Virus record (IMG/VR): IMGVR_UViG_3300037400_001757
Span: 3,219 to 67,218 of that record
Strand: one strand, 5' to 3'
DNA: 64,000 nucleotides
DNA from: a virus
Lineage: Duplodnaviria; Caudoviricetes
How positions within the stretch are numbered: position 1 is the stretch's first letter; every line of letters begins with the position of its first letter. Position numbers and translations under genes: made by a program. This document shows positions 1 to 64,000 of the stretch, piece by piece. The notes under the pieces are model-generated. The model did no database searches, had not been told where the DNA came from, and was given only the letters and a program-made list of their open reading frames with translations.

Positions 1-748
1 CTTTGCCCATTATAGAATCTATTATTTTTCTATAACCATCAGCTTGATATAATTCCATAGCTAATAATATTGAACATACAATCCAAGCAGCATTTACTGT
101 CCAGTTACAAATGAATACTGAATGATATATTTTTAATGGGTCTATCTTACCTACTTGCCATTCCCATTCCCAATATTTTAAAGTTGCTTTTACAAAGTAA
201 TCTGCAAAGAATTTCTTTACTATTATCCAAGGTTTATACCAATTTTCTTTTATACATTTTAATAGATCTAATGTAGCTTGCCATCTATCTTTAACATATT
301 GGTAAGCACCTTCTTTAATTTTAGCATCAACTTTAATAGCATATATTTCTATTAATGTCATATAGATACTACATACTGTAGATATGATAGTAAATCTATT
401 TAACCATATAGCAGCTTGGCTTTGACCATTAGGAGTAAACTTATTTAATTGTTTAACTATAGTTATAGTTCTCCAAGAAGCAGCTATACCTAATGCTAAT
501 AACACTATGTTTTCTAATGTGTCTCTATCTATGTGTAATGTATCTAATAGATTTTGATATACATCTTGAGGTTTAGTTAATATATCATTTAGATTAAGTT
601 TAGATATAAACTTTTTAAATCTAATGATAAAGTTATCTGCACTATCTTCACCTATCTTAGTAGGTATATATCTTAGATGTTGCTTAAAGCTTAATAGCTT
701 AGCTTCTAATTCTTGAGGTTGCATATTAGAAAATTTCTGTAATGACAT
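1..748 (-). CDS. Hypothetical protein, partial (runs off window start); hydrophobic/Trp-rich segments
   Basis: Hand translation from ATG at 748 (MSLQKFSNMQPQELEAK...) is open to position 1; absent from the ORF track, presumably because no stop codon lies in the window. Confidence 0.7.
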   Translation of the reverse strand, partial: MSLQKFSNMQPQELEAKLLSFKQHLRYIPTKIGEDSADNFIIRFKKFISKLNLNDILTKPQDVYQNLLDTLHIDRDTLENIVLLALGIAASWRTITIVKQLNKFTPNGQSQAAIWLNRFTIISTVCSIYMTLIEIYAIKVDAKIKEGAYQYVKDRWQATLDLLKCIKENWYKPWIIVKKFFADYFVKATLKYWEWEWQVGKIDPLKIYHSVFICNWTVNAAWIVCSILLAMELYQADGYRKIIDSIMGK

Positions 749-765
749 GATATTATAGTTCCTTC

Positions 766-1821
766 TTAATTGAAAGTATAGATATCTTTTAATAGATATT
801 CCATTAGATATTCATAAGCATTCTTATTATATATCTTCATAGTGCTATTAAGATAACTGTTAGGTAAATAAGTTGCACATATATAAGCACAAAATCTAGG
901 ATAATTTTCTAATGCCATTACACCATAATTACCTAATAATTTAAACCATTGTATCTTCATTTCACTTTCGCTAATTTCTAATAAGTCTAATCTTCTAGCT
1001 AATGTAGATAACTTTTCAAAAGAATTATAATTATCCTTATCCCAGATATCTCTATTATCACTAATAGCTTTACTTATAGAAACTAGGTATTCATTTAGAT
1101 AAGCATTGCCACCTATAGATGAGCAATATCCTAAGAATTGTCTTAAATTAGCTACTGACTTATTATCAGGTACATATATACCATAAGCTAAACTACAACT
1201 TAAGAAGAATAAGAATTCTTTCTTCTTTCTTTCACTTACAAGTAAACCACTCTTTCTACCAAATGAAGATAACATCATACTATAATAGACTATACCAATA
1301 TTAGCTATTACTTCAGTATTTAACTTATTATATAACTTAGCATTATTTAATAATGTATAAGCATAAAGTAAGCTTGATAAAAAGACATTAGCATTACTAG
1401 GCACTACACTAATAGAACCAGTAGATTCTAATTGGCCTACATTATATAATACACATTTAGCATTACTATATACTAGATTATCTACATTAGTTTCAAAGCC
1501 TTTAGTATAACTAGCGAAAGAATAATAATCAGGATTATTAGCTAATATTAATAATTTTTCTCCACTCTTAGTTAATCTTTCTAATTTCTTTAAATCAATA
1601 GTTCTACTATCTTTTAAACATTTAGATAAACTATTAGTAGTATTATCTATAGTTTTAAGTATCTTATTAAATATACCTTTTAGTATAGGATGACTTACCT
1701 TTTCTTGAACTATTACATCTAATATATGAGATAGAGTTCTATAATCATCTATATTAATAATATAAGAAAAAGGAGTATCTTCTATACTTAATGGAATCTT
1801 AGAATATGTAAATGTATCCAT
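766..1821 (-). CDS. Hypothetical protein (351 aa)
   Basis: Long ORF in a co-directional block, AGGAG RBS upstream; no motif recognised. Confidence 0.8.
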   Translation of the reverse strand: MDTFTYSKIPLSIEDTPFSYIINIDDYRTLSHILDVIVQEKVSHPILKGIFNKILKTIDNTTNSLSKCLKDSRTIDLKKLERLTKSGEKLLILANNPDYYSFASYTKGFETNVDNLVYSNAKCVLYNVGQLESTGSISVVPSNANVFLSSLLYAYTLLNNAKLYNKLNTEVIANIGIVYYSMMLSSFGRKSGLLVSERKKKEFLFFLSCSLAYGIYVPDNKSVANLRQFLGYCSSIGGNAYLNEYLVSISKAISDNRDIWDKDNYNSFEKLSTLARRLDLLEISESEMKIQWFKLLGNYGVMALENYPRFCAYICATYLPNSYLNSTMKIYNKNAYEYLMEYLLKDIYTFN

Positions 1822-1839
1822 GTTTAATTAATTACTCCT

Positions 1840-2307
1840 TTAAGCGAATTTAATGTCTTTAATAATATTTCTATCTGGGTATAACCTTTGATTACTAATA
1901 GCTAATTCCTTAATACAACTAGTAGTAGGAACTTTGACATAATCAAATTTAAAATCTAATACACTACTAGCATCATTTATATACATCAATAGATATGTAA
2001 ATAGTTGACTGCCATACATATCATAAGATAAGTAATTAGGTCTATAAGTCCATCTAGGTTGAAATTCTTTTATAACGGATTGACTTAATATAAAAGCTCT
2101 ATTAGTATCTAAGAATTCATTATTAAAATCTAAGAAAACTATAGTACTAGGTTTAATAGTAGAATTGGCATATTCAACATAAGCAGTAATTCTAAATAGA
2201 TCTCTATAATTATCACTATTTAAATTAGACTTATATTGTCTAGCACTATCTACTGATATATTCATATTAGGGTTAGAAGAATTACTCATCTTTGATAATT
2301 CCTCCAT
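1840..2307 (-). CDS. Baseplate wedge protein, T4 gp53-like / LysM-like
   Basis: YRPNYLSYDMYGSQLFTYLLMYIND resembles the gp53/LysM-type YRPDxxSYxxYG...N motif; located among virion genes. Confidence 0.55.
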   Translation of the reverse strand: MEELSKMSNSSNPNMNISVDSARQYKSNLNSDNYRDLFRITAYVEYANSTIKPSTIVFLDFNNEFLDTNRAFILSQSVIKEFQPRWTYRPNYLSYDMYGSQLFTYLLMYINDASSVLDFKFDYVKVPTTSCIKELAISNQRLYPDRNIIKDIKFA

Positions 2308-2866
2308 TAGTTATAGTCTTCCAATTATTAGCTTCATTATCAAAAGCATTATTCTTATCATCCATCAATTCACTACACTTATCTACTAGTTCAGGTATTA
2401 CTTCATAACCAGGTGTAGTTAATAGATAATTCCATTCACCTGTTATAAACTTAGGTGGTATTACTGCAAAACCATTATGATACTTTTCATGCCATGTAGT
2501 ACATAATGGTATAAAACCAATCTTATTATTATAATGTAGTGTCATGACATCATTAACGACATTCATACTAGTAAACTTCATATTATTCTTGATATATGTA
2601 GATACTATAATATTAGTGATATCAAATATAGTTAATGGGTGATGATGTATTTCAACAGTAACTTCATCAGATGTTTCACCTGTAATTAGACATGTCTTAT
2701 AACCTAACATATCTTTGACATATCTTACCCAATCCTTATATTCAGGTGTCTGCCTAGCTAATCTTACACAGTTCTTAATGAACATATCTTTTTCTTTTTC
2801 AGTTTCAAAACCGTTTCTAGGCATTTCTAAAGTATAGCTGCCATAATTCAAAGTATTATATGCCAT
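2282..2866 (-). CDS. HNH-like (His-Me finger) protein
   Basis: CLITG...EIHHHP...PLCTTWHEKYH pattern. Confidence 0.5.
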   Translation of the reverse strand: MAYNTLNYGSYTLEMPRNGFETEKEKDMFIKNCVRLARQTPEYKDWVRYVKDMLGYKTCLITGETSDEVTVEIHHHPLTIFDITNIIVSTYIKNNMKFTSMNVVNDVMTLHYNNKIGFIPLCTTWHEKYHNGFAVIPPKFITGEWNYLLTTPGYEVIPELVDKCSELMDDKNNAFDNEANNWKTITNGGIIKDE

Positions 2867-2874
2867 GATATTAA

Positions 2875-3780
2875 TTATCCTCTCTTTCCAAACATATTCT
2901 TAAAAGCAAAAGATGTAGGTGCTCTTTTAGAGAATAATGAAGTATTACGTTGTTTAGCTTTATCTATCTGTTCAGGTAAGACATTAAGAGTATTCTTATA
3001 TATCATATCATATGTGATAATACTAGCAAATTTAATATCATCTTGATCCCAACAATAGATTCTCTTATTAAGACTATCATCTACATATAATGTACTGAAT
3101 TGAGATCTTTTAAGATTACCTACACTTAAAGGAACATCTTCTTTCTTTGAATATTCAAATGTTTCCTTATTAATATCATTAGTAGATAAGATACATATTC
3201 TTTCTACGTTTTCACTAAATAATACTTTTTCAGTATATACCATTCTAGGATCTTCTTTACCACCAAACATCTTTTTATAGATATCAACTAATTTCCATAC
3301 ATTCTTATCAGATAATAATTGTCTAGCTTTTCTATATATCCAATATCTAGAACTATCAAGATTCTTTTCAAATATTTCTAAAGCATCTTTACTTACCAAT
3401 GATAATCCTTTAAAACCAAAAGTAAAGTCTTGAACAACTTTACTAGTGGTAGTTACTCTTATAGTGATAAAATAAGGTTGGTCATTTAATAACTTATTAG
3501 ACTCTACATTATCTATTATCTGAGTACCATAGCTACCAACATCTTCTTGTAACATAGGCCTATCTTCATTAAGATGTAATCTTAAAGTTGGCTGTAAATC
3601 ATAATTCATTAATTTAGTAGTAGTGCTTTCAATATGCATCTTATCTAGTTTAGATCTAATATCTTTTTCTATTAAAGATGAATAATCTAAAGCTACTCTT
3701 CTTTCTACAGCCTTAATAAGATAAGGTAACATTTCCTTATCTACAGTTTCGCTTATCAATACAGGAAATGTAATAACCAT
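2875..3780 (-). CDS. Hypothetical protein (301 aa), possibly virion-associated
   Basis: ORF with GGGAG RBS; no motif recognised. Confidence 0.75.
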   Translation of the reverse strand: MVITFPVLISETVDKEMLPYLIKAVERRVALDYSSLIEKDIRSKLDKMHIESTTTKLMNYDLQPTLRLHLNEDRPMLQEDVGSYGTQIIDNVESNKLLNDQPYFITIRVTTTSKVVQDFTFGFKGLSLVSKDALEIFEKNLDSSRYWIYRKARQLLSDKNVWKLVDIYKKMFGGKEDPRMVYTEKVLFSENVERICILSTNDINKETFEYSKKEDVPLSVGNLKRSQFSTLYVDDSLNKRIYCWDQDDIKFASIITYDMIYKNTLNVLPEQIDKAKQRNTSLFSKRAPTSFAFKNMFGKRG

Positions 3781-3818
3781 GGTAAACTCCCTAGTAGATT
3801 CTTGTTAATACTTATAAA

Positions 3819-4760
3819 TTAGAATAATATTGTTAGATTGTTATCGTTAGTAGTTTGTTGGGTATTATTAGAGGTATTACTTTCTTGAGGCAACTTTAAT
3901 TCAGTTTCATTATTAGATTTATCTTTACCTATATTGATAGCTTGTTGACAATCTACATAGTTTTCATTTCTCTTACATATAGATTCATATAAACAGAAAT
4001 TACAATTATGTTTTTCTGGATCTGGTAACACATGGTTTCTTAAGCAATAATCATATCGTTGAATCCTATTAATAATATTAGGAAACTCATTCTTTCTAGT
4101 TTCATCAGTAATAGCTTCTCTTCTTCTAGTAATAGTATTCATACTACTATTAAGATATATAACTTCTATAAATTTGATACATTCCTTTTTCATCATTTCT
4201 TCATAAGCTAAAGCATATAACTTAACTTGATTAATATGAAAATCATCAGGTGTATCTGTAAACTTACAATCTAATATAACATCTTCATTATATGATAATC
4301 CATCTATTACTATATTAAATGGATACTGTAAATTATAAGAAACAGGATTCCAATTTAATCTTATTCCATTTCTCCACTTAGTACCATCACATTGATTATA
4401 CATAGATAATAATAATTTTTCTACTACTTCACCCATACAAGCTTTAATAGTAGAATATGGATATTGTGCAATTCTATTACCATCATAAGGAGCGCCTTGT
4501 CTTAAATAATACATTTGTCTAGGACAACTTAATACTTCATAAGCATTATATTGCCTATAGGTTCTTTTGGTTTTAGTATTATTCCTTTGATAATTAACTA
4601 GCCATTCTTTTAATTTATCACTATCAAAACCTTCTTCTGGTATACTATTACTTAATGTAGGATTAATATTATTAGATACTAATGGTATATTATCTTTAGT
4701 TAAAGTTTCTGTTAATAATGATAATGCTATTGAATATGGATTGTATTTCTGAGTAGGCAT
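3819..4760 (-). CDS. Cas4-like / RecB-family PD-(D/E)xK nuclease with 4-Cys Fe-S motif
   Basis: SCPRQMYY (Cys1), IDGL...ILDCKF catalytic core, QVKLYALAY, CNFCLYESIC (Cys2-4). Confidence 0.8.
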   Translation of the reverse strand: MPTQKYNPYSIALSLLTETLTKDNIPLVSNNINPTLSNSIPEEGFDSDKLKEWLVNYQRNNTKTKRTYRQYNAYEVLSCPRQMYYLRQGAPYDGNRIAQYPYSTIKACMGEVVEKLLLSMYNQCDGTKWRNGIRLNWNPVSYNLQYPFNIVIDGLSYNEDVILDCKFTDTPDDFHINQVKLYALAYEEMMKKECIKFIEVIYLNSSMNTITRRREAITDETRKNEFPNIINRIQRYDYCLRNHVLPDPEKHNCNFCLYESICKRNENYVDCQQAINIGKDKSNNETELKLPQESNTSNNTQQTTNDNNLTILF

Positions 4761-4765
4761 AAGAT

Positions 4766-4793
4766 GATTCCTTTCATTTAAAATATGATTATA
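4766..4793 (-). promoter_or_regulatory. Putative -10/short-leader/RBS element shared with 21861..21888
   Basis: TATAATCATATTTTAAATGAAAGGAATC vs TATAATCATATTTAGAATGAAAGGAATC (26/28 identical), each just upstream of a start codon. Confidence 0.55.
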
Positions 4794-4800
4794 GACAAAA

Positions 4801-4834
4801 AATGGGTCCAGGTATATTTCAACCCAGACCCATT
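4801..4834 (-). terminator. Putative intrinsic terminator
   Basis: AATGGGTC...GACCCATT hairpin followed by a T-run on the minus strand. Confidence 0.55.
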
Positions 4835-4893
4835 ATATCAAAGAGGTAAAACGAAATATGACAAAATACACGAACGAGGTAGGATTATTCTTT

Positions 4894-5475
4894 TTAATAT
4901 ACTATGCCTGATTTAGACATATTCTTTGGACCTTGTCCACCTACACCAGCACTTAATGCCATCATGAATTGCTGTAATGTAGCTTTACTTCTCATATCAG
5001 CTTCTTGTCCATTTAATGTATATATAAGTTCCTTTAGTATATAAATCAATTTAAATTTTGTATCTATATAATTGACACCTATTAATACAGGTTGCCCTTT
5101 AGTGAATGTTATTAATATTCTTTGACTATCTTTAGTAATTTCAGGAAACATTCCTTTTAATTCATTTTCAGAAAATATTGTTTCTAGATCTTTAAAATCA
5201 TTTATCTCATCTTTACCATATAATAATGTTTCTAGTATTAATCTTATTTGGTCAGGTCTTACGATTACTTGTTGTTTAGTTTCTTTTACATAACCAATTA
5301 CTTGGCAACCAAAAACATTATATTTAGGTTCAAATAATCTTTCTATTAATATATAATCTAACCTTTCAGGATTAACAGCTATTACTTTATCACTATTAGG
5401 TAAATTAATAGTAGGCTTATTATATATAGATGATTCATTATTTAGGGTATCAATGTTTCCTATTTCAATAGACAT
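4894..5475 (-). CDS. Hypothetical protein (193 aa)
   Basis: ORF with GAAAGGAAC RBS. Confidence 0.75.
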   Translation of the reverse strand: MSIEIGNIDTLNNESSIYNKPTINLPNSDKVIAVNPERLDYILIERLFEPKYNVFGCQVIGYVKETKQQVIVRPDQIRLILETLLYGKDEINDFKDLETIFSENELKGMFPEITKDSQRILITFTKGQPVLIGVNYIDTKFKLIYILKELIYTLNGQEADMRSKATLQQFMMALSAGVGGQGPKNMSKSGIVY

Positions 5476-5530
5476 AATTAAAATTGGTTCCTTTCAAATA
5501 TAGTTTAATAATATTATTGTCTTATATATT

Positions 5531-5593
5531 AAAAGGAGAGGAGTACCCCCTAATAATCTATACTTTAGGTTTGAAATAGGTAACCCTCTCCTC
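5531..5593 (-). terminator. Putative intrinsic terminator
   Basis: GGAGAGG...CCCTA / TAGGG...CCTCTCC imperfect GC-rich hairpin, then TTTT on the minus strand, after the 228-aa gene. Confidence 0.55.
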
Positions 5594-5608
5594 ACTTGCA
5601 TATTATGA

Positions 5609-6295
5609 TTAGAAGTAGATATACCAAAGAACAATAAGTTCTCTATCTGCATCTATTCTAATAGTAGATGTAGTTACTCTAGCCAACATCTTAAATACAT
5701 TAGCTTGTAATGGATCATTAGTATTACTTAACCATAATGCCATTTCATTAAGATCTACACCAATAGCATCTTGATATAATATTGTTGTAGTTACTTTAGC
5801 AATTAGATATCTATTTTCATTTTCAGTATCTTGCTCAAATGTAATAGAATCAAATGGTTTCTTTCTACCACCATCTGTATATAATGGATTAGTACTATCT
5901 ATAATAGCTTCATTATTTAGTTGAGTATTATCAGTAGATGGAGCTATAGGAACTAATGGAGAAACAGGATCTGCACCGCCACTACCAATACTAAGCCATC
6001 TTACTCTTAAATCTTTTTCACCACTATCAGCTACTCTATTTTTATCAAATAATATCTGAGGTATTATTTCTCTACCTTGCCAAACGATAAGATTATTTTT
6101 ACCAGTACCACCAAATTCACAAGGTTTATCTTTTACAAGATATTCACCAGTTTTCTTATCTATAATTTGAACGAAGCCTTTTCTAGGTTTTAAAGTTTCA
6201 GGTATCTTTTCAGATACAGATACCTTATCTTTAACGTTCTTAATTTCATTATCAGCTATTGCTAATACAATAGGTTTCTTTTTAAATTCAGTCAT
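5609..6295 (-). CDS. Baseplate / tail-collar fibre-like structural protein
   Basis: KNNLIVWQGRE...WLSIGSGG...LNEMALW...MLARVT...IVLWYIYF pattern typical of tail-collar/baseplate proteins; directly follows a wedge gene. Confidence 0.5.
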   Translation of the reverse strand: MTEFKKKPIVLAIADNEIKNVKDKVSVSEKIPETLKPRKGFVQIIDKKTGEYLVKDKPCEFGGTGKNNLIVWQGREIIPQILFDKNRVADSGEKDLRVRWLSIGSGGADPVSPLVPIAPSTDNTQLNNEAIIDSTNPLYTDGGRKKPFDSITFEQDTENENRYLIAKVTTTILYQDAIGVDLNEMALWLSNTNDPLQANVFKMLARVTTSTIRIDADRELIVLWYIYF

Positions 6296-6357
6296 TATAT
6301 TAAATTCCTCCTGAAAGAATATTATTCCTAAATTAAAGATTAAATTTTTTCATAACC

Positions 6358-9144
6358 CTAAATATCACCAACTACAACTATATTACCATCAGTTCTCATA
6401 GATGATACTAAAGTGACATTACCTTGGTATGTATAATTCATTGCCATTTGAACTTCGTCACCTTCAGTATCTCTAACACTGGCAATATATTCTTTGACTC
6501 TACTATCTAAACCATTTAGATATGGATTCAATGTTAATCTATACATATTAGATTCTTCATCATATACCCAGTCATTAATAGAATCAAATGTCTTACTTAC
6601 TTCTGCAGCTACTATTAATATAGTGCCTTTGAAATTTAATGAAGATGTTAATGTAATAATATTGCCATTGAAATTAACTAATGTATCTACTACTTCTTTT
6701 TGATTATTTAATACACTTAAGACATAATTCTTATTAGGTTCAATGCTTGGATAATTATTAACATCAACAGTATACTTATACATATTAGTATCTTCATCTA
6801 ATATCCATAAAGCAGGATCAATAAGTATTTTAGTATCTATTTGCTTTAAGACTAAAGAACCACTAAATCTAGATTTAGATTTCATAGTAATAGTATTATC
6901 AGTATATAATGTAAGTACTCTAACTAATGAATCTTGTAAGTCTCTTACGCTAGCTAATACATCACCAATTCTTCTATCATCAATTTGGTCATAAGTGATA
7001 TAATAATCATCACCATCATATTTCCAAGTCATAGTATCAAATCTAATACCACTATTATTAATAATGATTCTTACATGGTCATCAATAAGAATATACTTAT
7101 CAACATTAAACTTAAAGATAGGAGATCTAGTCTTATCATTAATATTATATAGTTCTTCAATCTTATGACATATTCTACTAAATTCCCAGTTATCTTTAAA
7201 TGGCAATCTTTCTTCGACATATCTACTATATAGATAACCATAATAATCATCTTTGACTATTTCATTATCATGATATTTAAAGACTATATCTCTAATATTA
7301 AAACTATCTTTTAAAGATAATTCTTCAGCAAACCTATTCTTAATAATTTTAGATTCTTCATCTCTAATGATAGCACCACTATACCACGGGTTTTCATCAG
7401 GATCAGGTAACTGATTAAATCTTATTCTATCTTGCTTAATATTAAGAATAGGCTTAATAGATACCTTATCTCTATATAGAGTATACCATTCTACGAATAA
7501 TTGTTTGATATTAATCTTCAATATCTTATCTTCTATTTCCAATGTAGGTTCTATTATTCTTTGAACGAACAGTAAATCTACAAAGTCATAGTACATATCT
7601 GGGTATCCTCTACCTATATTATCTTTAAACTTTTGATATATTTTGATTTTAATCTTATCAGCTATGTCATTATAATATTCATAAAGCTTTTCTAATACTT
7701 CTATTCTTAAGTGTTCATCTGTAGCAAAACAATCACCAGGTAAATCACTTATTATCATATAAGACATAGCATCTAATAATCTTGTATGTATAGGCTTGAA
7801 GAAATCAAAGACTTTTCTTATCTTATCTCTATATTCTTTTAATGGGTCAAATAACATGAACAATGAAGTATATGCTGTTAGACCTGTATCATGACTTATA
7901 TAATAATCAAACATAGTTAATAGTTCTATTAATAAGTCATAACCTTGATTACTAGATAACATAGTATTACATAGGTTATATATGGTAGGTGATATATCTT
8001 GTAATATCTGTTTACATTCTTCATAGGTCCAACAAGTGATAGGATTCAAAGTCTGCCATTTGACTTTAGCCTCCTCCAGTAATTGTTTCTTTTCTTTTGT
8101 AGAATAGGATCTCCTATAAGTTCTATTAAATTCAGTAACGAATTGAACTTCATCATATAGTTTTTCAGTACTGCCATTAAATTGTGGCACCCTTTCGGTA
8201 ATACCATCTCTTGGTTCAATATTAGTTCTGTTATAATAAGTATTATATGTATAACCTATCGCTAGATATAATTCTAATAAGCTAATATTTTCACTAGTTA
8301 TATAGAAATAATATTTTTGATAGTTTCTAAGATTGAAATTAGGATTAGTTAAATAATCATTATAAGTATCATTACATATTCTATCTGCATAGGCATTAAC
8401 GTACTTAGAATTCTTTACCCAATCGTTAGCAGATACTAGACCTACATAAGGGCTAAGAGAAGGCATACTTAAATCACCAGATTGTTCTGCTTCTCTGATT
8501 TCTTCTTCAGTCATATACCAATGTGGATCACCGTCAACTACAGCTGAATAAGGTTTTACTGGAGGTGGATCTAAAGCTAATGTGCCTGTGTTGTAACTTA
8601 AATCTTCTACAGCTACAGGTGTAAATCTTAATTGATTATCTGAATAGTCTAAGTCTAACCAATATTCATATAATGTAAAATTATTGATGTCTAACATTGA
8701 CATCATTTTAGACATGGCTAGATGAGTACCTTTCTGTGCCCATATATCAGATAACTCAGTACATAATGTCTTTTGATGTATGTCACTATGTTCATTGTAT
8801 AGTTCATAACCTAAAGATCTTAATAAGTATCCTTTATCTATAAAGTCAATGTCAGATACTTTCTTTTCTTGTACACATAATGTATTAAATGAAGCATACC
8901 AATAGATTAGAAATCTTCTTAATCTTAGATAGTCATTAGTCTTATAGACAGGTTGGTCTACTACTTCTTTAAAATAAGTTTCAACTTTAGTTTTAACTTC
9001 TACTAATAATGATGATATTTCATTAGGGTATTTAAGAACTAGTGTTCTTTTACCTTCGTCATCACTATCATCGTAAGCTTTATACCAATCTATATATTCT
9101 ATTACTTTGGTAATAGTCTTATCTATTTGATTATTATCTGACAT
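6358..9144 (-). CDS. Large baseplate wedge protein (P2 gpI / T4 gp7-like) with two C-terminal repeat modules
   Basis: SDIWAQKGTHLAM (KGT motif of gpI/gp7-type proteins); baseplate context. Confidence 0.5.
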   Translation of the reverse strand: MSDNNQIDKTITKVIEYIDWYKAYDDSDDEGKRTLVLKYPNEISSLLVEVKTKVETYFKEVVDQPVYKTNDYLRLRRFLIYWYASFNTLCVQEKKVSDIDFIDKGYLLRSLGYELYNEHSDIHQKTLCTELSDIWAQKGTHLAMSKMMSMLDINNFTLYEYWLDLDYSDNQLRFTPVAVEDLSYNTGTLALDPPPVKPYSAVVDGDPHWYMTEEEIREAEQSGDLSMPSLSPYVGLVSANDWVKNSKYVNAYADRICNDTYNDYLTNPNFNLRNYQKYYFYITSENISLLELYLAIGYTYNTYYNRTNIEPRDGITERVPQFNGSTEKLYDEVQFVTEFNRTYRRSYSTKEKKQLLEEAKVKWQTLNPITCWTYEECKQILQDISPTIYNLCNTMLSSNQGYDLLIELLTMFDYYISHDTGLTAYTSLFMLFDPLKEYRDKIRKVFDFFKPIHTRLLDAMSYMIISDLPGDCFATDEHLRIEVLEKLYEYYNDIADKIKIKIYQKFKDNIGRGYPDMYYDFVDLLFVQRIIEPTLEIEDKILKINIKQLFVEWYTLYRDKVSIKPILNIKQDRIRFNQLPDPDENPWYSGAIIRDEESKIIKNRFAEELSLKDSFNIRDIVFKYHDNEIVKDDYYGYLYSRYVEERLPFKDNWEFSRICHKIEELYNINDKTRSPIFKFNVDKYILIDDHVRIIINNSGIRFDTMTWKYDGDDYYITYDQIDDRRIGDVLASVRDLQDSLVRVLTLYTDNTITMKSKSRFSGSLVLKQIDTKILIDPALWILDEDTNMYKYTVDVNNYPSIEPNKNYVLSVLNNQKEVVDTLVNFNGNIITLTSSLNFKGTILIVAAEVSKTFDSINDWVYDEESNMYRLTLNPYLNGLDSRVKEYIASVRDTEGDEVQMAMNYTYQGNVTLVSSMRTDGNIVVVGDI

Positions 9145-9899
9145 TATTCATTCTCCCAATAATCAGCTGGGTATACAGCATCATCTCTATTAATCTTAGT
9201 AACAGATATTTTTACTAATACTAAATAAGCATATAATATACAAGTTAGATTATATGGTACATTCTTATCTAATCCTTGTAACTTTTTAATTATAGCCATG
9301 ATGATATCATATTTAACGAAATCATCTTCTAGGTTATAATGCAGATAAAACAATTCTATTATTATTAATTGAGATAATATCGGGAATGTATCAAATAGAT
9401 CTACATAGTTTTCTTTAAAGTCATTTTCTTCTAATGGTAAATCATGAATAGAATTATCTGTTTGATAAGTATACTTTTTACTATCTCTTAATATACCTAC
9501 CATATAGATATCTTTTTCATTATCTAAAAATAATTCAGTACCTTGTTTAGTTAAATACTTTAAGCCATTAGTTCTTAAGTATTTATCATATTTAAACTTA
9601 ACTTGAGTAGGACTAAATTCTAATCTACATCTTTTTACATTAAGTATGTAATGGTCTACACTATTACATTTAGAATTTAAATCATCTGTAAATAATATTT
9701 TAAAAAGATTACTATCACAGAATAATTGGTCAAAGAATTTAGTACTTTGCGATTCTGGATCATAAGTGGTCATACCTTGATATTCACATACATTAGATAT
9801 AAACTCACTTAATCTATTATCACTATTAATACCTTTAGAGAAGAAGAAATTCATATCAAGATAAGCATCTATTACATTAGTTTCTAATATACCTGACAT
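9144..9899 (-). CDS. Hypothetical protein (251 aa)
   Basis: ORF overlapping the next start codon (translational coupling), AGGAG RBS. Confidence 0.75.
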   Translation of the reverse strand: MSGILETNVIDAYLDMNFFFSKGINSDNRLSEFISNVCEYQGMTTYDPESQSTKFFDQLFCDSNLFKILFTDDLNSKCNSVDHYILNVKRCRLEFSPTQVKFKYDKYLRTNGLKYLTKQGTELFLDNEKDIYMVGILRDSKKYTYQTDNSIHDLPLEENDFKENYVDLFDTFPILSQLIIIELFYLHYNLEDDFVKYDIIMAIIKKLQGLDKNVPYNLTCILYAYLVLVKISVTKINRDDAVYPADYWENE

Positions 9900-9956
9900 G
9901 ATTATTCTTCTCCTTTGATATTATTATATATAACCATAAGTAATGGAATCAATTCT

Positions 9957-10913
9957 TTAAATGAGTTCCATATCTTCCATGACATCTGTAAACATACTAG
10001 CCATGTCAATAACATTACCTGCAGAATTAAGCCAACCAAATATTGTAAAGGCATAAGTGATACTAGTGAATGCTACAAATAAGCCACTCATTGGTAATAA
10101 TAATCCTGTTAATGTAGTAGAAGCAGCTGCACCTATTCCAACGAAGCCTAAGTATTTACCTACATCAGCAGCCATATTAGCTATACCAGCTTTAGATTTA
10201 AATTGACTAAAAGCAAAATTAATCTTATTGTTTTCAGAAACACATTGAGCTATAGGATATACAAACTTTAAGTATATATAACTAAAGCCATTCCAGCCTC
10301 TTTTTAATATCCAAGCCAATGTAGACTTACAATACTCAGCTACCTTAGCAGCTTTTTCTTTTACCCAATTAGTCATTCTTCTTAATAATGATTGATGTTT
10401 AGCTTCTGTTAGCATTTGTCTTTTAGATATCATAGCTATATATTTTTCACCTTTAACATAAGCTTTAATAACACCAAACAATTTAGATAACATATCAACT
10501 AAGCCATTCCATAATGTAGTAAATACTTTAGGGAAACAATTCTTAATGACACCTATAATAGACATAATAACTGCTTTATAAGTTCTTACATCTACTAGTC
10601 TAACTAAGACTTCAAATGTTGATATAATATTATTATAGAAGATTGATAATATACTTCCGAATATAGGACCACAAGCTTTCTTTACCATAGTATCTGGCAT
10701 CTTTAATGCTGCGTAAGATAATGATAATGCTGAATCATATATAGGTAATGGCATTCCTATATTCTTTTGCATATTAGCTTTTTCTTGTTGGAATAATTGC
10801 TTTAAATCACCAGCAGAATCTCTTAAAGCCATTGCGCAATTAGAAGAGAATTTACTTATGCCTTCACCTAAAGCACTTCTCTTTTTGATTTCTAGTTTCT
10901 TTTCATTAGCCAT
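9957..10913 (-). CDS. Hypothetical protein with hydrophobic C-terminal helices (318 aa)
   Basis: YLGFVGIGAAASTTLTGLLLPMSGLFVAFTSITYAFTIFGWL hydrophobic stretch. Confidence 0.7.
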   Translation of the reverse strand: MANEKKLEIKKRSALGEGISKFSSNCAMALRDSAGDLKQLFQQEKANMQKNIGMPLPIYDSALSLSYAALKMPDTMVKKACGPIFGSILSIFYNNIISTFEVLVRLVDVRTYKAVIMSIIGVIKNCFPKVFTTLWNGLVDMLSKLFGVIKAYVKGEKYIAMISKRQMLTEAKHQSLLRRMTNWVKEKAAKVAEYCKSTLAWILKRGWNGFSYIYLKFVYPIAQCVSENNKINFAFSQFKSKAGIANMAADVGKYLGFVGIGAAASTTLTGLLLPMSGLFVAFTSITYAFTIFGWLNSAGNVIDMASMFTDVMEDMELI

Positions 10914-11518
10914 TATAAATATCTCCTTATTTGTGACAACAGTAATTCCTTAGCTAAGAAATCTCCTGGGCACCTCTTATCTGATTTTGTTTCTATCTCA
11001 TCGTGGAAAAATACTGCCTTACTAGGATCTGAGGCTATTTTCAACATCTTAACTAAAGGCGCTAAACATCTATAAGCTAAGATTTTATATAATCTATTAT
11101 CTGGCATATCTACATTAAGATCACATAATATTATAACATGGATAGAATCTTCATAGGCCTTATCTAAATTATCAAAATGGCAATGAATATTCATAGGCCT
11201 ACCAGCTATAACTTCATAGTCATCACCTATCTTATCTACTATGAAATGATAGTTATAATCATCATCACCATTCTTTACAATATTATTAATCTTAAGGTTA
11301 CCAACAGTAGGTTCTCTACTAGTTGTAATTAAAGCAGCATCTGTATGATTAAGACAGTTACTATCATGTATAATAATATACTTAGGTTTAGAAGTGAACT
11401 TATCACCTCTTTTAAAGGCACCAGGTAATTTAGGATTAACCAATGCCATTAAGTAATTACCTCTAATGATATTCTTAGTTAATGTATCTTCATTTAAAGT
11501 TAACTTATGCTTAATCAT
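10913..11518 (-). CDS. N-acetylmuramoyl-L-alanine amidase (Amidase_2, T7-lysozyme/PGRP type)
   Basis: YIIIHDS, NYHFIVD, VFFHDE, KRCPGD supply the His/Tyr/His/Cys set. Confidence 0.8.
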   Translation of the reverse strand: MIKHKLTLNEDTLTKNIIRGNYLMALVNPKLPGAFKRGDKFTSKPKYIIIHDSNCLNHTDAALITTSREPTVGNLKINNIVKNGDDDYNYHFIVDKIGDDYEVIAGRPMNIHCHFDNLDKAYEDSIHVIILCDLNVDMPDNRLYKILAYRCLAPLVKMLKIASDPSKAVFFHDEIETKSDKRCPGDFLAKELLLSQIRRYL

Positions 11519-14106
11519 ACTTTAATTACCTTTACTTGAATGTGTTCTTCATCAGTATAGATATATTCTGGAACATATTCTTTTAATTGTTCTTTAGTAA
11601 ATTTATCTATATCATAATTATAGACTATATCTACTTCAGGTATCTTAATTTCACAATGGTCAATATAAGAACCTAATTGTTGAATAGCTTGATACATTAA
11701 ACTTCTATGTTGATCTAATTGAATATCACTATACTTAGCTAAGACATATAATATCTGATTCTTTACAGCTTGAGCTACAACACTTTCATTATCAGCTTCA
11801 CTATTGACATATACATATACTGATATCTTATATGGTATTTCAAATTTAGGTATAAACCAATAATTAGCATTGCCACTATAAGTATACTTCTTATCTTTAG
11901 CAACTACATATATAATGTCACCAGGAGCAGAATCTAAGAAGTACCAGCTACCATTACTATACATAGCTACTTTACCATTGTTACCAATAAAATCACCAGT
12001 AGGAGTTTCACCAACTATGAATCTATTTCCTTCTTGAGCATCTACAGGTGGAGTATTCACTATATCTATAACAGCAGCTTTAGTAGTTACATTTAAATCA
12101 TAGTTTTTAGAATAACCACAAGTTCTAGCAAATTTAATATTGATACTAACATTCATCATTCTATAATCATCTAATGAATTGTTAGCTACTAACTTCTGTA
12201 TAATATTAGTTTCAAAATTAATCTTTTCATCAGTACTTAGATTATCCATATAAGATTTCTTGATACATGGTATATCATATATCTTAGAAATATTAGTATT
12301 CTGATTAGTAGATATATTACTATAGATATAATTTCTAAGTTCTTTCTTTAATGTATAATTAACATCTATCTTAGCTATATTCTGATTAGTAGTTGTATCT
12401 TTAACTTGATATTCTATTTTACAGTTGCCAATTCTAATATCTTCCATTGGTACACTATATATAATCTTAGAATTTTCAATATCTATACTACAATGATATG
12501 GGCCTTTAGAATCATTACTATATGTCATAAACATATTGATATCTAGATTATTCATATCAACAGTATTATTTAAGTTATAATAATCTAATGTAAATGTAAT
12601 TTCACTATAGTTACTATCAGTTAATATTTCTAATTTAGTAAAACTTAAAGGATATAATACTTGATTCCAAATAGTTACTTCAGGTGTAACACTAGCATCA
12701 TTTACTAGATAGAAATAATATCCGAATGAATCTGTTTCTTTAATGAATCCTAATGGACATACATATTCTATGTCATCTTCAGTAAATACTTTATATGGCA
12801 TAAACTGTGTTGTATCACTAGGTATCTCTCCACTTAATGATGAAGTAGGAACAGGTATAGTTTGAGTTAAAGATTGACTTTCTTCTTGTGTATTTATAAT
12901 AGTTTCTGGATTTCTTACTAAATGAGTATCAGGTATTACTACATATAATATAACTTCATTACTTTTAAGATCACTTCTTTTTAATATAGACTTACTAAAA
13001 TCATAAGGTAATGGAGTAGCTACTATATCTTTAATTTGGTCATGGTCATAACTAGTAACTATTCTTTGTCTAGCTTGGAATCTAGCAATAGCTTTTCTTC
13101 TAGTTTCACCCAAGCTTTCATCAGTAACACCAGTAGTAGATGCTATGACATTAGTTACATTAATAGTGACAGCTTTAATTCTACCGTTATCATCAGTATA
13201 ATTAATCTTTGACATCTTGGTTAATGAACCAGGTATAATAGCACCTTTATCAGCTTTAGTTTCATAAAAGACTATCTCAACAATGGAACCTGGATCTGGT
13301 TGTCTACCAAAGATATCATTACCAAACATGATTCTTACGGTATTATTACTATCATAATTAAAGTAATATTTCTTTTCACCTATACCCATATTGAAATAAG
13401 AATCAGCTCTTTTCCATTCTTCACTTTCAGCATTGGCATCTGGTTTTACAAATACTTTAATATCAGATAGTCTATCATTATATTGAACAGTAAATGAATA
13501 AGGTTGATATATTTTTAAATCATAAGGTATATATCTTTCCTGTTCTTCTTTTACAACTTGTACTAATGGTAATACCAAATAAGCAATATTATCTCTTATA
13601 ATGACATTAATATTTCTATGACTACTTTCAGTAGAACCTGTAACTGTTAAACTATTGGTATCTTCTTTATAACTAAAATGATAGTTTTCTTCTGGATTCG
13701 TATATATAATATTATCAGCTTTAAACCTGGTATCTACTCCTATATCAAAATCAACATCATGAGTAAAACCTATTAATGGTATAGATAGTAAAGCATCTAC
13801 AGTACTAGGTTTAGCAAAGCCTTTAGTATAAGAAAGATAACTAGCCCAGTTATAAATAGAACTAGGTAATGTAGCTGTAACTAGATAAGATTCTCTTTTA
13901 CTTAAAGATATAGCATTACTATTATCAGCAGATAACATTGATAAAGTATCTACTATATATGATAAGAATGTAGCCTTACTTAAATCTACTCCTTGTAATT
14001 CTTCGTATTCTACTAATCTATCTAGTATCTTTTTACGAACACTTTCTGCAGATGATAATATGAAATTGTTAGGTATAACATTTAAATTATTAGCCATTAT
14101 ATACAA
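11515..14106 (-). CDS. Baseplate wedge protein, T4 gp6 / baseplate-J-like
   Basis: ESYLVTATLPSSIYNWA, IMFGNDIFGRQP, DESLGETRRKAIARFQARQRIVTSYD motifs. Confidence 0.8.
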   Translation of the reverse strand: MYIMANNLNVIPNNFILSSAESVRKKILDRLVEYEELQGVDLSKATFLSYIVDTLSMLSADNSNAISLSKRESYLVTATLPSSIYNWASYLSYTKGFAKPSTVDALLSIPLIGFTHDVDFDIGVDTRFKADNIIYTNPEENYHFSYKEDTNSLTVTGSTESSHRNINVIIRDNIAYLVLPLVQVVKEEQERYIPYDLKIYQPYSFTVQYNDRLSDIKVFVKPDANAESEEWKRADSYFNMGIGEKKYYFNYDSNNTVRIMFGNDIFGRQPDPGSIVEIVFYETKADKGAIIPGSLTKMSKINYTDDNGRIKAVTINVTNVIASTTGVTDESLGETRRKAIARFQARQRIVTSYDHDQIKDIVATPLPYDFSKSILKRSDLKSNEVILYVVIPDTHLVRNPETIINTQEESQSLTQTIPVPTSSLSGEIPSDTTQFMPYKVFTEDDIEYVCPLGFIKETDSFGYYFYLVNDASVTPEVTIWNQVLYPLSFTKLEILTDSNYSEITFTLDYYNLNNTVDMNNLDINMFMTYSNDSKGPYHCSIDIENSKIIYSVPMEDIRIGNCKIEYQVKDTTTNQNIAKIDVNYTLKKELRNYIYSNISTNQNTNISKIYDIPCIKKSYMDNLSTDEKINFETNIIQKLVANNSLDDYRMMNVSINIKFARTCGYSKNYDLNVTTKAAVIDIVNTPPVDAQEGNRFIVGETPTGDFIGNNGKVAMYSNGSWYFLDSAPGDIIYVVAKDKKYTYSGNANYWFIPKFEIPYKISVYVYVNSEADNESVVAQAVKNQILYVLAKYSDIQLDQHRSLMYQAIQQLGSYIDHCEIKIPEVDIVYNYDIDKFTKEQLKEYVPEYIYTDEEHIQVKVIKV

Positions 14107-14121
14107 TGCTCCTCTATATGA

Positions 14122-14823
14122 TTATTCTTTTAGTAATGTATATCTAGCATTGTATAGATCCATGCTAGCATCATAATTAATATACTTTCCATCAATAATA
14201 TCTTTAAAGAAGTCATAACTAAAAGATAAAGTTTCCATCAATCTTTTACCTACTTCTAAACTAAATATCTTTCTGAAGTGATTGACATATATCCATTGAG
14301 TAGATATATGCTCAACATTATCTAATTGATAAACTTTTCTAAAGTTATTCTTCATATCTATTTTATAGAATTTTCTTTTACCCATTAAAGATTCACTTCT
14401 ACTCACTACTTGAAATAATGGTTCTTGTTCAGAAGGCTTATTACTTACATTATTATATAGATATACAAAATCTTTAGGTGTAGGTCTTACTCCCATATAA
14501 TCAGGTATAACTATACTAGTTCTAAAATCTGTAAGTACACCATCTTCTCTCATAGTAGGAGTAATAGGACCATGGTTTTCTACTAACCATACAGGCATTA
14601 ATTGAATCTTCTTCCATTTTCTTCCACTCATATCATCAGCTAAATGATAAGTGCCACTATCTATATGTTTTCTATCATCTAATATGGAAGCATTATAATC
14701 AAATTTATAATAAGTACAGAAATAATTAGGTCTCATTATACCATACTTATTTAACATTAAATCTAGATATTCATCTGTATAATCTAGATGTGTAAAAGGT
14801 CTTAAAAACGTAGGCATTGACAT
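14122..14823 (-). CDS. Virion structural protein, possibly neck/head-completion
   Basis: Position between gp25-like and gp6-like genes; function not established from sequence. Confidence 0.35.
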   Translation of the reverse strand: MSMPTFLRPFTHLDYTDEYLDLMLNKYGIMRPNYFCTYYKFDYNASILDDRKHIDSGTYHLADDMSGRKWKKIQLMPVWLVENHGPITPTMREDGVLTDFRTSIVIPDYMGVRPTPKDFVYLYNNVSNKPSEQEPLFQVVSRSESLMGKRKFYKIDMKNNFRKVYQLDNVEHISTQWIYVNHFRKIFSLEVGKRLMETLSFSYDFFKDIIDGKYINYDASMDLYNARYTLLKE

Positions 14824-14870
14824 AACTAGTTTTATCTCCTTTCTCTTAAGCTGTTGGTTAAAATGTAGCT

Positions 14871-15320
14871 TTAGAGAAGTCTAGTTAATGCTTGCATATC
14901 CTTTATGAAACCAAAGCTCAAGACTACGCTTTCTCCTGTAGGATTATATCTTAAGTTAAGTTGTAAACTTAAACTCTTATTTTTTCCACTTGCTTTATGA
15001 GTAATACCAGTTAATGTTAGATCCTTTTCATATTTAGCTATTTTTCTAGCAATATCATTCTTTAAGGTTTCAATAGCTGACTCATTATTTTTAAAGTATG
15101 GTTCTATCTTTACACCAAAACCAGGATCATTAATATAAGTTCCTTCAGTAGTACATATCAATACAGTTAATCTATATACAGCTAATTCTTTACTATTATA
15201 ATATTGAAAATCACCTGTTGGACTAATAACAGATGAATAACCATAATTGTCTATTATTAGATTTTGAACACCTTGTTGTGTATAAAATTGGTCTATAATT
15301 TCTTGTGGTATATTAGCCAT
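14871..15320 (-). CDS. Baseplate wedge / sheath-initiator, gp25-like
   Basis: LICTTEGTYINDPGFGVKI matches the GPW/gp25 T.GE/T...P.FG motif; typical size. Confidence 0.75.
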   Translation of the reverse strand: MANIPQEIIDQFYTQQGVQNLIIDNYGYSSVISPTGDFQYYNSKELAVYRLTVLICTTEGTYINDPGFGVKIEPYFKNNESAIETLKNDIARKIAKYEKDLTLTGITHKASGKNKSLSLQLNLRYNPTGESVVLSFGFIKDMQALTRLL

Positions 15321-15335
15321 AATAATTAACCTTTC

Positions 15336-16505
15336 TTAAGCTGGTAAATTATTTGAAGATGCTTTTTTCTTTTCTTCTTCATTAGAATATTCTATACCCA
15401 TCTTATCACTATTATTAGGAGTAGGGTTACCACTTCTTAGGTTAAGATTAAAGTTATCATTATCATAAGTTTTATATTTAGTATCATAAGCAACTTCATT
15501 AAATCTATCTGAAGCAGGTGGTGTATAACCAGTATGTGCTAATTGGAAACTACTATTTTCATCATATGGACCAACAACAGTATTAGCATTAGGATCAAAA
15601 GCAAATTCATTAAATTTATCTTCAGCGCTACCTTCATACTTATATTTGAAATCACCAACATTAGATGTACTATTAGTAGCCATATCTAATATAGATTGTC
15701 TATCTCCTAGTTCTTTAACTTTACCACTTAATAGTTCATATAACCAATATGTATCCATTCTACTCTTTACCCAGAAATCATAATAATCTACACTGAATGT
15801 AACACTATGTCTTAAAGCATCATGTTGTCCTACAGTATGACTCATGTCATTAATAGGCATAATAGTAGGAAATAACCCTTCAGCAGCAAAACCAAATGTT
15901 AAACTAGTCATATCTGGTAATAATGTGCCATAGTAAAAATTAGCACCATAGATATTTGAACTAGATTCATAATCACTTAAAGTACCAGTAACTACTTTTT
16001 CTTTTAATAATGATCCACTAACATCATATCTACCATCATTAATCTTAGATATATAATCATACCAGCCCATTAGTAATGCAGTTATTTGCATATTCTGGTC
16101 AGCTAAAAATTGAATAGTAATAGTATTGCCCTTTTGTGAAAATAAGGGACTAGTTACTGTATGTCCACCTCTGCCATTGAATTGTAATGTCTTTAAAGTT
16201 TCAGCAGGTAATTGAACTTCAGTTATACTAGAACTAAATATTTCTATAATGTTATCTTCAGTCCAATTACCTAATGGATAATATGTAACCATGTAATCTA
16301 TAAAGGCAGGAGGAACACTATCTATAGTAGCATAAAAGAAACCAGTTACATAAGCATCTTTTTCAGTAAGATATCTTTTAGTTAATAACTGTGTTTTCCT
16401 TTTCTTGATATCCATTGTAGATACAGAACCGCTTCCACCTATACCTATTGTTTCACTAAGAAAACTAGTATTTGTAGTAAATGGATTTAAATCATCTATA
16501 TTCAT
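15336..16505 (-). CDS. Tail-tube-fold protein (gp19/gp54-like) with C-terminal extension
   Basis: VQLPAETL...NGRGG...ITIQF...LMGWYDYI...GLFP...VTFSVDYY tube-fold pattern. Confidence 0.6.
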   Translation of the reverse strand: MNIDDLNPFTTNTSFLSETIGIGGSGSVSTMDIKKRKTQLLTKRYLTEKDAYVTGFFYATIDSVPPAFIDYMVTYYPLGNWTEDNIIEIFSSSITEVQLPAETLKTLQFNGRGGHTVTSPLFSQKGNTITIQFLADQNMQITALLMGWYDYISKINDGRYDVSGSLLKEKVVTGTLSDYESSSNIYGANFYYGTLLPDMTSLTFGFAAEGLFPTIMPINDMSHTVGQHDALRHSVTFSVDYYDFWVKSRMDTYWLYELLSGKVKELGDRQSILDMATNSTSNVGDFKYKYEGSAEDKFNEFAFDPNANTVVGPYDENSSFQLAHTGYTPPASDRFNEVAYDTKYKTYDNDNFNLNLRSGNPTPNNSDKMGIEYSNEEEKKKASSNNLPA

Positions 16506-16553
16506 TATATAAGTATTCCTCCTTTCTTATATGATATTATCAATAGTTACTTA

Positions 16554-17282
16554 TTATCCTAAAGAACCAGCTGTATGATTCCAATAAGCAGCTTTACCAT
16601 TTTCATAGTATTGGTCTACTAAACTCTGAGCTTCTCTAGTAGAATTGGCATCCCAGTACATATCATCAACATGGAAGTTGACATCAAAGGTTTGTCCATC
16701 TACAGATGTAATATCAGTATTAATCTGAGAACCTAAATCACTCATAGGATATACACCAGTAAATTTAATACCAGCTTCTACTGATTTTCCATTAGGTCTT
16801 AATATCCAATAAGTTAAATCAGCTGTCCAATTAGTCTTGGTATATTCATTATCTACAAGCATACTTACACCACTGTTAGTATGTCTAACAAGATTAGCCC
16901 AAGCACCAATAGCTTTAGTTAAAGGCATACCACTAAGTTCTCTAAATCTTAAAGTAACTTGGTCACCAAAATCAATACTACCAGCAGCACCCCATTTAGT
17001 GCCACCCATAGCAGTGATATCTACGAAGTTTAATGTTCCACCAGGAACACCACTAACAGCTTCACATAATGCAGAAAATGTTCCAGCTAAGTCATCAGCA
17101 TTAGACCATAATCTTCTATCAGCATCTTTATCAGAAGTTACTTGAGCAGACTTAATAATTTCATCAGCTGTGGTACTACTGAAACTAAAATGAACACCAA
17201 AGTAACCTAATACAAAAGCATCTTCTTGATTCAAATTTAAATTGAATCTTCTAGTTGCTAGATTTCTACTTGCCCATGCCAT
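16554..17282 (-). CDS. Tail tube protein (paralog B)
   Basis: VSGVPGGTL...AMGGTKW...VTLRFRELSG...FTGVYP...FHVD. Confidence 0.7.
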   Translation of the reverse strand: MAWASRNLATRRFNLNLNQEDAFVLGYFGVHFSFSSTTADEIIKSAQVTSDKDADRRLWSNADDLAGTFSALCEAVSGVPGGTLNFVDITAMGGTKWGAAGSIDFGDQVTLRFRELSGMPLTKAIGAWANLVRHTNSGVSMLVDNEYTKTNWTADLTYWILRPNGKSVEAGIKFTGVYPMSDLGSQINTDITSVDGQTFDVNFHVDDMYWDANSTREAQSLVDQYYENGKAAYWNHTAGSLG

Positions 17283-17310
17283 TATAATGTTTCTCCTTTC
17301 TAATCAGATA

Positions 17311-18030
17311 TTATTGAAGTATAGTTGGATCTGTTATGCCTTGTCCAGTATTAAATGGCTGGAACTGGTCAAACATAGTTACCTTATCTTGAACTACTTC
17401 TAAAGCAGAATTATCTGACCATACTGAATCAACATGGAATTCTATTTCAGGTTCTAAAGCTTCTACTGTTCCATTGTCACTATTAAGTAAATCACTAGGA
17501 TACTTAGTAGGACATATACCTTCGAAAACAGTTCCTCTTTCTACAGTCTTACAATCTGGTTTAAGATATGCCAGATAAGCAGTACCATAGAAATTTCTTT
17601 TAGTATAATCTGAGCCTTGTAATAGTGAAGCACCTGTATGAGGATCTCTTATAAGAGTGAACCATGAACAGATTGTCTTTAATATAGGCATACCAGCTAA
17701 TTCTCTGAACTTAACAGAGAATGTACTTGGTGTATCAATATTAGTAGTAACTCCCCATTTAGTACCACCCAATCCATTTAATGAAGTTTGGTTAATAGTT
17801 GTATCAGGAATGCTTGGAACACCTGTTGCTAATGCAGCTAATGCTTTTATCATATCATCAACACTACTTACAGCATTATATGTATCACTTCCAAACAAGT
17901 TAGTATATACCTGATATATTCTTTCTGGTATCTCCCACCAAAGTAACCAATAACCAGTAATGAAAGCATCTTGCTGATTCATATTGGATTGGAATCTTCT
18001 ATTTAATAGTTGTCGACTTTCCCAAGCCAT
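17311..18030 (-). CDS. Tail tube protein (paralog A)
   Basis: Clear paralog of 16554..17282 (MAWESRQL vs MAWASRNL; GGTKWG; FRELAG; FHVD). Confidence 0.7.
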   Translation of the reverse strand: MAWESRQLLNRRFQSNMNQQDAFITGYWLLWWEIPERIYQVYTNLFGSDTYNAVSSVDDMIKALAALATGVPSIPDTTINQTSLNGLGGTKWGVTTNIDTPSTFSVKFRELAGMPILKTICSWFTLIRDPHTGASLLQGSDYTKRNFYGTAYLAYLKPDCKTVERGTVFEGICPTKYPSDLLNSDNGTVEALEPEIEFHVDSVWSDNSALEVVQDKVTMFDQFQPFNTGQGITDPTILQ

Positions 18031-18246
18031 TATTAGAATTCCTCCTTTAAAGGATTATTAAGAATGTAATTAATTACTAGAGTCTTTATTTTTGAGGAAA
18101 TCTAACGTCAGCGTGAAAAGGTCCCCTTTAGTATATTTCTATACCAAAGGGGCAAGTATCTTTGAAAGGACAACAAGCATTAGGAAATGTTCACGAAACC
18201 TAATGCTAATTGTAAAACTTAATTTTTTAAATTATATAGACTATAT

Positions 18247-18654
18247 CTATTTAGTACAGTCTTTCTTAGATATAATGAAAGTAGATTTCTTTCCTACATA
18301 ATTTGGATTATTTCTAGCTTCTCTATTTAAGCCATACTTCTTATCTAAGAATTCTACTTTATCTAAATAATTATTTAATTGGTCAGTAAGTTGTTTAGCT
18401 ATAAACTTATGTCTATCAATTTCTTTTAGATAGAATTCTTTCTTAACTCTAGCCATAGCTAATCTTACACCAGTATTAAAATTAAATTCATCATTATCAG
18501 ATCTTACAGCTTTAGCTTTAAATGTGTTACCGTATTTGTCTTTAAGTACAGCTATAGTTTCCTTATCATTTTGAGATACTAGAATGTCAAAATTATCTTT
18601 ACGATCTGTATCTTCAAATACGAATTCAAAATTATCATCTTTAACTTTAGTCAT
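18247..18654 (-). CDS. Conserved-type phage hypothetical protein (135 aa)
   Basis: KAKAVRSDNDEFNFNTGVRLAMAR resembles a common phage A...D.F...G..LA..R motif; GAAAGGA RBS. Confidence 0.65.
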   Translation of the reverse strand: MTKVKDDNFEFVFEDTDRKDNFDILVSQNDKETIAVLKDKYGNTFKAKAVRSDNDEFNFNTGVRLAMARVKKEFYLKEIDRHKFIAKQLTDQLNNYLDKVEFLDKKYGLNREARNNPNYVGKKSTFIISKKDCTK

Positions 18655-18694
18655 AATAGGTTCCTTTCAATATATAATTTCGATATAATAATTA

Positions 18695-18892
18695 TTAACC
18701 CTCAGGCAGTACCTTCATTTTAGGATTATCTTTAAGTATCCAATATCTAGTACATTTATCTTCACTTAAATAGGTATCAAACATTATACCCATTTCAGTA
18801 AAACCAGTTTCAATATCTTTTAATCTCTTACGTTCAAAACCATTCATATTATTATAATCAAATGATATAGTTACGTTTTTGTCTTGGGTCAT
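18695..18892 (-). CDS. Small hypothetical protein (65 aa)
   Basis: AGGAG RBS upstream; co-directional with neighbours. Confidence 0.55.
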   Translation of the reverse strand: MTQDKNVTISFDYNNMNGFERKRLKDIETGFTEMGIMFDTYLSEDKCTRYWILKDNPKMKVLPEG

Positions 18893-19430
18893 TTAAACTA
18901 TACTCCTTCTTAACAGATTTTAGAATCTTACCTTTTGTCCACATAAGTTCCCAGAATTCTTCATAATTCAAATGGTATTTCATTTTAACATTAGTATAAT
19001 CTATAATGGAACAATGTTTTCTATTGAAGTATTTACATTGAATATCTTCTACATACTTTAATATTTGGTTAAATGTATTGAACTCATGTATACCTAAATA
19101 CTTTTTAAATGAGGCTTCTGGTACTAACCACTTTTTCATATCATGGTCTACTATAGCTACAACTACATGAGCTTCACCCACTTCAGTTTCAACATATATC
19201 TTTTTAGGCTTTAGATCTTTCAACATATAGTATTGATATTCTACTGTATCTAAACAAGTACCTGTTCTATATTTTTCTATGAATTCTTTAGGAGTGATAT
19301 TAATCATATCGCTATAGTCATCACTATCATATAGAACCTTACCTTTAGATGTTACGATACCATAAGGAAAATCTTTAATCTCATTAAATACAGATTCCAC
19401 TCTTGCATACGTTAATGTCTTAAGAGCCAT
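18858..19430 (-). CDS. Possible transglutaminase/papain-fold protein
   Basis: GTCLDTVE...EAHVVV...WLVPEAS could form a Cys-His-acid triad. Confidence 0.4.
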   Translation of the reverse strand: MALKTLTYARVESVFNEIKDFPYGIVTSKGKVLYDSDDYSDMINITPKEFIEKYRTGTCLDTVEYQYYMLKDLKPKKIYVETEVGEAHVVVAIVDHDMKKWLVPEASFKKYLGIHEFNTFNQILKYVEDIQCKYFNRKHCSIIDYTNVKMKYHLNYEEFWELMWTKGKILKSVKKEYSLNDPRQKRNYII

Positions 19431-19599
19431 AAATGATGTTTCTCCATTATAAATTAGACTAACTTTTGTAAATCTATTTTGAAAAGACCAAAAAATGGAC
19501 CTAGCTCTACAACCTAATCTGGTCTATATGTCGGGCAGGGTTTTCTTGATTTTTATCGTACAATGATTCACCATAAATAGGTGCTGACAGATGTCACGA

Positions 19600-19648
19600 A
19601 AAGAAAGGCATATAATGCAGACTAAATTCTTAATCAGCATTATATGCT
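19600..19648 (-). terminator. Putative terminator after recA
   Basis: GCATATAATGC / GCATTATATGC 11-bp inverted repeat followed by TTTCTTTT on the minus strand. Confidence 0.6.
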
Positions 19649-19696
19649 CATAATTATAAGGATGGTCGTGATTGTCAACCCTAAAATTATATTACC

Positions 19697-21070
19697 TTAA
19701 TCAATGACAAAATCTGCCGCTGGATCTACTTCAGGTGGAACATTCATAGTAATACTATTTTCACCTTTAGTATTATCTACTTCTTGTAGTGTTTCTTTTA
19801 ATGCACCATTAGTTGGTATATTAATATTAGGAGCAACTACTACTTCATTAGGATCATACATCTTAACTTTTCTATATTGGTCATCAGCCATTACATTAAC
19901 TACAACAGCTCCTTCTTTAGCCATCTGGTCATCTATATTACAAGATTCTTGTTGGTCTAAATACTTATGTACTACATTAGTACAATGCTGTTTAATTAAT
20001 GAATCAAATATTCTTTTAAATTCAGGATCTGTTTTATATAGATTAGTTACATTTCTAGCCATGAACTTTTTAGGTACTACTTTTTCACCTTCCATTTTGG
20101 TATAGCCTTCCATGGAATAATAAGCACCACCTACAACTATATGTTTCTCTTCTTTTAATGTACTAAACATAGACCAGAAATTAGAGTAACCACCTAAATA
20201 AGAAAACGTAGTTTTACATTTAACTAAAGGAGGAAATGCCTTATTTTTAATACAGTACATTTCAACTTCTTTACCATCAAATCCACATACCTTTTCTTCG
20301 ATATTACCACAGTCTGACATATATATTAATTGGTCAGTACTATATTGTAATGATCTACCACCAGGTATAGTTTCAGATTGTTTCATACCTTTAATAGCTA
20401 CAGGTGTTGGAGTCATACTAATAGATACTTGATCTCTTAATTGGTTAATAGCTATTATTGTAATTCTATATGCTTTAAGTGCATATTTAATCTTAGGTAG
20501 ATACATACTTAATAATCTACCATTCCAACCAATAACTTCTTTAGGATCTTCAGCTTGAGCTTCTTTTACAGATTTAGTATTAGCTATACTATCCCATACT
20601 ATAACAGTAGGAACAGTTTGAGCATCCTTATTATTAGCTTTGAATTCAATAACAGAATCTATTACTTTAAAGACATCTTCTAATCTACAATCGTTAATAG
20701 GATTAATACTTGGGTTATTAACACCTAATTGTTCTAATCTAAATTTAGTCATAGTAGATTCAGTATCTATATATAATACTAAAGCTTGACCATTAGATAA
20801 TTGTTGAAAAGAACTTATTATCTTTGCAGCTAATGATGACTTACCACAACCAGCTCTTCCTACTAATTGTATAAAGCCACCTAATATAGCTCCTCCTCCT
20901 AATATAGTATCTAATGGAGCTATACCTGTTCTTATTAATTCAGGTTTATCTTGTAAGTCAAAGACTATATCTTTTTCTTGTTTTAGGAAATTGTTTAACC
21001 TTTCTTGTATAGATAATGCTATACTATCAGGTTGTGCAGTTAAAGGTTTTGCTGCTGATTTACCAGCCAT
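19697..21070 (-). CDS. recA: RecA/UvsX-like recombinase
   Basis: Walker A GRAGCGKS, Walker B IVWDSIA, INQLR, GGRSLQY; start moved to MAGKS (21070) because GAAAGGAG precedes it. Confidence 0.9.
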   Translation of the reverse strand: MAGKSAAKPLTAQPDSIALSIQERLNNFLKQEKDIVFDLQDKPELIRTGIAPLDTILGGGAILGGFIQLVGRAGCGKSSLAAKIISSFQQLSNGQALVLYIDTESTMTKFRLEQLGVNNPSINPINDCRLEDVFKVIDSVIEFKANNKDAQTVPTVIVWDSIANTKSVKEAQAEDPKEVIGWNGRLLSMYLPKIKYALKAYRITIIAINQLRDQVSISMTPTPVAIKGMKQSETIPGGRSLQYSTDQLIYMSDCGNIEEKVCGFDGKEVEMYCIKNKAFPPLVKCKTTFSYLGGYSNFWSMFSTLKEEKHIVVGGAYYSMEGYTKMEGEKVVPKKFMARNVTNLYKTDPEFKRIFDSLIKQHCTNVVHKYLDQQESCNIDDQMAKEGAVVVNVMADDQYRKVKMYDPNEVVVAPNINIPTNGALKETLQEVDNTKGENSITMNVPPEVDPAADFVID

Positions 21071-21220
21071 ATTATTAATTACTCCTTTCAAAGTTTTCAT
21101 CTTTTCACATATATAATTATTATTCTAGATATAGAAGTAACCTACCTAATAGAAATAATTAACAGCTATATTCTTAAAGATAAAAACTCATGGTTATACA
21201 ATTATATATACCTTAAATTT

Positions 21221-21850
21221 TTACAACGATGTTGGCATCAAACCAGGTGCTTGTTCAACTAACTCTTGTAATCGTTTCTTATTATCTTCTACTTTAATAG
21301 CTACTTCTTCTCTTTTCATTAAAGCTTCTTTAATAGCATCTTTAACTTGGTCACCTAAATTATTACTATCTGTTAATATAGCTCTTAACTTAAGTAACAT
21401 ATCATTAAGCTCTTTCTTGTATGATAATATAGTCGAGTAAAAGCCAGTGAATGTCTTTAATCTATTTTCTACTATAAAGGTACTTCTCCATGATTTTGGA
21501 TCGTCCATAGCCATAGTCATTCTTAACATTTCTCTCATATCTTCTAGGTCTTTTATATCTTGTTGTAACCCATTAATCTGACTAACGACTATACCCATAA
21601 CATCATTGGCACTACATGATTTTTCTAATATGGTTAATGGGACAATATATTTATCTTTACTATTATCATTGGCATTAACTATACCATTATTAACATTATC
21701 ATTTTGAGTAATATTATTATCATCATTATTATTAATTGGTATAACGGGATTTAAATCATTCTGTTGTGGTATAATATAATCACCATTTTGATTCTGCACC
21801 ATATTATCAAATATAATATCACCGAAATCTAAGTGTTCATTGTTATCCAT
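21221..21850 (-). CDS. Hypothetical protein, Asn/Asp-rich N-terminus and coiled-coil C-terminus
   Basis: ORF with GAAAGGAATC RBS. Confidence 0.75.
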   Translation of the reverse strand: MDNNEHLDFGDIIFDNMVQNQNGDYIIPQQNDLNPVIPINNNDDNNITQNDNVNNGIVNANDNSKDKYIVPLTILEKSCSANDVMGIVVSQINGLQQDIKDLEDMREMLRMTMAMDDPKSWRSTFIVENRLKTFTGFYSTILSYKKELNDMLLKLRAILTDSNNLGDQVKDAIKEALMKREEVAIKVEDNKKRLQELVEQAPGLMPTSL

Positions 21851-21860
21851 ATAATATAAA

Positions 21861-21888
21861 GATTCCTTTCATTCTAAATATGATTATA
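21861..21888 (-). promoter_or_regulatory. Putative -10/short-leader/RBS element shared with 4766..4793
   Basis: Near-identical 28-nt copy upstream of the 209-aa gene and recA. Confidence 0.55.
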
Positions 21889-22617
21889 ATGATATTTAAT
21901 ATCTAAACGAAAAGGTACTTTCTCTTCTTATAATAAAACTATGAAAATTACGGGGCAACTCATAAGTGATTTCAAGAATGAAGAAATTCTAACTAAAGTA
22001 ATATTGTTTTAAAGGTTTACTTTGATATTACTAGTTAGTTGTGAAGTCCCTATATAAAATTGCGCGGCCTGGTGTTTAATGTCTTTTCTTATATATTTAG
22101 ATATCATATAAGGTTGCTGGAAGAAATCTTAAGACATTAACGGGGACAATCTATAAATGAAATTCAGAATGAAGTTAAGATTACTTTAAACGAAGTCTTA
22201 AAAATAATTACTAATCATTCAAAAGAAGACATTGATAATAATTTTAAATTACTGGCAATATGCTGATAGAAATCAAAGGTCATAAAGATAGATGTTAATT
22301 ATTAAACTATGCCACAATCACTAATACTACGGAGTACCAAACGTAGTAGTATAGTGATTCGAGTTAATGAGAATTAACCAATATTTCTAATTAAAAGAAG
22401 ATATCAAGATAGAAATCAATAAGCATACTAAATAATATAATCATTTACTTATGTCATTTTATCATATACCAAAAAAATGATAAAATGATTAGATGTTCTG
22501 ATTTGAATCGTGTCGTATTTAAATCACGAACATCATTTCTAATTAATATCACCTGATAAGAAAGGTTTCATTAACTATAGATATAAATCAATATACTTTG
22601 AAAGGATAATTATAATA

Positions 22618-23184
22618 ATGTCTAATAGTGAAATAGTAATCAAAATGGATAGGGAACATTTAGATGATTTATATATGATTCTAAATAGTGATTTATCTAG
22701 ATTACTATTATGTGGAGAATTGCTTAAAGAAATCTATGAAACATTGAAAACTTTAACATCTGAAATAGGTTATAAGTTCGTTAATACCTTATTTGATAAA
22801 GATTGTAAAAATATGGGTAAATGTTATAGGTATTATACATCTAATGAGAATAAGATCTTTTCTTTAGTATTATATAATGATAATCATGAAAAGATGATAA
22901 TTAAATTTGATACTACTTGTGGTAAGATCTATAATAATGATAATAGTGCTTATACTAATATTAGATGTATAGATTGTCTAGAAAACATAGCTGATATCTA
23001 TTGTTATGATGTTAATTATGTCATTAATCGAGATGTAGTTATTAAAAGATTAGAATCTATAGTAGGTGGAGCTTGGTCTAAGATACAAAGATTAAATGAG
23101 ATTCAAGAAGTAGTTAGAAAACATCTAGAAACAATAGATACTATAGAAAGAATGATGAAAGGAAATAATAATGTTCAAAGTTAA
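22618..23184 (+). CDS. Hypothetical protein (188 aa)
   Basis: GAAAGGA RBS; first gene of the plus block. Confidence 0.75.
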   Translation: MSNSEIVIKMDREHLDDLYMILNSDLSRLLLCGELLKEIYETLKTLTSEIGYKFVNTLFDKDCKNMGKCYRYYTSNENKIFSLVLYNDNHEKMIIKFDTTCGKIYNNDNSAYTNIRCIDCLENIADIYCYDVNYVINRDVVIKRLESIVGGAWSKIQRLNEIQEVVRKHLETIDTIERMMKGNNNVQS

Positions 23185-24667
23185 ACATCTAATACCATTT
23201 TGTGAAAGAGTAGATTCTGAAGAGTATATTAAAACGTATTCATATAGGCAACGTAAATTAAAGAAATTCTGTTACGTAGATGATAAGTTTGAAAGAATGA
23301 ATGCTGAAGAAGAAGGTAAGTTTCATAATTCATTAAGAAGTTATACTGTCATAGGTAGATTAGATTATAATGAAACTATGACAAGATTCTTATTTAAATT
23401 AAGAGTAGAAGATGCTAAAAGAAAAGATGAAGTAGATACTATTATTGATGATACTTATCCTATATGTATAGATAAATCTCATAAGTTAGATAGTGATGAA
23501 AAACGATTGGTATTAATGTCATTATATAAGAAGTTAATGGCAATAGCTTTAAACGATATTAGATTATTTCAACCTGGTTCAATATATCTATATGGTGTAG
23601 ATGGATTCTGTTTTCAAAAGACTCCTCTTAAAAGAACACCTATGACTAAAAAGGCTATGAATTTAAATACTAAATTTAGAAGACGTTATCATAGTAAGAT
23701 AGATATTGAATCTTATTATGATAGTATTATAGATACATTGTTTGAAAAGATATTTAGCTTTAATAATGAAGAGAATCCTATATATCAATTAAATAATAGA
23801 ATGATATTTCATAATGAAGAAACCTGTGAATTATGTTCTAAGATGCCTGAAATTATTGAAAGAAGATTTAGTAGTACTGGTACTTTAAGGCATAGATTAG
23901 TAGAACAATCATTTGATCCTAGACATGATAATAGATCTAGAATTATAAGTGGTAATGATTTAATACCTATATACTATTATCCTGATGCTAGACTATGTAG
24001 ATTTAAACATATTAATCGTGATAGGAAAATGGATCTATATATTGATTTAATAGTTAACTTTATCAATAATGATTTTAATGTAGATAAGACATTAAGTGAA
24101 TACGAATATAAGCGTAGAAGAATTAATCATATGAAAAGTAAGGATTATAATCCTGATGACGAAGAATATGTTAGATTCGTAGATAATGAAGATGGAAGTA
24201 TATCTGAACCTTATAGAAATTATCCTTGTCGTGAAGGAATGAGTCATACCATTAGTTATCTATATGACCATCGTATAGAATTAACAGTACCAGATTTTAA
24301 GAAAATACTTTTTGATTCTATGGTTCCTGCTGTAATAGTATATACTGATAGTACTAAAACTAAAATAGATAAAGAATGGTTAATGAGCCAAAATGCTAAA
24401 GCATTCTTTAACACAGATCGTTTAGATGAATATAAAAGTAATCTAATTAATGATGAGGCAGAAAGTTGGGGAGATTCTAATGCGTTATTTGCACCTTCTC
24501 AACAAGTATCATTAACAGAGTATAAAGAAAAACTTATATATGAGTATAATAGTATTCTTAAAGAAAACTTATTTTTAGATAATGAAACTATATTTCAAAT
24601 GATAGATTTGAGATTACCTCAACCAATTATAAGACATTATGGTGATTTAAGATTAGACCATCGCTAA
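23171..24667 (+). CDS. Hypothetical protein (498 aa)
   Basis: Long ORF, overlapping start with GAAAGGA RBS; no motif recognised. Confidence 0.8.
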   Translation: MFKVKHLIPFCERVDSEEYIKTYSYRQRKLKKFCYVDDKFERMNAEEEGKFHNSLRSYTVIGRLDYNETMTRFLFKLRVEDAKRKDEVDTIIDDTYPICIDKSHKLDSDEKRLVLMSLYKKLMAIALNDIRLFQPGSIYLYGVDGFCFQKTPLKRTPMTKKAMNLNTKFRRRYHSKIDIESYYDSIIDTLFEKIFSFNNEENPIYQLNNRMIFHNEETCELCSKMPEIIERRFSSTGTLRHRLVEQSFDPRHDNRSRIISGNDLIPIYYYPDARLCRFKHINRDRKMDLYIDLIVNFINNDFNVDKTLSEYEYKRRRINHMKSKDYNPDDEEYVRFVDNEDGSISEPYRNYPCREGMSHTISYLYDHRIELTVPDFKKILFDSMVPAVIVYTDSTKTKIDKEWLMSQNAKAFFNTDRLDEYKSNLINDEAESWGDSNALFAPSQQVSLTEYKEKLIYEYNSILKENLFLDNETIFQMIDLRLPQPIIRHYGDLRLDHR

Positions 24668-24705
24668 ATATAATGGTTGAGGAAATTTATCAAAAGGTAG
24701 AATTC

Positions 24706-25242
24706 TTAAAAGAAACTTTTAATCATACCTAAAATAGCTTTCCAATTTATATTGGCATCACTATTAAATAAGATATAGGCATAACCTAATATGAAACTAA
24801 TATTAAACCAAAGCATTTTCTTTTCATAAGTTTTAATACTAGTTCTTAAATCAGTTTCTAATCTATTGAATTGTTCTTTTCTAATGAAGTTATTTTGATC
24901 CTTTTTAATATTAGATAGAGATTCTTCATTCTTAAGGATTAATCTTTTGAGAGGTTCAATAGCATTATTAGTCAAGTCATCTTTCATATTTTTGACTTCA
25001 TCTCTAATTCTACTATTTTCTTCCTTATTATAAGTCATTAACTCATCAATCTTTTTAGAAAGAGAATCTAATTTAATATTACTATTATTCTCATTCATTT
25101 TAATTAATTCAATAATCATATTAAAATCAGTATTAGTATTCATAATATTATTATTATTATCATTAAGAGTTTCAGCTATAAGTATTTCTTCACTATTATT
25201 AGGGTCTACTACTTTTCTTTTTCTAGTAACACTTTTAGTCAT
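24706..25242 (-). CDS. Coiled-coil protein with C-terminal TM helix (possible holin/XhlA-like or membrane anchor)
   Basis: Long heptad region followed by MLWFNISFILGYAYILF. Confidence 0.45.
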   Translation of the reverse strand: MTKSVTRKRKVVDPNNSEEILIAETLNDNNNNIMNTNTDFNMIIELIKMNENNSNIKLDSLSKKIDELMTYNKEENSRIRDEVKNMKDDLTNNAIEPLKRLILKNEESLSNIKKDQNNFIRKEQFNRLETDLRTSIKTYEKKMLWFNISFILGYAYILFNSDANINWKAILGMIKSFF

Positions 25243-25425
25243 GATTATATTTTAACAATGAACCTCCTAGATTCTCCTTTCTTTAAAGATTATATAATAC
25301 AGTTTCTTTCAAGAAATTTGTTCTATAGGTTAAATAGTTACTGTTAAGACATAATAATATCAAATTATAATAAAACTCAAGTTAATACTATTTAACTAAA
25401 ATTTTCATTTAGGAGTAAATTAGTC

Positions 25426-26577
25426 ATGGCTAACGAAATGAAGTTTTACATGCCAGTCAAAATGAATGGCAATCAGATTGTTAATTTTAGAGTAGACCCA
25501 GTTGCTTCAGATTATGATGAAGCTAGTTTAAGCGAAGCTAAGTTTTGGTATAACACATCTAGTCATAAACTTAAATTCTATGATGGTTCTGTAGTAAGAG
25601 TAGTAGCTACAGGTGATGCTCTTGAAACAGCCGTAACAATGGCAACTGCAGCTACAGCAGCCAACGCTTTATTGGTATCTGCTGGTGCTGACAGAAGTGC
25701 TCAACAGTACGTACCTGGTTCTGGTAATGGTGGTATGCTTACTATATCTGATGCTGGTATAGTAGGTACTAAATCTATATTAGATTCTACTGGTACTATT
25801 TCTTCTAGTTCTACTGATAATCAAATCCCAACAGCTCTTGCAGTTAATAATGCTATTTCTGCAGCTATTACTGCTATGGGTGAATTCGCTGGTGACTTCG
25901 ATGCTTCAAGTGGTTCTTTACCAAGCGTAGGTACTGGTGAATCTGGTGCTATTCGTAAAGGTGACTATTGGAGAGTTTCAGTAGCTGGTGATATTAGTGG
26001 TTTACAACCATCTGCTCATCTTGAAGTTGGTGATGTAATTGTAGCTAAAGCTAATGCTGCTTCTGCTGCTGCTGACTTCTTCGTATTACAAGGTAATATT
26101 ACTGATGCTATTACTGGTAGTTCTGCTTCTTCAGCAGATACTGCTGTAGCTATTTTCGATGGTACTAATGCTAGAGTTATTAAAGCTTCTGGTGTTACTA
26201 TTGATGCTAGCGGTAATGTAAATATACCAAGTGGTGCAGTATATAAGATTAATGGTGTTGCTCATACTCATGCTTTAACAGAATTAAGTGACAATACTAA
26301 TGGTATTACATTTGCTAATATCGAAGCTAAGACTGATAAATATCAAGCTGCTTTTGTTGCTAATGATTGGCAAGGAGAAGCAGCTCCTTATTCTTTCACT
26401 GTTGCTGCTGCTACTCATGGCCTTAAAGGTGTTGCTGATGTAATGGTATTGGATAATGATAACGATGTTGCTGGTGTAGCTATCAATGTAAGTTCTGCTG
26501 ATGCCGTTGTTATTAACTCAATGGAAAAATTCGCTGGTTCAATTTCTATTATAGGTACTATTGATTATAGTGCTTAA
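25426..26577 (+). CDS. Ala/Gly/Ser-rich virion fibre or decoration protein
   Basis: NGNQIVNFRVD...FWYNTSSHKLKFYDG, KGDYWRVSVAG...VGDVIVA motifs of fibre-type proteins; strongly biased codon usage. Confidence 0.6.
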   Translation: MANEMKFYMPVKMNGNQIVNFRVDPVASDYDEASLSEAKFWYNTSSHKLKFYDGSVVRVVATGDALETAVTMATAATAANALLVSAGADRSAQQYVPGSGNGGMLTISDAGIVGTKSILDSTGTISSSSTDNQIPTALAVNNAISAAITAMGEFAGDFDASSGSLPSVGTGESGAIRKGDYWRVSVAGDISGLQPSAHLEVGDVIVAKANAASAAADFFVLQGNITDAITGSSASSADTAVAIFDGTNARVIKASGVTIDASGNVNIPSGAVYKINGVAHTHALTELSDNTNGITFANIEAKTDKYQAAFVANDWQGEAAPYSFTVAAATHGLKGVADVMVLDNDNDVAGVAINVSSADAVVINSMEKFAGSISIIGTIDYSA

Positions 26578-26619
26578 TTATAGATAACTAGAGGTTTTAA
26601 TTTCTCCTGTAATTAAATT

Positions 26620-26658
26620 TGGCCTATACTGGTTATTAAACTGGTATAGGCCATTTTT
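26620..26658 (+). terminator. Intrinsic terminator
   Basis: GGCCTATACTGG-TTATTAAA-CTGGTATAGGCC then ATTTTT. Confidence 0.75.
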
Positions 26659-26802
26659 CACGTGACTCCTTGATACCCATAAAATAAATCATTGCCTCTA
26701 GTTATATAGAGGCCCGATGGCTATAGGCTAGCCGGCATTGATTTCTAATCCTAATCAATGTGTACACAAATTCAATGAAAAGGCAAGGGTTAATATAATA
26801 TT

Positions 26803-28407
26803 ATGAGTTTATCAAGAAGTAGAAATAAGTTTCTCCAATATGCCAAACCTAATACTGCTCCTAGACAAGGTACTGCAGAATTATTTTTCGATATTAATAA
26901 TAATGGTTATCCAACAGTATATTATCCTGATGGAACTACTCAACCATTAGTAGCTGATATAACAATAGATGGTGAAACATTAGTTATTGGTACTAAGATT
27001 AATGAAACATTAAATAGATTTTGTAGTGACACTAAGATATCTAATGGTTTTATACCAGGTACTTATGAAACCAGTACTTTGGCTGTTGGAAATAATACTC
27101 TTATTATTAATGGTAATAGAACATGGTACTGTAATGGTTGTAAATATACTAAGTCAACATCTGATACAGTAAATATTACACCAGGTGTACTAAATTATAT
27201 CTATTATGATGAAGATGTATTAAGTAGTACTACTAATATTGATGAGGTAAATGGTCCTTTAGTAGCAACAGATTTACCTGGTTATTTTATAGGTGATGAA
27301 AGACATACTACAAGTTATGATTTCTACAAAGATAAAGCTGATAATAAGAATATTAAAGGTAGATATGTCAATGGGTTTGATATAACTGTATCAGGTAATA
27401 CTTTAAGTGGTAATATAGCTATAGCTTCTGGATCTATTTTATGTAATGATTTTATACATTCATTAACACCAGACAGGTTTAGATGCATAGGTATTGATAA
27501 TATTGGAAGTGCCATAAATAGTGTTGGTAATAGTATAGCTTTCTTAGATTATTCTACCACTTATGTATGTTATTTTAATAATGGTGCATGGACGCCATTA
27601 AGCGGTGCGAATTTAACCTCTTATACTATAATGGCAAGTAATGAAACTGGCAATACGTTACTGTCTATAAATGATAATATATCAGCAAGTTCTTTAATAG
27701 ATGTTATCAATAATCCTAAAGTTATAATACCTAGTTTCTTAAGATATGCTACTCCATTATATAGGATAGTTTTAGATAAAGATGGTAACATAGCTGCTGT
27801 AATAGATCTTAGATATATATCTAAACCAGATAATTGTAAATCTATAGCTAGTGAAATATCAAATAAGATTAATTGCCAATATACTAGGAATGATACAGCT
27901 AGTAGATATGACATTATTAACTATATGGGAGCTACTGGTAATAATACTACTACGGTAGCTATTACTGCAGATGGTAGTGCTAGTAGTGGTCTTTTTGTAA
28001 GTGGTGAAGTAGATGCTTTAGCGCCTATGGCTAGCATTACTAATAATGGTGCTGGCACTTCATTAGAAGTATCTAACACTGATGGTGGTTTAGCATTTAA
28101 AGCTGATGGAAGAACTGCTTTAGGTATTGAAACTATTAGTGCTGGTGCCACAATAGTTCCTGTTGGTAATAAGCCTATTATAAAAGTGACGAGTGATAGT
28201 TCTTCTCAAGATAATCTAATAACCATGCCTACTGGTGTAGCTGGTCAGATATTAACTATTATTAATTTAGATGAAGATCCTATTACAAGTAACGGTAGTG
28301 TATATGTACCAAGTGGTGAAGCTCAACAATATATCTATGTAGATTCTACTGTTGGTTGGATGCCATTAGGTTATGGTCAAGTTGTTTCTACTGTAGTACA
28401 ATCATAA
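26803..28407 (+). CDS. Putative tail fibre / virion appendage protein (534 aa)
   Basis: Thr/Ser/Gly/Asn-rich beta-type sequence; fibre-like C-terminus (MPTGVAGQILTIIN...YIYVDSTVGW). Confidence 0.45.
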   Translation: MSLSRSRNKFLQYAKPNTAPRQGTAELFFDINNNGYPTVYYPDGTTQPLVADITIDGETLVIGTKINETLNRFCSDTKISNGFIPGTYETSTLAVGNNTLIINGNRTWYCNGCKYTKSTSDTVNITPGVLNYIYYDEDVLSSTTNIDEVNGPLVATDLPGYFIGDERHTTSYDFYKDKADNKNIKGRYVNGFDITVSGNTLSGNIAIASGSILCNDFIHSLTPDRFRCIGIDNIGSAINSVGNSIAFLDYSTTYVCYFNNGAWTPLSGANLTSYTIMASNETGNTLLSINDNISASSLIDVINNPKVIIPSFLRYATPLYRIVLDKDGNIAAVIDLRYISKPDNCKSIASEISNKINCQYTRNDTASRYDIINYMGATGNNTTTVAITADGSASSGLFVSGEVDALAPMASITNNGAGTSLEVSNTDGGLAFKADGRTALGIETISAGATIVPVGNKPIIKVTSDSSSQDNLITMPTGVAGQILTIINLDEDPITSNGSVYVPSGEAQQYIYVDSTVGWMPLGYGQVVSTVVQS

Positions 28408-28430
28408 AGAAGGAGATATAACAATTTAAA

Positions 28431-28976
28431 ATGGAACAGTATGCTAAAACATTAGTTAGTTCATTAACTGGTATAATGGACAAGTCTAAAATAGATAAGA
28501 TATTTACTAAAAAGTTACAAAGATTTTTAACCAATTATTTTCAAATGATGAATGTAATTGGCATTAAAGATTATAGTACTTTGAATCAAAAAGTTAATAG
28601 TGAAAATTTAATTAGATTAGCTTATAAGACTTCATTAAAACAAGCTGATAGTAAAAGATTTGCTTGTGGTTGTAAAACTGAGAAATGTATGAGAACTAAA
28701 ATGGCTTGTAATATTATAGATAATATTATGATGTTAGTTCCATTATCTATGGTTTGTAAGAAAGAATCTAATAGAAATAGAATTAGTGAAGTTCTTAACT
28801 ATGCTAATAATAATGGTACTTATAGATATCTATTAAATGTAGCTGAATCTATGTATGGTAAAGCTAGTGGCGTCACTAATGTCCCTATAGTAGATCCTAT
28901 TATAAGATATCAAAAGTTAGAGAAATATATACAAGTTTATAATACTTTAAAGTTACAACTATCAAAGTATTATTAA
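28431..28976 (+). CDS. Hypothetical protein (181 aa)
   Basis: AAGGAG RBS. Confidence 0.7.
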   Translation: MEQYAKTLVSSLTGIMDKSKIDKIFTKKLQRFLTNYFQMMNVIGIKDYSTLNQKVNSENLIRLAYKTSLKQADSKRFACGCKTEKCMRTKMACNIIDNIMMLVPLSMVCKKESNRNRISEVLNYANNNGTYRYLLNVAESMYGKASGVTNVPIVDPIIRYQKLEKYIQVYNTLKLQLSKYY

Positions 28977-29163
28977 ATAAAAGAAGATGATGGACATTTC
29001 GTAAATCTCCTTGATTAACATTAGTTCTGGTTTCTTTGGCGTTAACTTCCTTGGTAGTATTCTGCTAGGCCTTTTGAGGAAATAGGGTCTAGCAGATCCA
29101 CCACGCTGATGTTTAAAGAAAATATAACTATTAATTATAAGTATAGGAGATTATAACATTATC

Positions 29164-30387
29164 ATGAGTTTACCTTTAAATACCACTTTAGAAAAATATC
29201 AAGATACTATTTACTTAGGATTATTTAAAGTATTAAACTCTTGCACTGGTTCATTAAATAACCCTTGTTATAATCCTCCTGTTTCTACTTATTTAAAAAG
29301 AACATTTGAAACCATATGGAAAGATATAGCTAATGAAAATGGTTTTGATTTTAGTAAAGATATTAAAACTAAATATATCAATAAATCTTTAGATGCTAGA
29401 TTATTAAATGATAATATAGTCTGGTTTTTAATATTATGTAGTATCTATTTTAATAGTAAGACTACTAAAGATAATATGTCTAAAGATATTGTATTTGCTA
29501 GTTCTTATTTAATCTATTTAAAATATTATACTAGTTTATCTAATAAGCATTTTCCTAAAGCTTGTGATAAAACTAAAGCTGAATTGGCATTGTCTATGTT
29601 AAGTGATAAATCATTGTTTAGCAGTAGAAATGTTAGAGTACTACAACATAGTAAGACTATTATTAATGAATATGGTTTAAATAGTAGAATTAAGAATGGT
29701 ATTAAATCTTCTACTATTGCTTTAGGTATGGTATATCTTTTTGATGTGATTAAAGATACATATTATAATAGAGTTAAAAATTTAGATGATGTTAAAAATA
29801 TGGCTAAAGTTATTATGGCTATGAGGGATAGATTATCTCAATCTTTTAAAGCATATGCTAATCAATATTATAAGATAGTTGAAAATAATATTACTAGTGA
29901 TGTAGAAGAAGAATCTGCTATATTAAATGATGTTAATAGAATTATGTCTTTATCTAGTCAATCTATGTTATATATACCAGAAGATCATTTTAAAATTGTA
30001 AGTAAATTAACTGAAGTGCCTACTCAATATGTAATTACTATGTTTGATAGTGCTTTTAAAGATATCAATAATACTAAAAATATTACTCCTGATATTATTA
30101 ATATTATCTTAACTGAAAAGAAATCTAATTTAGATAATGAAAATGATATTAATAATTGGTTAAAAGAAGTTAGCAATGTTATTGCTATAAGACATAGATA
30201 TAATATTAGAGATCTTATACTTGATATTATTAGAAGCAATGATGAAATTAATAATGTATTTGAAAGCAAGTCCTTGAGCTTTAAACATAAGATGATTCAA
30301 GCCCAAGGACTAGTAATAGGCCTAGCAATATTTGATGCTTTAAAGCAATATTTACTAGGCTCTATTAAGAGAGTGTATGTAGTTTAA
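29164..30387 (+). CDS. Hypothetical protein (407 aa), helical
   Basis: TAGGAG RBS; long ORF; no confident family. Confidence 0.8.
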   Translation: MSLPLNTTLEKYQDTIYLGLFKVLNSCTGSLNNPCYNPPVSTYLKRTFETIWKDIANENGFDFSKDIKTKYINKSLDARLLNDNIVWFLILCSIYFNSKTTKDNMSKDIVFASSYLIYLKYYTSLSNKHFPKACDKTKAELALSMLSDKSLFSSRNVRVLQHSKTIINEYGLNSRIKNGIKSSTIALGMVYLFDVIKDTYYNRVKNLDDVKNMAKVIMAMRDRLSQSFKAYANQYYKIVENNITSDVEEESAILNDVNRIMSLSSQSMLYIPEDHFKIVSKLTEVPTQYVITMFDSAFKDINNTKNITPDIINIILTEKKSNLDNENDINNWLKEVSNVIAIRHRYNIRDLILDIIRSNDEINNVFESKSLSFKHKMIQAQGLVIGLAIFDALKQYLLGSIKRVYVV

Positions 30388-30393
30388 GAGATA

Positions 30394-31571
30394 TTATGTG
30401 CCTGGTTCATGATATACGCATTTATGATCTAACCAACCCCATACAGTTCCTATAACAGTACCAGCGCCTGATAAAGAACTAGGCTTAAAGTTATAATCAT
30501 AAGTTTCTCGTTCGAAATTAAGCATATTATAATCTGGATTAAAGAAGTCTAATACATGAATTGTATAATGTTCACTGCTAAAACTAGACTTATGAACTTT
30601 AGTTTCTAAATAAAAATTATTATCACCACCTTTAGTAACTCTGAATGAATCTAATCTTAGATCATTAGTAGGATTAAAATTAGTTGCTTTAACCCAATGG
30701 TCTGTAATATCTGAGCCAAATACTAAGTAAAATATTTCTACGATAGTGCATATTTGAGGATATGAATTATAACCTTTTCCTACAGATAATTTTAGATAAA
30801 AACCTGCAGACGTAGCTGTAGTAGACACTAATTTTAATGGTAGCATTGCTAATCTAAAATATACATTGTTAGTTCTATTAATTTGACTAATGAACTTAGA
30901 AAATTGGTTACTAGGAAATTCATTTATTAAGGCGAATCTATTATTAGGTTTAATGTCTAAACTTTTATACATCGGAGGGTTACAAAATGTACCTTCATAT
31001 ATAAAAACGTCTTTAAATGTGATATCTATATTACCTGTTGGGTGATTTGAATTAATATCACGTATACTAAGAACGACTGTATCAGCACCAGTTCCTCCGC
31101 TATTTAGAATACACCTTATACTTCCATTATCATATGTAGCTGGAGTATTTTCTAATATCTTGTTATATAATGTAGTTCCTTTTATATATGAAGTCATCAT
31201 ATAATTTTCTGAAGTACATGTTGTACCATAAGTACCAAGAGTATATCTATGGCCTGGCAATACTTTAAAGGTATGGGCCCATAAAGCTATGGTAATTGAA
31301 CTTATATCACTTTTTGTAACAGTTGCTGTAGCTTGTATTCTAATACTTTTATCACTAGTATTTCTAGTAACTGTGATGTTACTTAAAGAACCATATTGTA
31401 TTAGAAGATCCCAATCTTTACATAAATTTAGAATATTACTAGAACTATCTATATAGTCGTTTAAAGAATCTACAGTAAATGAAGTGGGATGCCCCCCCCC
31501 CTAGAGAAATCTGAATTTGGTACTAAATTCACAGGGGTCAAAATGTCAGTGAAACCTTTTACAAGTCCCAT
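30394..31571 (-). pseudogene. Frameshifted (putatively phase-variable) CBM-like / receptor-binding protein, 392 aa if the G tract were 11 nt
   Basis: AAAGGAG RBS + ATG at 31571 gives MGLVKGFTDILTPVNLVPNSDFSR; the G10 tract then leads to TAG at 31472-31470. The other frame is open from 31491 into the track ORF 30394..31260. NLVPNSDF and LPGHRYTL are carbohydrate-binding-module-like motifs. Confidence 0.75.
31492..31501 (-). repeat. Poly-G(10) homopolymer tract
   Basis: cccccccccc on the + strand; the only long G/C run I noticed in the window. Confidence 0.95.
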
Positions 31572-31660
31572 GTTAAATTCTCCTTTATATAATTAATAAG
31601 ATGTTAAAAAGGTAGAGCCTATATTTTAAGACTCTACCATTTATATTACTTTAATTTAAA

Positions 31661-32341
31661 TCAATTAGTTAACTTATGTTTATACGGATCTTGTTCTTCA
31701 AGATAATCTAATTGAGTATCAGTTAAAGGCCAAGGACCATTAGCATCTTTTTCACTCATATGGAATATTCTAATCTTTTTAGTTTGAAGCATTCTTTGAA
31801 TTTCAGGTCTAGATTCAAAAGTAGCCATTCCTTCAGGTGCAACTAAACAAGCTTCCATAGTAGCTTTATAGAGATCTTCAGTTTCTCTAGCAACTCTATC
31901 TTCATATTCTTGATTAGCTTCTTGTTCTAAAGCGGCTCTACAAGCTTCGATAGAAGGAAATTCACCTGTAGGTTCATCAGTTCTTTCGCCAGTTTCAGGA
32001 TCATGCTTATAGTATCTATCTAATACCATTTCGTCAGTAACTTCATAAGGCTGTTCTTTTTCTCTAGTGTCATGTTCACATCTATCATGGATAGCTTGTT
32101 CTTCAGCTTTAGACCAAGTAGGAAGTTCTATTTTTCTTTTAACTTCTTTATCACTATTATACATGCTAAAAGCAACCCATAATACTGATTGTCTACCATG
32201 AGGAACATCTGAGAAAGAATAATCTCTGATTTCAGGATATCTCTGATTCAGATTTTCAGACATTGGATCTTTCCTATAATTGTCAGAACGTTCTACGCAA
32301 ACTAATTTTTTGTCATAAATTAGATATAAATGATACATCAA
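31661..32341 (-). CDS. Hypothetical protein (226 aa), Glu-rich
   Basis: AGGAG RBS; immediately upstream of the poly-G gene. Confidence 0.75.
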   Translation of the reverse strand: MMYHLYLIYDKKLVCVERSDNYRKDPMSENLNQRYPEIRDYSFSDVPHGRQSVLWVAFSMYNSDKEVKRKIELPTWSKAEEQAIHDRCEHDTREKEQPYEVTDEMVLDRYYKHDPETGERTDEPTGEFPSIEACRAALEQEANQEYEDRVARETEDLYKATMEACLVAPEGMATFESRPEIQRMLQTKKIRIFHMSEKDANGPWPLTDTQLDYLEEQDPYKHKLTN

Positions 32342-32398
32342 TGTAACTCCTATATATAGAAATTTTCTTATAAGAAATTTAAACCCTTTATTGATATA

Positions 32399-32743
32399 TT
32401 AAATCTTGCCATTATTTAAAGCATCTATCTGCCAATCTAATAATATCTTTAAGGCATTCTTTGGTTTAAGGCCATTAACTCTAGCCAATTCTTTACTATT
32501 AGTTTTATCGTCATCATTATCTTTATCTTTAACGATAATAACCATAGTAGGCATAGTAGCTATTCTATAATCATCATATAAGCTTTTAGTATCTTCATTA
32601 TCAGCATCGTATGTAATGAATTCTATAGGCTTGTTAGATTGTTTATATTCTTGTTGTAATTGCTTTATAATAGGGTCTAACAGTCTACAAGTCTGACACC
32701 ATTCAGCTGTAAACTTTAGAACTTGTATTACCTTGTTTGACAT
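32399..32743 (-). CDS. trxA: Thioredoxin-like protein
   Basis: FTAEWCQTCRLLDPII (WCxxC) and cis-Pro region IATMPTMVII. Confidence 0.85.
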   Translation of the reverse strand: MSNKVIQVLKFTAEWCQTCRLLDPIIKQLQQEYKQSNKPIEFITYDADNEDTKSLYDDYRIATMPTMVIIVKDKDNDDDKTNSKELARVNGLKPKNALKILLDWQIDALNNGKI

Positions 32744-32861
32744 TTTAGTTAAATCTCCACAAATAATGAATGATATAATTTCTTATGTTTGATAAAGTTG
32801 TCAATAAGGTTTCGCATAAAGTTATATACTAAGATACTCTATATAAGGAACACAAAAGATT

Positions 32862-34118
32862 ATGTCTGGAAAGAATTGTTATTCATTAAAATTATTTATA
32901 GGTGATAAAGACTTTACCTATAAGCTTAATAATGTAAGGATAGAAATAGGTAAAGATTTTATCTTTCAAAAGATAGTACTTAACGTAAGTGTTAATAGGA
33001 TTGAATACACTAGTAGTATTATGCCATTTAAAGATAAGGTTAAATTAGACATAGTAAGTGCTAGAGGTTTAGAAAGTGATAATGATGTTCCAGATATAGA
33101 TGCTAGTTTTAGTTATGACTTAACCATAGTAGAAGAACAAGGTAATACTACAACTAATAATATTCAACAAGGTATTCCTACTACAGATGTAATGGTATTT
33201 ACTTGTATTCAAAGAGATCAATATAAATCATTACAGACAATGTGTAAAGATTTAAGTTTCTTTAATGTAACTAGAAGAGAAATAATAGATACTATATTAG
33301 AAGGTTGTCAATATGAGTTACAATCTGATTTAGTTAATCCTGGTCAGAATATATCACAATTATTTATAGAACCATGTAGAAGATATCAAGCTATACAATA
33401 TGTCCATGACAGAATAGATCTATTTGTAGGTGCTCCGCCTGATTATATTAATTATTGTATAGATGGTAAGATATATTTAGGTTCTTGTATTGATAATAAT
33501 CTAAAACCATTATCTATTATAATAGGTAGTGAATCTAACGATATTGATAAGATAGCTTCTACTAATGCTAATAATAGTGAACAATATGATTATGTAGCTA
33601 TACAGCCTATAGTTCAAAGTAATAATTATAATACCACTTGTATGAGATTAGGTAATAAGCAAAGGTATTGTTATTTACCTATGAACCATGTCTATGTTAA
33701 AGATACTAAATCTTTAAAGGATTATAATAATAACTTAGGATTATCTAATACTTATGGTGATAATGTTGAAACAGGCAATCATGTAAAGAATACTAATGTA
33801 AAAGAATCATGGATTACTTATAATGGATTAGATTTTATAGATAGTGCAGAAGATAATGAATATTTAGCTGAACATCATATATTTGAAAATATTAATCAAG
33901 CTATATCATTAAATCTAAATTTACAAGGCACTATTAAATTTGAACATTTCTTAATGGTAGGTAGGAAATGTAAAATAACTAGTGGTTATAGTGCTGAAAG
34001 ATATAATGGTGATTACTTTTTAGATACAGCTATATTATCGTTTAAAATGAATGGTGATGTATGGATTCCTACTGTTAGTGTTAAAGTAAAGACTTCTATA
34101 AAGGTAGGTAATTGTTGA
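32862..34118 (+). CDS. Baseplate hub (gp27 / late-control-D-like)
   Basis: C-terminal LNLQG...VGRKCKI...YNGDYFLDTAILSF pattern of hub proteins. Confidence 0.5.
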   Translation: MSGKNCYSLKLFIGDKDFTYKLNNVRIEIGKDFIFQKIVLNVSVNRIEYTSSIMPFKDKVKLDIVSARGLESDNDVPDIDASFSYDLTIVEEQGNTTTNNIQQGIPTTDVMVFTCIQRDQYKSLQTMCKDLSFFNVTRREIIDTILEGCQYELQSDLVNPGQNISQLFIEPCRRYQAIQYVHDRIDLFVGAPPDYINYCIDGKIYLGSCIDNNLKPLSIIIGSESNDIDKIASTNANNSEQYDYVAIQPIVQSNNYNTTCMRLGNKQRYCYLPMNHVYVKDTKSLKDYNNNLGLSNTYGDNVETGNHVKNTNVKESWITYNGLDFIDSAEDNEYLAEHHIFENINQAISLNLNLQGTIKFEHFLMVGRKCKITSGYSAERYNGDYFLDTAILSFKMNGDVWIPTVSVKVKTSIKVGNC

Positions 34119-34122
34119 TATC

Positions 34123-35883
34123 ATGTTAGATAAAGATATTGAAAGGAAAAGTAGTCAGCAAGCTTTAAGTAGTATTATTAATAATATTGGTAATACTGAT
34201 ATTAAGTTAAATCAAGAAGATGTAGATGAATTACAAGAATGGTGTAATTGTAAAGATGACTTCTTCTATTTTCTAAAGAATTATGTAGGAATGGATACTG
34301 TAGGTGACCAAACATTCTATTATCATACAGGGCAAGAATTACTAGTAAGAACACTAATGACATATCATAAAGCAGTATGTCTTAAATCTAGACAGATAGG
34401 TATTACTACAGTTATAAGAGCTTATGCTGTTTGGTTATGTATCTTTAATAAGAATTATACTGTTGGTGTAATATCTAAGACAGGGCCTGATGCTACTGCA
34501 TTTGCTAGAAAGTGTATATCTATTATAGATGAGTTACCATCATTTTTAAATCCTGGTTTTAAAAAGAAAACAGAACAACAGTTTATCTTGAAGAATGATT
34601 CATTATTAATTACTGCGGCAGTATCAGCTTCTCAACCAGAAAACACTTTAAGATCTAATCCTATAGTATTCCTTATAATAGATGAAGGTGCTTTCGTTGG
34701 TAAAATTGACCAAGCAGTATCAGGTCTATTTCCTACTACTATTACTATACAGAAAGCTGCTAAGAAGAATGGTATTCCTTATGGTATATTAGTGATATCT
34801 ACTCCTAATAAGACTAGTGGTACTGGCAAATGGTTTTTTGAAATGTATAAAGCTGCTTTAATGAATAATAGTTTAGATAATGTTGATAACGAAGGATATA
34901 GAGCTGTTAAATTACATTGGAAAGATTTAAGAGGTGTACTTAAAAATGATATGCCTTTTGGGCAAGATTATTATGATGAAATGTGTAGAACTTTTAACTA
35001 TCAAGAAGATATGATTGCTCAAGAAGTTGATTGTGTATTTTTACCAGCAACTAAGAATGGTATATTAACATCACCTGAAGTAGTAGAAATCAATAAGCAT
35101 ATTAAAAAGCCTTGCCAAGTTATTAAATCTATTAATGGTGATATCAATATCTATGATGAAACATTAGAGGAAACTAAAGATAAAAGAAGATTCGTTATAG
35201 GTGTAGATACAGCGACTAGTAATGGACATAATACTTTTTCTACGGTAGAAGTTATTGATTATGATACTAATGACCAAGTATGTGAATTTATAGGTAAGCC
35301 TAATATATATGATTATCCTGAAGTTATTAAATCTATTTGTAAGATATTCTATCCTAATATTTACATTATAGCTGAACGTAACACTATAGGTGAATCTGTA
35401 GTAGAATCATTATGTAGAGATAAAGTCTATGGTAGATTTTGCCATAAGACTGTTATTAGAGATAGTAAGACTAAAGCTATAGTTAAGCAATATAATGGAT
35501 TAGAAACTAATAGTAAAACTAAACCATTATATTTAGAAGCTGTTACACAATTCTTTAAAGATAATCTAGATAAGATACATAGTGAAAAAGCTATTATTCA
35601 AATTACTCAAACTGAAATTGAAAACGGTAGAATATTAACTACTCCAAACGATGCTATCATGGTATTCGCCTTTATTGCCTATTGTAAGAGAAATAATCTA
35701 ATTAGATTTATAAACAAAATCACTAATGAAGGTGATTACACACATAGAAGTGCTGTAGCTGATATGTCTGAATCTCAACTATTAGATTATCTATATGATA
35801 AAGATAGAAGTGTATATATGAGAAACAGTAGTTCTATTAAATATAGAGATAATGACACTTGGGTAGACAAACTCAATGGTTAG
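34123..35883 (+). CDS. terL: Terminase large subunit (T4 gp17-like)
   Basis: KSRQIGITT (Walker A), FLIIDEGAF (Walker B), ISTPN, IGVDTA (RNase H Asp). Confidence 0.93.
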   Translation: MLDKDIERKSSQQALSSIINNIGNTDIKLNQEDVDELQEWCNCKDDFFYFLKNYVGMDTVGDQTFYYHTGQELLVRTLMTYHKAVCLKSRQIGITTVIRAYAVWLCIFNKNYTVGVISKTGPDATAFARKCISIIDELPSFLNPGFKKKTEQQFILKNDSLLITAAVSASQPENTLRSNPIVFLIIDEGAFVGKIDQAVSGLFPTTITIQKAAKKNGIPYGILVISTPNKTSGTGKWFFEMYKAALMNNSLDNVDNEGYRAVKLHWKDLRGVLKNDMPFGQDYYDEMCRTFNYQEDMIAQEVDCVFLPATKNGILTSPEVVEINKHIKKPCQVIKSINGDINIYDETLEETKDKRRFVIGVDTATSNGHNTFSTVEVIDYDTNDQVCEFIGKPNIYDYPEVIKSICKIFYPNIYIIAERNTIGESVVESLCRDKVYGRFCHKTVIRDSKTKAIVKQYNGLETNSKTKPLYLEAVTQFFKDNLDKIHSEKAIIQITQTEIENGRILTTPNDAIMVFAFIAYCKRNNLIRFINKITNEGDYTHRSAVADMSESQLLDYLYDKDRSVYMRNSSSIKYRDNDTWVDKLNG

Positions 35884-35908
35884 AATACTTTTAGGAGATT
35901 AAGTAAAA

Positions 35909-36961
35909 ATGTTTTTAAAAGCAACTAGAGGAAGGGTAGTTTGTACTGAGATATCTGGCCTTACTCCAAGTATGATGAAGAAAAATGGTCAGATACAAGA
36001 AATCAAACTATCTAATGATAATAAGAGTTTAATAGGTACTGGTTTTACTAGTCAATATGTTAAAGATATTATTAAAGACCAAGTATTTAAAAGAACTAAG
36101 AAATTCCAATCTATTAGTGAATCTATGTGCAGACTAGTAGACAATGGTTTAATCACTCCTATTATGTTTTCTAATAATGATGAATATATGCACATAATAG
36201 AAAACTTTAATGTATATCAATATGAAAAACGTATAATGGGATTTTATGATACTCAAGAAAATAGTATCTTCTTATGCCTAAATAATCTAGCTATAGGTAG
36301 TGCTGGTTCTATTAGTGATAGCAGTATTGTATCATTAATAGCTCATGAATTAATGCACTATGCTTGTAAGAATCATTTTAAAGAATACAAAAGTATTTGG
36401 GACCAATCTACAATGGCATTCTATAAAGTATTATTCAAAGGCTATTTCTGTTTAGATAATATTCCTAATGAATTAATTAGAAACTATGTTGATGCCATGT
36501 ATAAAATGGAACGTAATGGTAATACTAAAGACATGTTCATTAGATTAGATGATATATTAAAATATGCCGAAGATCATACTAATGATGAAAATGTATGTTA
36601 TGCTAATTATAAAGCATTAGACAGATTATTCCAATATATGTGTAGTGAACCTGATAATAAGACAGGTGTCAAAATAGGTAAATTAAGTAGAGCCTTTTTT
36701 GCTGAACATTTCCAAAATGCTTACAATAAGATATTCTTTGCTTTAAATCCTAAGTTAGCTTCTTTTTATGATTTCAATAAAGGAGCTAATCAAGAAAATT
36801 CTAATAGAATAGATGTCATAAGTACATTCTATCAAGAGTTTATAGCTAGTAGTGAAATAAGTGCTATGATAGCTGGTACTCTTATTAAGGAATTATATAC
36901 TCAGCAAAAAGAATTAGATAGAGATAATCCTGTTGCTAAATTAATTAATAACATTATCTAA
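35909..36961 (+). CDS. Putative zinc metallopeptidase
   Basis: GFYD...IFL...LIAHELMHY (HEXXH). Confidence 0.6.
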   Translation: MFLKATRGRVVCTEISGLTPSMMKKNGQIQEIKLSNDNKSLIGTGFTSQYVKDIIKDQVFKRTKKFQSISESMCRLVDNGLITPIMFSNNDEYMHIIENFNVYQYEKRIMGFYDTQENSIFLCLNNLAIGSAGSISDSSIVSLIAHELMHYACKNHFKEYKSIWDQSTMAFYKVLFKGYFCLDNIPNELIRNYVDAMYKMERNGNTKDMFIRLDDILKYAEDHTNDENVCYANYKALDRLFQYMCSEPDNKTGVKIGKLSRAFFAEHFQNAYNKIFFALNPKLASFYDFNKGANQENSNRIDVISTFYQEFIASSEISAMIAGTLIKELYTQQKELDRDNPVAKLINNII

Positions 36962-36979
36962 AGTGAGAACTAAAATATC

Positions 36980-39900
36980 ATGTTAAACGGTAAACTTGAA
37001 AATTCATTTATATCTGGGCAAGATAAAGAAACACTAAGACGTACTAGAACTGAAAGACAGAATTACGAAGAGTTATCTAAAGAATTTAGAGAACGAATTG
37101 TAAAAGATTTAAATACTAAAGAATTACAATCATTATCTAAGAACTCTAGTGCTTCATTAACATCTATCCAAGCTATGATGAAGGTTCAAGGTTCTTACCT
37201 TAGGAACATTGATAACACGCTAAAAAGATTAGTAAAGATAAATGATAATTTTATAAAAGCATTAACTAAGAATTTATCTTTAGGTACTAAAATTAATCTA
37301 GGTAATAAGGCTAGTATATTAGGTAGTTATGCCACTGATAATAGAAAGAACATTATAAGAGATAATAAGGAATACGCTAATTTAAGTAGCTCTATATCTA
37401 CATTTACTGATGTCATCAAAAAGCTAGATGAAAGACAAAGAGAAAGAACTAACGAAGTTCTTTCCATGTTAAGTGAAGTACCTACAGATTTAAGCACTAA
37501 TATCAGTATAGCTATTGATAAGACCTTAAGAGACCATCCTATGTTAAGAAAGGTCTATGGCACGTTATCTGCCACTGCTGGTACTGCTTTTAATTGGACT
37601 AAACAAGGTATTAGTGAAATGCTAGGATTACCAACTAATATATCTTTAGGTAACTTAACTAAAATAGTTAGTTGGAATGTTACTGGTAAATGGGAACGTG
37701 AAGTAAGGATAAATAAGTCATTACCATTACAGACATTAATATCATTATTATCATCTATTCAAAAGCAAACTTGGTTAATTAATAATGATACTTTACAGAA
37801 TATTCAAAATGGTTATAAGAGTAGTACCAAAGAATTAGAAGATAAAGGTGGATTAAAAACTTTAGCTGATAGTATTAGCCCAGGCTTAAAGAAAATGTTC
37901 CTAACTTATTTAGGTTTAAAAGCTGGAACTAATGGTTGGCTACCTTTCTTAAAACTTGATAATGCAGCATTTTGGTTAAGCAAAAAGATACTATTCCCTG
38001 TCGTAGGATTCTTAGGCAATATAGGTGTAAGCTTATTAACTATTCTAGGAAAAGGTGCTATTAATTATCCTAAGATAACAACTGGTTTTGTAAGTGTAGG
38101 CGCTTTACTTTTAAATAGAGCTAAGACTAACGCTAAACGATTGGCTGATAATGAAAAGAAGCTAAACAAGATGAGGTCTGAAGCTCAAGGTAACTGGTAT
38201 AATCCTGATTATGAAACTATTAAAGTTGGCGGTAAAACATTATCTGAAAAAGATAGATCTAAGAGTTGGGCTGGTTATATTAAAGAAGAGTTTAGTAAAG
38301 GATTCTGGCGTGAAACATTTACTAAAGGTTTTGGTAAAACTGTAGGTGGTTTATGGAAATCTATCTTCAATCAAGATGCTTTACGTAAAGAAAGAGAAGC
38401 TAACGATAAAGAAGCTGAACTCAAAGCTATAGAAAGTTTTAAAATCAAATTTATGACATCTATAGCTAAGAGAGGACAAGATGTTGCAGATGCTATCATT
38501 GGTTTAAAGGAAGCAGAATATGATATTAAGCTAATGAGAGAGCAAGTGGTAGGCAAATCTAATTTTAAAGAGATAGAGGAAGCCAAAAAACTTATAGCTG
38601 ATTTAAAAGCTCAACAGCAACATGCTGAAGACACTAAGATAGAAGCTAATTGGTGGGGTAGATTCTTTACTAAGCAATGGTGGTCAGATTGGTCTGGTAC
38701 TAAATCTGCATATAATTGGACTAAAGATAAACTTAGTAATACTAAAACTAGCGTAGTAGATTTCTATAATAATGCTAAAGAGCCTTTATGGTGGATGAGC
38801 CAAGGTGATAAACTAAAGGATTGGTATAATACTACATTCACTAAAGATAATTTTAAGAATACTGGTAAGAATGGCTTAGATAAAGTAAGGAATTTCTTAA
38901 CTGATAATAGGGTATCTAATCTGATAGTAGATTGGTTTAAAGAATTTACCGAAGGTAAAGATGAAGGCAAAGGTATACGTGATCTTATCGGAGGTACAAC
39001 TGGAGCAAATTCATCTAACTTAGGCTGGCTAAGACTAGCTAAAAACAGACTAGCATTATTACGAACAGGTAAAGATGAAAAAGGAAATAATATTAAAGGA
39101 GATAATCTTTATAAGGGATTAAAGAACGCTAATAACAGTAAAGGTATATCTGATATATTAAACCAATTAGATCCTGATGAACAAAAGAGTTTTGCTTTCT
39201 TATTATTATCTAGAATTGGTTATCAAAAAGGTAATACTCTAGAAAGTAGAATTCAAGATCTAAAGGATCAATTATGGGTTAATAAGGACGGCAAAAGTTT
39301 CGCTAGTAGAGTTATTAAAGAATTACAGAATATCAATAACCAATTCTATTATAATAAAACTGGTGAGAAAACATTCGCCACAATGTTATTCGATAAGTTA
39401 GGTAAGGTTGGCGATAAAAGCTTAATTCAATTAACTAGAGAAATACATGATGATGTATGCACAAGTCAAGAAGGTAAAGGCACTACGCCTACTTTAAAGT
39501 ATATTATTAGAGGTGGATTAGATCCTATTACTAAAAAGGATTTCAGACAATACTTGCCAGAACCTTCAATCCATTTATATGAAAGATTTGATAAATGGCT
39601 TGAAAAAGAAGGTATAGATAATATTCAAAGTCAGGCTCGTGGCACTATGCAATATTATACATCTGGTAATATGATATATGGCAATCAGGCTAATCAACAA
39701 TTATCTAATGCAGCTAAAGGCAAAGGTAACCAAGGTACGGTATCTAATATATTTAAAGCATTAAATGAAACTAATAATGGAAGCCTTTTCTACAAGATGG
39801 CTGTTGATATACATGCCATAGCTGCTTTATTAAGAGACCAATTTAAACCTACTAAGACTAAATCTGGTAAAACTAATAGTGTAATTAATCTATCTGATGG

Positions 39901-42900
39901 TCAATTTGATGGAATACCTTACTTTGCTACAGGTGCCAAAGTAGATGGTCCTACATTAGCTATGGTCGGTGAAGCTGGACCTGAAAAAGTACAACCATTA
40001 ACTGGTCCTGTTGCTGAAGAAGTTCATAAACAAGAAGCGAAAGGTATATTTGGATATCTAAAAGATTATTTTTCTAGTGTATCTGAAAGAAGCAAAGAAT
40101 ATCAAGAAAAATATAAGTATAATAAGATAGCTGCAGGTGCTAATGTTATAAGTAAAGATATAGCACATTATCTATGGGAAGATGCAAAACAGACTGGTAA
40201 AGATGCTGTCAATGCTGCTATAAGTGGAACTAAGATAGCAGGCGTAGCCGCTGGAGCTGGAATAGTAGGAACTGTAGCTTTAACAGCAGCAGCAATATCT
40301 AAAGCTCCAGATGCAGTAAGAGCTGCCAAAAAATTTATGGATGAAGCTAATACTGTAGGTGTATATTCTGATAGATCAGAAAGTCTTAGAAGAGAAAATG
40401 AATTTGCTGATGAAGGCCTAAGTGGTAACTTCTTATCTAATATTGATAAGTTTGCTGACGCTAAAAAGAAAATTCAAGAAGAACGTATAGCTAAGGTTAT
40501 AAGTGATACCATAAATGAATATGAGCAACAGAATGGTTTTGGTAAAAGAGTTAAGACAGTATTAACTGATTATATAACTAATCCTATTAAGAATTATTTT
40601 GATGACACTATAGCTAAAGGTAAAACTAAAGCTGGTAAGGTATTGCATGGAATAAGTTCTTATTTAAAAAATGATTTAGAAACATTTAAGAAAAGATTTA
40701 AGTCTAAATATTTGCCGTTTTTTAAAGATCCTATTGGAGTGTTATTAGGAAGTGCATCTGAACCTGCTCATTTATCATTACTAACCAATCTAATAAGTAG
40801 AGCAATATTTCCTGTAATTGGCATAGGATTAATATGGTTATTAATGAATCCTAGAATGAAATCAGCTACTAAGAAATTCGTAACTGGCATAATACCTAAT
40901 TATCTTAGATATGGTTTCTGGGGCGGCACTTCAAGAAACATAGTTAATGCTTTAGAAATGCTTCCTGGGAATGAAGAATATTTTGGTAGTGAAAGTAAAT
41001 TAGACCGATTAGGTTACTTAGCTGGAAAAGGAGCAGGTAAAGCTGGTTTAGCTGCAGGTTATCAACTTGTTGCCAAACGTCTAGGTAAGAGCACTGGTAA
41101 AGCTTTAAGTAAACTTGGTTTAAAAAGTTTTGCTAAAACTATACCATTCTCATCTTTACTATGGGACGTTAGTGAATATGGGTTATCTAAATACCGTGAA
41201 GCAACGGCAAAAACTATAGAAGAAAAAGAAAAATATGCTAGAGATGTAAGAACTGATTCTGGTAGGTTAAAATCAACAGCAATAGGAACAGCTTTAGGGG
41301 CTGGAATAGGCGCGTTAGGACTTGGTGTTGGTGCAGCACCAGGAGCTGCTATAGGAGGAACAATAGGATCTGTTGGATATGATATATATAATGCTTTTAG
41401 TGATACTAATGAATATGTTTCAGATGATGTATTCTTAAAAGAAAAAGCTAAAAGATATGGGTTCACGCAATTAGACTTATTAACTAAAGATCAAAAGAAA
41501 CTTCTCAAAACTTATATACTTCAATTAGAAACTTCTTCTTTTGTAAAAACTTTATCGCCTACGCAATTAGAACAACTTAAGTATACTATTGCTAGACTTG
41601 GTAATAGTAAATTTATAGTATCTAAACAAGATTGGTTAGGCAACTGGAGTTATGACGAAGGAGACTTTGCCGCTAGTTTTGTCAATAGTGAACAATATAA
41701 ATATCTTGAAAGAGATCTAGGATTCTGGAAAAATAAGCATGCTAATCAAAAGATATTCTTTGGCCTTGGCATAAGTAAGACTGGAAGATTATGTACTGGC
41801 AACCCTAGAACTGAAATGATGTTAATGTCACAATGGGTTAATGAAAGTGGTAACGAAGAAGTTATAGTTGCTTGGAGAGGTTTACCACCTGATACTCAAG
41901 CTAAATATTTAAAAGAGTGGTGTAGATGGCAATACGGTGTTGATGCCGCACAATTTAAAGATGAAGATGGAAATAAGATACTTAATGACATATTAAATGA
42001 GTACAATAGTTTACAAAGAAAGAAAGAAACCAATGTTGAAACTGCAGCTAAAAGAGTGGTTACTCCCACTAAAAAGAAAGGGTTTAAACATAGTTTAGGT
42101 TATCTAAATGCTAAAGGCGAAATAGTAGACAAACTGGATAATGTTACTAGTAGTGATATTATTTCACAGAACTTTCAACCTTTGTCTTCTGTACCTAGTG
42201 ATATAGCTGAAAGAATTAAAACAGCTGCTAAAATTCAAACTGATATTATGGGTGCAAATAGAGATTATGCTTTGAAAAAACGTAATGAATTAAAAGCTAA
42301 GCAGAAAAAATTAGAAGACCAAGGCTTACATGTAGAAGCTGGTAGGATTAAAGATGAACTTGAAAAGAAGATGCATGATGACGAAGGTTTTTATTGCGCT
42401 AGAGGTGTAGGCAATACATTAGCTAAAGCTGGTTTGCTTAGTAAGCATCCTGGCGGACACGCTTGGACGTATGCTAATACATTATCTAAGAGTAAAAATT
42501 TTATAGAAACTACTAAAGATTACAAAGAAGATCCAAAGGAATTATTAGGTGCTCCTTTAGGTAGTGTTATCGTATGGGGTAAAAGTAAAGAAAGACCAAA
42601 TGGACACGTAGCTATAGTTGTAGGTAAAGATACAAAAGGTAACGTTATAGAAAGTAGTGATAGGCAATCTCTATTAGCTAAAACTATTGAAAGAGCTAAT
42701 CAATACAGTGGTTTCAGAGTATTTTATCCAAACGTAAATAACCAACCTAAACAATCTTCTAGCTTATTTAGTGGCTTAAAAGACCTATATAATACAGGTG
42801 CAGAAAAGTTTTCTAATTTCGTAGGAAACACGAAAACTACTCTTAATAAGATGGCAACTAGTGTATCTTCTGCTATTGACCCTAAATCTGATATGGCTAA

Positions 42901-43603
42901 GAATGTATATGAAAAAGCTTGGGATAAGGCAGTTCAAGAGTCTAAGAGTCTTACATATGGTTCTTTAAGTAGTGACGATATATACAACAATATAGGTTGG
43001 GGACAGTTGTTTATGGGCGGCACAGGGTCTAAAGAAAGTAGACGTGTTGCTTATGAAAATATGCTTAATAAGGTTAAGGATATCTATGAAAAACAATATG
43101 TTCCAGAATATGGATATCTAGACAAAGATTATGTAGCATGGCAAGATATGACTAAAGATCTTGATCCTAAATCTAAGGCTTTTGCAAATGAATTCTTTGG
43201 TAAATTAGGCGTAGAAAGAAAGAACAGTATAAACGAAGATGCGTTAAAGTTAACTAAGAGTTTAGTTAATGCTTTTGATGAAACTAAGAATACTGCAACA
43301 GAAACTATAGAAGTTACTAAAGAAGGTTTTCAAGCGACAGTTACTAACCTAAAAGATGGCATTGATAAAATAGAAAAAACTGTTTCAGAAAATAAGGAAC
43401 TGAAAGAGTTAGTTAATGGTGTTAAAGAAATAGCTAAGAAGTTACCTGATGCAAATCAAGTTAAAGATAGTACTGTAAAAGTATATAACAACAATATACA
43501 ACCTGTTGTAAATAGTACAGCAAGTTATATAGACAATAGTTTATCTCATATGCCAAGTTTTGATGTAGGATCTGGAACTGCTGATTTAAACATATTTGAT
43601 TAA
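36980..43603 (+). CDS. Tape-measure-like protein with internal CHAP/NlpC-P60 peptidoglycan hydrolase domain
   Basis: 2207 aa, helical with Trp/Gly repeats; FATGAKVDGPTLAMVGEAGPE motif; YCARGVG...GSVIVW...GHVAIV. Confidence 0.8.
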   Translation: MLNGKLENSFISGQDKETLRRTRTERQNYEELSKEFRERIVKDLNTKELQSLSKNSSASLTSIQAMMKVQGSYLRNIDNTLKRLVKINDNFIKALTKNLSLGTKINLGNKASILGSYATDNRKNIIRDNKEYANLSSSISTFTDVIKKLDERQRERTNEVLSMLSEVPTDLSTNISIAIDKTLRDHPMLRKVYGTLSATAGTAFNWTKQGISEMLGLPTNISLGNLTKIVSWNVTGKWEREVRINKSLPLQTLISLLSSIQKQTWLINNDTLQNIQNGYKSSTKELEDKGGLKTLADSISPGLKKMFLTYLGLKAGTNGWLPFLKLDNAAFWLSKKILFPVVGFLGNIGVSLLTILGKGAINYPKITTGFVSVGALLLNRAKTNAKRLADNEKKLNKMRSEAQGNWYNPDYETIKVGGKTLSEKDRSKSWAGYIKEEFSKGFWRETFTKGFGKTVGGLWKSIFNQDALRKEREANDKEAELKAIESFKIKFMTSIAKRGQDVADAIIGLKEAEYDIKLMREQVVGKSNFKEIEEAKKLIADLKAQQQHAEDTKIEANWWGRFFTKQWWSDWSGTKSAYNWTKDKLSNTKTSVVDFYNNAKEPLWWMSQGDKLKDWYNTTFTKDNFKNTGKNGLDKVRNFLTDNRVSNLIVDWFKEFTEGKDEGKGIRDLIGGTTGANSSNLGWLRLAKNRLALLRTGKDEKGNNIKGDNLYKGLKNANNSKGISDILNQLDPDEQKSFAFLLLSRIGYQKGNTLESRIQDLKDQLWVNKDGKSFASRVIKELQNINNQFYYNKTGEKTFATMLFDKLGKVGDKSLIQLTREIHDDVCTSQEGKGTTPTLKYIIRGGLDPITKKDFRQYLPEPSIHLYERFDKWLEKEGIDNIQSQARGTMQYYTSGNMIYGNQANQQLSNAAKGKGNQGTVSNIFKALNETNNGSLFYKMAVDIHAIAALLRDQFKPTKTKSGKTNSVINLSDGQFDGIPYFATGAKVDGPTLAMVGEAGPEKVQPLTGPVAEEVHKQEAKGIFGYLKDYFSSVSERSKEYQEKYKYNKIAAGANVISKDIAHYLWEDAKQTGKDAVNAAISGTKIAGVAAGAGIVGTVALTAAAISKAPDAVRAAKKFMDEANTVGVYSDRSESLRRENEFADEGLSGNFLSNIDKFADAKKKIQEERIAKVISDTINEYEQQNGFGKRVKTVLTDYITNPIKNYFDDTIAKGKTKAGKVLHGISSYLKNDLETFKKRFKSKYLPFFKDPIGVLLGSASEPAHLSLLTNLISRAIFPVIGIGLIWLLMNPRMKSATKKFVTGIIPNYLRYGFWGGTSRNIVNALEMLPGNEEYFGSESKLDRLGYLAGKGAGKAGLAAGYQLVAKRLGKSTGKALSKLGLKSFAKTIPFSSLLWDVSEYGLSKYREATAKTIEEKEKYARDVRTDSGRLKSTAIGTALGAGIGALGLGVGAAPGAAIGGTIGSVGYDIYNAFSDTNEYVSDDVFLKEKAKRYGFTQLDLLTKDQKKLLKTYILQLETSSFVKTLSPTQLEQLKYTIARLGNSKFIVSKQDWLGNWSYDEGDFAASFVNSEQYKYLERDLGFWKNKHANQKIFFGLGISKTGRLCTGNPRTEMMLMSQWVNESGNEEVIVAWRGLPPDTQAKYLKEWCRWQYGVDAAQFKDEDGNKILNDILNEYNSLQRKKETNVETAAKRVVTPTKKKGFKHSLGYLNAKGEIVDKLDNVTSSDIISQNFQPLSSVPSDIAERIKTAAKIQTDIMGANRDYALKKRNELKAKQKKLEDQGLHVEAGRIKDELEKKMHDDEGFYCARGVGNTLAKAGLLSKHPGGHAWTYANTLSKSKNFIETTKDYKEDPKELLGAPLGSVIVWGKSKERPNGHVAIVVGKDTKGNVIESSDRQSLLAKTIERANQYSGFRVFYPNVNNQPKQSSSLFSGLKDLYNTGAEKFSNFVGNTKTTLNKMATSVSSAIDPKSDMAKNVYEKAWDKAVQESKSLTYGSLSSDDIYNNIGWGQLFMGGTGSKESRRVAYENMLNKVKDIYEKQYVPEYGYLDKDYVAWQDMTKDLDPKSKAFANEFFGKLGVERKNSINEDALKLTKSLVNAFDETKNTATETIEVTKEGFQATVTNLKDGIDKIEKTVSENKELKELVNGVKEIAKKLPDANQVKDSTVKVYNNNIQPVVNSTASYIDNSLSHMPSFDVGSGTADLNIFD

Positions 43604-43621
43604 TATTAAGGAGATATAGAT

Positions 43622-44941
43622 ATGGCTGTACCTATAAATATTGGTTTACCACCTAAAGGAAGTATGTCTAAACTTAATTGGTTAGAAAGAAAACAGGTAT
43701 ATACTAAATTAGAAATTACTCCTTATATCATAGAAACTAAGACATTAGAGGAAGCTGTTGAAAATTTAGCTAATAATACAATTAGATTTGATTCAACTAA
43801 AGGTTCTTTATCTTTAGCTGCAAGAGCTACTGCATTAGGTTTGCCTAAAGGGACATATAGTGATTTTAAAACTGTTAATATATATGCTCTTCAGGAAGGC
43901 GCTGTTAATGAAACTTATACCAATGATATAAGTAGCTCAACATTAATAGGAAATATATATGAGAATTTTTCTAATAATAAGTTGGCTGATTTTATGAGAG
44001 TTATAAACTCTAATTTTGGTGAAGATGCAACAGGTAATATACTAACTGATATGGTAAGTGTTATAGGAAATTTTCTAGACCCTGAAACAGCAAGCAAAGC
44101 AAATGAAGCTGTCAAGAATATTGATTTCAAAAATACTACAGGTAGTATTAAAGAATACTTAGATAAGAATAAGATTTTTGGAAAGAACACTAATGAAATA
44201 TTGGCTGCATTCGGAGGAGCAGCAGCTGATACATTGTCTGGGCATAGGCCAATATATCCTAAGTTATGGAACAATTCAGGTACATCTACAGCTTATTCTT
44301 TTAGAGTTAGATTATACAACCCCAATCCTATGAGTACTACTTTACATAAATTATGTATAACTAATCCTTTATGTATATTGAAAGCGTTAGTTATGCCATC
44401 TACTATAGGTGAACAAGTAAATGAAGAAACTAAAGAGGTTACTTTTGAAAGTATAACTGATGCTACATATTTTCCTCCATTATATATGAGTGTTAAAGTT
44501 TCAGATTTGTTCTATATACCGGCTGCTATGATAGAAACTATGAGTGTAACTTTAGGTGGAGATGAAAACAGTTTAGCTATGAGTGTTAAATATGGTAGGC
44601 CAAATTATGTAGATGTATCTATTACGTTTAAGCCATTATACCAGGTTAAGGTTATATCTGATAAAACTGTAAGTAATTATTCTAATGAGTTTCTTAATAT
44701 GAAAGAATTAATAGGTGAAACAGCTGATACAGAAAATCAAGAAGAAAGTGATGAAACCCAACTGGCAACTTCGTCTGAGATAGCTACGGCAACAGGCGGT
44801 GAAGCTCAAAGCGACCAACCTCAAGGTAATAGAGGTGGTCCTAATACAGATATATATAGTGAGCTTACTGGTAAAGAGGCTATTCCGGGTACTATCACAT
44901 CTAGAACGGTTCCTGATTATATGAATGAACCTGGTAGGTAA
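43622..44941 (+). CDS. Baseplate / tube-initiator protein (gp48/gp54-like)
   Basis: YPKLWNNS...YSFRVRLYNP...VDVSITFKPLY; directly follows the tape measure. Confidence 0.45.
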   Translation: MAVPINIGLPPKGSMSKLNWLERKQVYTKLEITPYIIETKTLEEAVENLANNTIRFDSTKGSLSLAARATALGLPKGTYSDFKTVNIYALQEGAVNETYTNDISSSTLIGNIYENFSNNKLADFMRVINSNFGEDATGNILTDMVSVIGNFLDPETASKANEAVKNIDFKNTTGSIKEYLDKNKIFGKNTNEILAAFGGAAADTLSGHRPIYPKLWNNSGTSTAYSFRVRLYNPNPMSTTLHKLCITNPLCILKALVMPSTIGEQVNEETKEVTFESITDATYFPPLYMSVKVSDLFYIPAAMIETMSVTLGGDENSLAMSVKYGRPNYVDVSITFKPLYQVKVISDKTVSNYSNEFLNMKELIGETADTENQEESDETQLATSSEIATATGGEAQSDQPQGNRGGPNTDIYSELTGKEAIPGTITSRTVPDYMNEPGR

Positions 44942-45025
44942 TTATAACAGTATAAACTTCCTTGAAAACAAACTAAATTAGAAATTTCTAGTTAATTTAA
45001 CTTTACTAGTAAAGGAGTTTATATC

Positions 45026-46843
45026 ATGAATTTTCCTCCAAAAGGTAATTTGCTTAGAGTATTTGACCAACAAATGAAAATGTTTCAGGTATGTTGTAGT
45101 GAAATGCCTGACATGAAAGTAAGGGTTCGAGAAGGTTCTTTTTGGGATAATGGAACTAACTTTGTAGAATTTCCAGGTGGTACATCTAAAGTAATTACAG
45201 CACCTAGAGTAGGTTGTAAAATAGTATTAATTGGTGTTAATACAGCTGCATCTATAGTTATATTAGATGGTGAAGTAGTAACAGCAAATCCAAGAGCACC
45301 AGAATGTCCGAAGAATGTATTACCTTGTGCTATGATATTATTGCAATCAACATCTACAGCAATAACACAAGAAATGATATTTGATTGTAGACCAGTATTC
45401 TATACAAGATATCCTGTATCTCATAATGATTTAACTTATAGAAATGCAGAAAACGCACATAATATTGAAGCTATTACAGGATTAGTAGATGCTTTAACAG
45501 AAAGACCTAATGTAAGAGAATTACAAGAATATCTAAATGATAAAGCAGATTTGAATGGTACTGATTCTCCTGTCTTTATGTTAAATAAGAATGGTAGCGG
45601 TGTTGTTACATTTCCAGCTGACATCGTATTCCAGAGAGGTGACAACCTTAATGCTATATTGAGGTTTGACCAAGATCCAGAAGGTGGATTAAAATTCTCT
45701 AAAGATAATGGTACTACTTGGTTAAATGTCCAATTAGGTAATGACGACATGTCAGACTATTACACTAAAGAAGAAGTAGATGGAAAGATATCTGAAGTAT
45801 CTGTAAGAGTATCAGCCAGTGAATTAAAGATATCTAATATCGAAGAAAACATAGTTAATATAGGTCAAGACATATCTGCTTTACATCAAAGTTTAGAAAA
45901 TGCTAATCAAGCTATTGAAGGATTAAATAATTCAAAGGAAGATAAATTTGAAAAGAACAGTGCTTTTAATAAGAACTTTGGTATTGAAGCTGGAACCGTT
46001 GCTGAAGGTAATCATAGTCATGCTTCCATAAGTAAAACTTTGTATGTTGATAGTAATGCCGTAGATGAAGATGGTAACGGATCTATATTAAAACCATTTA
46101 AGACAGTTAGAGCTGCTTCATTAATTGCTGTTGATGGTGACTTAATTAGAATTGCTACTGGTACTTATAATGAAGAAGATATCACATTTGCTACAGGTGT
46201 ATCTATACAAGGCGAAACTGTTAAGGCTTTAATTAATGCTAATGTTACATTTGGTACTGTAGATGCTTTAGATCATAGTCCTGTATCTATTAGAGATATT
46301 ACTTTTGGTAAGAAGTCTAATCCAAAGAATATAGCTATTAATTATACTAGCGAAATATTTAATTGTAATTTCTATGGTCCTGTTCAATTTAATAATGCAA
46401 CTAGATCTGCTACATTAATGAATTGTAACTTTAGATGTGATAATGCCAATCCAGCTATTACTTTTAGTGGCACTATGTATAATCAAATATTAGGCACTAT
46501 TAATAATGATACTGGTAAAGCTATGCTTATTAATGCTGGTCAAGTTTCATTAAATACTGTTATAGTTAATAGTAAATCTACTAGTGAAACTATTAATGTT
46601 GGCAGTAATGGTTCATTAAATGTTATAGCTTCTCAGATTAGTAATAGTTCTACAGGTAAAGCTATTGATGGTACTAATGCTAAAGCTAATGGATTTAATG
46701 CCATTATGTCTAGTATCATAGATAAGGATGTAGAATTCGGTGAAAGACTAGTTTTAGTAAATGGTGTTAAATTAATGAGTGGCGATTTTAATGGCAATAG
46801 AGTCGTTAAACCTGATGATAACAATATACCGACTAATCATTAA
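45026..46843 (+). CDS. Tail fibre/spike with pectin-lyase-like beta-helix
   Basis: HNIEAITGLVDAL fibre motif, coiled coil, then LYVD...GNGSILKPFKTV...A..GD.IRIATGTYNE beta-helix cap. Confidence 0.7.
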   Translation: MNFPPKGNLLRVFDQQMKMFQVCCSEMPDMKVRVREGSFWDNGTNFVEFPGGTSKVITAPRVGCKIVLIGVNTAASIVILDGEVVTANPRAPECPKNVLPCAMILLQSTSTAITQEMIFDCRPVFYTRYPVSHNDLTYRNAENAHNIEAITGLVDALTERPNVRELQEYLNDKADLNGTDSPVFMLNKNGSGVVTFPADIVFQRGDNLNAILRFDQDPEGGLKFSKDNGTTWLNVQLGNDDMSDYYTKEEVDGKISEVSVRVSASELKISNIEENIVNIGQDISALHQSLENANQAIEGLNNSKEDKFEKNSAFNKNFGIEAGTVAEGNHSHASISKTLYVDSNAVDEDGNGSILKPFKTVRAASLIAVDGDLIRIATGTYNEEDITFATGVSIQGETVKALINANVTFGTVDALDHSPVSIRDITFGKKSNPKNIAINYTSEIFNCNFYGPVQFNNATRSATLMNCNFRCDNANPAITFSGTMYNQILGTINNDTGKAMLINAGQVSLNTVIVNSKSTSETINVGSNGSLNVIASQISNSSTGKAIDGTNAKANGFNAIMSSIIDKDVEFGERLVLVNGVKLMSGDFNGNRVVKPDDNNIPTNH

Positions 46844-46882
46844 TAAATAGTTACTAATTGCATAAACCTCTATAAAGTTGAT

Positions 46883-46914
46883 TTGGCCTATTCGGAGAAA
46901 TCTGGATAGGCCAA
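46883..46914 (+). terminator. Putative terminator hairpin
   Basis: TTGGCCTATTCGGA-GAAA-TCTGGATAGGCCAA; same GGCCTAT/ATAGGCC stem as 26621..26652. Confidence 0.6.
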
Positions 46915-46979
46915 TTACCACTCTGGCAAAATAGAAATAACTTTATATATACTTCTTTGGATAGGAGAAAATATTTACT

Positions 46980-47165
46980 GTGGCTACGTATGATTATAGA
47001 TGTCCTAAATGTGGAAACGAAACTGAGATATTCCTTACGTTTAATAAGGAAGCTAAAATAATTTGTGATAAATGTGGAACTCAAATGACTAAGTTATTGA
47101 ATTCTGTTCCGATACATTTTAGGTGTAGTGGTTTCTATACTACAGATTATAAAAATAAGAAATGA
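46980..47165 (+). CDS. FmdB-family zinc-ribbon protein
   Basis: YDYRCPKCG...CDKCG...IHFRCSGFYTTDY; GTG start with AGGAG RBS. Confidence 0.85.
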   Translation: MATYDYRCPKCGNETEIFLTFNKEAKIICDKCGTQMTKLLNSVPIHFRCSGFYTTDYKNKK

Positions 47166-47181
47166 GGCATAGATCAAAATA

Positions 47182-47517
47182 ATGTTAGATAAATTCTATG
47201 CCATTGGCGAATCATTTGAGTATCATGGAAAGTTAATTACTTGTATAAAGAGTGATAGAGAAGACTATAGTTGTAATGGTTGTTTCTTTAAAAAGAAGTT
47301 ACATTGTAATTTAAAATGTGATTCTATTAATAGGCATGACCATCAGAATGTTATATTCATTAAAGAAAAACGTAAGAAACCTGAAAGAGATATTATATCT
47401 ACTATTGTTAATTTAAAGAAAAGATTAAAGTCTGATATTAGTTTAAGAATGATAAATGAAATAGAAAGATATATAGTATCATTAAGAAAGGAACTCTTAG
47501 ATTTAAGAGAAAAGTAA
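47182..47517 (+). CDS. Hypothetical protein with CxxC motif (111 aa)
   Basis: SCNGCFF...C...C...VIF. Confidence 0.65.
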   Translation: MLDKFYAIGESFEYHGKLITCIKSDREDYSCNGCFFKKKLHCNLKCDSINRHDHQNVIFIKEKRKKPERDIISTIVNLKKRLKSDISLRMINEIERYIVSLRKELLDLREK

Positions 47518-47519
47518 TT

Positions 47520-48065
47520 ATGTCAGAACAATACGATAATTACATTAGAGAACATAGGGATAATGTTATAAGAGCTTGGAATATTTTAAGTGATAATTTA
47601 CCTAGAGAATTTATAGAAAAGTATCATGTTAATATGGACAGAGTAGATGATAATATTATCTTACATGATAAATCTAAATTTGATGAAGAAGAATATGATG
47701 CTTATGATAAATACTTTTATAGAGATCCAACTGATAAATTTAATGTGTTAGTATTATCTGGTCAGATAGATAGACAAGCTGACTTTGATAAAGCATGGTT
47801 ACATCATCAACATCATAACCCTCACCATTGGCAATATTGGGTATTAAGAAATGATGATGGTAATACTAAAGTATTAGATATGGATATTGAATATATCTTA
47901 GAAATGATATGTGATTGGTGGTCATTTAGTTTAAAGAAAAATCAACCATTAGAAATTATACAATTCTATAAAGATAATGAAAGTACTAGAATATTAAGTA
48001 ATAAGACTAAAGTCATAGTATTAGAAATATTAGACATAATCAAAAAGATAAAGACCTTTGATTAA
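47520..48065 (+). CDS. HD-like protein (DUF5662-type)
   Basis: HDKSKF...AWLHHQHHNPHHWQYW...EMICDWWS. Confidence 0.65.
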   Translation: MSEQYDNYIREHRDNVIRAWNILSDNLPREFIEKYHVNMDRVDDNIILHDKSKFDEEEYDAYDKYFYRDPTDKFNVLVLSGQIDRQADFDKAWLHHQHHNPHHWQYWVLRNDDGNTKVLDMDIEYILEMICDWWSFSLKKNQPLEIIQFYKDNESTRILSNKTKVIVLEILDIIKKIKTFD

Positions 48066-48159
48066 AGTAATATATAATATAGGTCGAATATTGATAAGTT
48101 GAAGCAAGCCAGGTCTAGAGTTTTAAGGGCAAATTTTTCTCTAGATCTGGCCCTTCACC

Positions 48160-48516
48160 ATGCTGGCAAAAAATTTATGTCTAGTTGTATTAAATATCTT
48201 ATACCAAAAGGCGGGTCAAAATAATTTGGGTAAGAAAAAGAAAAAGGAAACGGTGTCTAGTAAACCTGTATTCGTAGATCCTATAGCTAGTAATGATGAT
48301 AGGATAAATGAGCTTATTGAATTATTAGAGGAAAGATCTAAAGAAAACAGAGAAGAATCAGGAAGAGTATCTACTACAGGAAGATGTCATTGTGGTGGTT
48401 ATCTATGGTGGCATGAAAGCTTAGGTTATTATAAATGTGGTGATTGCTTATGTAGATATGATAAAACTTTAGTTGATCCTGATTTAGCGGAAGTTCCAGA
48501 TAGTGAGAAACCATGA
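48160..48516 (+). CDS. Hypothetical zinc-finger protein (true start uncertain)
   Basis: CHCGG...YKCGDC. Confidence 0.5.
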   Translation: MLAKNLCLVVLNILYQKAGQNNLGKKKKKETVSSKPVFVDPIASNDDRINELIELLEERSKENREESGRVSTTGRCHCGGYLWWHESLGYYKCGDCLCRYDKTLVDPDLAEVPDSEKP

Positions 48517-48535
48517 AACATCAGCGTGGTTTAAG

Positions 48536-48575
48536 ACCTACTTAGAAACATATAAGTATGTCAATCTAAGTAGGT
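48536..48575. terminator. Hairpin at convergent junction (possible bidirectional terminator)
   Basis: ACCTACTTAGA / TCTAAGTAGGT 11-bp stem with inner ACATA/TATGT. Confidence 0.6.
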
Positions 48576-48592
48576 TAATTTAATCTTATAAA

Positions 48593-48772
48593 TTAGAAGC
48601 CGTAAGTATTTCTATCTTTAAATTCTTGTTTCTTACCAATATTAAAATTTTCTACAGGTCTGTAAAACCCCGTAACTCTAGAAAATACTTCTGTCTTGCA
48701 GTTACATCTTTGTACTTTTCTATGAGAATCTTCCATACTATTAACTTCATTTAGAATCATATCGTTATCCAT
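48593..48772 (-). CDS. Stand-alone NrdD C-terminal glycyl-radical domain (59 aa)
   Basis: Hand translation MDNDMILNEVNSMEDSHRKVQRCNCKTEVFSRVTGFYRPVENFNIGKKQEFKDRNTYGF*; AAAGGAG RBS at 48784-48790; too short to appear in the ORF track. Confidence 0.88.
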   Translation of the reverse strand: MDNDMILNEVNSMEDSHRKVQRCNCKTEVFSRVTGFYRPVENFNIGKKQEFKDRNTYGF

Positions 48773-48799
48773 TATAAGTAATACTCCTTTAGAGATATC

Positions 48800-49504
48800 T
48801 TAAGAGAAATTAGTAGAGGTGAAATTTTCATTAATTTTAGCTAAAAGTATACTTACAATTTCATCTTTACTTTTATTATTACAATCTATAATATGTTTTT
48901 GACAACCGTCAGTTGCCCATTCATCAGATTTTTCTATATAAAAGTTTTGAATCTTTTTAAAGTAATCAATATTATTCTTTTCAAATTTATCATCAGAAGA
49001 AGTTCTTTTTATAGCTGTAATAGGATCAATATCTAAAATGAATAATATATCTGGTACTAAGATTAAATCTAACATCTTATGTACTTTATAGATTCTTTCA
49101 TAGTCATTGTTCATTAAACCTTGATATACAAAAGAACTATAGACATATCTATCACTAATAGTAATATCACCTTTCTTCAAACTAGGTATAATAACCTTAT
49201 TAATATTTTCATTTCTACAGCCAGCAAATAATAAGAAGTCAGTTACATAATCAATAGTAGTTGTAGTATTAATAATAGTTTTTAACTTCTTACATATTGG
49301 GGTAGCACCTGGTTCTCTAGTAATTCTAACATCATATTTACTAGTACTAGGTTTTCTTTTAATTAATTCTTCACTTAATAGATTAGTGATAGTAGATTTG
49401 CCAGCTCCGTCTATTCCTTCTATTACTATTAGTTTACCTGGAAAATCTACATTATCATATTTCCAAGTACCATCAGATTGTAATACTTCCATCATACGTT
49501 TCAT
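48800..49504 (-). CDS. tmk: Thymidylate kinase
   Basis: IEGIDGAGKST, TREPG, LLFAGCR, DRYVYSSFVYQG. Confidence 0.93.
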   Translation of the reverse strand: MKRMMEVLQSDGTWKYDNVDFPGKLIVIEGIDGAGKSTITNLLSEELIKRKPSTSKYDVRITREPGATPICKKLKTIINTTTTIDYVTDFLLFAGCRNENINKVIIPSLKKGDITISDRYVYSSFVYQGLMNNDYERIYKVHKMLDLILVPDILFILDIDPITAIKRTSSDDKFEKNNIDYFKKIQNFYIEKSDEWATDGCQKHIIDCNNKSKDEIVSILLAKINENFTSTNFS

Positions 49505-49522
49505 AATTTTAAATAGTTCCTT

Positions 49523-49735
49523 TCAAAGAATTTCTTTTTTGATATATAATCTACAACAACAATTACCAGTTTCTCTCATATTCTTACAAGGGCATATAGT
49601 GTCTTCAGTCATAGGAGAAACACAAGGACAATGATTACCATTTTTAGATAATCTTTCTCTAATAGAATTTACTATCTTTTCGTTAGGATTTAAAATAAGG
49701 TTATATTTATCTAAGTATATGTTGACATCTTCCAT
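49523..49735 (-). CDS. Ferredoxin:thioredoxin reductase catalytic (beta) subunit-like
   Basis: HCPC...ICPCK...CCC (CPC/CPC/CxC) signature, 70 aa. Confidence 0.8.
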   Translation of the reverse strand: MEDVNIYLDKYNLILNPNEKIVNSIRERLSKNGNHCPCVSPMTEDTICPCKNMRETGNCCCRLYIKKEIL

Positions 49736-49795
49736 AAGACGTTCCTTTCGTGAAATAATTAACTTTTCTTAAATAATATTAAGAATTATATAGAT

Positions 49796-49993
49796 TCATT
49801 TAATGATTTCTAAGATATCTTCTATCTTACAATCTAATTCATTACATATACGATCTAATACTGACAATGCAACATATTCATTCTTACTAAGTTTAGCTAT
49901 TGTTGCACCAGTTACTTTGATTCTATTCATGAGCTCTGTTTTAGTGATATTACGATCTATCATTAATTTTAGTAATCGTTTATAACTTACCAT
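49796..49993 (-). CDS. Xre/Cro-C1-type HTH regulator
   Basis: MVSYKRLLKLMIDR...IAKLSKNEYV...LDRICNELDCKIEDI. Confidence 0.85.
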   Translation of the reverse strand: MVSYKRLLKLMIDRNITKTELMNRIKVTGATIAKLSKNEYVALSVLDRICNELDCKIEDILEIIK

Positions 49994-50024
49994 AATTTTC
50001 CTTTCTCTTATAATAAAATAAAGT

Positions 50025-51537
50025 TAATTAGATAAGGATCTAATTAGTTATTATTTTATAAAGGAGAATTATGGTTTATGATTACTATGAAATTAAAGTA
50101 TAAAACTGATAATTCTTCTACTATATTAGATCTTATTAAGAATTATAACTCAATATATCATTTAGTTTATAATTATCTTTTTGATAACCCTAAAGCAAGT
50201 ACTAAAGATATCATGGCTTTTCTTAAAACTAAGAATAATATTAATCTAGATACTTATTTTAAGAATGGTGCTATTTATGATGTTAAGACAACACTTGCTA
50301 TGAATAATAATCATGACAAGAAAAATATCTTTGGTGGAAGAAAACTTTTTCTTGATAGATTACATAATAAGATTACTAAGGAAGAATTTCAATTAAAGAA
50401 ACTAAGACCTTTGCAAGTTGTAGGAGCTGCTTACGACTGCGGGAACTTAAAGTTTAAGATACAAACTAATTCTAGAATATTATTTAAGCCTAATCGTAAA
50501 GAACACTATATCTTAAATTTAGAATCAGTTGGTAAGAATTATAGAAAGAAATTAGATGCTTTATTGATTGCTCAGAATAATAAGCAGTTGCCAATAACTT
50601 ATAGGTTAAGTACAGATTATATCTATATGATGTTTGATGAATCTAAACTAGAACCAATCAAAGAAACTGTCAAAAAGAAAGATAGAATCTTTTCTATTGA
50701 TATGAATCCTAATTATATAGGCTGGTCTGTAATTGATTGGAAAGATTCTGATAAATATTATATAGTAAAATCTGGAGTAGTTTCTTTAAAGCCACTTAAT
50801 GATTATGAGAATTCTCTTACTGTTTCTATTAATAGTCCGGAAAAGAAGTATTGTACTAATAAGAGAAAATATGAAATTATTAATGTAGCTTATCAATTAT
50901 GTAATACTGCCAATCATTATAAATGTGAATTATTTTCTTTAGAAGATTTATCAATAGTGTCTAAAGATAATCATATGGGTAGAAGGTTCAATAAGTTAGT
51001 TAATAACCAATGGAATAGAAAATTACTGGAAAATATTATTAAGAAACTTTGTGATGTATATTCAATCAAAGTAACTAAAGTTAATCCAGCTTATTCTAGT
51101 ATCCAAGGTAATTTAACTTACAGATCTGAACACTTACCAGATATGATTTTATCTAGTATAGAAATTTCAAGACGTGCTTATGAGTTACATCATCAGTACA
51201 ACTTGAAAGATAAACCACAAATACGTAATATAATTTTTAATAATTCTGAGAATTCTATTAGCAGAATACGTCAGTCGTTGGAAGAATTGAAATATTCTGT
51301 AGAATTTAAAGAATTAAAGGAATTATATTATGTCATCTTACATCAAAAAAGTGAAAGTTGTAAGTATCGCTTTTCTATTGAGGAAGCAATTAAATGCCAC
51401 CCCAATAGTTTTTCAAGCCTAAACCATATAAAAGCTTATAAAATTCTTTATATTTTTTAACGTTTTTATATTATTTAGGTATTATAAGGCTACTTACCTT
51501 TTGACATATATAATTGTTATGCCATGGTAAGTAGCCT
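50025..51537 (+). mobile_element. Putative non-autonomous IS200/IS605-type element (tnpB only)
   Basis: tnpB flanked by palindromes 50025..50046 and 51487..51537, oriented opposite to the surrounding cluster; no tnpA seen; exact ends unknown. Confidence 0.5.
50078..51460 (+). CDS. tnpB: TnpB-like RuvC nuclease
   Basis: RuvC-I FSIDMNP, RuvC-II SLEDL, VNPAYSS, RuvC-III PDMILSSIEISRR. Confidence 0.85.
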   Translation: MITMKLKYKTDNSSTILDLIKNYNSIYHLVYNYLFDNPKASTKDIMAFLKTKNNINLDTYFKNGAIYDVKTTLAMNNNHDKKNIFGGRKLFLDRLHNKITKEEFQLKKLRPLQVVGAAYDCGNLKFKIQTNSRILFKPNRKEHYILNLESVGKNYRKKLDALLIAQNNKQLPITYRLSTDYIYMMFDESKLEPIKETVKKKDRIFSIDMNPNYIGWSVIDWKDSDKYYIVKSGVVSLKPLNDYENSLTVSINSPEKKYCTNKRKYEIINVAYQLCNTANHYKCELFSLEDLSIVSKDNHMGRRFNKLVNNQWNRKLLENIIKKLCDVYSIKVTKVNPAYSSIQGNLTYRSEHLPDMILSSIEISRRAYELHHQYNLKDKPQIRNIIFNNSENSISRIRQSLEELKYSVEFKELKELYYVILHQKSESCKYRFSIEEAIKCHPNSFSSLNHIKAYKILYIF

Positions 51538-51563
51538 AAATATTGAGAAGCAAAAAAATTACT

Positions 51564-53804
51564 TTAAGATTCGACTTCTATACAATTAGGACAAGTTTCA
51601 TGTTCCCCAGATATATATCCACATCTTGGACATATACTGAAGGTAGGAGTGAAACTAATGTATGGAATCTTGAAGTTGTTACATATCTTCTTTAATAAGA
51701 TTTTAACAGATTCATAGTCATCTAACTTTTCACCCATATACATATGGAAGACTGTTCCACCTGTATATAATGGTTGTAATTCATTTTGATGACTTAAATC
51801 ACTAAATAGATCTCCCATAGATTTAACACTTATATTACTAGAGTTGGTATAATATGGAGATTCTTTAGTACCAGCTGTAATGATATTCTTATATCTTTCG
51901 ACATCTATTTGGGCAAGCTTGTATGCTGTTCCCTCTGCCGGCGAAGACTCCAAGTTAAATGGAGTCTTATATTGTTCTTGATATTGAACCATTTTATCTC
52001 TCATGAAGTTTAATATTTCTTTTGATAATTCTAAACCTTGAGGAGATGTAATATCCTTATTCATATAATTAAGACATAGTTCATTCATACCAACTAATCC
52101 AATAGTATTAAAATGGTTAGCTAGATAAGAACCAAGTCTTTTCTTAATATCAGCTAGATATATTTTAATGTAAGGATATAAACCATACTCGACATTCTTT
52201 TCAATGATTTCTCTTTTTCTAATTAAAGATCTAGCAGCTATATCCATCAATGCTTCTAGTCTTTCAAAGATTTCTTTCTTAGTTTTAGAGAGATAACCTA
52301 TTCTTGGCATATTAATAGTAACTACACCAACAGAACCAGTCATAGGATTACTACCGAATAAGCCACCACCTCTTTTTCTAAGTTCTCTATTATCAATTCT
52401 TAATCTACAACAGTTATGAGTTAATATGTCATCAGCAAAGAAATCATGCACTTCTTCATCATCTATTTCAATATCATAGACATTAAGTTTTCTACTAGAT
52501 TTGATATATTCAATTCTATCTATTTTAGAAAAGAATTGTTCACCGGTAGTAGGCTTATTAATTAAGACTTTCATTCCTTCTTTTAAATTCGTAGCTATAA
52601 CGACTTCTTGTTCATCTTTATCATTATATACAACTTGAGGATGATTGTCTGTTATTCTAAGTTTATAACCATCTGTAGTAATGAATTCTACAAATGAATC
52701 TGATGTAGTTTTGATAACACTTTTAATTGGTTTAAATCCTTGAGAAGTTTTTACTAGATATTCTTGATGGAATTTAATTTTACCTTGAGAATGTTTAGAT
52801 CTTTCTACTAAGTCACCAATCATCATTCTACTAATAGTATTACCGTTTTTCTTTTGAACATACAGATTAGTTTCATATTTAAGACACATAGATCTAGCAT
52901 CATCTGGACTCATATCACTACCGCAGAAATTAGCAAAGTAAGGTATACCAAACTTAGCAGTCATTTCCCATAATGGTATTAACTCAGGATTATCCCAATT
53001 AAAATCTTCAGTAATATTATATGTAGGTATAGGGAATGTGAATATTCTTTGACTAGCATCTCCTGTCATCATAACTTCACAGAATGCCTTATTAATCATA
53101 TTCATTTCATTCTGGAACATTCCATAAGTTTCTTCTTGAACTTCTCCACCTATTATAATATTCTTATCTTTTAGAATATTAGGACATTGTAGATCTAATG
53201 TGATATTAGTGAATGGTGTTTGGAATCCTGCTCTAGTTGGAACATTCATATTATAAATGAATTCTTCCATTAGTTGTTTTACTTCTTCATATTTAAGATT
53301 ATCTCTCTTTACGAAAGGAGCTAGATATGTATCAAATGAAGAAAAGGCTTGTGCACCTGCAGATTCACCTTGCATAGTATAGAAGAAGTTCCATATCTGT
53401 CCTAATACAGCAGCAAAATGTTTAGGAGGTCTAGATCTAACTTTACCCATAACACCACCGAAACCTTTTATGAGTAACATTTCTAAATCCCAACCCATAC
53501 AATAAGCTGTTAGATATCCTAAATCATGAATATGAAAATCTCCTCTTATATGAGTTTCTCTAATATCTTTATCATATACATTGTATAACCAATATAATGA
53601 ATTACTATATTGAACTATATGGTCATACATACCTTGAATAGAATAACTAGAATTAGAATTTTCTTTGATTCTCCAGTTATTATGACTTATATAATTATCT
53701 ACTAATGAAATACTCTTTTGAATATAACTGTCAGTAGGATTAAATTCATTACTTACTATAGGAACTACTTTACGTTGATGGGTTTCAATTACAGTATCTG
53801 ACAT
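51564..53804 (-). CDS. nrdD: Class III (anaerobic) ribonucleotide reductase large subunit, intein-containing, lacking the glycyl-radical tail
   Basis: GDFHIHDL, GAQAFSSFD, FQTPFTN, SM[intein]CCRL, ESSPAEG, YTGGTVFH, terminal CPRC...CPNC. Confidence 0.95.
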   Translation of the reverse strand: MSDTVIETHQRKVVPIVSNEFNPTDSYIQKSISLVDNYISHNNWRIKENSNSSYSIQGMYDHIVQYSNSLYWLYNVYDKDIRETHIRGDFHIHDLGYLTAYCMGWDLEMLLIKGFGGVMGKVRSRPPKHFAAVLGQIWNFFYTMQGESAGAQAFSSFDTYLAPFVKRDNLKYEEVKQLMEEFIYNMNVPTRAGFQTPFTNITLDLQCPNILKDKNIIIGGEVQEETYGMFQNEMNMINKAFCEVMMTGDASQRIFTFPIPTYNITEDFNWDNPELIPLWEMTAKFGIPYFANFCGSDMSPDDARSMCLKYETNLYVQKKNGNTISRMMIGDLVERSKHSQGKIKFHQEYLVKTSQGFKPIKSVIKTTSDSFVEFITTDGYKLRITDNHPQVVYNDKDEQEVVIATNLKEGMKVLINKPTTGEQFFSKIDRIEYIKSSRKLNVYDIEIDDEEVHDFFADDILTHNCCRLRIDNRELRKRGGGLFGSNPMTGSVGVVTINMPRIGYLSKTKKEIFERLEALMDIAARSLIRKREIIEKNVEYGLYPYIKIYLADIKKRLGSYLANHFNTIGLVGMNELCLNYMNKDITSPQGLELSKEILNFMRDKMVQYQEQYKTPFNLESSPAEGTAYKLAQIDVERYKNIITAGTKESPYYTNSSNISVKSMGDLFSDLSHQNELQPLYTGGTVFHMYMGEKLDDYESVKILLKKICNNFKIPYISFTPTFSICPRCGYISGEHETCPNCIEVES
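52413..52886 (-). mobile_element. Mini-intein (158 aa, no homing endonuclease) in nrdD
   Basis: Begins Cys (CLKYET), block B ITDNH, ends VYDIE...THN followed by Cys+1; removal restores DARSMCCRLRID. Confidence 0.92.
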
Positions 53805-53819
53805 TTATAAAACTTCCTT

Positions 53820-54545
53820 TCAAAAATTTCTAAAGAAAACATTATCACACTTCTTAGTAATAGGTTCTATTATCTTAGTGATTTCATCTTTTCTAAATGG
53901 TATTATATCTACATCGTTAAATGCTCTGATATTAATATGGAATTCTTCACCAAAGTATTTAAAATTTTGGATATAGATGTGATCTTGTTTCTGTAAGAAT
54001 TTAGCCATACCTTTAGCAACTTCTTCATTAAAGAAATCTCTAGTAACAGTAGTTCTAAATTCATAATGTTCAGGATCTAAATTTTCTCTAATGATTCTCA
54101 TAGATTCTGTTATAGCATCTGATATATCACATTTAGAAAAGACGCCTTTATATTCTGATGGAATAGTCTTATAGTCCATGGCGATATAATCTATCTTTTT
54201 AGATTTAAGTAATGGTTCTAACACTTCAGGTCTAGTTCCATTAGTATCTAATTTAATATTAATATTAGGAACTGTTCTTTTAATATCATCTAATAATTCG
54301 ATTAATTCTAAATGATATAATGTAGGTTCACCACCACTAATACATACACCAGTATTAAAGTTTTCTCTATCTTTCAATTCTTTTAAGATATAGTCTTTAG
54401 ATAATGGTTGCATACTTCTGTTAGGATATACTAACGACTTGTTATAACAATAAGGACAATGCAAGTTGCAATCAGCTAAGAAAATAATGCTGGCAACTTG
54501 CTTAGGATAATTAATAAGGGTCGTGCCCTGAAACCCCAAGATCAT
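53820..54545 (-). CDS. nrdG: Anaerobic RNR activase (radical SAM)
   Basis: CNLHCPYC, ISGGEP, KLDTNG, YEFRTT; adjacent to nrdD. Confidence 0.92.
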   Translation of the reverse strand: MILGFQGTTLINYPKQVASIIFLADCNLHCPYCYNKSLVYPNRSMQPLSKDYILKELKDRENFNTGVCISGGEPTLYHLELIELLDDIKRTVPNINIKLDTNGTRPEVLEPLLKSKKIDYIAMDYKTIPSEYKGVFSKCDISDAITESMRIIRENLDPEHYEFRTTVTRDFFNEEVAKGMAKFLQKQDHIYIQNFKYFGEEFHINIRAFNDVDIIPFRKDEITKIIEPITKKCDNVFFRNF

Positions 54546-54559
54546 GGGTTAATCTCCCT

Positions 54560-55273
54560 TCAGATTCTATTTGTAATATAGTCTCCGATAAAGTCCCATG
54601 ATTGTGATATAAAGCATTCGTGTAAGTCTGCGTTACATTTTGACAAATAACTTAGTAAATTATTCCAGATTATAGCAACATAGGCTTTATCTTTGACCCT
54701 ATTTATTTTATCTTTTAAAGGCATGTCTTCTAGCATCTCGAACAAATTTTCTAGATTATTTTGAATTTCTTTATACATAGTACAATCTAGTAAGTTAATT
54801 ATTTTAAGATAAAAGTTAAAAATATAAAATGAATCCATTCTACTTAACTTGTCATTCATTACTGTAAAATCAAAGTATTCAAACTTATCATTTAAATAGT
54901 AATTAAAATAATTTATGCCAGCTAATATAATAGAGTCATATTGATAAGCATAGTCATAATCAAAAGGAATAGTTGTACTTATATTATATGGTTTAGTAAT
55001 AGTATAAGATTCCCTTATAAAAGGATTACTAAATTCTAGTATATTTTCATAGACTACTCTTTGATATATTTCTTCATTGAACTGTTCCATCATAGTAACT
55101 TCTATATGGTTTAAATCATAAAAGTCATTTAGTCTACTTAATAGAAAGTTACTATTGTAATTAGTATTATGAACTTTATCACTAGTTACATTATCATATA
55201 CGATAGTATTTCTACTTAAAGTATTTTCATATTTATCATAGAAAGAAATATTTTCTTCAGCTATTATAGGCAT
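54560..55273 (-). CDS. Hypothetical protein (237 aa)
   Basis: ORF between the RNAP beta and nrdG genes. Confidence 0.7.
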   Translation of the reverse strand: MPIIAEENISFYDKYENTLSRNTIVYDNVTSDKVHNTNYNSNFLLSRLNDFYDLNHIEVTMMEQFNEEIYQRVVYENILEFSNPFIRESYTITKPYNISTTIPFDYDYAYQYDSIILAGINYFNYYLNDKFEYFDFTVMNDKLSRMDSFYIFNFYLKIINLLDCTMYKEIQNNLENLFEMLEDMPLKDKINRVKDKAYVAIIWNNLLSYLSKCNADLHECFISQSWDFIGDYITNRI

Positions 55274-55277
55274 AGTA

Positions 55278-58200
55278 TTAATTACCTCCGAATTCTAACA
55301 TCATTAATCTAAAGTAAACTTCAAGTAAATCTCTAGTAGGAGTAGAATACATCTGAGGTGGTATATGACTATAACCATTTTCAATAATGTTAGATATTAA
55401 TTGATTCTTAGCTATATGGTCATCACTTAAAGGACCAAACATTTCTCTAAGAATATTGGTTGCACCATTAGAGAATAATGACCAAGAATCAAATTCACCT
55501 ACTCTTTGACCACTCTTAGCATTAGAACTAATAGTAGGTTGACCTGTTCTACTATTGTAAGAACCAGTAGATCTACTAGCTAACTTATGAGAACTTACGT
55601 GTTCCATCTTATACATATATAGATAACCAACAGTGACAGGAAACTTAGTTTTTACATTAGGTCCATAATGAGGTAAGTCTAAATAGTATTTATCTTTTAA
55701 TCCTACAGCACTTAGACCAGCAGCTATTTCTTTCATTGAAGGAGTATGGTATGTAGGATATATCCAAGGTAAACCTCTTTGTGTTTTAAGGTTTTCTAAC
55801 CATCTATTAAAGTTATCTTTACTCATAGACTTAATTACATTCATATAAGTTTTAGATATAATTTTATCTTTACTACCATCTAGTATCTTATAGTATACCT
55901 TATTAATTATATCTACTACGTGTTTCTGTGTAGGAGATTTCATTATTTCTTGTTTGACTTTCCAACCTATTAAGCCTAGTAATGCTTCAAATAATTGACC
56001 AGGATTCATACGGCCTATAACACCTAATGGATTGAAGATAATATCAATAGGTTCACCCCAAGGAGTAACTGGCATAGCTTCATCTCTCAAAGCTATAACA
56101 CCCTTATTACCATGCCTGTTAGCATATTTATCACCTAAGTTATCACCAGTTTCTAGATATTCAAAATCTAATTCAATAACCATACCTTCGATTTTAGTAC
56201 CCTTAATATTATAGTGTCCACTTTCAGTAAGGTTATGTTTCTGGCTAGATATTAACCATAGTTGTTTTAATTCAGGGTAATCTTTGATATCTTCATTACT
56301 ATAGATTCTAACATCTATAAGTTTACCATTCTTGTTAGCTTTATGTTTAACTACGCCACCGCCATATATTCTTTCATCAGGATTAAGTTCAATATATTGG
56401 GCAAGGTTTCTAGGAACATAACTAATAATAGTATCACCTTGTTCATACTCAATACCTTCACCTATCTTTAATAACTTTTGAACTACATCAAATCTATCAC
56501 CTTTTTCACTTCTGCCAGGTACTACTAAGAATTTAGTAGCAGGTGGTATATTTAATGTGATAGTTTCCATGTGTCTACTAGTAACAGCATCTCTAGCCTT
56601 ACTAGATAATATAATAGCATCGTCATGGTTAGATCCATTGTATGGCATAAATGCTGCTAATAGATTAGTGCCTAATGATATAGTACCATCTTTGATAGAT
56701 GAACCTTCAGCTAATAATTGATACTTCTTTACCTTTTGGCCTTGATTAACTTTAACATCATAATAGGATATACTATGAACAGACATACCTGATGTTAGTT
56801 TTTGTGGATCTAAATCAACTATTTGCTTTTTACCCTTAGAACCATTCTCAGTAGATTCAATAATTATCTTATCATCTTCAATAGATTTAACTACACCATC
56901 ATATATAGACTTCTTTACATAGTTAGAACTAAGGTAACCAGCTAATGCAGTTTCATAACCTGTCTGAACTAATGGTACTTGTTTATGTAATAATGGAACA
57001 GACTGTCTTACTTGGTTAGCAGCCATAATTAATCTAGCGCCAGCATCATGATTACTAAAAGGTGTAAAAGAAGTACTTAGAGAATTAATACCATTTCCTT
57101 CCTTATTATCTTTTTCTTTAATAACGAAGTTACCACGGTTATCTCTTATTTCAGCATCTACTGCCAAGTGTTGTAACATACCTACGTTGCCACCACCTTC
57201 AGGTGTATCAATGGTATCTATTGTTCCATAATAAGTTTCATCGACAGTTCTCATCTTTTCAGGAACACCGTCAGCATTAGCTACGCCACCTATACCAACA
57301 TAAGTAACTCTTGTAGCACTAGCCATTTCTTCAACAGGATTAACACATTCATTCTGTCTTATTAATTGAGAGCCAGTAATCTGTTTATATACATAATCAG
57401 CTTCTAGTGAGAATGGTGCATTATTATAACCAATTAATCTTTTAGTTTCATACACTCTATAAGCCATAAGTAATTGCTTATATAATATCTGTAAGAAAGT
57501 TTCAGTAGATCTATACCTTTCAATAGATAAGTCAGTTCTTCTATTAGCTTTATCTGTATGAACTTCTTTAAAGCATCTCCATATCAATTCATCTAATATT
57601 AATGGATAGCCTTGGCCTTCAATAATTTCTAATGAGATAGGATCTAAGAAACCTTCATAAAAAGATTCTATAGAATAACCAGCATTCTTTCTACCTGTGG
57701 TTATAACCATTAATTCTTTTTGGAAACTATTATCTAAGAATTGACTAGATGTAATATGCCTATTCTTATAGTTAATTAATCCCATACTATGGAAAATAGT
57801 TCTAGCATATTCATTAGATTCCATTATATTAACAGGGAAGAATATGTACTCATTATTATCAAAAGATAAGAACCATTTAGCATTATCCTTTTTAGCTTTT
57901 CTAGTATCAGCTTCGTTATCAGTAATGATTAAATCTTTTCTAGTAAAACCTAATCTCTTAAATAAGTCATCTAAACCATTTTTAAATAATGTAGAAAAGA
58001 TAAGATACATAGGTACAACCATACCAACTACGTAAGATATAGCATAAGCTTTCTTTCTTACAATTCTATATTGAATTTGCATAGTAGAGAAGTAAGTACT
58101 TATCTTACATAAATGAGGTTCAGGGAAGTAAACAGGTTTCAATGATAATTGACCAATTAAGACTTTACTTAAACCATTGATAGTCATAGTACCATCCTTA

Positions 58201-59597
58201 TTAATATAAGGAAGTAATACTTCATTAGGATATTCAGTACCTTGGTCATCTTTCATTATGAATTTAAATGACACATATTTACTAGCCTTAATATCAGCTG
58301 TATCATATTTAGTATCAATGTTATACTTAACTAATTTTAATGGAAACTTTTTAGTAGAGAATGTCTTTAAGATTTTGACTAAATCATTAAATAGATTAGT
58401 ATTAAAATCTCTTTGCTTATTTTCCATAATAGAACCAGGTACCTTATTATCTAATACTTCATTAATATTAATCTTAGATCTTACTTCATCAGTAGATATA
58501 TTATTATGCTTATAGTCAGTACTAGATCTTTCAACATATTTACCTAGTTCATTATCATAACTAGTAATCTTATTAGTAATATCTTTCTTAGGCAACTTCT
58601 TAATATCTTCTCTAGATACAGATGCCATAGTATTATCAAATTCTTTTCTATTACCAGTAACTTTATATTTAACAGCAGCTAATTGTAAAGCTTTCTTTCT
58701 TAATTTATCTTCTTCATTGGTACTATTATTATTTAGTATCTCAGTAATGTCATTAGCTTGTTCAGGATGTTTCTGTACTATAAATGAAATAGATTCTTTA
58801 ATAACATCTTTAGCTTTTTCAGAAGATACTCTCATCATGTCTTTCTTAGCCATGACATTACTTATAGTATTAGTTTCACTTTCAGTTAATTCCATTTCAT
58901 TAGCTATTTGGTTACCAAAGTTTTCTAAAGCAATATCACTTACTTTTATAGATTTAAATAATGCTAAAGCTTTGACATAATTTATCTTTTCATTCTTATC
59001 ATATAATTTAACATAAGTAGGAGTACCAGCACTTCCAATTACACACAAGTAAAGACAGTTAATATAAGGAATGTTTTCTTTCTGTCTTAAATAATGAAAC
59101 ATAGGTATCCATAACAATCTTCTATTTAAAGCAACTTGAAAATCTTTTCTAGTATCTATTATATATAGTAAGACATTATAGAAATCTTTATCATCAGCAA
59201 ATGTAGATAAGGCACTAGTAAATAACATATTGGCCCTAGGTGTATTAAAGACATTCCTAGTTCTGTTTCTTATAGTATTACCAAATGCAGTTAAGTCAAC
59301 CATACAATTTCTATTGGCCTTATTAACTTGCTTCATATAATTGTAAGTAATTAACCCTTTAGTTTTCATTAACTTACTTGATTCTTTATCACTTTGAAAT
59401 ACACTACCACCAATAGAATATCTTGGACTAGTATATACTTTAATATCTGTTTTGGTAATATCTAAATTATCCCATATATCAACTAGGTTTACATTTTCTG
59501 TTAAAGCTAAAACTTTATAAGTCTTGGTTCTTGTTACTGGGTATCTTAACTTATTGACCTTCCTTGTAAACAATGGTAATTGCTCTGGTGTAAACAT
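55278..59597 (-). CDS. rpoB: Phage multisubunit RNA polymerase beta-like subunit with about 400-aa N-terminal extension
   Basis: GTMTINGLSKVLIGQL, DTPEGGNVG, ANQVRQSVPL, GSNHDDAI, GDKYANRHGNKGV, NPLGVIGRMNPGQ, YMYKMEH, GQRVGEFDSW. Confidence 0.92.
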   Translation of the reverse strand: MFTPEQLPLFTRKVNKLRYPVTRTKTYKVLALTENVNLVDIWDNLDITKTDIKVYTSPRYSIGGSVFQSDKESSKLMKTKGLITYNYMKQVNKANRNCMVDLTAFGNTIRNRTRNVFNTPRANMLFTSALSTFADDKDFYNVLLYIIDTRKDFQVALNRRLLWIPMFHYLRQKENIPYINCLYLCVIGSAGTPTYVKLYDKNEKINYVKALALFKSIKVSDIALENFGNQIANEMELTESETNTISNVMAKKDMMRVSSEKAKDVIKESISFIVQKHPEQANDITEILNNNSTNEEDKLRKKALQLAAVKYKVTGNRKEFDNTMASVSREDIKKLPKKDITNKITSYDNELGKYVERSSTDYKHNNISTDEVRSKININEVLDNKVPGSIMENKQRDFNTNLFNDLVKILKTFSTKKFPLKLVKYNIDTKYDTADIKASKYVSFKFIMKDDQGTEYPNEVLLPYINKDGTMTINGLSKVLIGQLSLKPVYFPEPHLCKISTYFSTMQIQYRIVRKKAYAISYVVGMVVPMYLIFSTLFKNGLDDLFKRLGFTRKDLIITDNEADTRKAKKDNAKWFLSFDNNEYIFFPVNIMESNEYARTIFHSMGLINYKNRHITSSQFLDNSFQKELMVITTGRKNAGYSIESFYEGFLDPISLEIIEGQGYPLILDELIWRCFKEVHTDKANRRTDLSIERYRSTETFLQILYKQLLMAYRVYETKRLIGYNNAPFSLEADYVYKQITGSQLIRQNECVNPVEEMASATRVTYVGIGGVANADGVPEKMRTVDETYYGTIDTIDTPEGGGNVGMLQHLAVDAEIRDNRGNFVIKEKDNKEGNGINSLSTSFTPFSNHDAGARLIMAANQVRQSVPLLHKQVPLVQTGYETALAGYLSSNYVKKSIYDGVVKSIEDDKIIIESTENGSKGKKQIVDLDPQKLTSGMSVHSISYYDVKVNQGQKVKKYQLLAEGSSIKDGTISLGTNLLAAFMPYNGSNHDDAIILSSKARDAVTSRHMETITLNIPPATKFLVVPGRSEKGDRFDVVQKLLKIGEGIEYEQGDTIISYVPRNLAQYIELNPDERIYGGGVVKHKANKNGKLIDVRIYSNEDIKDYPELKQLWLISSQKHNLTESGHYNIKGTKIEGMVIELDFEYLETGDNLGDKYANRHGNKGVIALRDEAMPVTPWGEPIDIIFNPLGVIGRMNPGQLFEALLGLIGWKVKQEIMKSPTQKHVVDIINKVYYKILDGSKDKIISKTYMNVIKSMSKDNFNRWLENLKTQRGLPWIYPTYHTPSMKEIAAGLSAVGLKDKYYLDLPHYGPNVKTKFPVTVGYLYMYKMEHVSSHKLASRSTGSYNSRTGQPTISSNAKSGQRVGEFDSWSLFSNGATNILREMFGPLSDDHIAKNQLISNIIENGYSHIPPQMYSTPTRDLLEVYFRLMMLEFGGN

Positions 59598-59846
59598 TCT
59601 AAATGATTCTCCTGAAAATTTTAACTAGTAAATTTTTTCAAGTATATGGAGAGCCCAGGTTTAGAGCCTTATTTAAGCACTATTTTAAGGAGAATTTCAG
59701 TACATATATATAATTTTCGTTTAAAGACAAAATTATATTCTGAGCAGAAAGGAGGAATATAATGGACCTAAGTGTATTGCTCAGTACATAAGGCCATAGG
59801 TATTTGGAAACGAATATCTTATTCAGCATGAAAGGAGGTGATCTGT

Positions 59847-59987
59847 ATGCTGAAGTTCATGGAAAGCTACGGTCGTGATCTTAGAATCATGGCTGAACGC
59901 CATCCTGACTTATTCACATGCTATGTAGCATGGATGTTCTTCGCTTGCGAAGTCATTCATACCTGCATAGTTCTTTCAATAGAATAA
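59847..59987 (+). CDS. Small hydrophobic protein (46 aa)
   Basis: AAAGGAGGTGAT RBS; MLKFMESYGRDLRIMAERHPDLFTCYVAWMFFACEVIHTCIVLSIE*; paralog start at 63978. Confidence 0.7.
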   Translation: MLKFMESYGRDLRIMAERHPDLFTCYVAWMFFACEVIHTCIVLSIE

Positions 59988-60079
59988 GTCAGGTATCACT
60001 TCTCCATTTGTAAGATATTTCCAGGGAAGTAAATTTGTATTGGAAATACTCGTGGTGGTTAACACGTAACATTAAACCA

Positions 60080-60210
60080 ACGCTGAGAGTAAACACAGGC
60101 GTGCCTATATTTTAAATTAGGTAAAAGTGTAATCTGGTAACTACCCACCATTAAAGTTAGGTAATGCGAGAGTAAACTCAGCTAAAGTAAAATCCGTAGA
60201 TAACACGATA
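60080..60210 (+). ncRNA. Structured RNA motif A, copy 1 (unassigned)
   Basis: Colinear with 62721..62848; compensatory stems and a covarying pseudoknot. Confidence 0.7.
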
Positions 60211-60276
60211 CGATATTCGAAGCAAGGAATATTCTAGGCCCTTGCAGGAATCTTTAAGAAAGGAGAAAGAAGTAGA

Positions 60277-60423
60277 ATGAAGGACAGCACATTTATGGTG
60301 GTATGTTCTATGCTTTCAGGCTTCATTACTGGTTATTTCCAACAGCCAGTTTTGATGGTTGTAAGCATATCTGTTTTCTCTTTCTTAGCATATCTTTCGG
60401 CTAAGAAAGAGTCTGCAGAATAA
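60277..60423 (+). CDS. Small membrane protein (48 aa)
   Basis: AAAGGAG RBS; MKDSTFMVVCSMLSGFITGYFQQPVLMVVSISVFSFLAYLSAKKESAE*. Confidence 0.6.
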   Translation: MKDSTFMVVCSMLSGFITGYFQQPVLMVVSISVFSFLAYLSAKKESAE

Positions 60424-60650
60424 GCCTATATTTTATAGGTTTATTTGCAGAAGTTGCAACTTAGTCCTAGCTAAGATAACAACGTGGTTTGTATCGTATA
60501 ACCAGGCGCACTAAAAACGAGACTGAAAAACTTTCGGGTTTGTTGATAATCCTGAGTATGAAAAATCAACGATGTTCAGATGTCTACTCACTGTATCATA
60601 GAGGCTTAGTTTTCCTCATTTCTAAAAGATACAGGTTATTATTCTTACAA

Positions 60651-64000: not shown

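Follow-up and report, generated by a model that had tools for sequence, protein, structure and literature searches.

In the 64,000-nucleotide stretch of phage DNA analysed here (hereafter the window), the catalytic subunit of a class III ribonucleotide reductase (RNR) ends before its radical glycine, and a separate gene carries that glycine on a protein of 59 residues. The two products, termed body and tail below, would probably form a functional, obligate two-subunit class III RNR in which the radical glycine sits on a separate chain. Class III RNR serves as the textbook example of a glycyl-radical enzyme made of a single chain. An earlier note on this DNA had proposed a naturally split enzyme with an autonomous tail gene. 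Synteny, purifying selection and an intact nrdG support this proposal, and all of its coordinates hold. The split reading is further backed by the fact that the tail holds the sole radical-glycine motif of the record and that signs of the parts being joined, as RNA or as protein, were looked for and not found. Gene anatomy, conservation, selection on both parts and wide recurrence are direct observations, and they are presented below before the enzymatic model.

The features of the locus are as follows (window coordinates).

53820..54545, (-) strand: nrdG, radical-SAM activase of class III RNR (NCBIfam TIGR02495 NrdG2; Pfam Radical_SAM, Fer4_12)
51564..53804, (-) strand: nrdD body, catalytic subunit (Pfam NRDD, NCBIfam NF006126)
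52413..52886, (-) strand: mini-intein of 158 aa, residues 307-464 of NrdD (NCBIfam intein_Nterm and intein_Cterm, Pfam Intein_splicing)
51490..51534, no strand assigned: hairpin just 3' of the nrdD stop, stem CTACTTA / TAAGTAG
49759..51483, no strand assigned: window-specific insertion of 1725 bp, TTAT-flanked, absent in relatives
50078-51460, (+) strand: tnpB-like gene, within the insertion
49796-49993, (-) strand: HTH gene, within the insertion
49523..49735, (-) strand: FTR catalytic-subunit-like (FTR-beta-like) protein of 70 aa (Pfam FeThRed_B, phrog_38239)
48800..49504, (-) strand: tmk, thymidylate kinase (Pfam Thymidylate_kin, E 8.8e-36)
48593..48772, (-) strand: tail gene, stand-alone glycyl-radical protein of 59 aa (Pfam NRDD positions 521-562)
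48538..48573, no strand assigned: hairpin just 3' of the tail-gene stop, related to the nrdD hairpin

The NrdD body and its intein

The nrdD open reading frame encodes 746 amino acids. Its C-terminus reads CPRC...CPNCIEVES, and the stop follows five residues past the last cysteine of the zinc ribbon, with no radical-glycine motif. The match to Pfam NRDD (E 9.8e-166) covers profile positions 1 to about 528-531 of 562, so that positions 532-562 are missing. Coordinates and profile coverage thus agree with the earlier description of an NrdD that ends right after the zinc ribbon. The assignment to NCBIfam NF006126 is strong (877 bits, cut-off 548), and in a search of PDB sequences the body can be aligned to the NrdD chains 8P23 and 4COI until just past the zinc site. 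An ATP-cone is absent. The four-cysteine zinc ribbon CPRC...CPNC is complete and is kept across the phage clade. Among related phages the dN/dS of the body lies between 0.055 and 0.097, which indicates purifying selection.

The body is interrupted by a mini-intein which the earlier note did not mention. It is inserted between SM and CCRLR, in the active-site Cys-Cys loop. Its boundaries are typified by Cys1 ... THN followed by Cys+1, and the splicing residues are intact. After removal of residues 307-464 the loop reads SM-CCRLR, as in the bodies of the fused relatives L001 and L014. In the relative L011, the identical site of NrdD is occupied by a full-size, HNH-containing intein.

The tail protein

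The tail gene had been described earlier as an uncalled reading frame of 59 codons (48772->48593) encoding the missing part of NrdD, and the profile match, the ribosome binding site and the position of the glycine bear this out. The protein matches Pfam NRDD positions 521-562 with E 4.8e-9 (35.9 bits, cut-off 26.2). It comprises a clade-specific N-terminal extension (residues 1-22), a Cys23/Cys25 pair, the motif SRVTGFYRP with Gly35 (codon 48668-48670), and a predicted C-terminal helix. The ribosome binding site AAAGGAG lies 11 nucleotides upstream of the ATG, and synonymous changes in codons 3-4 among relatives back this start codon. An AlphaFold2 model of the tail alone places a hairpin around Gly35 (strands 28-30 and 37-39) and a helix (40-56) behind a disordered N-terminus, at low confidence (mean pLDDT 55).

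In Pfam at E up to 0.01 the tail matches NRDD only, and Gly_radical, the family of the pyruvate formate-lyase (PFL) C-terminus, is unmatched. No PDB sequence is matched at E up to 1. Within the 67-kb record, which is only about 21% complete, a profile search returned no NRDD matches beyond the body and the tail, and the tail holds the sole radical-glycine motif. Given this degree of completeness, a second, full-length NrdD may lie elsewhere in the phage genome.

A duplicated junction (CPNC-IEVES in the body and C-NC-KTEVFS in the tail) was considered and rejected, as the fused relatives' CPKC-TIEQP-C-EVYSRV aligns the body end to the linker.

Conservation in related phages

The order nrdG, tail-less nrdD, small gene, tmk, tail is kept in every relative compared, namely L005, L009, L011 and the distant L186. 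The bodies of the clade (P0015-P0027, 69-89% identity) are all tail-less with a similar C-terminal end. No close relative with a fused NrdD was found: above 69% identity all relatives are tail-less, whereas at 63% identity or below nearly all are fused, among the matches listed. The nearest IMG/VR match to the C-terminal part of the body (residues 466-746) is 57% identical. The tail is a separate 59-aa gene in the relatives too (78-95% identity), its 22-residue N-terminal extension is kept in the clade, and its dN/dS of 0.09-0.22 indicates purifying selection. With its arrangement conserved under selection, the tail is neither a chance reading frame nor a broken gene.

The activase gene is located directly upstream of the body. 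It scores 151.2 bits against TIGR02495 NrdG2 (cut-off 131.15), and its dN ranges from 0 to 0.014 across four phage genomes, with dN = 0 in three of the six comparisons. All five genes of the block lie on one strand, among nucleotide-metabolism genes.

The genes that separate body and tail differ in age. The earlier note counted four of them (tnpB, HTH, FTR-beta and tmk). All four are present, but tnpB and HTH belong to the insertion that the relatives lack: in L005, L009 and L011 the nrdD hairpin is followed directly by the ribosome binding site of the FTR-beta-like gene. The tnpB-like gene and the HTH gene are one recent insertion in the intergenic spacer, found only in this window. The tnpB-like gene shows blastn similarity to the annotated TnpB of ISCaje4 and to Lak phages, and its Pfam match is weak (C2c1_RuvC-like, E 0.03). 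In this subclade the ancestral separation consists of two genes only, FTR-beta-like and tmk. The former lies between body and tmk in L005, L009 and L011, while tmk separates body and tail clade-wide, L186 included, where a macro-domain gene is among the genes in between. Body and tail are 2.8 kb apart here and 1.1 kb apart in the relatives, in both cases with complete genes between them. The FTR-beta-like protein matches FeThRed_B (22.6 bits, cut-off 22) and phrog_38239 (E 3.9e-10) and has the cysteine pattern CPC...CPC...CCC. No glutaredoxin was found in the record.

Body and tail genes are each followed by a hairpin. Only two matches occur in the 64-kb window, the nrdD hairpin among them, against 0.05 expected by chance; in the relatives the stem of this hairpin is preserved and its loop is variable. 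The tail-gene hairpin is nearly invariant among relatives despite a highly diverged adjoining coding patch.

This patch corresponds to the radical-domain part of the tail gene, which is far more diverged than its flanks among near-identical phages. Three very different allele classes occur in phages which are otherwise 96-98% identical: class A in the window and L011, class B in L005 and class C in L009. Their mutual distance equals their distance to unrelated tails in a set of 265 loci, and no donor was found among these loci. A diversity-generating retroelement was rejected as the cause, since the changes lack adenine specificity and consist largely of synonymous multi-base recodings. Such divergence is unexpected for a part that has to fit a nearly invariant body, and this counts against the two-subunit reading.

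The split design beyond this phage

A tail-less NrdD followed by a tail gene, usually adjacent, occurs in many bacterial and archaeal phyla. The earlier note had supposed that the split may not be unique, which understates a large family, and the survey it called for, of tail-less NrdD together with stand-alone tail genes, reveals their co-occurrence across these phyla. Two types of breakpoint are found, and a tree of bodies implies at least four changes of state. A zinc site shared by body and tail would be expected only where the body has three ligands. In a set of 1.84 billion proteins, the best 150 representatives resembling the tail range from 46 to 313 aa in length, 138 of them not exceeding 122 aa. 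In the cellular relatives, the tail reading frame often overlaps the body stop or sits in another frame. Five cellular genomes each contain exactly one NrdD body, always tail-less, and 2-5 tail genes. As two of the five show no class I or II RNR match, they would depend on the split enzyme alone for ribonucleotide reduction. Among the best 80 viral contigs, about 35 encode a short tail but have no NrdD body within some 6 kb of it. Among uncultured microbes the split design is widespread, and the literature searched gave no account of a split NrdD.

A two-subunit model and its alternatives

In the model we favour, the large subunit, once its intein is spliced out, would provide the catalytic barrel, the active-site cysteine loop and the complete zinc ribbon. 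The 59-residue protein would supply the hairpin bearing Gly35 in trans. NrdG, encoded beside the body, would install the radical on Gly35 by means of S-adenosylmethionine, and the hairpin would lie in the barrel beside the loop cysteine, like the fused tail of a single-chain NrdD. Activation, docking and catalysis of the split enzyme are thus inferred from single-chain NrdD. Solved NrdD structures have a mobile glycyl-radical domain (PMC11226230), which we count in favour of the two-subunit reading. That the body of the phage clade has all four zinc ligands of its own counts against it.

The simplest objection is decay: nrdD would be truncated and dead or dying, and the 59-codon frame a leftover fragment. 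The body indeed ends before an essential motif, and an insertion sequence is present at the locus in this window. This insertion is recent, though, and lies in an intergenic spacer, while truncated body and separate tail are conserved over a clade of 69-100% identity at dN/dS of about 0.05-0.2. The tail has its own ribosome binding site and a conserved 22-residue extension, and nrdG and the intein splicing residues are intact, so that decay seems very improbable. We give even slightly less credence to a joining of the parts into a normal single-chain NrdD, whether through ribosomal bypassing, trans-splicing or a split intein. Introns and inteins are known from the RNR genes of phages, and the present nrdD itself contains an intein. 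Yet an Rfam scan of 47000-55500 at E up to 1 contained no intron and gave only a chance snoRNA match. A split intein was rejected as well: by Pfam and NCBIfam, intein signals are internal to the body, with none at its C-terminus or in the tail. The body stops five residues past the zinc ribbon without an intein N-fragment, and the tail begins with its own ribosome binding site and ATG. The kilobases of complete genes between the parts, and the cellular tail frames that are out of frame with the body or overlap its stop, also speak against joining.

A further alternative regards the tail mainly as a spare part directed at the host, which would re-arm the host NrdD or replace its oxygen-cleaved tails, the phage body being secondary or incidental. 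The viral contigs with a tail gene and no nearby body are consistent with such a role, as are the several tail genes per body in cells, and the three allele classes of the patch could reflect matching to different partners. Against it, body and activase are both encoded by the phage itself and evolve under strong purifying selection, tail and body stay linked throughout the clade, and the record, about 21% complete, offers the phage body no other source of a radical glycine. We therefore consider a mainly host-directed tail unlikely, if better placed than decay or joining. Host-directed and own-enzyme roles of the tail are not mutually exclusive.

A more ambitious version of the two-subunit model views the tail as a diffusible, consumable radical carrier, charged by NrdG off the enzyme, docking to any compatible NrdD and swapped after oxygen cleavage. 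This is a possibility to which we lend tentative weight at most. The case for an exchangeable, cheaply replaced tail and for rescue of a host NrdD, as the earlier note suggested, is circumstantial and draws on the 2-5 tails per cellular body and on the tail-only phages. If true, the carrier would be the first cofactor protein of its kind to serve an enzyme other than pyruvate formate-lyase, and the three patch alleles would stem from exchange or from selection for a fit to different partner bodies.

An NrdD with its radical loop in trans, if confirmed, would provide a clean system for studying activase access to the glycine and loop exchange. Oxygen damage would then cost only a peptide of about 7 kDa, and the many phages with a tail gene alone would be explained. 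The phage is a convenient test case, having activase, body and tail in one operon-like block. For annotation, tail-less NrdD genes resemble pseudogenes, and their partners of 40-100 residues are often uncalled.

Comparison with known systems

The phage body belongs, by Pfam and NCBIfam, to the same family as the single-chain NrdD enzymes that act with NrdG (T4, 1H78/1H79; Thermotoga maritima, 4COI/4U3E; Prevotella copri, 8P23). The activase type, the active-site loop, the zinc ribbon and the radical-glycine motif are all alike. In these enzymes the radical glycine is part of the main polypeptide, whereas in the phage it resides on the separate 59-aa chain. A single domain of P. copri NrdD, residues 676-739, comprises the zinc site, the Gly711 loop and the C-terminal tail (PMC11226230). 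This domain is uncut in P. copri, while the phage chain is broken after the zinc site and before the glycine loop.

Small free-standing proteins with a glycyl-radical hairpin, comparable to the phage tail, are GrcA/YfiD of E. coli and Y06I (vs.6) of phage T4. GrcA/YfiD is an autonomous glycyl-radical cofactor for pyruvate formate-lyase with a probably disordered N-terminus (PMC13450708), and Y06I demonstrates that such cofactors can be phage-borne (PMC1524935). According to a review of June 2026, formate lyases alone among glycyl-radical enzymes have known spare-part proteins (PMC13450708). GrcA and the PFL tail are homologues (Pfam Gly_radical), whereas the phage tail matches NRDD only. Furthermore, the parent enzyme backed up by GrcA has a radical domain of its own, while the only NrdD in the phage record (about 21% complete) has none; with such a parent the small protein would be obligatory, unlike GrcA.

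A split of an RNR catalytic subunit into two genes whose products must assemble has a counterpart in Aeromonas phage Aeh1, where nrdA is reportedly split by the homing endonuclease gene mobE (work attributed to Friedrich et al., PNAS 2007). Aeh1 concerns a class I RNR and a homing-endonuclease split; here the enzyme is of class III, and its parts are separated by tmk together with a small gene of redox or macro-domain type. No endonuclease gene was found between body and tail, where tmk, the FTR-beta-like gene, the macro-domain gene of L186 and the recent tnpB-like insertion in the spacer are located.

Lastly, in class I RNR the radical arises on NrdB, a subunit of its own, from which it is passed to NrdA. 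The likeness is conceptual, in that the catalytic body and the carrier of the radical are distinct chains. NrdB and the tail share no homology, and the tyrosyl/metal radical of NrdB is relayed over a long path, whereas the glycyl radical of the phage tail would be installed by a radical-SAM enzyme and would lie directly beside the active-site cysteine.

Organization of the reductase locus

The earlier note had described an NrdD body without its radical tail and a 59-aa reading frame supplying the missing end. Both parts are borne out by Pfam: coverage of the NRDD profile by the body stops at position 528-531 of 562, while the short gene matches the remainder. The relevant features of the window are:

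55278-59597, minus: RNA-polymerase beta-like gene, 1439 residues, adjoining the RNR cluster; Rpb2 domains in relatives
53820-54545, minus: nrdG, preceding nrdD
51564-53804, minus: nrdD body, 746 codons; C-terminus CPRC...CPNCIEVES, then stop
52413-52886, minus: mini-intein, 158 residues (body aa 307-464), directly before the Cys-Cys of the active-site loop
51490-51534 and 48538-48573: two hairpins in opposite orientation; stem core CTACTTA / TAAGTAG, loop with TTGACATA
49759-51483: insertion, 1725 bp, TTAT-flanked; tnpB-like gene (460 aa, plus) and HTH_26 gene (65 aa, minus)
49523-49735, minus: protein like the FTR catalytic subunit, 70 aa; cysteine pattern CPC...CPC...CCC; matches phrog_38239
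48593-48772, minus: tail gene, 59 codons; Pfam NRDD positions 521-562, E 4.8e-9

The proposed radical glycine, Gly35, is indeed encoded at 48668-48670, and the AAAGGAG ribosome-binding site lies 11 nt 5′ of the tail ATG. Besides body and tail, the 67-kb IMG/VR record contains no further NRDD match. The DNA has a G+C content of 29% and the record, of which the window is a part, an estimated completeness of 21%. Together with the RNA-polymerase beta-like gene, this makes a large phage likely; from the completeness estimate and that gene, the genome would measure about 300 kb and encode a multisubunit RNA polymerase of its own. Judged from sequence, the two-gene class III RNR of this large phage is real and conserved.

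For a joining of body and tail, no mechanism is visible. Rfam reports no intron between 47000 and 55500 (E up to 1), intein signals are confined to the mini-intein inside the body, and the tail has its own start followed by a clade-specific N-terminal extension of 22 residues. The mini-intein carries Cys1, a TDNH block and THN then Cys. In a near-identical relative (L011:5653-8937; reading frame of 1094 aa), the intein at this site is full-size and includes an HNH endonuclease domain, so the mini-intein of the window has lost its endonuclease.

The four genes said to separate the two parts are present, but the tnpB-like and HTH genes are specific to the window, absent from all relatives, and belong to the recent 1725-bp insertion. 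It occupies the spacer between a conserved hairpin 3′ of nrdD and the ribosome-binding site of the following gene, and at the nucleotide level it is similar to Lak megaphages and to the ISCaje4 tnpB found in Campylobacter phages; for the tnpB-like gene, Pfam gave a weak RuvC-like hint alone. The two hairpins stand directly 3′ of the nrdD stop (51490-51534) and of the tail stop (48538-48573), and they are the only copies in the 64-kb window, against 0.05 expected.

Conservation in related phages

Eleven other contigs, of which L005-L013 were fetched, encode the same or a related 59-aa protein (78-95% identity), and every contig of sufficient length shows the order nrdG, tail-less nrdD, a small gene (68-70 aa), tmk, tail. 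The more distant NrdD bodies of this clade (P0015-P0027), which share 69-89% identity with the C-terminal half, lack the tail without exception and end with a complete zinc ribbon followed by a short acidic stretch; fused forms make up nearly all of the relatives listed next, at 63% identity or below. In a distant member of the clade, found on metagenome contig L186, the body is followed by a macro-domain gene, tmk and a tail of 50 aa, which makes the position of the tail gene behind tmk an old one. By Nei-Gojobori estimates, dN/dS is 0.055-0.097 (body), 0.09-0.22 (tail) and 0.015-0.069 (tmk), with a dN of 0-0.014 for nrdG. In this clade the split is, on these comparisons, a conserved state, and decay is very unlikely.

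Over 12 kb of synteny, identity of the phages to the window is 96-98% (median of 90-nt segments). The exception is the stretch of the tail gene that encodes the radical domain (48593-48715, minus; 120 nt without the stop codon), which differs at 35 of 120 positions in L005 and 31 of 120 in L009. The first 57 nt of the gene have 2-3 differing positions, leaving the N-terminal extension nearly invariant, as is the hairpin 3′ of the gene. Multi-base synonymous recodings account for many of the changes, and dN/dS remains at 0.1-0.2. Comparison of the window with L005, L009 and L011 gives three allele classes with about 25-30% nucleotide differences, mostly synonymous, as distant from one another as from unrelated tails; no donor for any of them was found among 265 loci.

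A second divergence hot spot is the FTR-beta-like gene, which close relatives keep between the NrdD body and tmk. By analogy, its 70-aa product could be part of the electron supply of this RNR: a ferredoxin:disulfide reductase reportedly serves the class III RNR of Methanosarcina barkeri. No glutaredoxin was found in the 67-kb record.

Distribution of the split design

The suspicion that the split is not unique was confirmed by species-genome, metagenome, viral and global protein searches, and tail-less NrdD co-occurs with stand-alone tail genes in many phyla. A pattern scan over 185,579 species genomes returned 257 tail-like loci. About half of the 80 top-ranking loci are short genes directly 3′ of a tail-less NrdD; among the hosts are Lentisphaerota, Planctomycetota, Spirochaetota, Thermodesulfobacteriota, Muiribacteriota and Iainarchaeota. 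Five Lentisphaerota loci (L020, L023, L024, L025, L034) have two tandem tail genes in this position. Five cellular genomes (G001-G005) each encode a single NrdD body, tail-less in every case, together with 2-5 tail genes, some far from nrdD. Two of the five lack a class I/II RNR match, which is no proof of absence as all five are metagenome-assembled.

Against 1.84 billion representative proteins, a profile built from tails gave 4830 matches (E up to 0.001); lengths among the 150 best range from 46 to 313 residues and are 122 or fewer for 138 of them. Of the 80 top-ranking loci on viral contigs, about 35 have a tail gene but lack a body in the surrounding 6 kb. On a 114-kb viral contig (L165:94-6150), an intein-bearing tail-less body, one of whose inteins has a LAGLIDADG domain, is separated by six unrelated genes and 2.8 kb from a 47-aa tail. 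In a human faecal phage (MT835493.1, L001:4090-7410), NrdD is full-length (802 aa) and extended at its C-terminus by a thioredoxin/glutaredoxin-like part; a 302-aa thioredoxin-reductase-like gene lies 3′ of the nrdD gene.

Two breakpoints relative to the zinc ribbon are seen. In type 1, found at species-genome loci, the body ends C-x2-H ... C-P with three zinc ligands, and the tail starts with Met, a few residues and Cys-x2-3-K-TEVYSRV. Fused relatives read C-P-x-C-x2-3-K-TEVYSRV, so that the invariant tail cysteine aligns with the fourth zinc ligand; we infer that both chains share the zinc site. In type 2, to which the phage clade belongs, the cut follows a complete C-x2-H ... CPKC (62 of 80 loci of one family in a second scan, of metagenomes) and tails read ...TKCEVYSRV. 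A quick IQ-TREE of 64 bodies, restricted to complete bodies outside the metagenome set, requires five changes between split and fused states, at least four of them forced by strongly supported branches, and places the phage clade on a separate long branch.

Proposed mechanism and relation to known systems

By homology, NrdG would install the radical on Gly35, and the Gly35 hairpin would then sit in the barrel beside the loop cysteine. AF2 predicts for the tail alone a hairpin around Gly35 (strands 28-30 and 37-39), a helix spanning residues 40-56 and disorder at the N-terminus, with a low mean pLDDT of 55. The NrdD of P. copri has one mobile domain, disordered in some states, that comprises the zinc site, the Gly711 loop and a C-terminal tail crossing the surface (PMC11226230). 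A cut between zinc site and loop is therefore structurally plausible.

Among glycyl-radical enzymes, the spare-part proteins identified are those of formate lyases only (review, June 2026, PMC13450708), T4 vs.6 (Y06I) being an example of the PFL type. We found no description of a split NrdD in the literature, and the family, which is large, appears to be unpublished. On its predicted proteins, the RNR of the window belongs to this large split-NrdD family of a known enzyme class.
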